Positions 1-64,000 of a DNA stretch of 64,000 nt are shown here, piece by piece. The position numbers were made by a program, and so were the translations under genes. Source of the stretch: Gammaproteobacteria bacterium (GTDB taxonomy: Bacteria > Pseudomonadota > Gammaproteobacteria > UBA6002). Every line of letters begins with the position of its first letter. The first letter of the stretch is position 1. The DNA lies in assembly GCA_013697705.1 (NCBI GenBank), contig JACCWJ010000004.1, forward strand, positions 30,938-94,937, given 5' to 3'. The notes beneath the pieces were generated by a model. It was given only the letters and a program-made list of their open reading frames with translations, was not told where the DNA came from and did no database searches.

Positions 1-1148
1 ATGGAATCTTTTTCATAGGTTTTGTTAGCAATTACCTGTGCTTTAACGCGCTCCAATTCTTGGGGACTAATCAATGAAGTTTGCAGAAGTTTAATTTCTT
101 CTAAAATCGCATTTTCCAGCAATTGATTATTCTTTCCTTGGGAGGGAATGGCGGTAATACTAAAAATATTATCCAATCGACTAAAGATGTCATAACCCAC
201 TTGAATGTCAGTAGCAAGTTGTTTGCCTCTCACAATTTTAGTAGGAAATCGTGCGCTATCTCCACCGCCTAAAACGGCCTGTAATACATCTAATGCATAA
301 GCTTCTTTTCGGGTGGGGGCGGTTTTTAAAGCAGGGGTATTGAATCCCATTACTATCAAGGGCAATTTAGCGGGGGTAGCCACCGTCATACGACGCAGTC
401 CAATATTTTTTAATTCCCCTGGTTGTTTTACCGGGGGCAAAACGCCTGCTTTCAAAGGACCAAAATATTTTTGGACTAGCTTAAAAGTCTCATCCGGTTT
501 GACATCGCCCACAATAACGAGCACTGCATTATTTGGCGCATACCACGTTTGATACCATTTTTGTACATCGGTGACCTTCATTTCATTCAAATCCCACATC
601 CAGCCAATAACCGGGTGATGATAAGGGCTTGCCACATTAGAGACGGCTAAGAAACGTTCGAAAGTTAGATTTTGAGGGTTATCATCGGTTCGTAATCGCC
701 GTTCCTCCTTCACCACCTCAAGTTCTTTTAGAAAATCCTGATCGCGAAGGTTTAGATTACGCATCCGATCTGATTCCAACTCTAAACTAATCGGCAACTT
801 ATTGACTTCAAACAGTTGATAGTAAGCAGTGTAATCATAAGAGGTAAAGGCATTTTCCTCGCCCCCATTTTCTGCGACCGTTTTGGAGAACATTCCAGGA
901 CCATACTTTGTGGTGCCTTTAAACATCATATGTTCAAGCGCATGCGAAATACCTGTTATGCCATTGGGTTCATAGCTAGAACCTACCCGGTACCATACCT
1001 GGGTGACAACTGCGGGCACCCGGTGGTCCTCTTTGATTAATACTTTTAACCCATTAGGGAGCTGGTACTCGTTTACCGCTGAATTTGCTAGCGCCAGATT
1101 GGAACTAATGATAAAAAACAGACTACATAGTAATATATAAAGACGCAT
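1..1148 (-). CDS. M16-family zinc metalloprotease (pitrilysin/PqqL-like), N-terminal ~380 aa; gene continues beyond window start
   Basis: ATG at 1148 on minus strand; hand translation MRLYILLCSLFF...ANSAVNEYQLPNGLKVLIKEDHRVPAVV...GISHALEHMMFKGT shows signal peptide and inverted zinc motif HxxEH; reading frame stays open to position 1. Confidence 0.8.
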   Translation of the reverse strand, partial: MRLYILLCSLFFIISSNLALANSAVNEYQLPNGLKVLIKEDHRVPAVVTQVWYRVGSSYEPNGITGISHALEHMMFKGTTKYGPGMFSKTVAENGGEENAFTSYDYTAYYQLFEVNKLPISLELESDRMRNLNLRDQDFLKELEVVKEERRLRTDDNPQNLTFERFLAVSNVASPYHHPVIGWMWDLNEMKVTDVQKWYQTWYAPNNAVLVIVGDVKPDETFKLVQKYFGPLKAGVLPPVKQPGELKNIGLRRMTVATPAKLPLIVMGFNTPALKTAPTRKEAYALDVLQAVLGGGDSARFPTKIVRGKQLATDIQVGYDIFSRLDNIFSITAIPSQGKNNQLLENAILEEIKLLQTSLISPQELERVKAQVIANKTYEKDS

Positions 1149-1232
1149 ATTATTTCCGTACCCCAATTAACCGACAAAGATGCATAGAATAGCTGATTTA
1201 ATGCGGTTTCCAAAGTAGAAAAGGGTTTTTAC

Positions 1233-2192
1233 ATGTTAAGTTTTCTTAAATCAAACAAAAATAAGGAGACAAAAGAAGACGGTTTTCTCGCTTCTGTCTC
1301 AAAAGGCTTAAAAAAAACCCGCGATTCCTTTTCTAGAGGCCTTGGAACCATCGTTCTGGGGAAAAAAGTAATTGATCAAGTCTTACTAGAAGAAATTGAG
1401 ACGCAACTAATATTAGCTGATATCGGTGTTGACGTTACTCAAGCCATCATCACAGATTTGACCAGAAAGATTTCTCGTAAAGAACTCGCAGATGCGGAAG
1501 CACTTTATGGCGCATTAAAACAAGATCTGCTAGAAATCCTTACGCCTAAAAATCAAAAAAAGTTTTTAGAAGTGACTGTTAAACCCGCAGTAATACTTGT
1601 TATTGGGGTAAATGGCTCAGGGAAAACAACCAGTATCGGCAAGCTTGCGCATCTTTTCCAAAAACAGAATACCAAAATAATGTTAGCCGCCGGTGATACC
1701 TTTCGTGCAGCCGCCATTGAGCAGCTCCAAGTCTGGGGTCAACGTAATAACATCCCTGTTATTGCTCAACATAGCGGTGCAGACAGCGCCTCGGTAATTT
1801 ATGATGCGTTACAAGCCGCCAAAGCAAGAGATTTTGATTTACTAATAGCAGATACAGCAGGTAGGTTACACACTCAAAATCATCTAATGGAAGAGCTCAT
1901 TAAGATTAAACGGGTCTTAGGCAAAATTGAAACCACAGCTCCTCATGAGATTTTACTCGTTCTTGATGCTACCACTGGCCAGAATGCTTTGCGGCAAGCC
2001 GAGCAATTTAATAAGGCAATGGGCGTCACGGGCATTATCATTACCAAGCTAGATGGAACTGCAAAGGGGGGAATAGTCTTTGCCATTGCACAAAAAACCC
2101 AGCTCCCTATTCATTTTATTGGGGTGGGTGAACAAGTCGAAGATCTTATTCCATTTGATCCCAAAGAGTTTGTGGATGCACTTTTTTCATAA
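1233..2192 (+). CDS. ftsY: Signal recognition particle receptor FtsY (short form lacking acidic A-domain)
   Basis: GTPase P-loop GVNGSGKTT, DTAGR, TKLDG motifs; followed by ftsE-ftsX as in the conserved ftsYEX operon. Confidence 0.93.
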   Translation: MLSFLKSNKNKETKEDGFLASVSKGLKKTRDSFSRGLGTIVLGKKVIDQVLLEEIETQLILADIGVDVTQAIITDLTRKISRKELADAEALYGALKQDLLEILTPKNQKKFLEVTVKPAVILVIGVNGSGKTTSIGKLAHLFQKQNTKIMLAAGDTFRAAAIEQLQVWGQRNNIPVIAQHSGADSASVIYDALQAAKARDFDLLIADTAGRLHTQNHLMEELIKIKRVLGKIETTAPHEILLVLDATTGQNALRQAEQFNKAMGVTGIIITKLDGTAKGGIVFAIAQKTQLPIHFIGVGEQVEDLIPFDPKEFVDALFS

Positions 2193-2214
2193 ATTAAGCT
2201 CAGCTCAGGAGTAA

Positions 2215-2886
2215 TTGATGATTAAGTTTGAACGCGTAAGCAAACGTTATGCAGGGGGCCATCAAGCATTAGCTGACGTTACTTTTCATCTTGAAAAAGG
2301 CGACATGGTCTTTCTAACTGGCCATTCAGGGGCCGGAAAAAGCACGCTCCTTCGCATCATTATGAAAATGGAAGATGCCTCCCAAGGCAACGTCATTATT
2401 AGCGGACAAAACCTCGCTAAAATTACCAAACAGGCCATCGCCGGCCTGCGACAAAGTATCGGAATGATTTTTCAAAATCCCTTGTTATTGCCCCATCGCA
2501 CCGTCTTCGAAAATGTAGCCCTACCACTGTATGTTTCAGGAATGGGCAATCAAGAGATCAGTCATCGGGTTCGGGCTGCATTAGATAAAGTGGGCCTACT
2601 CACGAAGGAAAAATGCTCCCCCACCAGCCTTTCAGCGGGAGAACAACAACGGGTGGGAATTGCTCGGGCGGTCGTAAACCGGCCTGCTATCCTATTGGCA
2701 GATGAGCCCACGGGAAATTTAGATCCGCATCTCTCGACGGAAATCATGAAGCTTTTTGAGCAATTTAATCAAGTCGGGACGACTGTGCTTATTGCAACCC
2801 ATGATCTTGGATTGATCGCTCAAATGAAATATCCAATATTAGGACTGAAAAAAGGTAACTTATCTCAAGGAGTTATCGATGCGTAA
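2215..2886 (+). CDS. ftsE: Cell-division ABC ATPase FtsE
   Basis: Walker A GHSGAGKST, ABC signature LSAGEQQRVGIARA, Walker B LLLADEPTG; operon position. Confidence 0.93.
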   Translation: MMIKFERVSKRYAGGHQALADVTFHLEKGDMVFLTGHSGAGKSTLLRIIMKMEDASQGNVIISGQNLAKITKQAIAGLRQSIGMIFQNPLLLPHRTVFENVALPLYVSGMGNQEISHRVRAALDKVGLLTKEKCSPTSLSAGEQQRVGIARAVVNRPAILLADEPTGNLDPHLSTEIMKLFEQFNQVGTTVLIATHDLGLIAQMKYPILGLKKGNLSQGVIDA

Positions 2887-3847
2887 ACCTGTTACGAAGC
2901 CTGTCAAAAAAAAGCCCCAGGTAAAGAAGTCGACCCCCAGTCGTGGGGACAAACGCTTACTTACCAACCATTACAAGGCTTTCACGGATGCACTTAACCA
3001 AAGCATAAGCAGCCCTCTAAGCACGTTAGTTACTTGCACGATTATTGCTATCACGCTGTTCCTAACATCCACCTTGCTCCTTACGTTGAAATCCCTGCAA
3101 CAGGCTACGGATTATATCAACTCAAGCAGCCAGGTGACTATTTATCTTAAAACCAGTGCTCAAGAAAACACTATTTCAGAATGGCTAAATCAACTTAAAC
3201 AAGATCCCGAAATTAAGGCAGTCACTTATATATCTGCAGCACAAGCCTTGCAGGAATTGGCGCAGCAAAAAGACTTTAGTGGTCTATTAACCAATGTAGA
3301 TCAAAACCCTCTGCCCCCTGTCGTGATGTTAAAACTTAATCCAACTACTCCCTCAAAAATCCAAGACTTAAGTCAAAAACTTCGTACTATGCCATTGGTA
3401 GCTAGCATTAATTTAGATTTTGATTGGTTAAACCGTCTGTCTGCCCTAATACAGTTAGGCAACAGACTCAGCTTGGTGCTTTCCATCGTCTTCAGTATTG
3501 GGGTGCTTTTTATCATTAGCCATGCCATTCAAGGAGCTACCCAAAAAAATCGACAAGAAATGGATATTTTGGAGCTTATTGGCGCATCGACCCCTTATAT
3601 AAGACGTCCCTTTTTATACCTCGGTTTTTTGTTGGGATTGGGAGCAGGCATCATTAGTCTGATATTACTGATTGTCCTTCTTATAGCCCTAAAAACGCCG
3701 CTTTTTGAATTGTTACGTTCTTATAATTTGAGTTACTCCACCCTCTTTAGTCTCTCTAAAGTTTTCTTCTTAACGCTCCTTATAAGTACCAGCCTCGGGT
3801 GGGTGGGGGCTTGGCTGGCCTTTTATAAACATGCTAAAATCTCATAA
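2879..3847 (+). CDS. ftsX: Cell-division permease-like protein FtsX
   Basis: 4-bp overlap with ftsE, ~320 aa, N-terminal basic tail then 4 TM segments typical of FtsX. Confidence 0.88.
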   Translation: MRKPVTKPVKKKPQVKKSTPSRGDKRLLTNHYKAFTDALNQSISSPLSTLVTCTIIAITLFLTSTLLLTLKSLQQATDYINSSSQVTIYLKTSAQENTISEWLNQLKQDPEIKAVTYISAAQALQELAQQKDFSGLLTNVDQNPLPPVVMLKLNPTTPSKIQDLSQKLRTMPLVASINLDFDWLNRLSALIQLGNRLSLVLSIVFSIGVLFIISHAIQGATQKNRQEMDILELIGASTPYIRRPFLYLGFLLGLGAGIISLILLIVLLIALKTPLFELLRSYNLSYSTLFSLSKVFFLTLLISTSLGWVGAWLAFYKHAKIS

Positions 3848-3855
3848 TTATTTTT

Positions 3856-3893
3856 GTTAGCACTCTCCCGCAAAGAGTGCTAACATTATTTTC
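3856..3893 (+). terminator. Rho-independent terminator after ftsX (11-bp perfect stem gttagcactct/agagtgctaac, loop cccgcaa, then attattttctgtt)
   Basis: Perfect inverted repeat 3856-3884 followed by T-rich tract; sits 9 nt after ftsX stop and upstream of rpoH. Confidence 0.7.
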
Positions 3894-3914
3894 TGTTAAA
3901 TTCCAAGGTGAGCT

Positions 3915-4766
3915 ATGGGAAAAAATTTACAAAAATTACAGTTTGCTGCCCCAATAGGCAGTCTAGAAGCCTATATTCATTGGGTAAATCAAATTCCACT
4001 ATTGAGTGTCGAAGAAGAAAAAGAGCTAACTCATAACCTCTATTATAACGGCGATTTAGAGGCAGCTCGTCAACTCATCTTATCGCATCTACGCTTTGTT
4101 ATCCGCGTAGCCAAAGGTTACGGCGGTTATGGCCTCCCCCAGTCTGATCTTATTCAAGAAGGCAATATTGGATTAATGAAGGCGGTTAAACGTTTCAATC
4201 CTGAGGTGGGAGTACGTTTAGTGTCTTTTGCTGTCCATTGGATAAAGGCAGAGATCCATGAGTTTATCCTTAAAAACTGGAAAATTGTCAAAGTCGCCAC
4301 GACTAAAGCTCAACGTAAACTTTTTTTTAATTTACGAAAAGCCTCCAAAAATTTAACCTGGTTTTCCCAAAAAGAAGTTCAGGATCTTGCGAATGATTTA
4401 AAGGTGAGCGAAAAAGATGTGCGTAAGATGGAAGCTAGGCTCCATTTACAAGACGAAACTTTTGATCCCCTGATTCAGGACGACGACAGCGAAAGGCAGT
4501 CTCCAGCACATTATTTAGAAGATCATCGCTATGACCCAGCAAGAACACTCGAGGCGGAAGATTGGTCTGAAAGTCGGGAACAAAAACTTCACCTTGTTAT
4601 GGCGAACCTAGATGAAAGAAGCAAAGATATTCTCCAACAACGCTGGCTAGTGGATAAAAAAGCCACTCTTCATGAACTGGCCAGTAAGTACAACGTCTCA
4701 GCAGAACGCATCCGTCAGCTTGAGAAAAATGCGATGAATAAAATCAAAGAATCCCTTCATAACTAG
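3915..4766 (+). CDS. rpoH: RNA polymerase sigma-32 heat-shock factor RpoH
   Basis: Contains the diagnostic RpoH box QRKLFFNLR plus sigma-70 regions 2 and 4; position downstream of ftsYEX as in E. coli. Confidence 0.93.
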
Positions 4767-4773
4767 TGCACTA

Positions 4774-4839
4774 ATGCAGCGCAGCAGCATCTGATACTTG
4801 CCCGCTAAAGCAAAAACCCGGATACCGCAGCGCTCCATC
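4774..4839. repeat. Two degenerate fragments of the REP-like palindrome family seen at 45710-45892 (atgcagcgcagcagcat at 4774-4790; aaacccggataccgcagcgctccatc at 4814-4839)
   Basis: 12-nt identity (atgcagcgcagc) to the reverse complement of copy A loop and 9-nt identity (aaacccgga) plus ~17/20 further matches to copy A-prime; located just 3' of rpoH. Confidence 0.45.
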
Positions 4840-4928
4840 TAAGCACCCTAAGTGCCCAATAAGTGTCTTGACTTGTAAGTAGTCCATGCTACTGTTAATT
4901 TGTAATAACCAGCAAGAAGGATAATCCA

Positions 4929-5753
4929 GTGAAGATAAACCATTTGTTAATGGCGGGTTTGTTTTCTTTTGCTTTGATTTCATCACAAGCAGCTAAAGGA
5001 ACTGAGCCCACAGCGACGCCCCCTGCGGCAGCGAAGAATACTGCCAATGTCACTCCCCCGATAAATGACCTTTCTGATACTCAAGTAAAACAAATTCAAA
5101 AAGTAGTCCATGACTATCTAGTTCAAAATCCTCAAGTTTTAGTTGAAGCCTCTCAGGCATATCAAGACCAGGAATTAGCAAAAGCGAAAACAAAAACGCA
5201 ACTGGCTGTCTCAAAAAATGCTAAATCTCTGTTTAATTCAGCTCACAGCCCTACCGTTGGCAATCATAACGGCGATGTTACGGTCATCGAGTTTTTAGAT
5301 TATCAATGCACTCATTGTCGCGAGATGTCAACGGTGGTTGGCGGTCTGATAAAAGGCGACGGGAAAATCCGAGTAGTTATCAAAGAACTGCCCATTTTCG
5401 GCGGCTCCTCAAAATATGCAGCTCAAGCCTCCATTGCTTCAATGAAACAAGGCCCAGATAAATTTTTAGCGTTTCATAAATCCTTGTTAGAAGCAGCGCC
5501 ACCTTTAACCGATCAGAAAGTAATGGAAGTAGCTAAAAATGCTGGACTAAATACCCAGCAGCTTGAAACCGATATGAAGAGTAAGATCGTCGAGGATCAA
5601 ATCAATGATAACTTCAAATTAGCACAAGCTTTGGGACTTTTAGGAACACCCGCTTTTATCGTTTCAAATAGAAGTGGTAGCCATGTGGAATATGTTCCCG
5701 GGGCGGTAACTATTGAGAGCTTAAAGCAGGCCATTACCCAAGTACGTAAATAA
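4929..5753 (+). CDS. Periplasmic thiol:disulfide oxidoreductase, DsbA family (Com1-like outer-membrane-associated protein)
   Basis: GTG start, signal peptide, thioredoxin CxxC active site DYQCTHCREM, KELPIFGG and GTPAFIV motifs; overall architecture and many residues resemble Coxiella Com1 as I recall it, but not identical. Confidence 0.8.
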   Translation: MKINHLLMAGLFSFALISSQAAKGTEPTATPPAAAKNTANVTPPINDLSDTQVKQIQKVVHDYLVQNPQVLVEASQAYQDQELAKAKTKTQLAVSKNAKSLFNSAHSPTVGNHNGDVTVIEFLDYQCTHCREMSTVVGGLIKGDGKIRVVIKELPIFGGSSKYAAQASIASMKQGPDKFLAFHKSLLEAAPPLTDQKVMEVAKNAGLNTQQLETDMKSKIVEDQINDNFKLAQALGLLGTPAFIVSNRSGSHVEYVPGAVTIESLKQAITQVRK

Positions 5754-5763
5754 TCTAACAACG

Positions 5764-5788
5764 CCTTCTCTCGTTCAGCGAGAGAAGG
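5764..5788. other. Perfect 10-bp-stem hairpin (ccttctctcg ttcag cgagagaagg) between dsbA-like gene and glyQ; no U-tract
   Basis: Exact inverted repeat read directly; lacks trailing T-run so either a weak terminator/attenuator or REP-like element. Confidence 0.4.
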
Positions 5789-5813
5789 TAACCCCGGTTC
5801 AGAGGTACGCCCA

Positions 5814-6764
5814 TTGATACATGATGCAGATAATATAGATGTTAAAACCTTCCAAGGCATGATTTTAGCTTTACAACATTACTGGGCAAAACAAGGCTGT
5901 ATTATCTTGCAGCCTTATGATATGGAAATTGGGGCGGGCACCTTTCATACCGCCACCTTCTTAAGGGCTATTGGCCCCGAACCCTGGAAAGCAGCTTATG
6001 TACAGCCCTCTCGTAGACCTACAGATGGTCGCTATGGAGATAGTCCCAATCGAACGCAACATTATTACCAATTCCAAGTGGTGCTCAAACCCTCTCCAGA
6101 CAACATCCAGGACCTCTATCTAGGTTCCTTACGTTACTTAGGAATCGACCCCCTTATCAATGATATCCGCTTCGTAGAAGACAATTGGGAATCACCCACC
6201 TTAGGAGCCTGGGGGCTGGGTTGGGAAGTATGGCAAAATGGTATGGAGATTAGTCAATTTACCTACTTTCAACAAATAGGCGGGCTTGAATGTCGACCTG
6301 TCACCGGTGAAGTCACTTATGGCTTAGAGCGAATTGCTCTCTACATACAGAAGGCTGACAGTTTTTATGATTTGGTGTGGACCAAAAATTCAGAAGGCAC
6401 GGTAACCTACGGTGATGTGTTTCACCAGAATGAAGTAGAAATGTCGACCTATAATTTTGAGTATGCAAATGTTGATTACTTATTCAGCCAATTTGATATT
6501 TACGAGCAAGAATCGCAAAAATTAATCGCGGCTAATCTGCCCCTTCCTGCCTACGAGTTTGTTCTTAAAGCTTCCCATACTTTTAATTTATTGGACGCAA
6601 GACGAGCCATATCAGTTACAGAAAGACAACGATTTATTCTTAGAGTAAGAAAATTGGCATTCGCCGTAGCGAAAGCCTATTATGAAACCCGAGAAAAATT
6701 GAACTTTCCACTGCTCTTAAAAAAAAACTCTAAACTAATGATGGATAAAGCCGCGGTCGTCTAA
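5814..6764 (+). CDS. glyQ: Glycyl-tRNA synthetase alpha subunit
   Basis: Near-identical blocks to E. coli GlyQ ([48 protein letters not shown]); annotated start is TTG at 5814, next in-frame ATG at 5859, so start uncertain. Confidence 0.9.
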
Positions 6765-6818
6765 GAATTATAATGTCTTGTCCATTTAAGCGGAGGAGAT
6801 GTAGCGTAAGAGGAAAAT

Positions 6819-8891
6819 ATGGATCAAACATATGATGATTTTTTAGTTGAAATAGGCACAGAGGAATTACCTCCTAAATCTTTATACTTACTCGCCTCTT
6901 GTCTCGCCGATAAAATCAGTCAGGAATTAACTGACGCATTTCTGCCTTACGAACAAATACAATTTTTTGCAACGCCCAGACGTTTGGCTGTATGGGTGCG
7001 AAATCTCAAACCAAATCAAGAGGATCGATGCCTTGAACGTGTGGGCCCGGCGGTTTCGATAGCCTATGATCCACAAGGCAATCCTACTCCTGCTGCAATC
7101 GGTTTTGCAAAATCCTGTCAGGTCACTTTGGACAAAATAGAAATAAAAAATACTCCCAAAGGAGATTGTCTTTTCTATAATCAATTACAACCTGGCGAAA
7201 CAATTTTTGAATTGGCTCCTTATTTGGTAAAAAAAGCGTTACAGGAGCTTCCTATTTCCAAACCCATGTTATGGGGTAACCATTCCACTGCGTTTGTGCG
7301 TCCAGTGCATTGGCTATTAATGATGTATGGATCGCAGGTGATACCTTGTCGATTATTCGATTTAGACACCGATAATAAAACCTATGGTCATCGTTTTCAT
7401 CATCCCGAACCCATTACTGTTAATGATCCAGCTCAATTTGAAGCCACTTTAAAAGAAAAAGGTTTCGTCATCGCTAACTTTGAACAGCGTAAAGAGGATA
7501 TTAGAGAAAAAATCATTGCAATAGCAAAGGAAAAAGGCCGTGTCATTATAGATGAAAGCCTACTAGATGAGGTGACCGGTCTCGTAGAATGGCCAGTCCC
7601 GTTTCTAGGCCGATTTGATTCGCGCTTTCTTAAAGTACCCCAAGAAGCCTTAATATCAGCTATGAAACTGCATCAAAAATGCTTTCCTCTCGTCAATGAC
7701 CAAGGATTGTTATTGCCCTATTTTATCGCCACTGCAAATATTGAAAGTAAAGAACCTGAAGAAGTAGTAACGGGTAATGAAAGAGTCATTAAGGCTCGAC
7801 TATCTGATGCCGAATTTTTCTACCATTCTGATCTCAAACAAGGCATCGAAGCCAATTTAACGAAGTTAAATACGATCGTGTTCCAAAACAAACTTGGAAC
7901 GTTGTACGAAAAGGCCATTCGAATTTCCAAACTTTCTGGTTTTATTGCGGAAAAAATTAACGCCGATAAGCAAAAGGCGCTACGTGCTGGGTTGCTTTGC
8001 AAGGCAGATCTTACTACCGAGATGGTAGGAGAATTCCCTGAATTGCAAGGTATAATGGGCTTTTACTATGCTTTGGAAAACAAAGAATCGGAAGAAGTCG
8101 CTACGGCAATTAAGGAGCACTATCATCCTAAATTTTCCGGAGATAGCGTCCCGACTTTACCGCTCAGCAGCGCCGTCGCCTTAGCAGATAAACTCGATAC
8201 CTTAGTGGGAGTTTTTGGCATTAAACAAGCCCCGACCGGCGAGAAAGACCCCTTTGCCTTGCGCCGCGCGGCGCTGGGGGTACTTAGAATACTAATTGAA
8301 AATGAATTAGCACTCGACTTGCGTGATTTATTACAGGAAGCCGCGAAAGGATACCACAGCTTAGAAAATGCGAACGTCGTAGAAGAAACGTTGATCTTTA
8401 TGTTAGAGCGTCTGCGATCATGGTATTTTGAAAAGGGTATTAGTGCGGATATTTTTGCTTCAGTCAATGCCCGTTTTCCCACCTCACCCCTCGATTTTGA
8501 TGCCCGTATTAGAGCTATTCAATACTTCCAACAACTGCCAAGCGCACAAGCCTTATCCGCTGCCAATAAAAGAGTGAGTAATATTTTAAAACAGACAATT
8601 TTTCCTCCCCATACTCATTATAATTTTGCCCTGTTTGAATTAACCGCTGAAAAAAACTTAGCGACCGTTATTGAACAAGTGGCTAAAAAAGTTGAAGAAT
8701 TTTGCCGTCACTATGATTATCAAGCCGCCTTGGGTCTCCTTGCAGATTTAAGAGGCCCCATAGACCATTTTTTTGATGAGGTAATGGTGATGGTCGATGA
8801 CGAAAAATTACGCAATAACCGCCTGCTACTCTTAGCTAACTTACGGCAATTATTCTTGCATATTGCTGATATATCCTTGCTTCAGAACTAA
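6819..8891 (+). CDS. glyS: Glycyl-tRNA synthetase beta subunit
   Basis: 690 aa directly downstream of glyQ; N-terminal IGTEELPPK motif typical of GlyS. Confidence 0.9.
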   Translation: MDQTYDDFLVEIGTEELPPKSLYLLASCLADKISQELTDAFLPYEQIQFFATPRRLAVWVRNLKPNQEDRCLERVGPAVSIAYDPQGNPTPAAIGFAKSCQVTLDKIEIKNTPKGDCLFYNQLQPGETIFELAPYLVKKALQELPISKPMLWGNHSTAFVRPVHWLLMMYGSQVIPCRLFDLDTDNKTYGHRFHHPEPITVNDPAQFEATLKEKGFVIANFEQRKEDIREKIIAIAKEKGRVIIDESLLDEVTGLVEWPVPFLGRFDSRFLKVPQEALISAMKLHQKCFPLVNDQGLLLPYFIATANIESKEPEEVVTGNERVIKARLSDAEFFYHSDLKQGIEANLTKLNTIVFQNKLGTLYEKAIRISKLSGFIAEKINADKQKALRAGLLCKADLTTEMVGEFPELQGIMGFYYALENKESEEVATAIKEHYHPKFSGDSVPTLPLSSAVALADKLDTLVGVFGIKQAPTGEKDPFALRRAALGVLRILIENELALDLRDLLQEAAKGYHSLENANVVEETLIFMLERLRSWYFEKGISADIFASVNARFPTSPLDFDARIRAIQYFQQLPSAQALSAANKRVSNILKQTIFPPHTHYNFALFELTAEKNLATVIEQVAKKVEEFCRHYDYQAALGLLADLRGPIDHFFDEVMVMVDDEKLRNNRLLLLANLRQLFLHIADISLLQN

Positions 8892-8893
8892 TT

Positions 8894-10180
8894 ATGCCTC
8901 GATTAATTGCAGCTAAATTAATTGTAAAAGTGCTTTATGAGAAAAGATCGTTATCTCAACTACGCTCTGAAATAGCTAAATTATCGCAGAAAGAGAAGTC
9001 CTTAGTGCAGGAACTTTGTTATGGCGTAATCCGTTGGTATTTTCAACTGAACTTCATCATCAATCAATTTATAAAAAAACCTTTAAAAAGCAAAGACCGG
9101 GATATTTATGCGCTTTTGTTAGTCGGTGTATACCAAATTTTATATACCCGCATCCCAGATCATGCCGCGCTCTCGGAAACAGTAAATGCTACTAAAAAAC
9201 TTAATAAAGAATGGGCGGCCAGCTTAGTTAATGCGGTACTGCGTAATGTTCTGAAACAGCAAGGCACGATTATGAGCAAGCTAGCAAAGAATGAAGAAGC
9301 TTTTTACGCTCATCCAGAATGGTTTATCACTCAAATTAAAAAAGACTGGCCAACATGGCAAACCATTTTAAAAACGAATAATGAGCATCCGCCCCTTTGT
9401 CTCCGAGTCAATAAACTAAAAATCTCTCGGGAAAATTATCTGAATTTGTTGCAGGAAAAGCAGATTGACGGAAGAGGCCTTCCTCACACCAACTCCAGTA
9501 TTTTTGTTAATCAAGCTGTAGATGTAAGAGAATTGCCCGGCTTCTATGAAGGGCTGATCTCAGTGCAAGATGGTTCCGCGCAATTAGCGGCTGAATTATT
9601 AGCACCGCAAGCCAATGAGCGAATTCTAGACGCTTGCGCGGCGCCTGGTGGGAAAACTTGTCACCTGCTTGAACTTCAACCTCAACTCAAAGAATTAATT
9701 GCTCTAGATGACGATTCCCAAAGGCTTGAAAAGGTCAGAGAGAACCTGGAGCGTTTGCATTTAACAGCCACTATTATTTGCCAAGATGTTTTGGCATTAG
9801 ATGAGTGGCAGAAGAATTATTTTGATCGAATTCTTCTGGATGTTCCTTGTTCGTCTACGGGGGTCATTAACCGTCACCCTGACATTAAAATTCTTAGAGA
9901 ACCTTCCGATATCACAGCATTAAGTAAAACGCAGTACGCTGCCTTAAACAGCCTCTGGCCCTTATTGAAACGAGGGGGGGTGTTACTTTATGTCACCTGT
10001 TCGATTTTCCCAGAAGAAAACGAAAACGTCGCGAGCCGCTTTATTGAGGAAACTCTCGACTGTAACGAAGAAAAAATAGAGGCCGCATGGGGAGTACCAG
10101 TGTCAGTGGGTAGACAGGTACTCCCCGGTATGCAGCTAGGCATGGATGGGTTCTACTTTGCAATGTTAAAAAAAGTATAA
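8894..10180 (+). CDS. rsmB: 16S rRNA m5C967 methyltransferase RsmB (Sun/NOL1/NOP2 family)
   Basis: NusB-like N domain, SAM motif DACAAPGGKT, catalytic motifs DVPCSSTG and TCSIFPEENE; 428 aa. Confidence 0.8.
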   Translation: MPRLIAAKLIVKVLYEKRSLSQLRSEIAKLSQKEKSLVQELCYGVIRWYFQLNFIINQFIKKPLKSKDRDIYALLLVGVYQILYTRIPDHAALSETVNATKKLNKEWAASLVNAVLRNVLKQQGTIMSKLAKNEEAFYAHPEWFITQIKKDWPTWQTILKTNNEHPPLCLRVNKLKISRENYLNLLQEKQIDGRGLPHTNSSIFVNQAVDVRELPGFYEGLISVQDGSAQLAAELLAPQANERILDACAAPGGKTCHLLELQPQLKELIALDDDSQRLEKVRENLERLHLTATIICQDVLALDEWQKNYFDRILLDVPCSSTGVINRHPDIKILREPSDITALSKTQYAALNSLWPLLKRGGVLLYVTCSIFPEENENVASRFIEETLDCNEEKIEAAWGVPVSVGRQVLPGMQLGMDGFYFAMLKKV

Positions 10181-10198
10181 TCCTATAAGAATACGCTA

Positions 10199-10636
10199 TT
10201 AATCTTTGATTCGTACGGCCAACACATCACATTTCGCACCATGTAATACTGCATTTGCGGTAGAGCCTAATAATAGTTGCATCCCATGACGTCCATGACT
10301 ACCCACTATAATCAGATTAATACCTAGATGCTCGGCTTCTTCCAGAATAAGCGCTTTAGCAGGGCCGACTTTAATATGCTGCTTGGCTTCGGGTACTTCT
10401 AGCTTTTTACCTATCTTAATCATTAATTCCTTAGCATTTTCCAGCAACATTTCTTCGATATCTGCGCCAGCAGCCACCCCATAAGCGGCTCCGTAGCTAC
10501 TCAAATGTTCTATAGCATGTAACAGGTAGATCTCGGCGTTAAATTCCTCGGCCAACATTTTAGCTTTTGCAACGGGTAGGTCATCACATTTTGTATCCAG
10601 TTCCACTGCTAATAAAATTTTACTGTACTTTTTCAT
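10199..10636 (-). CDS. uspA: Universal stress protein UspA family
   Basis: M-KKYSKILLAVELD..., IIVGSHGRHG and C-terminal GSTANAVLHGAKCDVL ATP-binding motif; probable start is the internal ATG at 10636 (RBS ggatgagg upstream) rather than ORF-track start 10660. Confidence 0.8.
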   Translation of the reverse strand: MKKYSKILLAVELDTKCDDLPVAKAKMLAEEFNAEIYLLHAIEHLSSYGAAYGVAAGADIEEMLLENAKELMIKIGKKLEVPEAKQHIKVGPAKALILEEAEHLGINLIIVGSHGRHGMQLLLGSTANAVLHGAKCDVLAVRIKD

Positions 10637-10809
10637 AGCCTCATCCCTTGTATTTAACAATTAAAAATATATCACAAGCACATGAACAGCCATAGCTTTT
10701 GAGCAGTTAAACTTAAAATAAGGGTTGTGTGAAAACGGTTAACTTCCTGTTATTTTACTGTGCGAGAACTAGGTTGCTTTTAAAGACCCTGAAATTATAC
10801 AGAGTTAAA

Positions 10810-10965
10810 CAGTTCTATCCCCAGGCTTATCCACACTCTCATAGGCTCAGATATTCTGTTAATGTATTAATTTTACTATGTTTTTCCAGGTTACCCACAT
10901 TAATAGGCCTCCTTAATAACCACAACTAAGTAATTAATTTAATTACTATTATTATTAATAATGCG
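10810..10965. promoter_or_regulatory. DnaA-box cluster plus AT-rich tract upstream of rpmH (oriC/ars-like or rpmH regulatory region)
   Basis: Perfect TTATCCACA at 10827-10835, 8/9 box TTACCCACA at 10891-10899, 7/9 boxes at 10814-10822 and 10915-10923; 40-nt >90% AT run 10925-10965; dnaA itself absent. Confidence 0.55.
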
Positions 10966-11058
10966 TTGGGGTTTTTATTTTTTTAGTGAATTTCTAGTTG
11001 AAAAATTATTAGCTCCTGTTATCCTTGGCTGTTTGATTTCGAACTGAAGAGAATCCCC

Positions 11059-11193
11059 ATGAAAAGAACCTTTCAACCCAGCAATTTAAGGCGTAAACGT
11101 GTCCATGGTTTTTTGGCTAGAATGGCTACTGCCAATGGTCGCAAGATATTAAAGAACAGAAGACGTAAAGGTCGCAAAGTATTAAGTGCTTAA
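11059..11193 (+). CDS. rpmH: 50S ribosomal protein L34
   Basis: 44-aa [47 protein letters not shown], textbook L34; not in ORF track because <60 aa. Confidence 0.95.
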
Positions 11194-11551
11194 ACCGAAA
11201 AAGTTAGAGAAGGATTCTAGACTTGCAGCCGCTGAGAGCTTTCAAAAAGTATACCGTAATGGGCGAAAATTCCGCCATCATGGTATCAGTGTCTTAGTAT
11301 GTCAGAATGAACTAGCTCATTCCCGGATTGGAATTAGCGTCGCCAAGAAGCAAGTGCCACGAGCAGTAGATCGTAATAGAATCAAGCGCATCGTCAGAGA
11401 AAGCTTTCGACTGAGACGAGATGATTTAACGGCCAATCTAGATATGGTGTTCTTGATTTATTCCACGCTGTTAGAGCTAAGTAATCACGAGATACAATTA
11501 TGTTTGGACTTTTTGTGGACAAAACTAATAAGTTTTTACAAAAAAGTATAA
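11186..11551 (+). CDS. rnpA: RNase P protein component
   Basis: GTG start overlapping rpmH stop; basic 121-aa protein with RNR-motif region [11 protein letters not shown]; canonical rpmH-rnpA linkage. Confidence 0.85.
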
Positions 11552-11781
11552 TTTTCGGTTTAAAAATTTATCGCTATACCCTAAGCCCCATGCTTGGGCC
11601 ACGATGCCGCTTTTACCCAAGTTGTTCGCAATACGCTATCGAGGCTTTAACTAACTGTGGCCTTATCAAAGGTAGTTATTTAATCGTACGACGTTTGTTA
11701 AAGTGTCATCCTTTTCATCCGGGCGGATATGACCCGGTCATTAGTTCGCATAATTTTTGTACCACGCCACAACCGAAGTAA
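11500..11781 (+). CDS. yidD: Membrane protein insertion efficiency factor YidD
   Basis: [26 protein letters not shown]...[13 protein letters not shown] matches YidD signature; start ambiguous (ATG 11500 or GTG 11515), overlaps rnpA 3' end. Confidence 0.8.
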
Positions 11782-11787
11782 TTAAAT

Positions 11788-13464
11788 ATGTATGATCGAA
11801 AAATTTACCTTTATTTTGCTTTAGCCATTACGGGTTTCCTACTTTGGACCGCATGGCAGAAAGATTACGCTCCAAAACCCCAAGTCGCAGCACAAGTTGC
11901 CCCTTCGGCTATTCAGCCTGTTTTAACTCCTGCAGCTCCAGGAAGTGTGACAACGGGAGAAAAAAATCCTCAAGACCGTTTTATTCAAGTGAAAACAGAT
12001 GCGCTTGATATAAAAATCGATAAAGTTGGGGGAAATATTGTTTCTCTTAAATTACTAAAGTACCCCGTAGCGTATGAAACTCCGCAAATTCCAGTCAGTT
12101 TGTTAACGGATGACACGGCAAATTACTATGTTACCGAGAGTGGCTTCGATAGCAAGAATGGACTCGAAACGTCAAAGACGATGTTTGAATCACCCCAAAG
12201 TGTTTATCAGTTAGACCCAAATAAAGACGATTTAGCGGTAGACCTTACTTGGAAGGGAAATAACATCACAGTCAAGAAGACCTATGTCTTCAAAAGAGGT
12301 AAGTACGATATCAACCTTAACCATGCTCTTCAAAATAATGCAAATGAAGCGTGGCAGGGCAATCTTTTTGCACAAATTAAGCGACGTGGCCTCTCCGATG
12401 AAAACAACATCTTTGGTTTACATACTTATCGCGGAGCTGCTATTTCCAGTCCTGCAGATGTGTATGAAAAAATCAGTTACAGCAAGATGGATAAGGAAAA
12501 CTTAAATAGGGTTGTTAAAAATGGCTGGCTTGCAATGCAGCAACGCTATTTTGTGAGCGCCTTAGTTCCCAACCTTGCTGAGCCGCTCCAATATTTTAGT
12601 AGTGTGTCTTCTATAGGCCCTACCGATAAACCCGCTGATAAAATCTATACCATTGGTTTTAAAACACCTGAACTTACAGTGCCGCCGCACAGTGTAAAAA
12701 ACGTTGCCACAACTTTGTACTCTGGTCCAGAAATTGCCGATGTGTTGAAACAAGTAGCACCTAACTTGGATCGCGTCATTGACTACGGATGGCTCTCTAT
12801 TTTTTCTGTTGCCATCTTCAAAGTAATGGAGTGGATACATCAATTTGTTAAGAATTGGGGCGTCGCCATCATTTTAGTAACGGTCATGATTAAGTTACTT
12901 TTCTACAAACTTTCAGAAACGAGTTATCGGTCCATGGCGAGGATGCGCAATTTACAACCTCGTTTATTAGCCTTGAAAGATAAATTTGGCGACGATCGAC
13001 AAAAATTAAGCCAAGCGACCATGGAGCTTTACAAAAAAGAAAAAGTAAATCCTTTGGGCGGTTGCTTGCCCATGGTCATACAGATCCCAGTGTTTATAGC
13101 ACTCTACTATGTGTTAATAGAAAGTGTCCAACTAAGACAAGCGCCCTTTATTTTTTGGATACATGATTTATCGGTAAAAGATCCCTTCTACGTTCTTCCC
13201 ATATTGATGGGGTTGAGCTGGATGATGCAACAAAAACTGAATCCGCCTCCGCCAGATCCTGTTCAAGCAAAAATGATGATGCTGTTTCCGGTCGTATTTA
13301 CGGTTTTATTTGCCACCTTCCCTGCAGGGCTAGTGCTCTACTGGATTGTAAATAACTGTTTATCTATTTTGCAGCAGTGGTACATCATGCGAAAGGTCGA
13401 AAATGAAGGCAAAAAATCGTTGCCGAAAACAAAGACAAAGACTCGAGTAAGCAGTAGTCGATAA
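11788..13464 (+). CDS. yidC: Membrane protein insertase YidC
   Basis: 558 aa, N-terminal TM, large periplasmic domain, C-terminal 5-TM core and lysine-rich tail; rnpA-yidD-yidC-mnmE synteny. Confidence 0.92.
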   Translation: MYDRKIYLYFALAITGFLLWTAWQKDYAPKPQVAAQVAPSAIQPVLTPAAPGSVTTGEKNPQDRFIQVKTDALDIKIDKVGGNIVSLKLLKYPVAYETPQIPVSLLTDDTANYYVTESGFDSKNGLETSKTMFESPQSVYQLDPNKDDLAVDLTWKGNNITVKKTYVFKRGKYDINLNHALQNNANEAWQGNLFAQIKRRGLSDENNIFGLHTYRGAAISSPADVYEKISYSKMDKENLNRVVKNGWLAMQQRYFVSALVPNLAEPLQYFSSVSSIGPTDKPADKIYTIGFKTPELTVPPHSVKNVATTLYSGPEIADVLKQVAPNLDRVIDYGWLSIFSVAIFKVMEWIHQFVKNWGVAIILVTVMIKLLFYKLSETSYRSMARMRNLQPRLLALKDKFGDDRQKLSQATMELYKKEKVNPLGGCLPMVIQIPVFIALYYVLIESVQLRQAPFIFWIHDLSVKDPFYVLPILMGLSWMMQQKLNPPPPDPVQAKMMMLFPVVFTVLFATFPAGLVLYWIVNNCLSILQQWYIMRKVENEGKKSLPKTKTKTRVSSSR

Positions 13465-14841
13465 ATGAATCCTCTCTTTCAAGATACCATTGCGGCCCAG
13501 GCTACTCCGCCGGGTCGCGGTGGCATCGGAATCATCCGAATTTCAGGTCAGGCAGCTTCAGAAGTTGCACAATTAATTTTAGGTAGATTACCGAGTCCGC
13601 GTTATGCCACTTTTTGCGATTTTTTAGATCACGATGGTTCTGTCATTGATCAGGGTCTGGCGCTTTATTTTAAGTCTCCTTATTCTTTCACGGGTGAAGA
13701 TGTCCTTGAGCTTCATGCCCATGGAGGAAGTGTTGTTATCGATATTTTATTACAAAGAATCTTGAAACTCGGTGTGAGAATGGCAAGGCCGGGAGAGTTT
13801 TCAGAAAGAGCTTTTTTGAATGATAAAATCGATTTGACACAAGCAGAAGCGATTGCAGACTTGATAGAAGCTTCGTCGGCTGAGGCGGCAAGAAGTGCAA
13901 TCAATTCTTTGCAAGGCAAATTTTCAGAACAAATTCGTCGCTTAGTAAATGAGTTCGTGACCTTACGGGTTTATGTGGAAGCAGCGATTGATTTTCCAGA
14001 AGAGGAAATTGATTTTTTATCTGATGGAAAAATTCTAACCCAATTAAAGGGGTTAATGGCGCAACTTGAAACCATCTTAATACAAGCCAAACAAGGACGT
14101 GCTTTGAACGAGGGGATGAAGGTCGTCATAGCAGGCTATCCAAATGCCGGCAAATCAAGTCTATTAAATAATTTAAGTGGTCATGACTCTGCTATTGTCA
14201 GTGATATTCCTGGGACAACCCGTGATGTCATTCGAGAAACAATTCTCATTGATGGTCTACCCCTGCACGTCATAGATACAGCGGGGCTTAGAGAAGAAAG
14301 TGAAACCGCCGATATAATCGAGTTGGAAGGGATGAAAAGAGCGTGGCACGAAATTCCTCAAGCTGACAGAATTTTATTAGTGGTTGATGCGGTATCAACT
14401 GCACCTTCGCAATGTGCGACTCATGAACTTCTACAGCAATTCAAAGGTTTGGAGCAGCGCCTAACCCTCATCCGAAATAAAATTGATTTGACGGGTGAAG
14501 CGCCCTTAATGGCTATTCCCGATAATTCAGGATTTACTGTCATCAATGTTTCTGCAAAAACAGATGCCGGTATTGATTTACTCAAAAAGCATTTAAAAGA
14601 GTGCATGGGGTATGGGGGTGGAAACAACCTTTTTATTGCGAGAAGAAGACACTTGGAGGCATTACTCAAGGCGCAATCCCACTGTTTAAAAGCGCTTGAA
14701 CAATTGGTGGAGTACAAAGCGGGCGAGTTAGTTGCACAAGAACTTAGAGAGGCGCAAAATGCTTTATCAGAAATCACCGGTGAATTTCGTAATGATGATC
14801 TGCTAGGTGAGATCTTTTCTTCTTTTTGTATAGGTAAGTAG
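13465..14841 (+). CDS. mnmE: tRNA modification GTPase MnmE (TrmE)
   Basis: G-domain motifs [22 protein letters not shown] and the invariant C-terminal CIGK. Confidence 0.93.
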
Positions 14842-14853
14842 CTGGACATTCAT

Positions 14854-16731
14854 ATGAGCAAGAATTCTTCAAATTGTTATGACGTCATTGTAGTAGGAGG
14901 AGGTCACGCCGGAACGGAAGCTGCATTAGCCGCCGCGCGCATGGGCGTTCAAACACTTTTGCTGACTCATAATATAGAAACCTTAGGCCAGATGTCGTGC
15001 AATCCTGCTATTGGTGGTATTGGTAAAGGTCACCTCGTGAAAGAAATTGATGCCCTGGGAGGGGCAATGGCCAGTGCGATTGATAAAGCAGGAATTCATT
15101 TTAGAACGTTAAATTCAAGTAAAGGTCCGGCAGTACAAGCAACCCGAGCGCAGGGCGATCGGCTTCTGTATAAACAAGCCATACGCTATAAACTTGAAAA
15201 TCAGCCTAATTTGAGAATATTTCAACAAGCTGTCGATGATATTTTACTTGAAAATGATCAAGTCATAGGTGTTCAGACTCAAATTGGAATAAAGTTTTAC
15301 GCAAGACAAGTCATTGTTACAGCGGGTACCTTTTTAGGTGGAAAAATCCACATAGGATTAGAAAACTATCAAGGAGGTCGCGCAGGTGATCCTCCTGCTA
15401 TGACTTTAGCCCTGCGCTTACGGGATTTGTCCTTGCGTGTTAATCGTTTAAAAACGGGGACACCCCCTCGCATAGATGGCAGAACTATTGATTATTCAAA
15501 GATCCAGAAACAGCCTGGCGATTCCCCTATTCCCCATTTTTCTTTCATAGCAAGTGAGTGTTATCCTGAGCAGGTTAATTGTTATATCACTCATACTAAT
15601 CTTCAGACCCATGAAATAATTTTACAAAGTTTTGATCGATCGCCCATGTATACAGGAATTATTGAGGGTATAGGGCCGCGGTATTGTCCTTCCATAGAAG
15701 ATAAAGTGGTGCGATTTGCTGACAAGCAATCCCATCAAATTTTCCTAGAGCCTGAAGGACTTACGACGCATGAAGTGTATCCCAATGGCATTTCTACGAG
15801 TTTACCTTTTGATATCCAAGAAAAATTCTTACGCACCATTACAGGTCTTGAACAAGCTCATATTACTCGCCCTGGCTATGCAATTGAGTACGATTTCTTT
15901 GATCCGAGAGACCTAACCCCCTATCTTGAAACTAAAGCCATCCCAGGATTATTTTTTGCTGGGCAAATTAATGGGACGACAGGTTACGAGGAAGCAGGAG
16001 CGCAAGGACTTATTGCTGGCTTAAATGCGGCGCGAAAATCTCTCGATTTAGAATTATGGTCGCCGAGACGAGATGAGGCTTATATAGGGGTTCTAATCGA
16101 CGATCTAATTACTGCCGGCACGCAAGAGCCCTATCGTATGTTTACGAGTCGCGCTGAACATCGGTTGATTCTTCGAGAGGATAATGCTGATTTACGTTTA
16201 ACCGAAATTGGGCGTCACTTAGGATTAGTTGATGATCACCGCTACGACCTGTTCAACCAAAAAAGTGAAGCGATAGCAAAAGAACGCGAACGATTGCATT
16301 CTACCTGGGTTCTACCCCATTCCGAGGCAGGTCTAGAAGTGGGTAAAGCGCTTGGGAAATCCTTAGAACGGGAATATAGAATCATGGACTTACTTAAACG
16401 GCCAGAAGCGCAATATGCTACTTTAATGAATATTAAAGGACTTGGAGAGCCGGTAGCAGATAGCAAGGTCTCAGAACAAATACAAATTCAGGCAAAATAT
16501 GAAGGTTATATTCAACGACAATTGGCAGAAATAGAGCGCCAGCGGCGCAATGAAGAAACCACGTTGCCCACTCGAATTGACTATGACAAGGTACAAGGAT
16601 TGTCGAGCGAAGTCAGACAAAAACTCAAGGAGGTTAAACCTACATCCATTGGTCAAGCTTCTCGCATCCCGGGTGTAACTCCGGCAGCCCTTTCGTTATT
16701 GCTTATTCATCTTAAAAAAACGACCTTTTAA
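14854..16731 (+). CDS. mnmG: tRNA uridine 5-carboxymethylaminomethyl modification enzyme MnmG (GidA)
   Basis: FAD-binding [14 protein letters not shown], 625 aa, followed by rsmG. Confidence 0.93.
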
Positions 16732-16749
16732 TCCCCTGGTACTAAGTTT

Positions 16750-17385
16750 ATGAATGAAAAGAATTCATTATTAACAGTGCTTGATGCTGGACTAAATGAA
16801 TTGGGCATAAAATTATCAGACATTGATCAAGAAAGATTACTGTTTTTTATTTCCCTGCTAATCAAATGGAATAAGGTCTATAACTTAACCGCTATTGTCC
16901 AGCCTGAAGCAATTATTCAGCGTCATCTTTTGGATAGTCTCAGCATTACACCTTATATTCGGGGCAAAAAAGTTCTAGATGTTGGTTCAGGCGCAGGTTT
17001 GCCTGGAATACCTTGTGCCTTAGCCCTACCCGCCCAGGATTTTACGTTGCTTGACAGCAATGGCAAAAAAACGCGTTTTATGACCCAGGCGGTTGCAGAA
17101 TTACAGATGAAAAATGTAGAGGTTATACAATCCAGAGTAGAGGATTATCACCCCAAGCAATATTTCGATACTATTTTAGTAAGAGCATTCTCCTCTATTG
17201 AGAATATTTTGTTACAAACAAGACACCTACTTTGTGCAGGCGGCGAATTACTTATTATGAAGGGTATTTATCCGAGTGCAGAGCTGCAAAATATAAACAA
17301 CCATGTTAAAGTTCACAAATTACTAGTTCCTGGGCTCAACGAACAGCGACATTTAGTCTGTATTAAAGGATCTCTTGATGGGTAA
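16750..17385 (+). CDS. rsmG: 16S rRNA m7G527 methyltransferase RsmG (GidB)
   Basis: SAM motif VLDVGSGAGLPGIP; mnmG-rsmG-parAB context. Confidence 0.88.
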   Translation: MNEKNSLLTVLDAGLNELGIKLSDIDQERLLFFISLLIKWNKVYNLTAIVQPEAIIQRHLLDSLSITPYIRGKKVLDVGSGAGLPGIPCALALPAQDFTLLDSNGKKTRFMTQAVAELQMKNVEVIQSRVEDYHPKQYFDTILVRAFSSIENILLQTRHLLCAGGELLIMKGIYPSAELQNINNHVKVHKLLVPGLNEQRHLVCIKGSLDG

Positions 17386-18184
17386 TGTTATAGCTGTTGC
17401 TAATCAAAAAGGGGGGGTTGGAAAGACCACCACCTGTGTCAATCTTGCAGCATCGCTTGCTGCGACCAAGCGGAAAGTTTTACTGGTTGATCTAGATCCT
17501 CAAGGCAATGCTTCCGTTGGCAGTGGAGTGCGTCCACTCGAAACATCCCCTACTATGAATGATATTTTAATAGGTGAAGCGGATGTAGCTGGGGTCAAGG
17601 TAATGGCGCCGGCGGGATACGAGGTGCTACCTTCTGATAATAGTTTGACTGTGGCTGAGGTCCGCTTGCTTAAGCAACAAAGACGTGAATTTCTGTTAAA
17701 AGAAAGCCTTAGTTCAGCAAAAAACGAGTATGACTATATCATAATAGACTGCCCTCCTTCGCTAAATATGCTGACCGTCAACGCCCTAGTCGCTTGTGAT
17801 TCTGTATTGATTCCTATGCAATGTGAATATTATGCAATGGAAGGTCTTGCGGGATTACTAAGCACCATTGAACAACTGCGTTATTCAGCTAACCCAACCC
17901 TGGAATTGGAAGGGTTGCTAAGGACAATGTTCGATGGAAGAAATCGATTGGCGATTGAAGTATCAGATCAACTAGTCAGCCACTTTGGCGAAAAAGTATA
18001 TCAAACAGTCATCCCACGAAATATTCGTCTGGCCGAAGCGCCCAGCCATGGCCTGCCCGTTTTATTGTATGACAATAAGTCTCAAGGAGCGGCTGCCTAC
18101 CTTGCTTTGGCAGGAGAGATTGTTCGCAAACAAACTAAAACGTCGGCTATTAATCAAAGACAAGAGGTTGAGTATGACAGTTAA
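17375..18184 (+). CDS. parA: Chromosome partitioning ATPase ParA/Soj
   Basis: Deviant Walker A KGGVGKTT, 269 aa. Confidence 0.9.
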   Translation: MMGNVIAVANQKGGVGKTTTCVNLAASLAATKRKVLLVDLDPQGNASVGSGVRPLETSPTMNDILIGEADVAGVKVMAPAGYEVLPSDNSLTVAEVRLLKQQRREFLLKESLSSAKNEYDYIIIDCPPSLNMLTVNALVACDSVLIPMQCEYYAMEGLAGLLSTIEQLRYSANPTLELEGLLRTMFDGRNRLAIEVSDQLVSHFGEKVYQTVIPRNIRLAEAPSHGLPVLLYDNKSQGAAAYLALAGEIVRKQTKTSAINQRQEVEYDS

Positions 18185-19070
18185 GAAGAGAGGATTAGGA
18201 CGAGGTCTTAGTGATCTTGGATTAAATGAATTACTTAGCCGTATGTCGACAGAGGTAAAAGTTGTTGACACCCCAAGTAGCGAAGCTGATAAGCACCCTG
18301 AACTAAAAAACTTGGATCTTGACGCTATTCAGCCTGGAAAATATCAGCCTCGAAGAGATATTGATGAAAAATCTTTGCAAGAATTAGCTGAGTCAATCCA
18401 ATCTCAAGGGATTATTCAGCCCATTGTAGTGCGTAAAATTGCAGCAAAACGCTATGAAATTATTGCTGGCGAAAGGCGGTGGCGTGCGGCAAAAATTGCC
18501 GGATTAAAAGAAATCCCGGTCATAGTAAGAGACATCCCTGATGAAGCTGCCATAGCAATGGCCTTGATCGAGAATATCCAAAGAGAAGATTTGAATGCAA
18601 TAGAGGAAGCGATTGCCTTACAAAGATTAAGCCAAGAGTTTTCATTAACACATCAAGAGATAGCGACGATAGTGGGCAAGTCGCGAGCAACAATCAGTAA
18701 TTTATTGAGGTTATTAACCCTTCCTTCTGAAATAAAGTTGATGGTGGAGAAAGGCGAGATCGAAATGGGCCATGCACGAGCACTATTGTCCCTCGATGAA
18801 GAACGCCAGCTACAAGTAGCAAAACAGATTAACTTAAAAAAATTATCCGTGCGAGAAACCGAGCTCTACATTAGACGCCTTTTAAATCTTTCTGATATCC
18901 CTATTCCTGTCGAAAAAGATGTAAATTTGGCTCGGATCGAAAAGACATTAGCTAAACATCTGGGTCTGAGAGTCACAATAAAGGCAAAGGATGAAAACAA
19001 GGGCAAGTTAATTGTGCATTATAAAAATAGTGACCAATTACATTCGATTTTGGAGCATTTTGAGGAATAA
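18174..19070 (+). CDS. parB: Chromosome partitioning protein ParB/Spo0J
   Basis: MTVKKRGLGRGLSDL N-terminus, GERRWRAA ParB box, HTH; true start is ATG 18174 (11-nt overlap with parA); ORF-track start 17985 is over-extended. Confidence 0.88.
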   Translation: MTVKKRGLGRGLSDLGLNELLSRMSTEVKVVDTPSSEADKHPELKNLDLDAIQPGKYQPRRDIDEKSLQELAESIQSQGIIQPIVVRKIAAKRYEIIAGERRWRAAKIAGLKEIPVIVRDIPDEAAIAMALIENIQREDLNAIEEAIALQRLSQEFSLTHQEIATIVGKSRATISNLLRLLTLPSEIKLMVEKGEIEMGHARALLSLDEERQLQVAKQINLKKLSVRETELYIRRLLNLSDIPIPVEKDVNLARIEKTLAKHLGLRVTIKAKDENKGKLIVHYKNSDQLHSILEHFEE

Positions 19071-19124
19071 GATCGATTCGTTTTGAAAATTTAATATTTT
19101 CATAAGCTATAGCATTAAACACAG

Positions 19125-19160
19125 TTGTAAATCATTCTCAAAATCATATATACTCCGCCA
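19125..19160 (+). promoter_or_regulatory. Candidate sigma-70 promoter for the atp operon (TTGTAA -16/17 nt- TATATA)
   Basis: Hexamers read directly 30-60 nt upstream of atpI start. Confidence 0.35.
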
Positions 19161-19191
19161 GGTCTCATAAAAACGGCAAAGAGGTGCAGCG

Positions 19192-20399
<1,208 letters not shown>

Positions 20400-20414
20400 T
20401 ATTAACAAAATTGA

Positions 20415-20720
<306 letters not shown>

Positions 20721-20739
20721 TCTACTAGAGGTCAGAGAC

Positions 20740-21210
20740 GTGAATATAAATCTTACTTTATTGGGCCAAATGATTACTTTCATGATTTTGGTCGGCGTGA
20801 CAATGAAGTATATTTGGCCACCTATGATGAAGGCGCTCGAGGATCGGCGTAAGCAAATAGCCGATGGTTTAGAGGCAGCAGAACGGGGTCATCATGAGCT
20901 TGAGCTTGCAAGACATAAAGCAACCGAAAGTCTGCGTGATGCCAAGCTCGAAGCCGCTAAATTAATCGATCAAGCGGCTCAGCGTGCTACTCGTATGATT
21001 GAAGATGCAAAAGGAAAGGCAAGAGAAGAAGGGGAGCGTCTAGTGATGCTCGCCAAAGATCAAATTGCTCAAGAAATGCAGACTGCAAAACATGATTTGT
21101 TACAACAAGTGGCGACGCTGGCTATTGCGAGTGCAGAAAAAATTCTAGAAAAAAAAATTGATGAGTCAGCCAATAACGCTTTGGTTGACCAGTTGATTGA
21201 TGAGATTTAA
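20740..21210 (+). CDS. atpF: F0F1 ATP synthase subunit b
   Basis: GTG start, N-terminal TM then long charged coiled coil, 156 aa. Confidence 0.9.
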   Translation: MNINLTLLGQMITFMILVGVTMKYIWPPMMKALEDRRKQIADGLEAAERGHHELELARHKATESLRDAKLEAAKLIDQAAQRATRMIEDAKGKAREEGERLVMLAKDQIAQEMQTAKHDLLQQVATLAIASAEKILEKKIDESANNALVDQLIDEI

Positions 21211-21212
21211 CT

Positions 21213-21749
21213 ATGTCTGAAATCACGACCGTTGCGAGACCTTATGCGAAAGCCATTTTTGAATCAGCTTGTGAAAAGCACTCGCTTAAAGAATGGTCAG
21301 ATACGCTAAAAAGATTAGCCTTCATTGCAAGTAGTAAAGAAATGCAACCTGTTTTAACGAGCCCGCTCGTGCCAAAAGAAGAGCTGGCTAGCATTTTTAT
21401 TGATCTTGGTGGCGAATCAATAAATGAGGACTCAAAAAACCTCATCAACTTACTTGCCGAAGGGAAGCGATTAAATTTACTGCCCGCTATTGCCAAACTA
21501 TTTGAAGACTGCGTGGCTGACCTTGAGAAACGAATTGAAGTGAAAGTGGTAAGCGCGTATTCCATCGACCCGCCCAGGTTGCAACGCTTAAAACAAGCCT
21601 TGGAAAATTATTTAAATCGCCAGGTTGCAATACGGTTTGTAGTAGACAACACGCTTATTGGCGGTGCAATTATATATGCTGGTGATGAAGTGATCGATGG
21701 CTCACTTCGCAGCAAGCTAAATAGACTTTTTGAAAGATTGAGTTGTTAG
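21213..21749 (+). CDS. atpH: F0F1 ATP synthase subunit delta
   Basis: 178 aa, position between atpF and atpA, ARPYAKAIFE N-terminus. Confidence 0.9.
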   Translation: MSEITTVARPYAKAIFESACEKHSLKEWSDTLKRLAFIASSKEMQPVLTSPLVPKEELASIFIDLGGESINEDSKNLINLLAEGKRLNLLPAIAKLFEDCVADLEKRIEVKVVSAYSIDPPRLQRLKQALENYLNRQVAIRFVVDNTLIGGAIIYAGDEVIDGSLRSKLNRLFERLSC

Positions 21750-21764
21750 GGGGATATAACCGAG

Positions 21765-23318
21765 ATGCAAACAAAGATGCAATTAAACCCATCCGAAATT
21801 AGTGAGCTCATAAAAAAGCGAATCGAAAGCGCAAAGTTGAGCCCAGAAATTTCTCGACAAGGGACTATCGTTAGATTGAAAGACGGTATCGCACAGATTC
21901 ATGGTCTTTATGAGGCAATGAACGGAGAAATGTTGGAATTTGAAGGTGGCACTGCGGGAATGGCTTTAAATCTGGAGCAGGATTCAGTAGGCGCTGTTGT
22001 GCTTGGACCTTACGAGCATCTTGCAGAAGGTCAAATCGTCAAATGCACAGGTCGAATTTTGGAAGTTCCGGTGGGCGAAGCATTGCTCGGTAGAGTAGTA
22101 AATGCTTTAGGTGCCCCGATTGATGGCAAAGGGCCAATTGATACACCTTATCTTTCTCCTATAGAGAAAGTGGCTCCTGGTGTAATTTCTCGACAATCCG
22201 TAGATCAACCCCTCCAAACCGGATTATTAGGTATTGATTCATTAGTACCCATAGGACGAGGCCAGCGAGAATTGATCATCGGTGACCGTCAAACAGGTAA
22301 AACTGCGATTGCAATTGACTCCATCATAAACCAAAAAAATACGGGTGTTATCTGTATATATGTGGCGATCGGTCAGAAGGCATCTTCAGTTGCAACCGTA
22401 GTTAGAAAATTAGAAGAGCATGGCGCGATGGATCATACCATTGTGGTTGCTGCGACAGCTGCAGAGTCAGCATCGCTCCAGTTTATTGCTCCTTATTCTG
22501 GCTGCACTATGGGTGAATACTTCCGGGATAGTGGCCGAGATGCACTGATTATCTATGATGATTTAACCAAACAAGCTTGGGCTTATCGTCAAATATCTCT
22601 TTTATTAAGAAGACCGCCAGGCCGCGAAGCGTATCCTGGGGATGTCTTTTATTTACATTCAAGATTATTAGAGCGTGCCGCACGGGTAAGTGCAAAATAC
22701 GTGGAAAAAATGACCGACGGTCGCGTGAAAGGTAAAACAGGTTCATTGACTGCATTACCCATTATCGAAACTCAAGCGGGCGACGTTTCTGCTTTCGTTC
22801 CTACTAATGTAATCTCTATTACAGACGGGCAAATTTATCTCGACACAGATTTGTTTAACTCGGGTATCAGGCCTGCTGTTAACGCAGGGTTATCAGTCTC
22901 TCGGGTGGGTGGTGCTGCGCAAACCAAGATAGTTAAAAAATTTGGTGGTGGCCTTCGATTAGCTCAAGCGCAATACCGTGAGTTAGAAGCCTTTGCACAA
23001 TTTGCGTCCGATTTAGATGAAACTACTCGAAAACAATTAGAGCGTGGGCAACGTAGTACTGAAATTTTAAAACAAAAACAATATTCTCCTCTTAGTGTTG
23101 CTGACATGGCTATCACCTTATTTACCGCCGATCAAGGATACCTTGACGACGTTGAACTTAAAAAGGTGGTTAGTTTCGAGGAAGAGCTGCGACGTTTTAT
23201 GAATGATAAGTACGCTGATTTATTGCAAACCATTAATGAGAATCCTGTTTATAATGACGAAATTGGTAAACAGCTTCATGAAGCAGTTAAAGAATTTAAG
23301 AAAACACAATCGTGGTAG
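21765..23318 (+). CDS. atpA: F0F1 ATP synthase subunit alpha
   Basis: Walker [10 protein letters not shown], 517 aa. Confidence 0.95.
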
Positions 23319-23324
23319 TTAATA

Positions 23325-24185
23325 ATGGCCATCGGTAGAGAAATTAAGACCAAAATCAAAAGCATAGAAAAGACGAAGAAAATTACGAGCGCGATGCAAT
23401 TGGTTGCTGTGAGTAAAATGCGTCGAGCTCAAGAGCATATGCTGCGCACACGTCCTTATGCTAAGGCTATATTAAGGGTGATTGAACACATCGCTCGTAG
23501 CCATAGTGAATATCGACATCCCTACCTGACTCCTCGTGAAAGTATTAAAAAGGTGGGGTACATAATTATCTCAACTGATCGTGGACTTTGTGGTGGCTTA
23601 AATATTAATTTATTTAGAACGGCGCTAGCGGATATGCAAGCTTGGAACAACAAAAATGTTGAGTCAGAGCTGTGTGTTATTGGTCAAAAAGGCGAACATT
23701 TCTTCAAGCGTATTGGAGCTAACATCGTCGCAGAAGCAGATCATCTAGGGGATAGACCCACTATTAATGATTTAATCGGTGTTATTAAAACAATGCTCGA
23801 TAAATATAATGAGGGCACCTTGGACGCCCTCTACTTAATCTCTAATGAATTTGTTAATACCATGACCCAAAAACCTGAAATCAAACGCTTACTTCCGGTG
23901 GTAGTGCCTTCGCAGAATACCCCAGAATACTGGGATTATATCTATGAGCCGGATGCGCGAGAAATTTTAGATGTGCTTTTGGTGCGTTATATAGAATTAC
24001 AGGTTTACCAGGCAACAATAGAAAATATAGCCAGTGAACAATCCGCAAGAATGGTGGCAATGAAAAATGCCACAGAGAATGCAGGTGAAATTATTAAAGA
24101 CCTGCAATTAATTTATAATAAGGCTCGCCAAGCTGCTATCACGCAAGAAATCGCTGAAATTGTAGCTGGTGCAGACGCTGTTTAG
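23325..24185 (+). CDS. atpG: F0F1 ATP synthase subunit gamma
   Basis: 286 aa, [19 protein letters not shown]-terminal helix. Confidence 0.93.
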
Positions 24186-24205
24186 TACTTTGTAGAGAGG
24201 ATTAA

Positions 24206-25591
<1,386 letters not shown>

Positions 25592-25605
25592 ATAAAGGTG
25601 TAAAA

Positions 25606-26046
25606 ATGGCGATGAGCGTACATTTAGATATTGTAAGCGCAGAAGGTGAAATTTTTTCGGGGCGAGCTGAAATGGTAGCCGTCTCAGGCAGTCAGGGGGA
25701 ACTTGGTATCATGCCCGGTCATACTCCCCTGTTAACAACCTTAAAGCCTGGCTTAATAAGAGTCACCTTGCAAGGCGGTAAGCAAGAAGTCTTTTATATT
25801 TCGGGTGGGACCGTTGAAGTGCAGCCTGATATTGTCACGGTATTGGCTGACACTGCAGTTCGAGCTGAAGACTTAGATGAAATAGCCGCGATGGAAGCGC
25901 GCCAGCGTGCAGAGAAAACCGCCTCAAGTCGCAAATCAAATATTGAATATTCCCAAACATTAAGTGAGCTCGCAGATGCAGCGGCAAGACTTCGCGCTAT
26001 CAAACACGTGAAACAAATTCGTAAGAAATTCGGTCGAGGCGAATGA
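25606..26046 (+). CDS. atpC: F0F1 ATP synthase subunit epsilon
   Basis: 146 aa, last gene of operon. Confidence 0.9.
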
Positions 26047-27410
26047 CCTTAAGTGTGGTTATTCTGGCCGCAGGCTATGGCAAACGAATGTATTCGAAAT
26101 TGCCTAAAGTACTTCATCAGCTCGCAGGTCAGCCCCTTCTTCTCCATGTAATTAAAACAGCGCAGACGCTCAATCCAGATGCCATCTATGTAGTATATGG
26201 TAACGGCGGAAGTCGCGTCAGAGAAACATTAGGGGATTTGCCCGTTAATTGGGTAAATCAAGCCAACCCTAAAGGCACGGGCCATGCAGTTCTGCAAGCC
26301 TTGCCCCATATTCCCGATGATCACCAAGTTTTAATTCTTTATGGTGATGTGCCGCTTATTAAAACGGCTACTTTAAAACAGTTGTTGGCCGACAATGAGC
26401 AGCAGTTTGCACTTTTAGTAGCGACATTCGATGATCCTACCGGATTTGGACGGATCATTAGAAATCCTGATAACGAGATTGTGGCGATTATCGAGCATAG
26501 AGACGCTACACCCGACCAGTTATTGATTCAGGAAGTGAATACTGGAATTTTAACAGGTCCCGCTGCTGCCTTTAAAAGATGGTTGCCCCAACTCAAAGAT
26601 CACAATGCGCAATCTGAATATTATTTAACTGATATCATCTCCCTTGTCGCTGAAAATGACCATAAAATCGCTGGTCTTTTAGCTCCCTCTCTCGAGGAAG
26701 TGGCGGGTGTTAATGACCGAAAAGAATTAATGCGGTTAGAGCGCTATTATCAGAGCCAAAAAGCGCTGGAGTTGCTAGAACAAGGTGTAACTATCATTGA
26801 TCCTTCACGTTTTGATTGTAGAGGCACACTAAATATTGCTAACGATGTAACCTTAGACATCAATGTGATCTTGAGCGGAGAAGTAGCTATTGACGAAGGT
26901 AGCTATATAGGACCGAATACCCTATTGAATAATGTAAAAATAGGCAAAAATGTAATCATAAAATCGAATTGTGTCATTGAGGATGCCGTTATAGAGGATG
27001 GCTGTCAAATTGGCCCCTTTGCGCGAATACGACCTCACACGCAACTGGGCAAAGAAGTTCACATCGGAAATTTTGTGGAGCTGAAAAATACGAAAATTGA
27101 TGACTTTAGCAAGGTGAATCACCTTACCTACCTGGGGGATTCAACCTTAGGTAAGAGAGTAAATGTGGGAGCAGGCACAATTACCTGTAATTATGATGGC
27201 ATCAATAAGTTTGAGACTCTCATTAAAGATGGTGCCTTTATTGGTTCTGGCACGGAACTGGTGGCGCCCATTACTATAGGTGAAAATGCCTATATCGGCG
27301 CAGGCTCAACGATTACTCGAGACGCCCCTGACGCTCAATTGACTCTAAGTAGAGCTAAACAAACCACTATTAATGGCTGGTCCAAGAAGAAAGGCGAATC
27401 CTTAGACTAA
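26043..27410 (+). CDS. glmU: Bifunctional GlcNAc-1-P uridyltransferase / glucosamine-1-P acetyltransferase GlmU
   Basis: N-terminal LAAGYGKRM nucleotidyltransferase motif and C-terminal left-handed beta-helix hexapeptide repeats; follows atpC as in E. coli. Confidence 0.93.
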
Positions 27411-28279
27411 TTGGAACACTCGACTTCGTCAAAACCTTTGCAAAAAGGTTGGCTGCAAATCGTTTGAGTACCGATGATAAAAGTGGGGGTACAGCGATTA
27501 CTATCTATTTTACAATTCACCGATTGTTTGAAACCCATCGACCGGCAAAATGAATCAGCAGCGGGTTTGCCACATTCTTTATTTAATTTTAAACAGCAAT
27601 CGACCCGTAAATTGCCCATTTTAGGCTTGCGATAGATTTTAGTGACTTTGCGTCGCACCGTTTTAACGACGGGTACTGTGGGAGAGGGTTGATCACTAAA
27701 GGTTTGATTAAAAACAGTTTGCGCCACGTCTTCTTTGTGTCTGGCAGCAGAGAGGGATAGAGCAATCGCTTCTTGTAAAATGGCTTGGTTGCGAGCTAAC
27801 GGTGGGTATTGACCCGTTATTGTTTCAAAAGGAGGGTATAAGCCGGTTCTTTCATTATAAACGCCCCCCAAATTAGTGTACTGAGTATTATTTTGATAAG
27901 CCTCTAGAGAGCATTGTGCTTTAGTAAGCCAGGGGTCGTCATCACATCGTAATTCTGCAACAACTGTTTGTTTACTGGAAGAAAAGGTAGTTGTTTCCTT
28001 GCCCCAATTTTGGTCACCGTCCCATTCAGCCACCACATCCGCCCATAAGTTTTGATAAATCCACCGGGTACCCACGGGGATTTTAATCGAACAAATGCCG
28101 CTGAAATAATAATAATGTTTTTTGCTCAGCGAAACCCCTTCAGCCCCTTTAAGCTTAAGTTTGCAAATATATGGGGGGCTTAAGTCGGTGATATAGCCAT
28201 GAAAAACGGACGTAGCAGAAGCGGAATAATTGTATGCTAAGCAAATAATAAATAATAATCCGCGTAAATAAAGTTGCAT
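27407..28279 (-). CDS. Hypothetical secreted protein, Cys-rich basic C-terminal region, no recognisable domain
   Basis: 290 aa, N-terminal signal peptide (MQLYLRGLLFIICLAYNYSASA), 12 Cys mostly in last 70 residues (CCLKLNKECGK...[11 protein letters not shown]); no family recognised. Confidence 0.5.
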   Translation of the reverse strand: MQLYLRGLLFIICLAYNYSASATSVFHGYITDLSPPYICKLKLKGAEGVSLSKKHYYYFSGICSIKIPVGTRWIYQNLWADVVAEWDGDQNWGKETTTFSSSKQTVVAELRCDDDPWLTKAQCSLEAYQNNTQYTNLGGVYNERTGLYPPFETITGQYPPLARNQAILQEAIALSLSAARHKEDVAQTVFNQTFSDQPSPTVPVVKTVRRKVTKIYRKPKMGNLRVDCCLKLNKECGKPAADSFCRSMGFKQSVNCKIDSNRCTPTFIIGTQTICSQPFCKGFDEVECSN

Positions 28280-28338
28280 GCATTATCCCTTGGGTAATTG
28301 ATTTCCTAAGATAGTATACCTTTGCAACGAAGCCCCTG

Positions 28339-29352
28339 TCATCCTAGGGTAGAGGTAAATGGCTTTAGGTTAGCGTTTTTGATGAGAATGTCAGATAGAG
28401 ATTGGATATGTAGATCAGTTGTATTTAAAGCAGAAATGTAATTGTAAATGAGCCCGCCTGCTTGATGAAAAATCTTTTTATTTGTTATTGCCATTTCCTC
28501 TAATGTTTCTAAACAATCGACCGCAAATCCGGGACAAATTACATCAATATGTTTATATCCTTCCTTCGGTAGATCTTGTAGCACCTTATTACAGTAAGGT
28601 TGTAACCACTCTTCACGACCAAAGCGAGATTGAAAGACCACACCCCATTTTTTTTCCTCTAAATTTAATTTTGAAGCAACTTGGGCTGCGGTATCTAAAC
28701 ATTGATCAAAATAGGGGTCACCTTTGGCAATGAGTTTTTTAGGAATCCCATGAAACGAAAATAGCAATTTTTGTCCGGGTATTTGTTTTTGCCAATGATT
28801 ATGAATGGTATGAGCCAACGCAGAAATATAACTGGGCTCATATGCATAATTTTCAATAAAATGTAATGTCGGTTCCCATTTAAGTTGTTGCAATTGCTTT
28901 TTAATGGCGTGGACCGTAGAAGCAGTCGTAGTGGTTGAATATTGTGGGTAAAGTGGGAATCCAATAATCTGAGTTACCCCCTGTTCACGAAGATTTATCA
29001 ATGCTTGTTTAATCGAAGGTTCGCCATAACGCATACCCAGCGCATATTTGAATGTATAGCCACGACTTGTCATAGCGCCACGTAGTTTTCTGACCAATTC
29101 CGAGCTAAAAACTAATAATGGCGAGCCAGATTTAGTCCAAATTTTTTGGTAAAGTTTTGCCGATTTTTTAGGCCGCGTGCGAAGAATGATCCCATTTAGG
29201 ATTAACCACCACAAAGGTCTTGGAATTTGAACAATGAATGGATCCCACAAAAATTCTTTTAAATATTTTTTTACTGCAGAGGGGGTCGGTTGGTCAGGGG
29301 TGCCTAAATTGGTGATCAACACACCTATTTTGGGGGGATTGGTATTACTCAT
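28339..29352 (-). CDS. hemH: Ferrochelatase
   Basis: 337 aa; KIGVLITNLGTPD start, FSFHGIP and conserved H/E active-site blocks. Confidence 0.88.
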   Translation of the reverse strand: MSNTNPPKIGVLITNLGTPDQPTPSAVKKYLKEFLWDPFIVQIPRPLWWLILNGIILRTRPKKSAKLYQKIWTKSGSPLLVFSSELVRKLRGAMTSRGYTFKYALGMRYGEPSIKQALINLREQGVTQIIGFPLYPQYSTTTTASTVHAIKKQLQQLKWEPTLHFIENYAYEPSYISALAHTIHNHWQKQIPGQKLLFSFHGIPKKLIAKGDPYFDQCLDTAAQVASKLNLEEKKWGVVFQSRFGREEWLQPYCNKVLQDLPKEGYKHIDVICPGFAVDCLETLEEMAITNKKIFHQAGGLIYNYISALNTTDLHIQSLSDILIKNANLKPFTSTLG

Positions 29353-29397
29353 ACATTATCTTTGCCATTGTGTTACGGGAGCCGTTCTCGTATTTAA

Positions 29398-30324
29398 TCA
29401 TTGGTAAATATGTCTTAACGCTGTAGTAATATCTGAATACGTAAATTTAAACCCGTGAGATAATAATACCTGAGGATCCACACATTGACCATTCAGTAGT
29501 AATTCCTCACCCATCTGACCTAATAGTGTTTTAATCAAAAAAGCAGGCGTTTTTAAAATAGCGGGTCGATGTAAAATGCTGGCAAATGCGTTGGCAAATT
29601 GTTTTTGCGATATACAGCCAGGAGCAGCAAAGTTTACTGGCCCTTGAATAGTGGGTTGGGTGATAAGAAAATTAATTGCTGCGATGAGATCGTCAAGTTC
29701 AATCCAAGCGAGCGGTTGATCTCCGGTGCCAATTGGACCGCCTAAACCTAAAGAAAACGGCAGCTTGAGTTTACCAAGCAGACCTTTTTTATCGAGCACC
29801 AATGAAAACCGCATATTCACTACTCTAACACCTGCATTGCTAGCTGGAAGAGTGGCCTCTTCCCATTGCTGCGCAACTTGATGTAAAAAATCTGTATTGT
29901 GAGTAAAACGATCAGCAGCTTCTTCAGTTAAGGGTTGGGCCACCTTGTTGTGTTGTCCATAAATTCCTACCGCGCTTGCATTGAACAGGGGCGGTGATTG
30001 CTCGCCGAGTTTAGCGCAGCTCTCTGCCACTGTGTGGGTAGTGTGTACACGACTTTCAATAATTGCTTGTTTCCTTTCCTTACTCCAGCGTTTTTCACCA
30101 ATATTTGTGCCGGCCAGATTGATGATGAGATCCGCGTTATGGAGTAAGGATAGACTCTCTTGATTAAACCTATCCCAGGTCAGGGCAACGACTTGATTGC
30201 GGTAGATGTCTTTAATTTTCTGTATGTTTCTTCCTAAAACTATAATCTCATTGCCACTCGCTAAAAAATAGCGAGCTAATGATTGACCAATAAACCCTGT
30301 GCCCCCTGCTATAATTATTTTCAT
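29398..30324 (-). CDS. NAD-dependent epimerase/dehydratase family protein (TIGR01777/YfcH-like, DUF1731 C-terminus)
   Basis: Rossmann GGTGFIGQ at N-terminus, 308 aa, C-terminal region typical of YfcH family. Confidence 0.75.
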   Translation of the reverse strand: MKIIIAGGTGFIGQSLARYFLASGNEIIVLGRNIQKIKDIYRNQVVALTWDRFNQESLSLLHNADLIINLAGTNIGEKRWSKERKQAIIESRVHTTHTVAESCAKLGEQSPPLFNASAVGIYGQHNKVAQPLTEEAADRFTHNTDFLHQVAQQWEEATLPASNAGVRVVNMRFSLVLDKKGLLGKLKLPFSLGLGGPIGTGDQPLAWIELDDLIAAINFLITQPTIQGPVNFAAPGCISQKQFANAFASILHRPAILKTPAFLIKTLLGQMGEELLLNGQCVDPQVLLSHGFKFTYSDITTALRHIYQ

Positions 30325-30336
30325 CTTTTGCCTCGT

Positions 30337-31350
30337 TTAATGGTAACCGCTTCCGGCATGCACCTTCCCTCTAAATACGGTATAGGCGTAGATACTATAG
30401 GTGATTAATAAAGGTAACAGAATAATAGCCCCCACTAATTGGAATAAGAGCGTTTTAGGATTGGCAGCCGCTTCCCATAATGTTAGCTGCCGAGGCACTA
30501 TATATGGCCATGTGCTTATTCCTAAGCCGATATAACCAAATATAAATAGCAACACGCTCAAAATGAAGGGCAATCCCTCCTTTTTACCCGTTGGATGTTT
30601 GAGACAATATGCCGCATATAAAGTGGTCATAATTGTTGCAGCGGGAAGAGGCAGTAAGTAGAAAAAATTAGGCAATGAGAACCAGCGAATTTTAATGTCT
30701 GGGTGAATGAAAGGCGTCCATATACTGACGATAAACATAAAAACCGCAACGCAAAAAAGTAAAATTTTGGCGGCTTGATACATGGTTTTTTGTAAATTGT
30801 TTTCTGTCTTCATAATGAGCCAGGTTGACCCTAGCAATGCATAGCCAAAAACAACGGCGATTCCAGTCGCCATACTAAAAGGGGTTAACCAACCATAAGC
30901 TTCGGCTGAGCCTGGAATTAAAAAATAGCCTTGGATAAAAGTGCCTAGTATGAGTCCCTGACAAAAAGCGGCCATGGTGGATCCACCTGCAAAGGCTAAA
31001 TCCCACAAAAAAAGACTTTTATGGGCTTTAATTCTGAACTCAAAAGCAACGCCGCGAAAAACCAGAGAGCCTAGCATGACCATAATAGGCATATATAATG
31101 CAGGCAACAAAGTGCTATAAGCTAAGGGAAAAGCCCCGTACAATGTTGCGCCCCCGAATACTAGCCACGTTTCATTACCGTCCCAGACAGGCGCGATGGT
31201 ATCCATCATAATACTGCGATACTCATGATCCTGGACCCAGGGAAATAAAATTCCAATGCCAAGATCAAACCCATCTAAAATAACATAGACGATGACGCCA
31301 AACGCAATTAGACCTGCCCAAATTAGGGGCAGCATATTATTCATTATCAT
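30337..31350 (-). CDS. cydB: Cytochrome bd ubiquinol oxidase subunit II
   Basis: 337 aa, 8-9 TM, overlaps cydA stop by 14 nt; DGFDLGIG and W/GN motifs. Confidence 0.88.
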   Translation of the reverse strand: MIMNNMLPLIWAGLIAFGVIVYVILDGFDLGIGILFPWVQDHEYRSIMMDTIAPVWDGNETWLVFGGATLYGAFPLAYSTLLPALYMPIMVMLGSLVFRGVAFEFRIKAHKSLFLWDLAFAGGSTMAAFCQGLILGTFIQGYFLIPGSAEAYGWLTPFSMATGIAVVFGYALLGSTWLIMKTENNLQKTMYQAAKILLFCVAVFMFIVSIWTPFIHPDIKIRWFSLPNFFYLLPLPAATIMTTLYAAYCLKHPTGKKEGLPFILSVLLFIFGYIGLGISTWPYIVPRQLTLWEAAANPKTLLFQLVGAIILLPLLITYSIYAYTVFRGKVHAGSGYH

Positions 31351-32713
31351 CTAAAACCTCATCGTTAGGTTGAGGCATGTAACCTAATGTTAATGTGGGG
31401 ATCTCTAAATGCTCCGGTCCTTTCCGAATGGTTTTGAATAAATAATAGAGATAAAAGCTAAAAACAAAACCATAGCCCACAATGAAAAGCATTAAGGAAA
31501 TAAGAACATGTTCCATGGGGATGTTTGAGGCTGCATTCGCAGTGCGCATTAATCCATAAACGATCCAGGGTTGCCGTCCCGATTCTGCGGTAATCCACCC
31601 AGCAATTGCTGCAATAAAACCTAAAGGGCTAATCCAGATACAGAGACGTAGAAACCAGTTCTTGGTAAAAAGTGCTTTACGGTAGAGCAAAATTGCGCCC
31701 ATCCAGGCAGTCAGGATAAAAAGCATCCCTATGGCTACCATAATACGAAAACCGAAAAACGTGGGGGCCACTACGGGTTGGTCAGCTTTAGGCACTGAAT
31801 TTAGCCCAATGAGTGTACCCTGAAATGAATGTGTATTAATTAAGCTCGCACCATAAGGAATTTTCACTTCAAAAAGATTTTTGCCTTGAGTCGACGATGG
31901 AATTGCAAACACAACAAAGGGGGCGCCTTGCATCGTATTCCAGTTAGCTTCGATGGCTGCGGTTTTTAGAGGTTGATAATGGTAGATGTTGAGGCCCATA
32001 AGATCACCCACAAACAGCTGTAAGGGCCCTACGATTGCCGCCAGACAAATCGCTATGGCCAGGCAGGGTTTTGCTAAATCGATAGCGCGTTTTTTTAGAA
32101 TATACCAACTGGATATGCCGGTAATGACAAAACAGGTTGTTAAGAGTGCAGCGAGTATCATATGAATAAAACGAGGGATGAAAGAAGGATTGAAAATAAC
32201 TTCAGACCACGCTTTTACTATGAACTTATTGCCTATCAAATAATATCCCGTGGGAGTCTGCATCCAAGAGTTTGCTGATAAAATCCAGAACGCAGAGATA
32301 ATGGTGCCGATTGTCACGAGCAAAGTAGCGGAATAATGAATTTTAGGATTTACCTTTTTCCAGCCAAACAACATGATGCCGAGAAATCCTGCCTCCAAGA
32401 AGAAAGCGCTCATGACTTCATAGGCAAAAAGTGGCCCTAACACTTCACCTACTGCATTAGTGAAGCCATTGAAATTAGTTCCTAACTCATAGGAGAGTAC
32501 AACACCAGAGACCACGCCCATGCCAAAGGTAAGTGCGAAAATTTTTGTCCAGAATTTACAGATTTGGAGATATTTAGGATTTTGAGTTTTTAGCCAAATA
32601 CCTTCAAATATACAAATGAAAATAGCTAAACCAATGTTCAGGGTGGGGAACAAAATATGAAATCCAATCGTAAAGCCAAATTGGATGCGAGATAAAATTA
32701 ACGTTGTAAACAC
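31337..32713 (-). CDS. cydA: Cytochrome bd ubiquinol oxidase subunit I (short Q-loop type)
   Basis: 458 aa; conserved GRQPW, heme-ligand His/Met positions; shorter than E. coli CydA consistent with short Q-loop. Confidence 0.88.
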   Translation of the reverse strand: MFTTLILSRIQFGFTIGFHILFPTLNIGLAIFICIFEGIWLKTQNPKYLQICKFWTKIFALTFGMGVVSGVVLSYELGTNFNGFTNAVGEVLGPLFAYEVMSAFFLEAGFLGIMLFGWKKVNPKIHYSATLLVTIGTIISAFWILSANSWMQTPTGYYLIGNKFIVKAWSEVIFNPSFIPRFIHMILAALLTTCFVITGISSWYILKKRAIDLAKPCLAIAICLAAIVGPLQLFVGDLMGLNIYHYQPLKTAAIEANWNTMQGAPFVVFAIPSSTQGKNLFEVKIPYGASLINTHSFQGTLIGLNSVPKADQPVVAPTFFGFRIMVAIGMLFILTAWMGAILLYRKALFTKNWFLRLCIWISPLGFIAAIAGWITAESGRQPWIVYGLMRTANAASNIPMEHVLISLMLFIVGYGFVFSFYLYYLFKTIRKGPEHLEIPTLTLGYMPQPNDEVLDDNE

Positions 32714-32832
32714 GCTGATTTTCTCCTAAAAAAACAGGTTTTATTAAACCATGATCGAGAATAAATGTATAATATCTAAATCATTTTTTTAAAATATATT
32801 TAAATTCACCTTACTTAATAATTAGACAAACT

Positions 32833-34167
32833 ATGAGAAACTCCATTACCCGAGAATTTAAGGGTATTTTTCATCTGGCCCTCCCTTTAATTTTTAATTT
32901 ACTAGCATACATGGCAATGCAGGTTATTAGCACCGTTATGCTCGGAAGGTTAGGCCCTCAAGCATTAGCCGCAGCTGCAGTGGGTAACGTTATTTATATT
33001 ATTATCTTGGTGGGATGTATGGGTGTTCTTACTGCTGTAGGAACATTAGCCGCAGAGGCATTTGGTAAAAAAGATCAGATGAAAGTACAAACGATTAGTC
33101 AGCAAGGAATTTGGCTTGCCATATTTTTAAGTATTCCTGCTCTGTTAGTCGTTTGGAACGCGCATCATATATTATTAGCTATCCACCAGCCGGTGGAAGT
33201 CGTTCGGGGGGCAAAAAGTCTCTTGCACGGACTTTTTTGGGGGTTCCTACCCGAATTATGTTTTATTGGTTTGAGAGAATTTTCCACCGCCATTTCAAGA
33301 CCTAAAATTGTTATGTTTATCTCTGTTGGAACCATCCCCGTAAATATAATGTTAAATTATTGGTTCATTTATGGTGGATTAGGTTTACCGGCTATGAAAA
33401 TATTCGGAGTAGGGTTGGCTACTTCAATTGTTTGTTGGCTATCCTTCCTTGTATTAGCGCTCTATCTTTCGCTGCATCGCAATATTTATCATTATAAAAT
33501 TTTGCAATTTACACTTCCACATTGGAATACGCTAAAACGTATTGTCAAATTAGGGCTTCCCGTTGGAACGAGTTTTGTGGTTGAAGAACTCTTATTTGTG
33601 ATTGTCGCATTACTTATTGGTTACTTTGGTGTCGTTGCACTTGCAGCGCACCAAATAGCCATTCAATGCATGTACCTATTTGTAATGATACCTATTGGGA
33701 TCGCACAAGCGGTAGCCGTAAAGGTGAGCCAGGCTCGAGCAGATCCAACAAGGGTGTCTGCCTTTCGCGTCGCTTACATTGCTATCGGCTCTGGCCTAGG
33801 TTTAGCATTTATAACCGCTTGCCTATTTTGGTTTTTTCCAAAATTTTTCGTTCATTTTTTTCTAAATGTGCACATAGCTCAAAATCAACCTGTGCTTCAG
33901 CTGGCTGTAAAACTACTGGCCATTACAGCCATATTCCATATTATTGATGCGGGGCAATTAATAACAAATGGTGCGCTGCGTGGATTTCAAGATACATTAG
34001 TGCCGATGTTTTTAGGGTTAATTTCATTTTGGTTGATGGGAATAGGAAGTGGATATGTGTTTGGTTTCATTTATCACTATGGGGCGGTGGGATTATGGTG
34101 GGGTTTGGCGCTAGGTATTGCAAGCTCCGCAATCTTGCTACAACTGCGTCTGCAAACACATAAATAA
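32833..34167 (+). CDS. MATE family multidrug/Na+ efflux transporter (NorM/DinF-like)
   Basis: 444 aa, 12 predicted TM, N-terminal GIFHLALPLIFNLLAYMAMQVISTVMLGRLG typical of MATE. Confidence 0.82.
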   Translation: MRNSITREFKGIFHLALPLIFNLLAYMAMQVISTVMLGRLGPQALAAAAVGNVIYIIILVGCMGVLTAVGTLAAEAFGKKDQMKVQTISQQGIWLAIFLSIPALLVVWNAHHILLAIHQPVEVVRGAKSLLHGLFWGFLPELCFIGLREFSTAISRPKIVMFISVGTIPVNIMLNYWFIYGGLGLPAMKIFGVGLATSIVCWLSFLVLALYLSLHRNIYHYKILQFTLPHWNTLKRIVKLGLPVGTSFVVEELLFVIVALLIGYFGVVALAAHQIAIQCMYLFVMIPIGIAQAVAVKVSQARADPTRVSAFRVAYIAIGSGLGLAFITACLFWFFPKFFVHFFLNVHIAQNQPVLQLAVKLLAITAIFHIIDAGQLITNGALRGFQDTLVPMFLGLISFWLMGIGSGYVFGFIYHYGAVGLWWGLALGIASSAILLQLRLQTHK

Positions 34168-34175
34168 ACTGAAGT

Positions 34176-34220
34176 GATTGCATTCCTTGATGTAGCGAAG
34201 CGAAATCAAGGAATGCAATC
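34176..34220. repeat. REP-like palindrome: 16-bp perfect stem (gattgcattccttgat / atcaaggaatgcaatc) with 13-nt loop gtagcgaagcgaa
   Basis: Exact inverted repeat between convergent MATE gene and OM protein gene; loop is near-identical (12/13) to loop of hairpin copy at 45797-45833 whereas stem sequence differs (compensatory). Confidence 0.7.
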
Positions 34221-34235
34221 GCCTTGTGAAAGATT

Positions 34236-34877
34236 TCAGAACCAATAACGCAGCGCTAATCCGACTGCTGTAGAGCCGGTATTGTTTGCATGGTAAAGAC
34301 CGAATGCCCCTGAGCGATGATGAATACGAGCAATGATCTCCCATTCTGGATGACTAGGAAGACCAAAGGCCAGATCGAGTAATAAAAAATTTAATAACTT
34401 TTTTGCCTCTTCTGAATTTTTTTCTTCCGAGTAAGGTACCTTGGTGACATAGGATATCCCCTCCCCTACAGAAATGGTGGTTTTAAATTTGTGTCGCCAG
34501 GGAAAATGATACCAATTGAAAGCAATGTAAGGATTAAACTCTAAGATATCGCCATAGGTATCCTGCAGAACAGTAAAATTACCTCTGAAATCTACCGAGC
34601 TCATGATGGGTTGAAGAAAGCGTCGGACTGGATTGCAAGGATTTAACTCCTTGCCTATTTCTAATGAGTAAAGCGTATCTTTGTTTAAGGAATAATTGAA
34701 TGCGATTACTTCACCTAAATTATCGTTAGTCATTTTTCCGTAATAGATTAATGCAAACCATTGGGGATAATAGGCTGTGGGAAAAGCGGTTGTGCTATTG
34801 CACAAATCAGCGTAGGAATTAGTTCCCATTAATAATAATATAAGAACATATAAGCGTTTCAAGTAGTATTCCCTCAT
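34236..34877 (-). CDS. Small outer-membrane beta-barrel protein, possibly PagL-like lipid A deacylase
   Basis: Signal peptide, 213 aa, alternating amphipathic strands, C-terminal ...LALRYWF with terminal Phe (OMP signature); HHRSG segment loosely resembles PagL His-x-Ser catalytic motif. Confidence 0.45.
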   Translation of the reverse strand: MREYYLKRLYVLILLLMGTNSYADLCNSTTAFPTAYYPQWFALIYYGKMTNDNLGEVIAFNYSLNKDTLYSLEIGKELNPCNPVRRFLQPIMSSVDFRGNFTVLQDTYGDILEFNPYIAFNWYHFPWRHKFKTTISVGEGISYVTKVPYSEEKNSEEAKKLLNFLLLDLAFGLPSHPEWEIIARIHHRSGAFGLYHANNTGSTAVGLALRYWF

Positions 34878-34987
34878 CGTTGGGACGAAAAAACTGTAAT
34901 ATAACTGTAACTATTCAGCACTATTTGATATTTGGCAAGAACATCTAGAGGCATACAATTGTTAATAACATCTAAAGAGAAATATAA

Positions 34988-37669
34988 GTGACGTTATCTC
35001 AAAAGCCAGTCGTTTTGATTGATGGTTCATCCTATCTTTATCGGGCATTTCACGCCTTACCCCCATTAGCAAATACTAAGGGAGAACCTACAGGCGCTAT
35101 TTATGGGGTGATAAGTATGATCAAAAAACTTATCAATGATTATGAGCCTGATTACATGGCGGTCATATTTGACCCGAAAGGCAAAACACAGCGGGATGCC
35201 ATTTATAGTGAATATAAAGCGCACCGCCCTCCTATGCCAACCGATTTATCCATGCAAGTGGGACATATTTTTGAAATTATTAAGGCAATGGGTTTGCCCA
35301 TTATCATCGAGGATGGAATTGAAGCAGATGATGTGATTGGTACTTTAGCGAACCAGGCAACCGAGTTAGGCATGTCAACGCTCATTTCTACGGGTGACAA
35401 AGACATGGCGCAGCTAGTGAGCCCTACTGTGACCCTAATTAATACAATGAATGGCATAATTTTTGACCGTGAAGGCGTGATCAAAAAATTTGGTATTCCT
35501 CCAGAACAGATCGTCGACTACCTCTCTTTAATAGGGGATAAAGTAGACAATGTCCCTGGTATACCAAATGTAGGTCCAAAAACCGCAGTTAAATGGCTAG
35601 CTGAGTATGGATCCCTTGAAGGTGTCATAGCGCACGCCGGAGAAATAAAAGGTAAGGTCGGAGAAAATTTACGAGAACATTTGCCTATCCTTTCACTCTC
35701 AAAAAAACTGGTCACCATTTTCACAGATATAAACTTAGCCGAAAAAATACCCGATCTCACTAAACAAGAACCGGATAAAGCATTACTCCTTGCTCTTTAT
35801 AAACATTTAGAATTCAAAACATGGTTGTCAGAATTACTCTCGGAGCAAGTCAGTCATGCGCATGAAAAATATCACGTAATTTTAAACGAAACAGATCTTG
35901 CAAAGTGGGTAGAACGATTGTCGCTTTGTAACATTTATTCGTTTGATATTGAAACGACGCATTACGATGCAATGTTGGCTGAATTAGTGGGTATTGCATT
36001 TGCAATTGCGCCTAAAGAATCAATCTATATTCCCTTAGCTCATGATTACGAGGACGCTCCAGCACAGCTAAATACCCAGAGAGTTTTAGCTGCGCTTTTG
36101 CCAATTCTTCAAGATCAAAACAAAATTCTTATTGGAGAGAATTTAAAATTTGTGTTGAATGTATTGCTGCATTACGGAGTAGAAGTGAGTAATCAAATGT
36201 ACGACACGATGTTAGAGTCCTACGTGCAAAATAGTTCGCTTGCGCGTCATGATAAAAATAGCTTATCACTAAAATATTTAGGAAGACAATCTATCAGTTA
36301 TGAAGAAGTTGCGGGTAAGGGGGCGAAGCAAATTATCTGTAACAAATTAGATATTGAAAAAGTGACTCAATATGCCGCTGAAAGCGCGGACATTATTTTT
36401 CAATTACACCACACTATGTGGGAAAAAATAGCTAACGATCAACATATGAAAAAAATCTTAGTTACGTTAGAAATGCCACTTCTCAGAGTATTAGCGCGCA
36501 TGGAATATGAGGGGGTGTTGATTAGCGCCGAGATGTTACATCAACATAGTATCGAACTAACCAAGCGCATCCAGTCATTAGAAGAAGAAGCCTACACTTT
36601 AGCGGGATGCAAATTTAATTTAGGTTCACCCAAGCAATTACAAACAGTGTTTTATGAAAAATTACAGCTGCCCATCTTAAGTAAAACGCCTACCGGACAG
36701 CCCTCAACATCGGAAGCCATTTTACAAGAATTAGCGCATGACTATCCTTTGCCGCGCATTATTCTTGAATATCGTACGTTAAATAAAATCAAAACGACTT
36801 ATACGGATAAACTTCCTCTGCAGATTAATCCCAAAACAGGGCGAGTGCATACTTGTTACAATCAAGCGGTTACAGCCACTGGACGTCTTTCTTCAACTGA
36901 TCCCAATCTTCAAAATATACCTATTAGAACTGAGGAGGGGCGCAGAATTCGCCAAGCCTTTATTGCATCACCCCACCATAAAATAGTGTCTGCCGACTAT
37001 TCTCAAATCGAACTGCGAATTATGGCGCATCTAGCAAAAGACCCGGGTTTATTGCATGCATTTGCCAATGACCAAGACATTCATATTGCTACTGCAGCAG
37101 AAGTTTTTGGATTAACTATTGATCAGGTGACCCACAGCCAAAGACGTAGTGCAAAGGCCATTAATTTTGGACTCATTTATGGCATGTCTGCCTTCGGGTT
37201 ATCGCGTCAATTAGGCATAGATCGCCAAACCGCGCAAAACTATATCGAGCGGTATTTTGAGCGTTATCCTAAAATCAAAGGTTATATGGAAATGACACGT
37301 GTTTTTGCCCACCAACATGGTTATGTAGAAACTTTACAAAAACGACGTCTTTATTTACCCGAAATTAATGCCACCAATTTACAACGGCAGAAGGCTGCTG
37401 AAAGAGCGGCAATCAATGCACCTCTGCAAGGAACAGCAGCTGAGATTATTAAAATGGCGATGATTCATATTGATAACTGGCTGCAAACTTCTAAGCTCGG
37501 CACCAAGATGATAATGCAAGTACATGACGAATTGGTTTTTGAGGTACCCGAGTCGGAAGTTGATGAAGTGATTGCGAAAGTTACATCTTTTATGGTGAAT
37601 ACTATTGAATTAGATGTTCCATTGGCAATTGATATAGGAATTGGAAATAATTGGGATGAGGCACATTAA
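34988..37669 (+). CDS. polA: DNA polymerase I
   Basis: 893 aa; 5'-3' exonuclease N domain, 3'-5' exo motifs, polymerase motif A DYSQIELR and motif C QVHDELVFEV; GTG start. Confidence 0.95.
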   Translation: MTLSQKPVVLIDGSSYLYRAFHALPPLANTKGEPTGAIYGVISMIKKLINDYEPDYMAVIFDPKGKTQRDAIYSEYKAHRPPMPTDLSMQVGHIFEIIKAMGLPIIIEDGIEADDVIGTLANQATELGMSTLISTGDKDMAQLVSPTVTLINTMNGIIFDREGVIKKFGIPPEQIVDYLSLIGDKVDNVPGIPNVGPKTAVKWLAEYGSLEGVIAHAGEIKGKVGENLREHLPILSLSKKLVTIFTDINLAEKIPDLTKQEPDKALLLALYKHLEFKTWLSELLSEQVSHAHEKYHVILNETDLAKWVERLSLCNIYSFDIETTHYDAMLAELVGIAFAIAPKESIYIPLAHDYEDAPAQLNTQRVLAALLPILQDQNKILIGENLKFVLNVLLHYGVEVSNQMYDTMLESYVQNSSLARHDKNSLSLKYLGRQSISYEEVAGKGAKQIICNKLDIEKVTQYAAESADIIFQLHHTMWEKIANDQHMKKILVTLEMPLLRVLARMEYEGVLISAEMLHQHSIELTKRIQSLEEEAYTLAGCKFNLGSPKQLQTVFYEKLQLPILSKTPTGQPSTSEAILQELAHDYPLPRIILEYRTLNKIKTTYTDKLPLQINPKTGRVHTCYNQAVTATGRLSSTDPNLQNIPIRTEEGRRIRQAFIASPHHKIVSADYSQIELRIMAHLAKDPGLLHAFANDQDIHIATAAEVFGLTIDQVTHSQRRSAKAINFGLIYGMSAFGLSRQLGIDRQTAQNYIERYFERYPKIKGYMEMTRVFAHQHGYVETLQKRRLYLPEINATNLQRQKAAERAAINAPLQGTAAEIIKMAMIHIDNWLQTSKLGTKMIMQVHDELVFEVPESEVDEVIAKVTSFMVNTIELDVPLAIDIGIGNNWDEAH

Positions 37670-37747
37670 CGTATCCGTTGTTAACGTTAATTGGATGCGA
37701 TGAAGCAACTTCTCATCGAGAGGGCACTTCGCTGAACACGTGCAATA

Positions 37748-39580
37748 TTATTCTACAGTAACCGATTTCGCTAAATTTCGTGGCTGATCCACATCGGTGC
37801 CTTTTAACACAGCAACATGGTACGCCAATAATTGGAGTGGAATAGTATATAGTATTGGTGCCAATTCCTTGCTCACGGTGGGCATGTGAAATACATGGGT
37901 ATGTTCTGACTCCGGAATGTTTGCAGATTGATCAGCAAATATAATTAATTCTCCACCCCTAGCTTGTACTTCGCAAATATTCGATTTTAATTTCTCGAGC
38001 AATTCATCATTAGGTGCTACAGCAATCACAGGCATCTCTTTATCTACTAGCGCGAGTGGACCATGTTTTAATTCTCCAGCGGGGTAAGCTTCCGCATGAA
38101 TATAAGAAATTTCTTTGAGTTTGAGCGCTCCTTCCATGGCTATGGGAAAATGTAATCCTCGCCCTAAAAATAAGGCATGTTGTTTATCAATGAATTTTCG
38201 GGCTAGTTGTCTAATCACGTCATCCAAGGCAAGCGCTTGCTCTACGTAAGAGGGTAAATAGCGGAGTTCTTGAACAAAATATTGCTCTTGTTCTGCGCTA
38301 ATTTTACGGTTTCTGCCTAATAGCAGGGTTAACAAGAATAAGGTGGCAAGCTGCGTAGTAAATGCCTTTGTTGATGCCACACCGATCTCCATGCCTGCTC
38401 GGGTCATCAGTATTAGATCAGATTCACGAACTAGGGAACTTTGAGAGACATTACAAATGCCTAATGTTGCCATATGCCCTATAGATTTAGCTTGTCGCAA
38501 AGACGCTAGAGTGTCGGCGGTTTCTCCGGATTGAGAGATGCACACGAATAAAGAATTCGCCTCGACCACGCCCTGACGATATCTGTTTTCGCTGGCAATT
38601 TCGACTTGACAAGGAAGGCCGGCAAGACTCTCCAGCCAATATCGACCTACCATTGCCGCATGATAACTTGTGCCGCAAGCGACGATTTGCACACGCTCAA
38701 TACGACTGATATCGGCCAGGGTTTTATCCAGGGTATCGACAATCACCTTGTTGTCATCGAGACGGCCATCCAGGGTATCGCGAATAGCTTGTGGTTGATC
38801 AAAGATCTCTTTTAACATGTAGTGGCGATAGGGGCCTCGTTCTACAGAATCTTGATGAATATTCAAGGTATGAATTTTCCGAGAGACTTGGTTACCCAAA
38901 TTATCATAGATGATGAGATGGTCTCTTCTAACATCGGCAATGTCCCCTTCTTCAAGGTAGATAAATTGCTGGGCTACGGGCATTAAAGCCAGCGGATCTG
39001 AAGCAAAAAAATGTTCCTTAATTCCCAGTCCGACAACTAATGGGCAGCCACTTCTCACAGCAATGAGGCGATTCGGCTCGTTTTTAATCATGATTCCTAA
39101 TGCATACGCACCTTTAAATGTTTTGACCGCAGCTTGAACGGCAGCAAGTATATCTTTATGTTCGATATAGTATTGATGAATGATATGCGCACCTACTTCG
39201 GTATCAGTTTCAGAACTAAAAGAGTAGCCTGATTCCAATAGGGCCGCTCTTAAGAGCGCATGATTTTCAATAATTCCATTGTGGACAATAGCGATATAGT
39301 CATTAGAAATGTGGGGATGTGCGTTGAGCTCGCTGGGTTTTCCATGGGTTGCCCAACGCGTATGGGCAATGCCGGTGTGTCCGGGAATGTCTGTTAGGTT
39401 TAAAACATCTGCCAGTTCACACACCTTCCCCTGGGTTCGAATGCGCTGTAGTGTTTGATTATTGGGATCTAAAATTGCAATGCCTGCAGAGTCATATCCT
39501 CTATACTCCAAGCGCTTAAGGCCTTCCAATAAAATGGGAGCAACATTCCTTTGCGCAACAGCGCCTACAATCCCACACAT
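37748..39580 (-). CDS. glmS: Glutamine-fructose-6-phosphate aminotransferase GlmS
   Basis: True start MCGIVGAV (catalytic Cys2) at ATG 39580, ORF-track start 39634 adds 18 non-native residues; two SIS domains, C-terminal ...AKSVTVE. Confidence 0.93.
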
Positions 39581-39735
39581 ATGTGATTCCTCTTTGATTA
39601 TTCTATTCTGATAACGTAATATCTTTTCTATCAAAAAACCAGTGTAACCCGCAATTAATTAGGTAATTCTTTATGCATACAGACGATCTTTTGCAACGTT
39701 CTGATATCGATTCTACCCATGGAGCTAAGAAATTC

Positions 39736-41730
39736 ATGCCACGCCGCCGACACCTTGCTAATGCTATTCGTGCTCTTGCTATGGATTCAGTACAGAAAGC
39801 AAACTCTGGACATCCGGGAATGCCCATGGGAATGGCAGATATTGCAGAAGTCCTCTGGAATGATTTTTTGAAGCATAATCCTGCTAATCCAAATTGGATT
39901 AATAGAGATAGATTTATCCTCTCAAATGGCCATGGTGCCATGCTTCATTACGCCTTATTACATTTAACCGGTTATGATTTAAGCATTGAAGATTTGCAAC
40001 AATTTCGCCAATTACATTCGCGTACGCCTGGACATCCCGAATTTGGTCTTACCCCGGGTGTCGAAACAACGACTGGGCCGCTTGGGCAAGGATTGGCCAA
40101 TGCAGTAGGAATGGCTATTGCAGAAAAAAAATTAGCGAGCGATTTTAATAGAGCTGATTTTTCTATCATCAATCATTTTACCTATGTGTTTGTAGGAGAC
40201 GGTTGTTTGATGGAAGGGATTTCCCATGAAGCCTGTTCTTTGGCAGGTGTTTTAGGCCTAGGCAAATTAATTGCCTTCTATGATGACAATGGCATATCAA
40301 TTGATGGTGAAGTGGCTAATTGGTATAAAGACGACACCCCTGCCCGATTCAACGCATACGGATGGCACGTCATTCCGCATGTGGATGGTCATGATGCTGA
40401 ATCAATACGCCAAGCTATTTTAGAAGCTCAAGCGGTAGAAGATAAACCGACCTTAATTTGTTGCCGCACGGTTATTGCCTACGGAGCTCCTACCCTAGCA
40501 GGAACGTCAGAAGCACACGGGGCTCCTTTAGGAGAAGAGGAAATAAGGTCTACAAGAAAGGCACTGGGTTGGGAGTTTCCTCCCTTTAGCATTCCCGGTG
40601 ATATTTATGAAGGATGGAATGCCAAGGATAAAGGCAGGGAAACCGAACAGTTGTGGCAAGCGCAATTTGATGCTTATTTGGCATCATACCCTGAGCTGGC
40701 GAAAGAGTTTGTAAGACGTATCGAAGGTAAAATGCCTGACAATTGGCAGGAAGAAAGCACTAAATTTATTAGCCAGCTTAATGACAAACATCAAGAAATG
40801 GCCACACGAAAAGCCTCAAAATTATGTCTCGATGCATTCGGACCGCTTTTACCCGAAATGATGGGGGGATCAGCGGATCTTACGGGATCAAATTTAACAT
40901 TGTGGGATGGCTCTCACACGTTCAGTAATGAAACTCCTAGTGGCAATTATATTTATTACGGCGTCAGAGAATTCGGAATGTTCGCCATTATGAATGGGAT
41001 AGCTCTGCATAAAGGGTTACTGCCTTATGGCGGCACTTTTTTAACCTTCGTGGATTACGGCAAAAACGCGGTGCGTTTAAGCGCCCTCATGAAGGCCCAT
41101 GTGGTTTATGTTTTAACGCATGATTCTGTTGGACTCGGAGAAGATGGGCCCACTCATCAACCGATCGAGCATATAAGCATGCTTCGTCTAATTCCCAATC
41201 TTTACGTTTGGCGACCTGGAGATGCTGTGGAAACGGCCGTTGCCTGGAAATATGCAATAGAAAACAAAGTGCCGTCTTGTCTTCTCTTGTCACGGCAAAA
41301 TATTGCTCCTCAATCACATGCTAATAATCTCAATGAGATAGCTAGGGGGGGGTATATATTAACGAGCACTGATCGCGCCCCTGATTTAATTTTAATCGCC
41401 ACTGGCTCCGAAGTATCGCTCGCAGTAGAAGCAGCCGATAAGTTGCAGCAGGATGGTATAGCAGTGCGTGTTGTCTCTATGCCCTGTTTAGAGGTCTTTG
41501 AAGAGCAGCCCAATGATTATCGTGAACATGTTTTACCGAGTGAAAGCACGTGTCGTATCGTGATTGAGGCAGGGTCAACCGCTCCTTGGTACAAGTATGT
41601 AGGCTTGACCGGCAAGGTGATTGGTATTGATCGTTTTGGCGAATCTGCTCCCTATAAAGATGTCTTTAAAACACTTGGTTTTACGACTGAAAATGTAGTT
41701 ACAACTGCAAAAACCTTATTAAACAAATAA
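39736..41730 (+). CDS. tkt: Transketolase
   Basis: N-terminus [32 protein letters not shown] aligns with E. coli TktA from residue 1; ORF-track start 39673 likely over-extended; 664 aa from 39736. Confidence 0.92.
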
Positions 41731-41827
41731 CCATTTTTGTTAGCGCTTTCTTCACTGTTCTTCTCCTAAGAAAGGGGCCCGTAGGGGCGATGAAGAATGA
41801 ATTTTTTTATTATGAGAGGGGAATACC

Positions 41828-42838
41828 ATGACGATAAAGTTAGGAATCAATGGCTATGGGCGTATAGGAAAAAATATTCTTCGCGCTTTATATGAATCAA
41901 AAAACCATCAAGATATGAAGATTGTAGCCATTAATGATTTGGGGGATGTTAATACCAATGTTCATCTCACTCGTTACGACACTGTACATGGAAAATTCCA
42001 AGGTGATGTGTCTGTAGACAATAACGAGATGGTGGTGAACGGCGATAGAATTCGCGTATTTGCTGAAAGGGATCCTGCAAAGCTTCCTTGGGGTGAGCTA
42101 GGGGTTGATATTGTTTTAGAATGCACCGGGTTTTTTGATTCTCGTCAAAAAGCAGAAGCGCATTTAAGAGGGGGCGCTAAGAAGGTTATTATTTCGGCTC
42201 CGGCAGGAAAAGACGTTGATGCCACCATCGTATATGGTGTCAATCAGCATACATTAAAGTCCAGCTTCACAATCATTTCCAATGCTTCTTGCACCACAAA
42301 TTGCCTGGCACCATTGGTAAAACCTTTGGACGAAAAGATTGGCATCGTAAATGGATTGATGACAACTATCCATGCTTATACTAATGACCAAAAATTGATT
42401 GATGTTTATCATGAAGATCTGCGTCGCGCTCGCTCAGCTACTCAGTCAATGATTCCAACAAAAACCGGTGCAGCGGCGGCCGTAGGACTAGTCTTGCCTG
42501 AACTAGCAGGTAAATTAGATGGGTTCGCTATACGCGTCCCCACCATTAATGTATCTATTGTGGATTTAACATTCGAAGCTAAACGCGAAACGAGTGTCGA
42601 TGAAGTTAATCAAATTCTTAAGTCCGCCTCTGAAGGCGAACTCAAAGGAGTGCTTAGTTATAACGCAGACCCCCTTGTTTCTATCGATTTTAATCATAAC
42701 CCCGCGTCCTCTATCTTTGATTCCACTTTAACCAAGGTGATAGGCAAAACGGTTAAAGTTCTTTCTTGGTACGATAATGAATGGGGCTTCTCTAATAGAA
42801 TGTTAGATACCGCTGCAGCTTGGATGAAGGCGAAATAA
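41828..42838 (+). CDS. gap: Glyceraldehyde-3-phosphate dehydrogenase
   Basis: NGYGRIGKN Rossmann, active-site [10 protein letters not shown], 336 aa. Confidence 0.95.
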
Positions 42839-42874
42839 GGAAGGATGCCGAATTAATTGATAAAGAGGTTTGCA

Positions 42875-44065
42875 ATGTCCCCATTGAAAATGGCTGATCT
42901 TGATTTGAACAATAAACAACTTCTCATCAGAGTTGATCTCAATGTTCCCATTGAAAACGGAAAAATTACCAGCACCACACGTATTGAAGCCATATTGCCT
43001 ACAATACAAATGGCGTGCCAACAAAATGCCAAAGTAATATTAATGTCGCATCTGGGACGGCCTAAAGAAGGATATTATGACGCTGATTTTTCTCTGGCGC
43101 CGGTGGCAACTTATTTAAGTGAACGACTAGGTCAGCCTGTAAAATTAATCGATAAACTCGATACCATCGCCTTACAGCCCGGACAGGTGGTGTTGCTTGA
43201 AAACATACGTTTTATGCAAGGAGAAAAAGAAAATAGCGCCCTCCTTGGAAAAAAATTAGGCGATCTTTGCGATATTTTTGTAATGGATGCTTTCGCAACA
43301 GCGCATAGAAAAGAAGCCTCCACTTATAGTGTGGCTGAGCACGCCCCTGTCGCCTGTGCGGGCCCCTTACTGGTGTCTGAGATGGATGCACTGCAACAAA
43401 TTTTGAAACAACCTGCCAAACCTTTAGTGGCTATTGTCGGCGGGTCAAAAGTATCTACAAAGTTAAGTATCCTCAAAAATATTTTAAAGGATGTCGATGT
43501 CTTAATTGTCGGCGGTGGCATTGCTAATACTTTTTTAGCTGCGAAAGGATATAATGTGGGTAAATCTTTGTATGAGCCTGATCTTATCCCCCAAGCGATT
43601 GAAATGTTAAATTTTGCTGAGCAGAATAATAAAACAATTGCATTGCCCGAAGATGTTGTGGTGGCTAAAGACTTTTCGTCGGAAGCCAAAGCCGTTATCT
43701 TAGACATAGATCAGATTACGGATGAGTTTATTCTAGATATTGGGCCTCGCACTATAAAACGATTATTGCCTATTATTCAGAATGCCAAAACGCTCCTTTG
43801 GAATGGACCCGTAGGACTCTTTGAATGGGAGCAATTTAGCGGTGGCACTGAAGCGTTAGCAAAAGCAATTGCAAATAGCCAAGCTTATACCGTAGCGGGA
43901 GGCGGGGACACGCTCGCTGCGATCGAAAAATACCACGTTAAGGATAGTATCTCGTATATTTCAACAGGAGGCGGAGCCTTCTTGGAAGTTTTAGAAGGGA
44001 AAAAGTTACCGGCAATCGCCATTTTAGAACGTCGTAATGAAAAAAACGATATAACTATTCATTAA
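42875..44065 (+). CDS. pgk: Phosphoglycerate kinase
   Basis: MSPLKMADLDLNNKQLLIRVDLNVP aligns with E. coli Pgk N-terminus (so start 42875 preferred over 42857); 396 aa. Confidence 0.93.
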   Translation: MSPLKMADLDLNNKQLLIRVDLNVPIENGKITSTTRIEAILPTIQMACQQNAKVILMSHLGRPKEGYYDADFSLAPVATYLSERLGQPVKLIDKLDTIALQPGQVVLLENIRFMQGEKENSALLGKKLGDLCDIFVMDAFATAHRKEASTYSVAEHAPVACAGPLLVSEMDALQQILKQPAKPLVAIVGGSKVSTKLSILKNILKDVDVLIVGGGIANTFLAAKGYNVGKSLYEPDLIPQAIEMLNFAEQNNKTIALPEDVVVAKDFSSEAKAVILDIDQITDEFILDIGPRTIKRLLPIIQNAKTLLWNGPVGLFEWEQFSGGTEALAKAIANSQAYTVAGGGDTLAAIEKYHVKDSISYISTGGGAFLEVLEGKKLPAIAILERRNEKNDITIH

Positions 44066-44076
44066 AAGGGTACTTT

Positions 44077-45504
44077 ATGCGACGCACCAAAATTGTGGCC
44101 ACACTAGGCCCTTCTTCCGATAATGTAGATATTCTCTGTCAGATGTTGCAACAAGGCGTCGACGTGGTACGCGTAAATTTTTCACACGGTGAGGCAGGGG
44201 AACAAGAGGGCCGGGTTAATCGGGTGAGAGAAGTTGCCAAAAAAGTGGGCAAAGAAGTCGCTATCCTTGCCGACCTCCAAGGTCCCAAAATTCGTATTGC
44301 GAAATTTAGAAATCGCCAAGTTACCTTAATTCGTGGTGACAGTTTCATTTTAGATGCGGCAATGGCCTCCGGAGAGGGTGATGAAAAAGCGGTTGGGATA
44401 GATTATAAAGAATTACCCAATGACGTTTTTGCAGGTGATACCTTATTATTAGATGATGGACGTATCGTGTTGCATGTTGAACAAGTCAGCTCCCCCCAAA
44501 TCCAATGTCGAGTTGAAGTAGGCGGCTTATTGTCGAACAATAAAGGTATCAACCGTAGAGGTGGTGGCTTATCTGCAAAGGCATTAACAGAAAAAGATAA
44601 AAAAGACATTAAAACCGCTTGTAGCTTAGAAGTGGACTATATTGCGGTCTCCTTTCCCCGTACTGCAGAAGATATCAAAGAAGCCCGCAATCTCATTCAT
44701 GAAGCAGGGGGCAATGCCTGCATTATTGCCAAAATTGAACGTCAAGAAGCGGTCAATGCTATCGACGAAATTATCCTCGCGTCTGACGGAGTGATGGTGG
44801 CGCGAGGCGATCTTGCTGTTGAAATTGGTGAGGCAGCAGTGCCTGGCGTCCAAAAACATATCATTCATCGGGCGCGCACGTTAGACCGACCTGTTATAAC
44901 GGCGACACAGATGATGGAGTCGATGATTCACAGCAGTGTCCCTACACGTGCGGAGGTTTCCGATGTAGCGAATGCGATATTGGATGGCACAGATGCCGTT
45001 ATGTTATCTGCTGAGACAGCAGTGGGATCCTATCCGGTAGAAGTAATTGAGGCAGTATCTCGCATTTGTGTGGGCGCTGAAAAACACCCTAGAACGTTAG
45101 TCTCTAAACATCGTGTGGAAAGTCATTTTGGTCGCATTGATGAAGCCATTGCTATGGCAACTATGTATGCTGCTAACCACATGAATATCAAAGCAATAGT
45201 GGCATTAACTGAATCCGGTGCCACCCCTTTATGGATGTCGCGTATTCGCTCCGGGATACCTATTTTTGGATTGAGTAGACATCTGCGCACTCTTCGTAAA
45301 ATGACCTTATTTCGAGGAGTTTATCCTATTCATTTCGATGCTACCCAAATTCACCGCCCTGAAATAAATAAACGCGCCGTAGAAGAGTTACTACAAAAAG
45401 GCCTAGTAAGTAAGGGCGACCTTGTTATTGTCACTAAGGGGTCTGCGATGGGGGTGCATGGGGGCACCAATTCAATGAAGATCGTTGAGGTGGGTAAGAA
45501 ATGA
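44077..45504 (+). CDS. pyk: Pyruvate kinase
   Basis: MRRTKIVATLGPS N-terminus, 475 aa, tkt-gap-pgk-pyk glycolytic cluster. Confidence 0.93.
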   Translation: MRRTKIVATLGPSSDNVDILCQMLQQGVDVVRVNFSHGEAGEQEGRVNRVREVAKKVGKEVAILADLQGPKIRIAKFRNRQVTLIRGDSFILDAAMASGEGDEKAVGIDYKELPNDVFAGDTLLLDDGRIVLHVEQVSSPQIQCRVEVGGLLSNNKGINRRGGGLSAKALTEKDKKDIKTACSLEVDYIAVSFPRTAEDIKEARNLIHEAGGNACIIAKIERQEAVNAIDEIILASDGVMVARGDLAVEIGEAAVPGVQKHIIHRARTLDRPVITATQMMESMIHSSVPTRAEVSDVANAILDGTDAVMLSAETAVGSYPVEVIEAVSRICVGAEKHPRTLVSKHRVESHFGRIDEAIAMATMYAANHMNIKAIVALTESGATPLWMSRIRSGIPIFGLSRHLRTLRKMTLFRGVYPIHFDATQIHRPEINKRAVEELLQKGLVSKGDLVIVTKGSAMGVHGGTNSMKIVEVGKK

Positions 45505-45695
45505 TGCAAACACTCACCCAGGTGCTACTTATCATAGGCGCCGGATTTATTTTATGGTTCACCTATCAATCAATAAAACGCAATCCACAGGTATTTTCAG
45601 CGGAAAATATTAATAAAAGCATTTTCACCTTGGGAATTTTGGCCCTCTGTTTAATCGCTATTATTGCCTTTCTTGTTTATCTATTAAAAAATTGA
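45501..45695 (+). CDS. Small two-TM membrane protein (64 aa), translationally coupled to pyk (ATGA overlap)
   Basis: ORF start overlaps pyk stop; two hydrophobic helices (VLLIIGAGFILWF and IFTLGILALCLIAIIAFLVYLL); no family recognised. Confidence 0.4.
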   Translation: MMQTLTQVLLIIGAGFILWFTYQSIKRNPQVFSAENINKSIFTLGILALCLIAIIAFLVYLLKN

Positions 45696-45709
45696 AAGTT
45701 AACTACAAT

Positions 45710-45892
45710 CAACAACCTGGATTCCGCTGCGCTGCATCCAGGCTACATTAAAGATCGTGAGGTGGGTAAGATGATGCAACGCTCATCCAGGTACTCTAAT
45801 GTAGCCTGGATGTAGCGCAGCGAAATCCGGGTTTTTTACTGGCAACGAGTGTCAACAACCTGGATTCCGCTGCGCTGCATCCAGGCTACGTT
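45710..45892. repeat. Cluster of three ~40-bp REP-like palindromic elements: copy A 45710-45750 (+), inverted copy A-prime 45797-45833, copy B 45853-45892 (+)
   Basis: Copies A and B identical over 37/40 nt (caacaacctggattccgctgcgctgcatccaggctac[ag]tta); A-prime is their near-exact reverse complement; each forms a 7-8 bp stem (cctggat/atccagg) with 13-nt loop. Confidence 0.8.
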
Positions 45893-45962
45893 AGGGCCTC
45901 CCTAGGAAACTCGGTTACTCAACTGCTATTATCAAATAGTTAGGATAATAAGTGAGAGCCAG

Positions 45963-46967
45963 TTGAAAGTTATCTTTTTTACGATGTTACTTTTCCTGCT
46001 AGGAAGTTGCTCGGACTATGAAGGTCAGCCTTTACAAGGCTATGTAGAGGGTGAATATACCTTGATGGCATCGACTGTTTCAGGAAAGTTATTCAAATTA
46101 CATGTAGAACGGGGGCAATCTGTTAAGGCAGATCAACGGTTGTTTGATTTAGATCCTGAACCTGAATCCTCCGCATTTAAAAAAGCAAAATCCAATCTTG
46201 ATGCAGAAAAATCTAAGCTAAGAGACTACATGTCGGGCGAGCGCTCCACCGTATTGGGGGGCATTATTGCGCAACGGGAGCAAGCACAAGCTGATCTTGA
46301 GTTAGCTAAAAGCAATTTCAGTCGTACTGAACAGCTCTACCAGAAAGCAGTAGTTAGCAAATCTGACTATGATGATGCACTGGCAAAACTTAAATCCACC
46401 CAACAAAAAGTGACACAGTTTGAAGAGAATCTTAAAGAAGCAGAGTTGGGAGAACGACAATATCGAATATTAGAGCAAGCTGAACAAGTACGGGCTGCAG
46501 AGGCTACGTTACAAGAAGCAAAATGGCGACTAGAACAAAAAACAATTACAGCCCCGGAAGCAAGCCTTGTATTTGACACGTTATTTAATGAGGGAGAACA
46601 AGTTGCTGCGAACCAGGCAGTTGTTTCATTATTGGCACCTCGTTACATCCGTTTAATATTTTATGTCCCAGAGCCTATTCGCTCCAAACTTGCGCTCAAT
46701 GCACGGGTCGAGTTCGATTGTGATGGGTGTAACCAAAGATTTACGGCTTATATTAATTATATTTCGCCTGAAGCAGAGTACACCCCCCCTGTTATTTTTA
46801 GCCGCGAAAGCAGAATTAAATTAGTGTACCGTGTTCAAGCAAAGTTGCCCCTTGGGGTAGCGGCCAAAGTGACTCCTGGTCAGCCAGTGGATGTTTACAT
46901 TCCCCTGCAGACACATAAAAGAAAATATTTTTTCGGAATTAATTTATGGCAACTCATGAAAAAATAA
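45963..46967 (+). CDS. HlyD-family membrane fusion (periplasmic adaptor) protein of ABC-type efflux system, possible lipoprotein
   Basis: 334 aa, N-terminal signal with LLGSC, long coiled-coil region, C-terminal beta-barrel/lipoyl-like segments; TTG start at 45963 (ATG at 45984 alternative). Confidence 0.75.
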   Translation: MKVIFFTMLLFLLGSCSDYEGQPLQGYVEGEYTLMASTVSGKLFKLHVERGQSVKADQRLFDLDPEPESSAFKKAKSNLDAEKSKLRDYMSGERSTVLGGIIAQREQAQADLELAKSNFSRTEQLYQKAVVSKSDYDDALAKLKSTQQKVTQFEENLKEAELGERQYRILEQAEQVRAAEATLQEAKWRLEQKTITAPEASLVFDTLFNEGEQVAANQAVVSLLAPRYIRLIFYVPEPIRSKLALNARVEFDCDGCNQRFTAYINYISPEAEYTPPVIFSRESRIKLVYRVQAKLPLGVAAKVTPGQPVDVYIPLQTHKRKYFFGINLWQLMKK

Positions 46968-47890
46968 TTGATGTGCAAGGCCTGAAAAAAAATTTTCAGG
47001 GGAAGACTGCGGTGAATGACGTTTCATTACAAGTTAATAAAGGCGAGATTTTTGGATTTCTGGGGCCTAATGGTAGCGGTAAAACTACCACCATTCGAAT
47101 GTTATGTGGTTTATTAATCCCGGATGGAGGCAGTGGCACTTGTCTGGGGTATGACATCATTACTGAAGCACATAAAATCAAACAGCAAGTCGGCTATATG
47201 GCTCAAAAATTTAGCCTGTATGATGATTTAACCATTTATGAAAATTTAGAATTTATCGCCAACATTTATGGTATGAAGGATGTTAAAGAGCGGGTAAAGG
47301 AGGCGATAGATGAATTAGGTTTAGCTGAAAGACAAAACCAGTTGGCTGGGCAGTTGTCTGGCGGTTGGAAACAACGTTTAGCCTTAACCGCGGCATTATT
47401 ACATAATCCAAAACTGTTGCTGCTCGATGAACCCACCGCAGGTGTTGATCCCAAAGCGCGACGGGATTTTTGGGATCAAGTGCATTATCTGGCAACAAAA
47501 GGAATAACCACCTTAGTTAGCACGCATTATATGGATGAAGCTGAGCGATGTAATCGTCTCACCTATATTATGAAAGGAAATGTGTTGGTAAGAGGCACAG
47601 CGAATGAAATTATCCAAAAATCAAAGATTATAACGTGGCAAGTTACCGGTGAAAATTTACCTTCCTTAGCCCAACACATACAAAAAGAAAGTGGTATTGA
47701 GCAAGTCATTTCATATGGTCAGTCACTGCATGTTTCAAGTAGATCTGAAGCTGCATTAGTAAACGTCGCCGAAAAATATTCTAAAGATAATCTATGGCAA
47801 CCCATGCCCACAAGTCTCGAAGATGTCTTCATAAATTTGGTGAGTAATGAAACAATAACTTTTCCGCTGGGGCCCGAAGTGGAAACGTGA
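46946..47890 (+). CDS. ABC transporter ATP-binding protein (ABC-2/YbhF-like exporter ATPase)
   Basis: Walker A GPNGSGKTT, signature LSGGWKQRLAL, Walker B LLLDEPTAGVD; 314 aa. Confidence 0.88.
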   Translation: MATHEKIIDVQGLKKNFQGKTAVNDVSLQVNKGEIFGFLGPNGSGKTTTIRMLCGLLIPDGGSGTCLGYDIITEAHKIKQQVGYMAQKFSLYDDLTIYENLEFIANIYGMKDVKERVKEAIDELGLAERQNQLAGQLSGGWKQRLALTAALLHNPKLLLLDEPTAGVDPKARRDFWDQVHYLATKGITTLVSTHYMDEAERCNRLTYIMKGNVLVRGTANEIIQKSKIITWQVTGENLPSLAQHIQKESGIEQVISYGQSLHVSSRSEAALVNVAEKYSKDNLWQPMPTSLEDVFINLVSNETITFPLGPEVET

Positions 47891-48031
47891 TTTTAATAGT
47901 TACCAGAAAGGTTTGGTTATTGACGAGTTTAAGTTGGGATCTACTCGCAGCACCCAAAGAGATTCGTTGGCTATCAGGCCAAAAGTGGACGGGGCGAGTA
48001 GTTACGCCATCAACATGGAAGTTAGTTTTGT

Positions 48032-49162
48032 ATGAAATTTTCGTCACGTCGGCTTTTGGCCATAATAAGAAAAGAATTTATCCAGATGAAAAGGGATCGG
48101 CTTACCTTCGCCATGCTGATCGGCGTCCCAATTATGCAACTCATTTTGTTTGGGTTTGCGATCAACACTAATCCTAAAAACCTGCCAACAGCAGTGCTCT
48201 CAAACGACAACAGTATTTATACTCGCGCATTCTTGGCAGGTTTAAAAAATACTGAATATTTTCGTATTGTAAAAGAAGCAAAAAATGAACAAGAAGCCCG
48301 AGATTTGCTCGCTAAAGGGGATGCACTCTTTGTGATCAATATTCCGAGTGATTTTACTCGACGTTTCCTAAGAGGCGAGCGTCCCAATATTTTAGTAGAG
48401 ATGGACGCAACTGACCCTGTCGCAACGGGAAGCGCGAGTGCTGCTGTGAATGTATTAACTCAATCTGTCTATAACAGCGTTTTGCGGGGAAGCTTGGCGA
48501 ATTTGCAAAATCAACCGGGGCCTGCAGGCGTGATCATTCATGCAAAATATAATCCGGAGAATATCACTCAATATAATATTGTCCCCGGATTATTAGGCGT
48601 GGTGTTGACTATGACCATGGTGCTTATTACCAGTCTTGCCATCACTCGCGAAAGAGAGCGTGGTACGATGGAAAATCTATTAGCCACACCTGTCCAGCCA
48701 CTTGAAGTGATGTTAGGCAAAATAACGCCTTACATTATGGTGGGATATATCCAAATTACCTTAATTTTGGCAGCCTCATATTTTTTATTCAAGGTGCCAA
48801 TTGAAGGCAGTATAGCGTTATTATATTTATCTGCTTTACCTTTTATTGCTGCAAATCTTTCCATAGGTTTAACCTTTTCCAGTCTTGCTAGAAATCAACT
48901 TCAAGCTATGCAGATGGCCTTTTTCTTTTTCCTGCCTTCTATTTTATTGTCTGGCTTCATCTTCCCTTTCACCGGCATGCCTACTTGGGCGCAGTGGGTG
49001 GGAAGTGCATTACCGCTGACCTATTTTGTTCGAGTGGTGCGCGGTATTATTCTAAAAGGTAATGGTATATCTGAAATCTGGCCGAATGTGTGGCCAATTA
49101 TATTATTCACTATCGTTGTGCTTTTTTGGGGTGTTAAACGTTATCACAGGACACTTGATTAG
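48032..49162 (+). CDS. ABC-2 type transporter permease (YbhS/YhhJ-like)
   Basis: 376 aa; N-terminal RRLLAIIRKEFIQMKRDRLTF cytoplasmic segment, large periplasmic loop then 5 C-terminal TM helices typical of ABC-2 permeases. Confidence 0.82.
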   Translation: MKFSSRRLLAIIRKEFIQMKRDRLTFAMLIGVPIMQLILFGFAINTNPKNLPTAVLSNDNSIYTRAFLAGLKNTEYFRIVKEAKNEQEARDLLAKGDALFVINIPSDFTRRFLRGERPNILVEMDATDPVATGSASAAVNVLTQSVYNSVLRGSLANLQNQPGPAGVIIHAKYNPENITQYNIVPGLLGVVLTMTMVLITSLAITRERERGTMENLLATPVQPLEVMLGKITPYIMVGYIQITLILAASYFLFKVPIEGSIALLYLSALPFIAANLSIGLTFSSLARNQLQAMQMAFFFFLPSILLSGFIFPFTGMPTWAQWVGSALPLTYFVRVVRGIILKGNGISEIWPNVWPIILFTIVVLFWGVKRYHRTLD

Positions 49163-49164
49163 CG

Positions 49165-49213
49165 CAGAAGAGAGTTTCCTTCTAAGGCAGTGAACAAAAC
49201 TCTTTTCTTATTC
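49165..49213 (+). terminator. Probable rho-independent terminator after ABC-2 permease (agaagagagttt...aaactcttttct, then ttttcttatt)
   Basis: 11-bp stem with one mismatch and internal mini-stem, followed by T-rich run. Confidence 0.45.
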
Positions 49214-49275
49214 GACGCTTGGATAAAATTTCGCTAAGATAGGTCTACTCTGCTTTACTCCCATGAAGAAAAAAA

Positions 49276-49884
49276 ATGAAAAGACCACATTACAATAACG
49301 CTACATTCTTGCTTAGTTCTCCAACCCTTGCAGAACTCCCTCCTGATGAGGGCACAGAAGTGGCTTTCATCGGTCGATCAAATGCAGGTAAATCAAGTGC
49401 ATTGAATACTATTACTGGCCTTAAAGCATTGGCTAGGACCAGTAAAACACCGGGTCGAACTCAGATGATTAATTTATTTAAATTAGATGATCATCGGCGT
49501 CTTGTTGATTTGCCAGGCTATGGTTATGCAAAAGTACCTTTAGGTGTTAAGCAACGGTGGCAAAGAACGATTAATGATTATCTGCAAACCCGACAATGTC
49601 TCAAAGGACTCGTTCTCATTATGGATGTTCGCCATCCTCTGAAAGAGAATGATAAACACTGTATCGCTTGGGCTGCGCTATCGAATCTACCGATTCATAT
49701 TCTTTTGACTAAAGCCGACAAACTTAGTCGAGGCGCAGCTATTAATACGCTTATTGAGGTACGTAAGGCTTTAGAGACGACGAACGGCGTCACGGTGCAA
49801 CTCTTTTCTTCCTTGAATAAAACAGGTTTAGAAGAGGCGCTCATGCAACTAGACAGTTGGTTTGAGGCAAAAGTTATAGATTAA
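49276..49884 (+). CDS. engB: Ribosome biogenesis GTP-binding protein YihA/EngB
   Basis: G1 [10 protein letters not shown]3 DLPGYG, G4 TKADK; 202 aa. Confidence 0.9.
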
Positions 49885-49906
49885 AAAAATTTAATGGGGC
49901 GGTGTA

Positions 49907-51649
49907 GTGTCATTTTCACCAAAAAAAACATTCGCAAAAATTGATATGACTGCACTGCCCTATCCTAATTATTGGGATCTCGCCGCCATCTTATTGGTGT
50001 TAAGCGTTATTGTCTTAATTGCTTGGGGTGTTAGAGAAATGGGCCTACCCTATCAGGTAGGTGAAACCATTCCCATTTCGTTAGATCCTTGGAACTTGCC
50101 TTACTATGCTTTACGCTCCGTGTTGCGCATGTTGATTGCCATGGTTTTTTCCCTAGGATTTACTTTCATTTTTGGCACATTAGCGGCTAAGAATAAACAT
50201 GCAGAACGTTTAATCGTTCCATTAATAGACGTGTTGCAATCAGTTCCTGTCTTGGCATTCCTCTCTATTACCATTGTTGGTTTTATCGCACTTTTCCCTG
50301 GAAGCATGTTGGGACCGGAATGTGCAGCTATTTTTGCAATCTTTACTTCTCAAGCTTGGAATATTGCGTTGAGTTTTTACCAAAGTCTGAGAACAGTGCC
50401 GCACGATCTGCGTGAAGCCGCATCCATGTTTCATCTCTCTTTTTGGCAAGGTTTTTGGCGCGTCGATGTGCCGTTTGCTATGCCTGGTTTGCTGTGGAAT
50501 ATTATGGTCTCCATGTCCGCTAGCTGGTTTTTTGTGGTTGCCGCCGAGTCTATAACTGTCGCTAATCGAAATATCATGTTGCCTGGAATAGGTTCCTATA
50601 TTTCTCTTGCTGTCATGAAAGCTGATGCACCCAGTGTCCTCTATGCCATCGTGGCCATGTTGATTGTGATTTTGCTTTATGATCAATTGCTATTTAGACC
50701 GCTGAGTAATTGGGCGAATCGCTTCAAGTTTGAACAAGACATGGAGTATTCGGGAGGCAGAGCGTGGCTAGTCAATTTGTTCGAGCATACCCGATTGATG
50801 CGGCGTACCAGTGTTTTAGCCGGAAAGTTTTGGAGCATTTTTGTTAATTTACGTCTGTACAGAAACAATACGTCGACGGTCTCGGCTCATAAAGGTATTT
50901 GGCACCGGTGGATAATTGCAACATGGTACATTTTGCTGTCAGCGATGTTAGGAGTAGCTTGCTATATTCTCATACATTTCGTATTTCAGTATGTGTCTTG
51001 GCGCGAGAGTGTCTATGTGATTTATCTCGGCTTGTTAACCGGTATTCGGGTAATGGTTCTCATTGCAATATGTTCCATCATCTGGGTTCCAGTTGGCGTA
51101 TGGATTGGACTTAGACCAAAATTTGTCGATATTTTCCAACCTATTATCCAGATCTTAGCCGCCTTCCCAGCCAATTTATTCTTTCCAGTCGTCGTGATGC
51201 TTATCGTTACCTATCACCTAAACGTAGAAATATGGACCTCGCCTTTAATGGTTCTTGGAACCCAGTGGTATATCCTGTTTAATGTTATAGCTGGCGCAAG
51301 TGCGTTACCCAAAGAAATGCAACAAGTGGCTAGTAATTTCAATGTCACGGGTTGGCTCTGGTGGAAAAGAATAATTTTACCGGGCATCTTTCCCTATTAT
51401 GTGACTGGTGCGGTGACTGCAGCAGGCGGTGCGTGGAATGCAAGTATTATCGCCGAAGCCGTAAATTGGGGGCATACTAAATTATTGGCCACGGGTTTAG
51501 GGGCATATATTACCGAACAAGCAACGAAAGGTGATTTTCCGCGCCTTGCTCTGGGCACCGCCGTGATGTGTTTATTTGTAATATTTATTAACCGGGTACT
51601 CTGGAAGCCTTTGTATAATGTTGCTGAACAACGATGTAGCCTAGAATAA
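49907..51649 (+). CDS. ABC transporter permease, NitT/TauT (nitrate/sulfonate/bicarbonate) family, fused tandem duplication of two 6-TM permease domains
   Basis: 580 aa; two EAA-loop-containing permease repeats (LREAASMFHLSFWQGFWRVDVPFAMP and EMQQVASNFNVTGWLWWKRIILPGIFP); GTG start, ATG at 49946 alternative. Confidence 0.8.
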   Translation: MSFSPKKTFAKIDMTALPYPNYWDLAAILLVLSVIVLIAWGVREMGLPYQVGETIPISLDPWNLPYYALRSVLRMLIAMVFSLGFTFIFGTLAAKNKHAERLIVPLIDVLQSVPVLAFLSITIVGFIALFPGSMLGPECAAIFAIFTSQAWNIALSFYQSLRTVPHDLREAASMFHLSFWQGFWRVDVPFAMPGLLWNIMVSMSASWFFVVAAESITVANRNIMLPGIGSYISLAVMKADAPSVLYAIVAMLIVILLYDQLLFRPLSNWANRFKFEQDMEYSGGRAWLVNLFEHTRLMRRTSVLAGKFWSIFVNLRLYRNNTSTVSAHKGIWHRWIIATWYILLSAMLGVACYILIHFVFQYVSWRESVYVIYLGLLTGIRVMVLIAICSIIWVPVGVWIGLRPKFVDIFQPIIQILAAFPANLFFPVVVMLIVTYHLNVEIWTSPLMVLGTQWYILFNVIAGASALPKEMQQVASNFNVTGWLWWKRIILPGIFPYYVTGAVTAAGGAWNASIIAEAVNWGHTKLLATGLGAYITEQATKGDFPRLALGTAVMCLFVIFINRVLWKPLYNVAEQRCSLE

Positions 51650-51665
51650 GTTATTAGGGACCATA

Positions 51666-52985
51666 ATGGTTGATATTGTTACTGACATTAAAAAAAACCT
51701 TATTGAAACAGTGGGGGTAAAAAAGTCATTTAGAAAAAGCGATCACCAAGAGTTGCTTGTTCTTGAAGACGTTAATTTCATTCTACAAGAAAATGAAATC
51801 GTTGCATTGCTGGGTAAATCCGGGTCTGGAAAATCTACTTTACTGCGTATTATTGCGGGTTTAATTCCTCCAACGTCTGGTGATGTAGTTTATGCCGGTA
51901 AACCCGTGAAGGGTCCTGTAAAGGGGATGGCCATGGTATTTCAAAGTTTTGCTTTATTGCCGTGGCTAACCGTACTCCAGAATGTTGAGTTAGGTTTAGA
52001 AGCGCAAGGGGTCGCAAAAGCAAAAAGACGGGCGCGGGCTATTGAAGCTATTGATATCATTGGATTGGATGGCTTTGAGTCAGCCTACCCCAAAGAATTA
52101 TCAGGCGGAATGCGCCAACGTGTTGGCTTTGCAAGAGCCTTGGTCGTAAATCCAACAGTTCTCTTAATGGACGAACCTTTTTCTGCATTGGATGTATTAA
52201 CCACAGATAACTTACGCAGCGATCTAGTGGATCTTTGGACCGAGAAGAAAACCAATATTAAGGGAATTATCTGTGTCACTCATGATATTGAAGAAGCAGC
52301 AATTTTAGCTGATCGGATACTCATTTTTGGCGCTAATCCAGGCTATATTAAGGACGAATTACAAGTCGATTTACCCCATCCTCGCAACGATCAAGATCCA
52401 AAGTTTAGAAAGTTAGTCGATGATATTTATACCTTAATGACCACGCCTTCAGCTGATCGTGTCAGTGTAGCGGGGGTCCGATACAAAACTATTGGCCTTG
52501 GGTATCGGTTACCCGATGTGGAAATCTCTGAGTTGACCGGTTTTTTAGAGGCATTAGACTCTCCGGATTATAAAGATAAGGTCGATCTCCCCGAGTTAGC
52601 CGAAGATTTGCAATTGAATGTAGATGATTTATTTCATATCATCGAAGCCCTTGAAATAATGCGTTTTGCCTATGTTTCAAAGGGAGATATCGAATTAACT
52701 GGCGCTGGAAAATTATTTGCCAAGGCGGATATTCTCCGCCGCAAACAGATTTTTGCGGCCCATCTATTAAGTTACGTTCCACTAGCCCGCCATATTCGAA
52801 GGGTGCTCGACGAGCGACCGGGACATGTCGCTTCAGAAGACAGATTTCTAAGAGAGTTAGAAGACTACCTGAGCGAGGAAGCGGCAGAAGAGGTATTAAA
52901 GATTGTCATCGAGTGGGGTCGTTATGCTGAAATTTTTGCTTACGATTACAACACAGGTATGCTTAGTCTTGAAAACCCAGAATAA
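51666..52985 (+). CDS. ABC transporter ATP-binding protein, NitT/TauT family, with ~190-aa C-terminal AAA-associated-type extension
   Basis: Walker A GKSGSGKST, signature LSGGMRQRVGFARAL, Walker B LLMDEPFSALD; 439 aa vs ~255 for SsuB/TauB. Confidence 0.85.
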   Translation: MVDIVTDIKKNLIETVGVKKSFRKSDHQELLVLEDVNFILQENEIVALLGKSGSGKSTLLRIIAGLIPPTSGDVVYAGKPVKGPVKGMAMVFQSFALLPWLTVLQNVELGLEAQGVAKAKRRARAIEAIDIIGLDGFESAYPKELSGGMRQRVGFARALVVNPTVLLMDEPFSALDVLTTDNLRSDLVDLWTEKKTNIKGIICVTHDIEEAAILADRILIFGANPGYIKDELQVDLPHPRNDQDPKFRKLVDDIYTLMTTPSADRVSVAGVRYKTIGLGYRLPDVEISELTGFLEALDSPDYKDKVDLPELAEDLQLNVDDLFHIIEALEIMRFAYVSKGDIELTGAGKLFAKADILRRKQIFAAHLLSYVPLARHIRRVLDERPGHVASEDRFLRELEDYLSEEAAEEVLKIVIEWGRYAEIFAYDYNTGMLSLENPE

Positions 52986-53006
52986 GGATATTAATTCTAC
53001 CATTGA

Positions 53007-53888
53007 GTGATTGAAATGTTGCAAACGCTAAATCTTTTAAATTGGGATGAACCTGTTTCTCAGGAGACACAACAGTTTGCTTTAACTGCCCTGGAGTCAG
53101 GGGAGGTAATGTATTTGCCTGAGTTATCTTTCAGACTGTTTCCTCAAGAAAAAGTTTTTTTGTCTCATCACTATGCTAGTCCAAAAACTAAAAATGTTAG
53201 TTTTGATTGGAATCACTCGATGCTTCAAGGGGCAGTTTGTACCAAAACTGAATCGATACAGCTCACTCAGATGCTCAACCGTTATGCCACTTATACCAAG
53301 CAATTGTTGACCAATTTATTTCCTCTCTATCAAGACGAGGTTGAACAAGGGCGTACCAGTTTTCGTCCTGTTGAAATAATGGGCAGAGTAAGTCCTTCCT
53401 ATCGTAAAGATGATACAAGGCTTCACGTCGATGCTTTTCCTTCCACTCCCACTCAAGGAAAACGAATCTTGCGTGTTTTCACTAATGTGAATCCAGCGCA
53501 TCCACGAGTCTGGCGAATTGGTGCCCCTTTTAATAAAGTAATTGAATATTTCTACCCGAAGTTGCGAGCACCGGTGGTGGGTGCTGCCACGATGTTAAAT
53601 GCTTTAAAAATAACGAAGCAGAAACGGACCCCTTATGATCATTACATGTTACAGCTGCACAACGCAATGAAGGCTGATATGGAGTATCAAGAACAGGTGC
53701 CCCAAACTCAGCAACTTTTTCAGCCAGGTAGTTCCTGGATTGTATATACCGATCAAGTGTCTCACGCTGCAATGGCAGGCCAATTTACCTTCGAGCAAAC
53801 TTTTTATGTGCCCCCTCATGCCCTCGACGAGATAGAGAAATCTCCCTGTAAAATTCTTGAGAAATTTTTGCGAAAACCTTTGTTGTAA
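53007..53888 (+). CDS. Fe(II)/2-oxoglutarate-dependent dioxygenase, KdoO (Kdo 3-hydroxylase)-like
   Basis: 293 aa, size and HxD (LHVDAF) ... distal His arrangement consistent with KdoO family as I recall it; no paralog context. Confidence 0.45.
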   Translation: MIEMLQTLNLLNWDEPVSQETQQFALTALESGEVMYLPELSFRLFPQEKVFLSHHYASPKTKNVSFDWNHSMLQGAVCTKTESIQLTQMLNRYATYTKQLLTNLFPLYQDEVEQGRTSFRPVEIMGRVSPSYRKDDTRLHVDAFPSTPTQGKRILRVFTNVNPAHPRVWRIGAPFNKVIEYFYPKLRAPVVGAATMLNALKITKQKRTPYDHYMLQLHNAMKADMEYQEQVPQTQQLFQPGSSWIVYTDQVSHAAMAGQFTFEQTFYVPPHALDEIEKSPCKILEKFLRKPLL

Positions 53889-53971
53889 CTTCATCCTCAA
53901 TTCTCCTTAGCTTATTCGCGGGTGAGGGTAGGTTGCAGGGCGACGTGCTAGATGCTTAAGCCTTAACTGCA

Positions 53972-54985
53972 TTAAAAAGAATTGATACGCATCTTGCAGA
54001 TAAAAAAACCTGACATCATTGCATCTGGAATGATTCGGATTGCATTTTCCATTACGGGGGAGAAAAAATCATTCTTCCAACTTGATAACCCAGTTTGAAA
54101 GTTTGGAAAAGGAACAGTAATAGGCAGTATTTCTATGGCTTGCCCAAATTTATCTAATGCGTATTGTACAATTGCCTCATTTTCTTCGGGAGAAAATGAA
54201 CACGTACAGTAAACTAAAATTCCATTGGGCTTAACACATTGTATCGCTGAATAAATAAGCTGTTTTTGTTTGCGAGTCATTTCCGTAATTTTCTTTTCAT
54301 TCCAATACAAATAAGATTCGGGATTATTCAAGTCAAAGCGACCCTCTGAAGAACAGGGGGCATCCAGCAATACACGATCAAATCGCTTAGGAACTAAACG
54401 GCCAATTAAAGCACCGTCTTTGTGATAGGCTTGAACTATGTTAGCGCCCGCATTAGCAATGTTATTTTTTAAGCGGAAAAATCTATTTTTTACGGCTTCC
54501 ACTGCGGCAATCCTACCTTCGTTTTTCATCAAGGCAGCGAGGTGCAACGTTTTACCGCCTGGAGCTGCTGCTAAATCTAGCACTTCTTCACCGGGTTTTG
54601 GGCTTAATACTAAACTCGCGAATAAGCTAGAGGGATTCTGAATATAAAGCAGACCTGTTTGAAATTCTGTTGTTTCTGTGAGCATGCGCCTCTGGTCGTT
54701 CGCTACCGAATAACCCTCCTCACACCAACTAATAGGGTGCGTAATAATTTTTTGAGCATGCAATCGATCAATGAGTTCAGCAATCGAAATTTTAAGCGTA
54801 TTTACACGAAAGCAGGTTGTTTTTGTGGCTGCTAAAAAATGTAGATACTGTTCATAATTCTCAGGGGAGAGGATGTTTTGCAGACGCTGCATGAATAGGG
54901 GCGGCAGGCCCGGGAGATCTGGGTAATCTGATTTCATAATTCTTACTAAAAAATGTTGTATAATCGATGTTATTGAATTGGTCAA
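53972..54985 (-). CDS. rsmF: 16S rRNA m5C methyltransferase, RsmF (YebU)-like Sun-family paralog
   Basis: LDLAAAPGGKT SAM motif, DAPCSSEGRF, YCTCSFSPEENE catalytic Cys motifs; lacks NusB-like N domain of RsmB; 337 aa. Confidence 0.78.
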   Translation of the reverse strand: MTNSITSIIQHFLVRIMKSDYPDLPGLPPLFMQRLQNILSPENYEQYLHFLAATKTTCFRVNTLKISIAELIDRLHAQKIITHPISWCEEGYSVANDQRRMLTETTEFQTGLLYIQNPSSLFASLVLSPKPGEEVLDLAAAPGGKTLHLAALMKNEGRIAAVEAVKNRFFRLKNNIANAGANIVQAYHKDGALIGRLVPKRFDRVLLDAPCSSEGRFDLNNPESYLYWNEKKITEMTRKQKQLIYSAIQCVKPNGILVYCTCSFSPEENEAIVQYALDKFGQAIEILPITVPFPNFQTGLSSWKNDFFSPVMENAIRIIPDAMMSGFFICKMRINSF

Positions 54986-55022
54986 AGCGACTACATTGCT
55001 AGACTATTTTACAGGAGGTTAC

Positions 55023-56393
55023 ATGTCCACTATTGAAATACGAAATCCCGCAAATGGCAACTTAGTCAAAACCTACGAAGAAATGTCCGAAGCCGAATTA
55101 AATACCATTATTGATAGTACCTTTAACGCTTTTCAAGAGTGGAAATCAACCTCTTTTAAAACGCGTAGTAGTTTAATGAGAAAAGCAGGCGAAATTTTAC
55201 GTAATAATTCTCGCGAATATGCTGAATTGATGATGATTGAGATGGGGAAACCCATTAAAAGTGGCATTAGTGAGGTGGAAAAGTGCGCGTGGTGCTGCGA
55301 TTATTTTGCGGAAAATGCTGAAAGTTTTTTAGCGCCTGAAATGGTAGCAACTGGGGCGAGCAAAAGTTATGTAACCTACCCCCCCCTAGGCGTGGTATTA
55401 GCTATTATGCCGTGGAATTTCCCTTTTTGGCAGGTGTTTAGATTTGCTGCGCCCGGTTTAATGGCGGGTAACGTGGGTATTCTAAAACATGCATCTAATA
55501 CCACGGGTTGTTCTGTAGCCATTGAAGAAGTATTTTCCAAAGCAGGATTCCCTCGGAATGTGTTTCGATCTGTGATCGTTAGCAATCAAGTCATTGATGA
55601 GGCGATTCCTAATAAGAAAATAGCCGCAGTGACATTAACTGGCAGTACCCGAGCTGGAATGACTGTAGGAGAAATTGCCGGTTCCTGTTTAAAAAAAGGC
55701 GTTTATGAATTAGGCGGCAGCGATCCTTATTTAATTCTTGCTGATGCCGACCTTGTTGCTGCAGTAGAAATCTGTGTGGCGAGTCGTCTTACCAATGCGG
55801 GACAAAGTTGTATTGCTGCCAAACGTTTCATTGTGGTGGAAGAGGTCAAGGAAGAATTTGAAAACTTATTTGTTAAAAAAATGAGTGAAGTAAAGATGGG
55901 CGATCCTGCTAAAGAAGACACAGAGATGGGCCCTCAAGCACGTTATGATTTACGCGATGCATTACATAGACAGGTAAAAGAAAGTATAGAAAAAGGGGCT
56001 GTTTGTCTTCTCGGAGGATCAATACCAAATTTAGCGGGCGCGTATTATCCGCCCACCGTGCTTACCAATGTTAAAAAAGGGATGCCGGCGTATGAAGAAG
56101 AATTATTCGGACCCGTTGCGGCCATTATTCCCGTGAAAGATGAAGAAGAGGCTGTCTTTGTTGCTAATGACTCCGAGTTTGGTTTAGGCGCGGCTGTATT
56201 CACCCAAAACCGCGAGAAAGGAGAAGACATTGCAGCAAATCGATTAGAGGCAGGAAGTTGTTTTGTAAATGGGTTAGTAAAGTCAGATCCTCGAATGCCC
56301 TTTGGAGGGATCAAGCATAGTGGTTACGGACGCGAACTCTCTCGATATGGGATCCAAGAGTTTGTAAATATTAAAAGCGTGATAGTAGAGTAA
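55023..56393 (+). CDS. NAD(P)-dependent aldehyde dehydrogenase (succinate-semialdehyde DH-like)
   Basis: Catalytic Cys GQSCIAAKR, Glu motif ELGGSDP, NAD-binding; strong RBS aggagg before ATG 55023 (ORF-track GTG 54978 likely over-extended). Confidence 0.88.
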   Translation: MSTIEIRNPANGNLVKTYEEMSEAELNTIIDSTFNAFQEWKSTSFKTRSSLMRKAGEILRNNSREYAELMMIEMGKPIKSGISEVEKCAWCCDYFAENAESFLAPEMVATGASKSYVTYPPLGVVLAIMPWNFPFWQVFRFAAPGLMAGNVGILKHASNTTGCSVAIEEVFSKAGFPRNVFRSVIVSNQVIDEAIPNKKIAAVTLTGSTRAGMTVGEIAGSCLKKGVYELGGSDPYLILADADLVAAVEICVASRLTNAGQSCIAAKRFIVVEEVKEEFENLFVKKMSEVKMGDPAKEDTEMGPQARYDLRDALHRQVKESIEKGAVCLLGGSIPNLAGAYYPPTVLTNVKKGMPAYEEELFGPVAAIIPVKDEEEAVFVANDSEFGLGAAVFTQNREKGEDIAANRLEAGSCFVNGLVKSDPRMPFGGIKHSGYGRELSRYGIQEFVNIKSVIVE

Positions 56394-56849
56394 TTACAGT
56401 TGGGCTAATAATTCTTGGATGTCGGAAAGTGTTTGTGCTAGATGCTTAACCGATTTAGGAATGACAATTAAGGTGTCATCTCCGGCCACAGTTCCAAGCA
56501 CTTTTAGTTTAACCATGTTGTGGTCAATTAAACGTCCAAAAAGGGAAGCAGAACCTGGGCTAGTGTGTATTACTATAAGTGACTCATTAGCATTAATGTC
56601 AATAATCAGATTAGACAGTAGACTTTTGGCCTGCGGCAGGGCAGGTTCTTTGGGCATAAGATACACTACATGGCCATATTCATTGCTCGTCTTCACCGCA
56701 CCTAATTTTCGCAGAAGCCTAGAAATTTTCGCCTGATTGACTTCGTAACCTAGATTTATCAAATGTTGTTTGATACCTTCTTGAGTAGCGGCTGTCCCCT
56801 CTACTAATAATTTTTTCATGTCCTCAAGCATCTTTGAAGATTTTGCCAT
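56394..56849 (-). CDS. argR: Arginine repressor ArgR
   Basis: N-terminal winged-helix (NQAKISRLLRKLGAVK) and C-terminal oligomerisation domain with IVIHTSPGSA and GTVAGDDT motifs paralleling E. coli ArgR. Confidence 0.85.
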   Translation of the reverse strand: MAKSSKMLEDMKKLLVEGTAATQEGIKQHLINLGYEVNQAKISRLLRKLGAVKTSNEYGHVVYLMPKEPALPQAKSLLSNLIIDINANESLIVIHTSPGSASLFGRLIDHNMVKLKVLGTVAGDDTLIVIPKSVKHLAQTLSDIQELLAQL

Positions 56850-56899
56850 ATAGCTATCCGATAATGTTGATCTAGAGCGATTAAATAACAGGACTACTT

Positions 56900-57625
56900 A
56901 TGCGAATTTCTCGATTCTATTACAATGGTCCATTAAGTAAAGATACCATTGTTAAGCTTTGCGAAGAAACTAGCCATTACATACTGCATGTTTTGCGCTT
57001 AAAGGTAGGGGCGAAAAGCGTATTGTTCAATGGTGATGGTAAAGATTATCTTGCAATACTGACGGACTGCTCCAAAAAAATAGTCACCTTAGAGATACAA
57101 GAGTCCATTAATGTTCATAAAGAGTCGCCGCTTAAAATTCATTTAGTCCAGGGAATTTCACGGGGTGAAAAAATGGATTGGACGATCCAAAAAGCAGTCG
57201 AGCTCGGGGTGACAGAAATCACGCCTATTATCACAGAGCATTGCTCTATTAAACTGGATGCAAGTCGCAGAGAAAAGCGTTTAGTGCATTGGCAAAAGAT
57301 TATGGTTAGCGCGTGTGAGCAATCGGGTCGTAGCAGCCTGCCCTCGCTAAATCCCATTGTTCAATTTGAGGACTGGATTTATCATCCCAGGCAGGAGATG
57401 AAATTATTCTGCGATCCTAACAGTAGCCAGCGCTTGTCTCATCTTCCCGCTGCACAAGAGATATTACTCATTATTGGTCCCGAAGGCGGTTTATCAAACA
57501 ATGAAATTTCTCTGGCGAACAAATATAACTTCACCGGTATCTCTCTTGGTCCTCGAATTCTTAGAACAGAAACGGCCGCAGTGTCTGCTATAAGTGTTGC
57601 TCAAGCGTTGTGGGGCGATCTATAA
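56900..57625 (+). CDS. rsmE: 16S rRNA m3U1498 methyltransferase RsmE
   Basis: 241 aa; N-terminal PUA-like domain, SPOUT C-terminus with GPEGG motif (IIGPEGGLS). Confidence 0.85.
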   Translation: MRISRFYYNGPLSKDTIVKLCEETSHYILHVLRLKVGAKSVLFNGDGKDYLAILTDCSKKIVTLEIQESINVHKESPLKIHLVQGISRGEKMDWTIQKAVELGVTEITPIITEHCSIKLDASRREKRLVHWQKIMVSACEQSGRSSLPSLNPIVQFEDWIYHPRQEMKLFCDPNSSQRLSHLPAAQEILLIIGPEGGLSNNEISLANKYNFTGISLGPRILRTETAAVSAISVAQALWGDL

Positions 57626-57727
57626 GGCGAGTCATTCAATTCAATTCTGTGGGAAATTCGCGATTGCAGTTGTAGTCTATATGCTTGTTAGGGATTATTT
57701 ATTCAATTAATTTGGCCTAATAAAATA

Positions 57728-57769
57728 GCTAAATGATTGATTCTAAATGATTGATTCTAAATGATTGTT
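57728..57769. repeat. Three tandem copies of a 14-bp unit (ctaaatgattgatt x2 + ctaaatgattgtta)
   Basis: Read directly; lies in 450-bp non-coding gap upstream of candidate sRNA. Confidence 0.8.
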
Positions 57770-57904
57770 AAATTCACAGGTATTTTTCAATACTGTAATT
57801 TTTACTTTGGTATCTTGTAACTCTAGCTGATTGCATTAGAGTGCCCATGGAATTGGGACGGAGTGGCTAGGATAGCAGCATAAGCATTTGCTTGTGGTAG
57901 ATAC

Positions 57905-58025
57905 CAAATGGAAATTTATGGTTTGCTCAGGGAGTGAGAGCTAAGCAAAGGAGTGTTGTGTCAGTTTTCAGGCAAGGATTGCCTGGAGGGGGCGGTTGAT
58001 CATTCAATTGCCTCCTTTTTTATTT
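57905..58025 (+). ncRNA. Candidate CsrA/RsmA-sequestering sRNA (CsrB/RsmY/RsmZ-like): five GGA motifs, stem-loops presenting GGA, strong terminator
   Basis: GGA at 57910, 57931 (gcuc-AGGGAguga-gagc), 57950 (CAAAGGAGUG), 57976 (ggca-AGGAu-ugcc hairpin), 57985; terminator stem 57985-58015 (ggcgguug/caauugcc, G-U wobbles) + U8 at 58016-58023; no ORF; 5' end uncertain. Confidence 0.45.
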
Positions 58026-58076
58026 AAAACTAGCTTTTCAGTGTTCATTTTGTACAATAACTCTTTCCCCTAAGTT

Positions 58077-58472
58077 TTGAGTTGTTTTATGACAGATTGG
58101 ACCTTTCTTATTCCTCTCTTCGGTCGTTTCTTACTTGCTTCTTATTTTTTAAAAGCAGGGATCAACAATGCACTTCATTGGCACAAAGTCTTAGGCTTAA
58201 TTAAATTCAAGAAAATTCCCTTTCCTAATCTAGTCTTATTTGCCGTAATTGCCACGCAAATTGTAGGCTCGCTGGCTATTATTTTTAATTATTACGCTGT
58301 CATTGCCTCGATTGCCTTAATTATTTTTACCTTGGTCGCTAATTTTTTAGTGTGTAATTATTGGAAAATGGAGGGAGTACAGCGCAGAAATGTCTCTTTT
58401 ATCTTTTACGCTAACATTGCAGTAATAGGTGCATTATTGCTTATTACTTCTATGGCGCCTGGAATTTACTAA
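58077..58472 (+). CDS. DoxX-family inner-membrane protein
   Basis: 131 aa, four TM helices, WTFLIPLFGRFLLASYFLKAG N-terminal pattern typical of DoxX; start may be ATG 58089. Confidence 0.7.
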   Translation: MSCFMTDWTFLIPLFGRFLLASYFLKAGINNALHWHKVLGLIKFKKIPFPNLVLFAVIATQIVGSLAIIFNYYAVIASIALIIFTLVANFLVCNYWKMEGVQRRNVSFIFYANIAVIGALLLITSMAPGIY

Positions 58473-58642
58473 TGCAGAAACGTTTTATAGCAGGTGCGAT
58501 GTGCCCTGCCTGCAAATCACTTGATAAAATTTGTTTGGAAAAATTACCCACAGAGCACAGGGTGGAGTGCGTTAGTTGTGGATATACAGATACTCGACTC
58601 TTAACACCGATGACTGATAACTTAAATGGGACTCCAAAATGA
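58472..58642 (+). CDS. YheV-family zinc-ribbon protein (DUF2387)
   Basis: 56-aa ORF MQKRFIAGAMCPACKSLDK...VECVSCGY with two CxxC pairs, aligns with E. coli YheV (KRFIAGAKCPKC...VECVKCGH); start overlaps DoxX stop, stop overlaps next start; missed by ORF track (<60 aa). Confidence 0.65.
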   Translation: MQKRFIAGAMCPACKSLDKICLEKLPTEHRVECVSCGYTDTRLLTPMTDNLNGTPK

Positions 58643-59427
58643 AAAAAATATTAATAGGCCTCTTTCTTGTTTCGTCAATGCAATGTGCTCTGGGATATAA
58701 CCCCCAAGATTTGAAAAGACTGCAGGAAACTTGCAGCTGTCCAGGCGGGGATTTATCAAATGCTAACCTTTCAAACTTCAAATTAGGCGATAAAAGCACG
58801 CTAAATATTCAGAAAGTAAAGATGGATAATAAGGGTTTCATTATCTGTAACATTTCAAACGCGAATTTTTCAGGCGCAAATCTACAAAATGCTTATTTCA
58901 GCCCATCGGATTTCGGGCCGGGAATTCATGAAAAAGTGGGCCAGATTATTATGCAACGAACCAATTTTAGTCGGGCAAATCTAGCGAATGCACATTTAAA
59001 CGCCGTTATGAGCGACTATGCTAATTTCGAAAATGCTAATCTCAAAAACGCAACTATTATGAAGGGAGCTTCTTTTAAAAACTGCAATTTTAGCCATGCT
59101 CAAATGAACAATATTTCAGTTTCCCCTCCTATGGGTGGTTGTGGTGCTATGTTTACTTTCAGTAATTTTTCACATGCTAATTTAATAAACAGCAAACTTA
59201 ATGCCGATTTCACCCAAGCAAATTTCAGCTTTGCAGATTTGATGAAGGCACAACTTACCCCTTGCGATGAAGATCCTAAGAATAGCTTTAAAGGCACAAA
59301 TTTTTTGAGTGCTAATTTAACGGGAACGACTTTTAATAATGAAAATCTAACTGAAGATCAGCTTATTAATGCAAAGTTATGCCATACAAAATTATCAAGC
59401 AGTATCAGTAATCGGGATTGTCAATAA
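58639..59427 (+). CDS. Secreted pentapeptide-repeat protein
   Basis: Signal peptide MKKILIGLFLVSSMQCALG; >30 tandem A(N/D)L/F-xx pentapeptides (ANLSN FKLGD ... ANLQN AYFSP ... ANLAN AHLNA ... ANLKN ATIMK ...). Confidence 0.85.
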   Translation: MKKILIGLFLVSSMQCALGYNPQDLKRLQETCSCPGGDLSNANLSNFKLGDKSTLNIQKVKMDNKGFIICNISNANFSGANLQNAYFSPSDFGPGIHEKVGQIIMQRTNFSRANLANAHLNAVMSDYANFENANLKNATIMKGASFKNCNFSHAQMNNISVSPPMGGCGAMFTFSNFSHANLINSKLNADFTQANFSFADLMKAQLTPCDEDPKNSFKGTNFLSANLTGTTFNNENLTEDQLINAKLCHTKLSSSISNRDCQ

Positions 59428-59441
59428 CTGAGATTTGGGAG

Positions 59442-59473
59442 GTCCTGGGTGACACGCGATGTTATTCCAGGAC
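59442..59473. other. Hairpin (gtcctgg ... ccaggac) between convergent pentapeptide-repeat gene and PNP gene; possible bidirectional terminator
   Basis: 7-bp stem with 18-nt loop followed by acgtttt on + strand; weak. Confidence 0.3.
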
Positions 59474-59480
59474 ACGTTTT

Positions 59481-60338
59481 CTAGGTGCAGACATCAGAAT
59501 CTACTTGCCGATTCGACACGGTAATTTTATTAATCAGTGCAATAATTAATTGACTTAAGTCTTCAGCCGCCATCTTTGCAACTCGCAGAACATTCTCATG
59601 TGTTAGGAATTCATCGCTCATTCCTACCGCCATATTCGTTATCGTTGAGATCGCTAACACTTTCATATTACAGTGCCTGGCAATAATAACTTCGGGTACG
59701 GTAGACATTCCCACCATATCCGCGCCCATAATTTTAAATGCCCGAATTTCTGCTGGGGTTTCATAACACGGTCCTAACGTAGCGAGGTATACGCCCGTCG
59801 AAATATTGATATTGAGTTCAGAAGCAGTTTGAGAAGCTATTTCCATGAATTCACTATCGTATGCATTTTGTAAAGAAGGGAAACGGGGACCAAAAGAGTC
59901 ATCGTTAGCGCCTACCAAGGGATTTTGAAACTGAAAATTAATGTGATCACTAATTAATACCAAATTACCCGGAGTGACTTCCTTTCTGAGGGACGCCGCA
60001 GCATTGGTTAAAATGATAGACTCGCAGCCGAGAAGTTTTAAGGTGCGAATAGGCGTTGAGATAGCAGCGCTATTCTTCCCCTCATAGGAATGCGAACGAC
60101 CTTGAAGACATGCAATTGGCACGCCATTGAGTAATCCTAATATTAAATTACCTTGGTGCCCAGCGACGCTCGTATCACTAAACCCGGGAATTTCACTATA
60201 GGGAATAACTATAGGGTTATTGAGCATGTCTGCAAGTTTGTTTAGGCCTGAACCTAACACAAGGGCCAATTGAGGCGAGAATTTGCCAGCACGTTTTTTA
60301 ATTAACTCTGCTGCTTGATGGGGAGAAGTAATATTCAT
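59481..60338 (-). CDS. Purine nucleoside phosphorylase (PNP/MTAP family, PunA/XapA type)
   Basis: 285 aa; LALVLGSGL, phosphate-binding HSYEG, MSTVPEVI motifs. Confidence 0.85.
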   Translation of the reverse strand: MNITSPHQAAELIKKRAGKFSPQLALVLGSGLNKLADMLNNPIVIPYSEIPGFSDTSVAGHQGNLILGLLNGVPIACLQGRSHSYEGKNSAAISTPIRTLKLLGCESIILTNAAASLRKEVTPGNLVLISDHINFQFQNPLVGANDDSFGPRFPSLQNAYDSEFMEIASQTASELNINISTGVYLATLGPCYETPAEIRAFKIMGADMVGMSTVPEVIIARHCNMKVLAISTITNMAVGMSDEFLTHENVLRVAKMAAEDLSQLIIALINKITVSNRQVDSDVCT

Positions 60339-60617
60339 TCATTTTTTTCGTATAGGTTATGAAAGGATCAGTTTTAAATTTTACGGGACCTGCAAAAGCA
60401 CGCAAATAATCCCATTTATTTCCTGTCTTATCAAGAACCTTTCTGTAGTCTAGTTAAATACAACTGTGCATTATTAAAAAAAAGAAGTCATTGCCGCTTA
60501 ACCAGCAGCCCGTAGACCTCATTTTTAACAGATTATACAGCTATAATTTTCTAAAGGGCTGTTATTAATGAGACGGAGCTCATGGCTATCTCAACGATTA
60601 CACTAAGGAGGTTGATT

Positions 60618-61073
60618 ATGAAAACCACCTGGATCTTAATTGCTAACGCGAGTGAAGCTCGATTATTTCAAGCAGAAAAAGTCACAAAAAAGATATTGCT
60701 CATCGATGAATTTTTCCATCCTGCCAGCCGCAAAAAAATTGCGAGTCTAGTCACTGACGTGCCAGGTCGCTATCGTAAATCGACCTCTACCCCGCTCAGC
60801 TCTTTTGAAGAGACATTTAATCCGAAGCAAGCAGAAGCCCTGCGTTTTGCGCGTGAATTAGCTGAAAAGCTCAACCTAGGGAGAGCCACTAATCGTTATA
60901 CTAATCTTATTCTGGTAGCGCCGCCTCATTTTCAGGGCTTGTTGAATAAATGTTGCAATCACCATGTAAAAAATCTAATTAGCAACACCCTCGATAAAGA
61001 TTACACAAAAATAAGAGAATATGATTTGCCGCATTACCTTAATGGCAAGCTATCATTTCGCAATGCCGCGTAG
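60618..61073 (+). CDS. Host-attachment protein family (PF10116-like)
   Basis: MKTTWILIANASEARLFQ N-terminus typical of this family; strong RBS aggagg 8 nt upstream of ATG 60618 (ORF-track start 60582 over-extended); ~151 aa. Confidence 0.5.
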   Translation: MKTTWILIANASEARLFQAEKVTKKILLIDEFFHPASRKKIASLVTDVPGRYRKSTSTPLSSFEETFNPKQAEALRFARELAEKLNLGRATNRYTNLILVAPPHFQGLLNKCCNHHVKNLISNTLDKDYTKIREYDLPHYLNGKLSFRNAA

Positions 61074-61133
61074 AGAAACGTTGACTCTAGATTACTAACT
61101 ACCGGGCAGGTTTTTAGTGCTAATAGTTACAAC

Positions 61134-61661
61134 TTACGTTGTAACTTGATGGGCCTGCAAACTGTCACCCGCGTTATTTTCTAAGAAATGCACAGTGGTT
61201 CCTATGCTGAGCTCTGCAAAAGGAACTTGGAGAACATTTGTTTCGTGAAAATAATATTCATTGCCCTCTGAGGTTTCAATGAATCCATAATCGGGAAACA
61301 AACGCACTATTTTGCCGGTAAGTTGCAGTTGGTGACTTTTAGTGGCACCTCGCAAAATATCGACGTAATCTTCTAGTTGGCGTTTCATCGCATTAAACGA
61401 ATCACGAATTGCCACATACAAATCTTCATTGCGATGACTGTGACGATTTACTACTAGCACTTTACCGGGGACATCAACTTCAATATTAACTTGAAATTCT
61501 TTTCCTTGATGTTTGTTTTTTTGTGGCGCTTCAACCACAACTCGACAGTAAATGATGCGATCATATAAATGATGTAGTTTTTCAGCTTTTTGCCTGATTT
61601 TGGTGTCAATTGCTTCGGTGTGCTCAATGTCGCGAATAGTAATTTCTAATGGTAATTGCAT
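61134..61661 (-). CDS. hpf: Ribosome hibernation promoting factor (HPF/RaiA, S30AE family) fused to C-terminal cold-shock-domain-like module
   Basis: N-terminal 105 aa align with E. coli HPF (MQL.I...TEA....KLHHLYDRI..VVV...DLYVAIRDSFNAMKRQL); C-terminal 65 aa TGKIVRLFPDYGFIETSEGNEYYFHETNV...GTTVHF resembles CspA fold pattern (G.V..F...GFI....G...FH...V). Confidence 0.7.
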   Translation of the reverse strand: MQLPLEITIRDIEHTEAIDTKIRQKAEKLHHLYDRIIYCRVVVEAPQKNKHQGKEFQVNIEVDVPGKVLVVNRHSHRNEDLYVAIRDSFNAMKRQLEDYVDILRGATKSHQLQLTGKIVRLFPDYGFIETSEGNEYYFHETNVLQVPFAELSIGTTVHFLENNAGDSLQAHQVTT

Positions 61662-61700
61662 AATAACCCCTTCTTATAATTGTCTTAACTTTTTAGCTCA

Positions 61701-62156
61701 TCAATGTTTTAAAATATTAGGGTGCACTAATTTTTCGAAATCTTTATAAGACATCTTTATTAGCTCCGTATGTTTTCCTCCACTAAAAGCAATTTGATCA
61801 TCCTTAGTTAATTTCTCTGAGACATACACGTCCATATCGTACAAATTACCAAACGGGGGCACTGCGCCCACTTCGCAATCTGGAAATTTATCTTGAAATT
61901 CAGATTCGCTTGCTAATTCTATTTTCGAGCCTTTTAAGAGCTCTTTCAAGGATTTTAAATTCACTCTTTGATGTGCGGGTTCAACCACCATTGCAAATTT
62001 ATCATCTACTTTAATAATGACTACTTTTGCAAGATACTTACCAGAAATGTGACAATTAGCGGCAATTTCTGGTGCAGTATAGGCCGGTGTATGCTGAATT
62101 ACTGAATAATTAACATGATTTTTATCTAAAAAATCTTTCACAATATGTTTAGCCAT
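61701..62156 (-). CDS. YbaK/ProX-type aminoacyl-tRNA deacylase domain protein
   Basis: 151 aa; conserved ...YTAPEIAANCHISGKYLAKVV...VGAVPPFG pattern of YbaK/EbsC family. Confidence 0.65.
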   Translation of the reverse strand: MAKHIVKDFLDKNHVNYSVIQHTPAYTAPEIAANCHISGKYLAKVVIIKVDDKFAMVVEPAHQRVNLKSLKELLKGSKIELASESEFQDKFPDCEVGAVPPFGNLYDMDVYVSEKLTKDDQIAFSGGKHTELIKMSYKDFEKLVHPNILKH

Positions 62157-62195
62157 TGTAGTGACCTCCTGTAAAAAGAGAGCTACTTACTCATA

Positions 62196-62879
62196 TTATA
62201 GCTTTATTTTATCAGAGCTTCTTTTGAATGATTCAACGCTATCTGGCGTGGACATAAGTATTACATCTGCAGGCCGATGCGCAAATAAGCCATTATCAAC
62301 AACGCCTGTGATTGTTTTGATCTCATCTTCTAATTTCAAAGGTTCCATTATTTTCAAATTATAGACGTCGAGAATGATATTGCCATTATCGGTAATGCAT
62401 CCTTCACGATAAACTGGGCTACCACCCAATTTTACCAGTTGCCTGGCCACATAGCTTCTTGCCATGGGTATAACTTCGACAGGGACGGGACAATCAACAC
62501 CCAACACCGAAACTCTTTTCGACTCATCAATAATACAAACAAATTTTTTGGCTACTGTGGCAATAATTTTTTCACGCGTCAGTGCACCTCCGCGACCTTT
62601 GATAAGGTAGAAATAATCATTGACCTCATCAGCGCCATCCACATACAAAGCTACTTGATCAACTGTGTTTAACTCAAATACAGGAATGCCAAATTTTTTC
62701 AGCTCATTTTCAGTGGCTTTAGAACTTGCAATGGTGCCTTCAATTTGATGTTTAACCTTGGCGAGGGCCTCAATAAAATACTGGACTGTAGTTCCTGTCC
62801 CTACGCCTATGATGCCCTCTTCAGGGAGATATTGAAGCGCAGCTTCAGCCGCTTTTTTTTTCATTTCGTTGGCATTCAT
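62196..62879 (-). CDS. rpiA: Ribose-5-phosphate isomerase A
   Basis: [23 protein letters not shown] motifs; 227 aa (start may be ATG at 62864). Confidence 0.9.
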
Positions 62880-62897
62880 ACAGGTGTCCTTATCGTG

Positions 62898-64000
62898 TTA
62901 AGAATAAATTCCAGCTTGTTTTAACAGAGCTTCCACAGACGGTTCACGTCCTCTAAATGCAATGAAAAGTTCCATAGGATCTTTTGCGCCGCCCTGCTCT
63001 AAAATATTTTCCATAAATGATCGTCCAGTTTCTTCATCGAAAATACCCTGCTCCGTAAATTTTGAGAAAGCGTCGCTTGAGAGAACTTCTGCCCATTTGT
63101 AACTATAATATCCCGCTGCGTATCCCCCAGAGAAAATATGAGAGAAGCCATGTTGAAAACGATTAAACTCTGGAATAGGAATGACGCACACTTGTTCGCG
63201 TGCTTCATCTAAAAATCGTTGTATTTGTTGTTCTTCTGCTTCATTGAAAAACATATGTAGGTGGAAGTCAAAAATCGCAAATTCAAGTTGTCGCACCATT
63301 TGCATGGCTGAATGAAAATTACGAGCTCGAATCATTTTGTCGAACAAATCTTGCGGCAGTGCCTCACCTGTTTTGTAATGACAGGCCATTAAATCAAGTG
63401 CAGGTTTTTCCCAGCACCAATTTTCTAAAAACTGACTCGGTAGTTCTACGGCATCCCATGGTACACCATTGATTCCAGAGACTTCAGCATAATCAATCTT
63501 GGTGAGCAAATGGTGTAGTCCGTGGCCAAATTCATGAAACAGTGTTTGCACATCGTCATGCGTAAAAAGAGCAGGGTCACCGCCGACAGGTCGGTTAAAA
63601 TTACAGGTTAAATAAGCGATAGGCGTTTGAACGTGCGAGTTAATGAGCCGCCTAACGCGACACTCATCCATCCAGGCGCCGCCTCTTTTGTTGGGGCGTG
63701 CATATAAGTCCAAATAAAATTGTCCACGAAGTTCGCCATCTTGACCGTAAATATTAAAAAATTTAACATCGGGATGCCAAACTTCTACTCCTTGTACTTC
63801 ATGGATAACGATACCAAATAACTTATTTACTATTTTGAAAAGGCCTTGCACGACTTGATCTTCGGGAAAATAGGGTCTGAGGTCTTCTTGTGAAATGTTG
63901 TAGCGGAATTCACGCAATTTTTCGCTGTAATAAGCAACGTCCCACGCAGCTATTTTTTCAATGGCGTATTTTTCTTTAACGAATCCATTGAGTTCATTAT
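62898..64000 (-). CDS. prlC: Oligopeptidase A (M3 family), C-terminal ~365 aa; gene continues beyond window end
   Basis: HEFGHGLHH zinc motif; hand translation upstream of ORF-track start (which is an internal TTG) continues ...AWDVAYYSEKLREFRYNISQEDLRPYFPE aligning with E. coli PrlC; open to position 64000. Confidence 0.88.
   Translation of the reverse strand, partial: NELNGFVKEKYAIEKIAAWDVAYYSEKLREFRYNISQEDLRPYFPEDQVVQGLFKIVNKLFGIVIHEVQGVEVWHPDVKFFNIYGQDGELRGQFYLDLYARPNKRGGAWMDECRVRRLINSHVQTPIAYLTCNFNRPVGGDPALFTHDDVQTLFHEFGHGLHHLLTKIDYAEVSGINGVPWDAVELPSQFLENWCWEKPALDLMACHYKTGEALPQDLFDKMIRARNFHSAMQMVRQLEFAIFDFHLHMFFNEAEEQQIQRFLDEAREQVCVIPIPEFNRFQHGFSHIFSGGYAAGYYSYKWAEVLSSDAFSKFTEQGIFDEETGRSFMENILEQGGAKDPMELFIAFRGREPSVEALLKQAGIYS

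Follow-up and report, generated by a model that had tools for sequence, protein, structure and literature searches.

Three overlapping genes for DoxX, YheV and an exported pentapeptide-repeat protein: known families in a lineage-specific arrangement in an uncultured Coxiellaceae-like gammaproteobacterium

Do three small genes of different families, joined stop to start, encode one functional unit, or do they only share a transcript? The question is raised by a locus in the window, by which we mean the whole stretch of 64,000 nucleotides analysed, from an uncultured Coxiellaceae-like gammaproteobacterium. Here, genes for a membrane protein of the DoxX family, a YheV zinc ribbon and an exported pentapeptide-repeat protein (PRP) overlap one another (Table 1), and an earlier note had proposed that the trio forms a functional module. 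The three genes, for a membrane, a zinc-ribbon and an exported beta-helix protein, are a real operon. They represent a lineage-specific arrangement of known families and not a new three-part machine, since only DoxX and YheV stay paired in relatives. The reading that we favour, at roughly even odds, is that DoxX and YheV are the core of this three-gene operon and that the PRP gene is a separable downstream passenger.

Table 1. Features of the locus and its borders, in window coordinates
Feature	Position	Strand	Remarks
sRNA candidate, GGA-rich, CsrB/RsmY/RsmZ-like, ~190 nt	57836..58024	+	upstream neighbour, 5' boundary, outside the trio
Candidate -10 of the operon promoter, TTGTACAAT	58050..58058	+	within the 65-nt spacer from sRNA terminator to DoxX ATG
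DoxX-family inner-membrane protein, 127 aa, 4 TM helices	58089..58472	+	Pfam DoxX, E 5.4e-10
YheV/DUF2387 zinc-ribbon protein, 56 aa, FIAGAxCPxC...CxxC	58472..58642	+	Pfam and TIGRFAM above cut-off
Exported PRP, 262 aa, sPRP/YjbI-like	58639..59427	+	Pfam Pentapeptide, E 4e-21
Predicted Sec signal peptide, MKKILIGLFLVSSMQCALG, followed by YN	58639..58695	+	n/h/c pattern, AxA/AxG site
Stable hairpin	59433..59486	.	53-nt gap separating the stop codons of the convergent PRP and MTAP (PNP_UDP_1) genes

Both junctions can be read directly from the sequence and agree with their earlier description. TAATG at 58470-58474 joins the DoxX stop (TAA, 58470-58472) to the YheV start (ATG, 58472-58474), and ATGA at 58639-58642 joins the PRP start (ATG, 58639-58641) to the YheV stop (TGA, 58640-58642). 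These overlaps make co-transcription and translational coupling probable, in line with the earlier note. A terminator lies on the upstream side of the trio and a hairpin on its downstream side. The hairpin (predicted folding energy -23.2 kcal/mol, with z = -3.1, none of 200 shuffled sequences being as stable) is followed by UUUUCU and is probably a bidirectional terminator that marks the 3' boundary of the operon. At the putative -10 region a TTTTTTGTAAAATA-like block is conserved in most of 9 aligned upstream regions; a generic sigma-70 scan picked up neither this site nor any other convincing promoter for the operon. Overlaps alone are weak evidence of linkage. The window is ~91% coding (greedy ORF calls), 7 of its 42 same-strand neighbour pairs overlap and 16 of the 42 lie 15 nt or less apart. 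Among the overlapping pairs are the functionally unrelated atpC and glmU, which share an ATGA, and in other lineages a 4-nt overlap joins waaA to distant PRP genes of the same type; the argument from tight coupling to common function is not supported. Such figures are what one would expect if the genes were adjacent by descent in a compact genome, their overlaps by-products of compaction and their products independent, an explanation that we consider possible, if rather doubtful, and against which the comparison of relatives has to be weighed.

The terminator upstream belongs to a candidate for a conserved, unannotated CsrB/Rsm-like sRNA lying directly before the operon. Its 3' end consists of an invariant CAGGCA-AGGAU-UGCCUG hairpin and an intrinsic terminator with a T-run at 57985-58018 (terminator scan), in whose stem 4 pairs show compensatory changes. 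All nine related loci have the element, whatever gene lies upstream, with 9 GGA motifs in the window and 3-12 in the relatives. Its match to the Rfam CsrB model is weak (15.7 bits, E 0.033) and below gathering; at gathering thresholds Rfam found nothing in the whole window.

The first gene of the operon starts at ATG 58089 (MTDW...) and not at TTG 58077; this start is shared by all orthologues and by MBA2653639.1, the GenBank protein to which the product is 100% identical. The DoxX assignment is secure (PF07681, 40.2 bits against a Pfam gathering score of 23.6), and the four transmembrane helices proposed earlier were recovered both by hydropathy (residues 5-25, 48-67, 71-89 and 105-122) and in an AF2 model (pLDDT 77) with four long helices at 4-29, 46-65, 70-92 and 99-122 and one short amphipathic helix. 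Hydropathy and charge analysis predict that the conserved basic loops 26-47 and 90-104 are cytoplasmic, and 33 positions are invariant among the aligned orthologues, those of a CNYW.MEG.QRRN loop included. The subfamily is divergent and narrow: 16 relatives were retrieved, and a profile scan of one genome per species yielded 2 matches, so that either the subfamily is indeed narrow or the patterns were too strict. Two DoxX matches of 166-171 aa (P0127 and P0133) were considered as DoxX-YheV fusions and rejected as N-terminal over-extensions. Sequence and fold searches of the PDB returned no significant match among solved structures; the non-significant matches, NACHO/TMEM35A and vitamin-K carboxylase, are leads only.

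Like the DoxX/DoxD family at large (PF07681), the protein is a small four-helix inner-membrane protein, and in sister lineages of the locus it is associated with a quinone reductase, NDH-2. Membership of the better-known DoxX systems was rejected. The profile of the HvfX/GIG-bufferin type (NCBIfam NF050144, cut-off 80) gives 25.5 bits, and no DUF2282, MNIO or DUF2063 neighbours were found in the window or the related loci. For bufferin/GIG, DoxDA and DoxX-SodA-SseA alike, partner genes are absent and scores sub-threshold. Acidianus DoxDA is a thiosulfate:quinone oxidoreductase; in contrast to it and to M. tuberculosis DoxX-SodA-SseA, there is no DoxA, SodA or SseA neighbour here. Mycobacterial DoxX is described as forming a membrane redox complex in the summary given by bioRxiv 10.1101/2025.04.09.647911.

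The second product was correctly recognized as a YheV-family protein with two CxxC pairs: it scores 55.7 bits against DUF2387 (PF09526, cut-off 25.9) and 52.4 bits against TIGR02443 (cut-off 49.45), and the CPxC...CxxC motif follows FIAGA. The gene had been reported as missed, but GenBank annotates it as MBA2653640.1. F5, I6, A7, G8, A9, C11, P12, C14, C33 and C36 are invariant in 9 YheV sequences including that of E. coli, which has the same ribbon, aligns with the window protein and is likewise a small stand-alone protein encoded directly after a membrane-protein gene. At 56 aa the window version is shorter than most relatives (60-90 aa). YheV/DUF2387 is a small zinc-ribbon family, widespread in Gammaproteobacteria, whose function is not addressed in the literature found to mention it; a PDB profile search with YheV gave only generic zinc ribbons (Rpb9, aIF2-beta and TFIIB), and a word-index homologue search nothing beyond the query.

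The genomic context of YheV here is not the typical one. The normal neighbour of the family is PrlC or KefB: in a survey of 80 metagenome loci YheV mostly came after an M3 oligopeptidase (oligopeptidase A; 49 of 76) and never after this DoxX, and in E. coli yheV lies downstream of kefB in a kefG-kefB-yheV operon, which is repressed by ArcA and thus responsive to quinone redox (PMC3798270). Here, by contrast, DoxX is upstream, as it is only in this clade. The window also contains an M3 peptidase gene, on the opposite strand and 3.5 kb away. When the whole library was searched with phmmer, the best 150 matches to YheV (49-122 aa) were all stand-alone, and none carries a domain fusion that could serve as a Rosetta-stone link to DoxX, PrlC or KefB. 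Both the usual partners of YheV and this lack of fusions speak for adjacency without linkage.

The third product was rightly seen as Sec-exported and beta-helical and as a pentapeptide-repeat protein (PF00805, 74.6 bits in six matched stretches, cut-off 20.2). An N-terminal secretion signal with an A-x-G/A site before Y20 is present in nine of nine orthologues, and the same kind of pattern recurs in the distant homologues P0009, P0010, P0012, P0013 and P0085 (heuristic n/h/c pattern throughout). The AF2 model is a beta-helix (pLDDT 91.3, pTM 0.86), with low confidence only at residues 1-20. Foldseek matched it to HetL, Np275/276, Qnr and MfpA (probability 1.00) and also significantly to lumenal Rfr proteins, and a PDB profile search confirmed the Rfr beta-helix fold of the DNA-mimic PRPs. 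Cysteines are conserved at both ends of the helix, in an N-terminal cap TCSCPxC (C32 and C34, the third Cys being Gly in the window) and in a C-terminal cap LC...SNRDC (C248 and C261); the orthologue alignment thus reveals two flanking Cys pairs, with disulfides predicted.

These features bear on the statement of the earlier note that periplasmic PRPs are unusual, which is not supported. Exported PRPs are a recognized and conserved class, the YjbI-type sPRPs (EMBO J 2026, PMC12864828), which have a signal sequence and two flanking cysteine pairs as their hallmarks and have been studied functionally. The PRP resembles both the C. crescentus YjbI sPRPs and the cyanobacterial or plant lumenal Rfr proteins (PDB 2G0Y, 2F3L, 2O6W and 3N90) in its secretion signal, its quadrilateral beta-helix and its Cys at both helix ends. 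Likened to YjbI by described features, it nevertheless differs in its additional conserved cysteines C70, C168 and C209, in three conserved loop insertions and in the placement of its gene in a DoxX-YheV operon. It also has no charged C-terminal tail of the kind that spans the outer membrane and is stated to be required for function in C. crescentus (PMC12864828): the protein ends in ...SNRDCQ, one residue past its last Cys, and its orthologues stop within 0-5 residues. The cytoplasmic DNA mimics Qnr, MfpA, AlbG and McbG share the Rfr beta-helix fold, but the signal peptide and conserved cysteines place the PRP outside the cytoplasm, away from gyrase. A gyrase-protecting PRP was rejected on this ground and on scores (NCBIfam Qnr 41.7 against 240, MfpA 21 against 360).

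Whether the three genes belong together was judged from nine related loci in Coxiellaceae-like metagenome bins, all of one clade. In eight of these nine, DoxX and YheV abut (-4 to +13 nt), with a gap of -4 to +2 nt in 7/8, and they do so despite a change of upstream flank (rsmE or msrB) and while the downstream gene varies between PRP, ndh, KAS and MTAP. The 4-nt overlap of the YheV stop with the next start, ATGA, is kept whichever gene comes next, in 6/6 loci where ndh or PRP follows. Such retention of junction geometry among relatives with 38-73% protein identity is more than chance, and it argues against independent genes that are neighbours by descent. That explanation in turn draws on the variable content of the locus, with its ndh, its KAS, its mobile insertions and its PRP loss. 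A caution applies to the core as well: with nine loci from one clade, the adjacency of DoxX and YheV could reflect inherited synteny and not selection.

The PRP is held less firmly. It lies directly behind YheV in two lineages only, the window and L003/L004; an NDH-2 gene is interposed in four loci (L005, L006, L007 and L013); in L010 4.3 kb of mobile DNA replaces YheV and sits between DoxX and PRP, both of which are kept; and L011 and L012 have lost the PRP and retain DoxX-YheV. The earlier note had named a neighbourhood conserved nowhere else as a refutation; some conservation does exist, within one clade, and to that extent its proposal passes this test. The three genes are not, however, adjacent wherever the system occurs. 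A module of all three proteins, such as a trans-envelope unit with cytoplasmic YheV and membrane-bound DoxX acting on or with a periplasmic PRP, is accordingly unlikely. It would account for the presence of the PRP at the locus, in the same orientation, in 7/9 related loci, which a crude, midpoint-rooted NJ tree of DoxX+MTAP places on either side of its root, and for the direct coupling of PRP to YheV in the window and L003, whose PRPs are just 55% identical. It is opposed by the separations and losses listed above and by the one characterized secreted PRP, which works at the outer membrane and for which neither DoxX nor YheV is reported as a partner (PMC12864828). Unrelated genes such as waaA, moreover, precede more distant PRPs that share the signal peptide and the cysteine caps. 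No NDH-2 gene and no second copy of DoxX, YheV or PRP was found elsewhere in the window. The interposed gene was identified as NDH-2 by PDB search (B. subtilis YjlD, 1e-36; S. aureus NDH-2, 1e-32), and the proteins of the sister loci carry FAD and NAD motifs as well as a C-terminal amphipathic tail.

Could the PRP instead be directed at a host? Ankyrin-repeat genes, typical of host-associated Legionellales, are abundant on the contigs of the relatives; the effectors PipB2, NleL and SopA, which have PRP domains, are among the matches; and the conserved cysteines suit an extracytoplasmic destination. On such an account an intracellular bacterium would secrete the PRP, first through Sec and then by way of, for example, a type II system or vesicles, while the PRP gene hitches on the DoxX-YheV transcript. 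We regard this as improbable, and more so than the three-protein module: no secretion route beyond Sec was identified, the closest class (sPRP/YjbI and lumenal Rfr) is resident in the envelope or the lumen (PMC12864828), and the adjacency of the family to the LPS gene waaA fits an envelope role.

For the favoured arrangement, a DoxX-YheV core with a separable PRP, the following course of events can be proposed. A single mRNA would start in the spacer after the sRNA terminator. Because YheV and PRP are without a good Shine-Dalgarno sequence, both would depend for translation largely on ribosomes that finish the gene before and then reinitiate, which would tie their output to translation of DoxX. 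DoxX would span the inner membrane with four helices and expose both conserved basic loops to the cytoplasm, where YheV, a Cys4 zinc ribbon, would be its likely partner. Given that NDH-2 follows YheV with the same AUGA in the sister clade and that relatives of DoxX are associated with quinones or redox processes, the most likely role of the core is in redox homeostasis at the membrane, where it would act on or with the quinone pool; it is probably quinone- or redox-linked, the quinone link being by association only, through the NDH-2 gene in sister loci. The PRP would be exported by Sec, cleaved after Gly19 and folded into a beta-helix of ~10 coils with cysteines stapling both ends, and it may act in the envelope like the YjbI-type secreted PRPs, not necessarily requiring DoxX or YheV.

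As it stands, the finding is of value for annotation and will hardly surprise a specialist. The PRP represents a Coxiellaceae branch of the recently recognized secreted PRPs, without the tail that Caulobacter YjbI is said to need. The upstream sRNA candidate, unrecognized by Rfam, is arguably more useful, as an entry point to the study of CsrA regulation in uncultured Coxiellaceae. Further reaching, and a long shot in our estimation, is the idea that DoxX and YheV form an unrecognized membrane/cytoplasm unit that senses or handles the quinone pool, with a coupled, exported YjbI-like beta-helix that adjusts the envelope. If true, this would provide an inside-out link from respiratory redox state to outer-envelope composition in intracellular Coxiellaceae, and YheV, a widespread orphan zinc ribbon, would gain its first function. 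Should the DoxX-YheV pairing alone prove functional, it would link a subfamily of DoxX with NDH-2 and the quinone pool, and gene context would for the first time give a clue to what YheV/DUF2387 does.

Nine independent loci were compared, with YheV ORFs missed by gene callers recovered separately; the orthologues come from metagenome bins (one named Coxiellaceae bacterium UBA6002) and are 54-73% identical. An earlier note had proposed that the genes for DoxX, the zinc ribbon YheV and the pentapeptide-repeat protein (PRP) form a functional module. The DoxX-YheV part of this proposal is supported, the adjacency being kept in 8/9 loci, but PRP is not a fixed member, since in relatives ndh, encoding a type-II NADH dehydrogenase (NDH-2), lies between or PRP is absent. 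The trio is contiguous in the window and in the relatives' loci L003/L004; ndh is interposed in L013, L005, L006 and L007, PRP is missing from L011 and L012, and YheV from L010/L001. An obligate three-part module is thus improbable.

The interposed gene product (428 aa) is a type-II NADH:quinone oxidoreductase (best PDB sequence matches B. subtilis YjlD, 1e-36, and S. aureus NDH-2, 1e-32); NDH-2 was not found within the window. In a crude tree of DoxX and MTAP (PNP_UDP_1, the convergent gene 3' of PRP), the loci that carry ndh cluster together, with the window next to L011; from this grouping, PRP at the DoxX locus looks ancestral. The ~4.3-kb insertion between DoxX and PRP at L010 6380-10680 (= L001 ~680-5000; MAG MFD01633.bin.2.38) carries a 358-aa ORF containing a (QQGM)n repeat, part of a response regulator, a GNAT-GrpB-P-loop kinase fusion of 522 aa and HicAB, a toxin-antitoxin pair; ParE/RHH lies 3' of PRP in L010. 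The ketoacyl synthase after YheV in L012 (5607-6952) is split into overlapping 364- and 97-aa ORFs, probably by a frameshift or as a pseudogene.

Features and gene orders of the DoxX locus in the window and its relatives
Feature	Position	Strand	Description
sRNA candidate	57836-58024	+	CsrB/RsmY/RsmZ type, unannotated, ~190 nt, GGA-rich; directly upstream of DoxX
Operon 5' boundary	57985-58018	+	intrinsic-terminator-like hairpin with T-run, ends separate upstream sRNA candidate
Operon 3' boundary	53-nt gap to convergent MTAP		stable hairpin, -23.2 kcal/mol, z = -3.1 (RNA folding)
sRNA candidate copy, L003	4184-4370
sRNA candidate copy, L005	~2728-2958
sRNA candidate copy, L006	~2883-3075
sRNA candidate copy, L007	2121-2345
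sRNA candidate copy, L010	5688-5921
sRNA candidate copy, L013	~4697-4925
Gene order, window and L003/L004			rsmE, gap, DoxX-YheV-PRP, MTAP(-)
Gene order, L013			rsmE, gap, DoxX-YheV-NDH2-PRP, MTAP(-)
Gene order, L005, L006, L007			msrB, gap, DoxX-YheV-NDH2-PRP
Gene order, L011			rsmE, gap, DoxX-YheV, MTAP(-); PRP absent
Gene order, L012			DoxX-YheV-ketoacyl synthase; PRP absent
Gene order, L010/L001			DoxX, ~4.3 kb mobile-looking DNA replacing YheV, then PRP

Direct reading of the sequence confirmed both overlaps described before, TAATG at 58470-58474 (DoxX stop TAA, YheV ATG) and ATGA at 58639-58642 (PRP ATG, YheV stop TGA). By simple ORF calls, 7/42 same-strand neighbour pairs in the window overlap and 16/42 are spaced by 15 nt or less. 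As an internal control, the genes atpC (ATP synthase epsilon) and glmU overlap stop-to-start in an ATGA at 26043-26046, so that such overlaps in this genome also join functionally unrelated genes, and an overlap taken alone means little. It gains weight because it is conserved in relatives: the distance from DoxX stop to YheV start is -4 to +2 nt in 7/8 loci (+13 nt in the eighth), and ATGA joins the YheV stop to the next start in 6/6, whether PRP or ndh follows. Pure synteny devoid of functional linkage is, in our judgement, a doubtful account of this arrangement. Good Shine-Dalgarno sequences are missing before YheV and PRP, which makes termination-reinitiation coupling of their translation plausible. 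An extended -10-like block ~30 nt 5' of the DoxX ATG is conserved in most relatives when upstream regions are aligned; a generic promoter scan did not pick it up. Given the terminator 5' and the hairpin 3' of the trio, DoxX, YheV and PRP are most simply read as one transcription unit.

The 460-nt 'gap' 5' of DoxX contains the sRNA candidate, an element conserved in 9/9 loci with rsmE or msrB upstream alike. At the 5' end the copies have a conserved TTAGAGTGC motif in common, with CTTGTA ~25 nt upstream; at the 3' end is an invariant hairpin (CAGGCA-AGGAU-UGCCUG, GGA in the loop) followed by an intrinsic terminator whose stem shows compensatory changes. GGA motifs number 8-12 in 6/9 loci (9 in the window) and 3-6 in the other 3/9, and Rfam gives a weak, sub-threshold CsrB match (15.7 bits, E 0.033). 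The element looks like a CsrA-sponge sRNA; Coxiella CbsR12 and Legionella RsmY/Z are comparable (bioRxiv 10.1101/679134). The spacer between rsmE and the candidate holds a tandem direct repeat, TAAATGATTGATTC, in about 2.7 copies (57730-57767, +).

DoxX (PF07681, 40.2 bits against a curated threshold of 23.6) starts at ATG 58089, corrected from TTG 58077, because all orthologues begin MTDW/MSDW there, as does the identical GenBank MBA2653639.1 ('MAG: DoxX family protein [Gammaproteobacteria bacterium]'). The 127-aa protein has four hydrophobic segments, and its AF2 model comprises four long helices and one short amphipathic helix (pLDDT 77). The basic loops 26-47 (+4 charge) and 90-104 (+3/-1), its best conserved parts (CNYW.MEG.QRRN), are predicted to be cytoplasmic by the positive-inside rule. 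PDB sequence and fold searches returned no significantly similar solved structure. Acidianus DoxDA is a thiosulfate:quinone oxidoreductase, and DoxX reportedly figures in a study of the Legionella GIG metal-response operon (PMC5413113). In mycobacteria, DoxX, SodA and SseA together make up a redox complex at the membrane (bioRxiv 10.1101/2025.04.09.647911). Partner genes of these three systems are absent here and the types were rejected; the window DoxX also falls far below the cut-off of the HvfX model.

YheV passes the curated thresholds of DUF2387 (PF09526, 55.7 bits against 25.9) and TIGR02443 'YheV family' (52.4 against 49.45). Its 56 aa are alignable to E. coli YheV, with FIAGAxCPxC...CxxC invariant. 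It had been thought missed by the ORF track, but the same GenBank record annotates it as MBA2653640.1. A YheV-profile scan of metagenomes yielded 80 loci, none of which places this DoxX beside YheV; 76 of them have an upstream neighbour, and in 49 of these an M3 oligopeptidase gene (PrlC-like, ~690 aa) lies directly upstream of yheV on the same strand. The E. coli order is kefG-kefB-yheV, and the three genes reportedly make up a single operon under ArcA repression (PMC3798270). The best 150 relatives of YheV in a set of 1.84 billion representative proteins are all 49-122 aa long and include no domain fusion hinting at a partner. An M3 oligopeptidase (PrlC-like) gene at 62898-63917 (-), which runs off the ORF list, lies 3.5 kb downstream of the trio and may be what is left of an ancestral linkage between prlC and yheV.

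PRP (262 aa; PF00805, 74.6 bits against 20.2, above the curated threshold) carries a signal-peptide pattern (n/h/c) that includes a cleavage-type site, ALG|YN, and is conserved in 9/9 orthologues. AF2 models the remainder as a beta-helix with high confidence (pLDDT 91.3, pTM 0.86), with HetL, designed beta-solenoids, Np275/276, Qnr, MfpA and lumenal Rfr proteins as best PDB neighbours. Conserved cysteines lie in the N-terminal cap (TCSCPxC; C70), in the C-terminal cap (LC...SNRDC) and at C168 and C209. Signal peptide and both Cys-containing caps are common to the distant homologues P0009, P0010, P0012, P0013 and P0085 (27-34% identity), which therefore point to a wider family of exported PRPs. 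The exact sequence was not found in a 15-billion-protein collection that includes both upstream neighbours from the same MAG (MBA2653639.1, MBA2653640.1), and no homologue retrieved exceeded 60% identity; the public record may leave the gene unannotated or flag it as a pseudogene. The window ORF is intact and aligns with orthologues over its full length.

The view that periplasmic PRPs are unusual is outdated, since secreted PRPs (sPRPs, 'YjbI orthologs') were defined in 2026 as a conserved class marked by a secretion signal, a charged tail at the C terminus and two Cys pairs that bracket the beta-helix (PMC12864828), and since PedD, another extracytoplasmic PRP, lies beside periplasmic quinoprotein dehydrogenases in the Pseudomonas ped cluster (PMC12997753). 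Caulobacter YjbI is an envelope-stress sentinel at the outer membrane, and the lumenal Rfr structure 2G0Y is treated as a YjbI orthologue (PMC12864828). [quoted passage not shown] Distant Cys-capped exported PRPs stand alone in L008 and L096, or follow waaA (Kdo-transferase) with a 4-nt overlap and an SDR gene 3' (P0013 and P0010, in L095 3751-5873 and L097 3748-5885); PRPs of the window type therefore join differing operons. The waaA adjacency hints at a link to LPS or the outer membrane, which agrees with what is published on YjbI (PMC12864828).

Of the readings weighed, the following mechanism is the likeliest, at about even odds as a whole. DoxX, YheV and PRP would be translated in coupled fashion from a single mRNA. 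DoxX would sit in the inner membrane and YheV, a zinc ribbon, would be its partner on the cytoplasmic side, both acting on the quinone pool or near it, a link suggested by the ndh association and by knowledge of the DoxX family. PRP would be a Sec-exported, disulfide-capped beta-helix acting in the envelope, with no strict dependence on DoxX or YheV. DoxX-YheV is the part that is conserved and probably functional, and the window trio is one among several lineage-specific variants.
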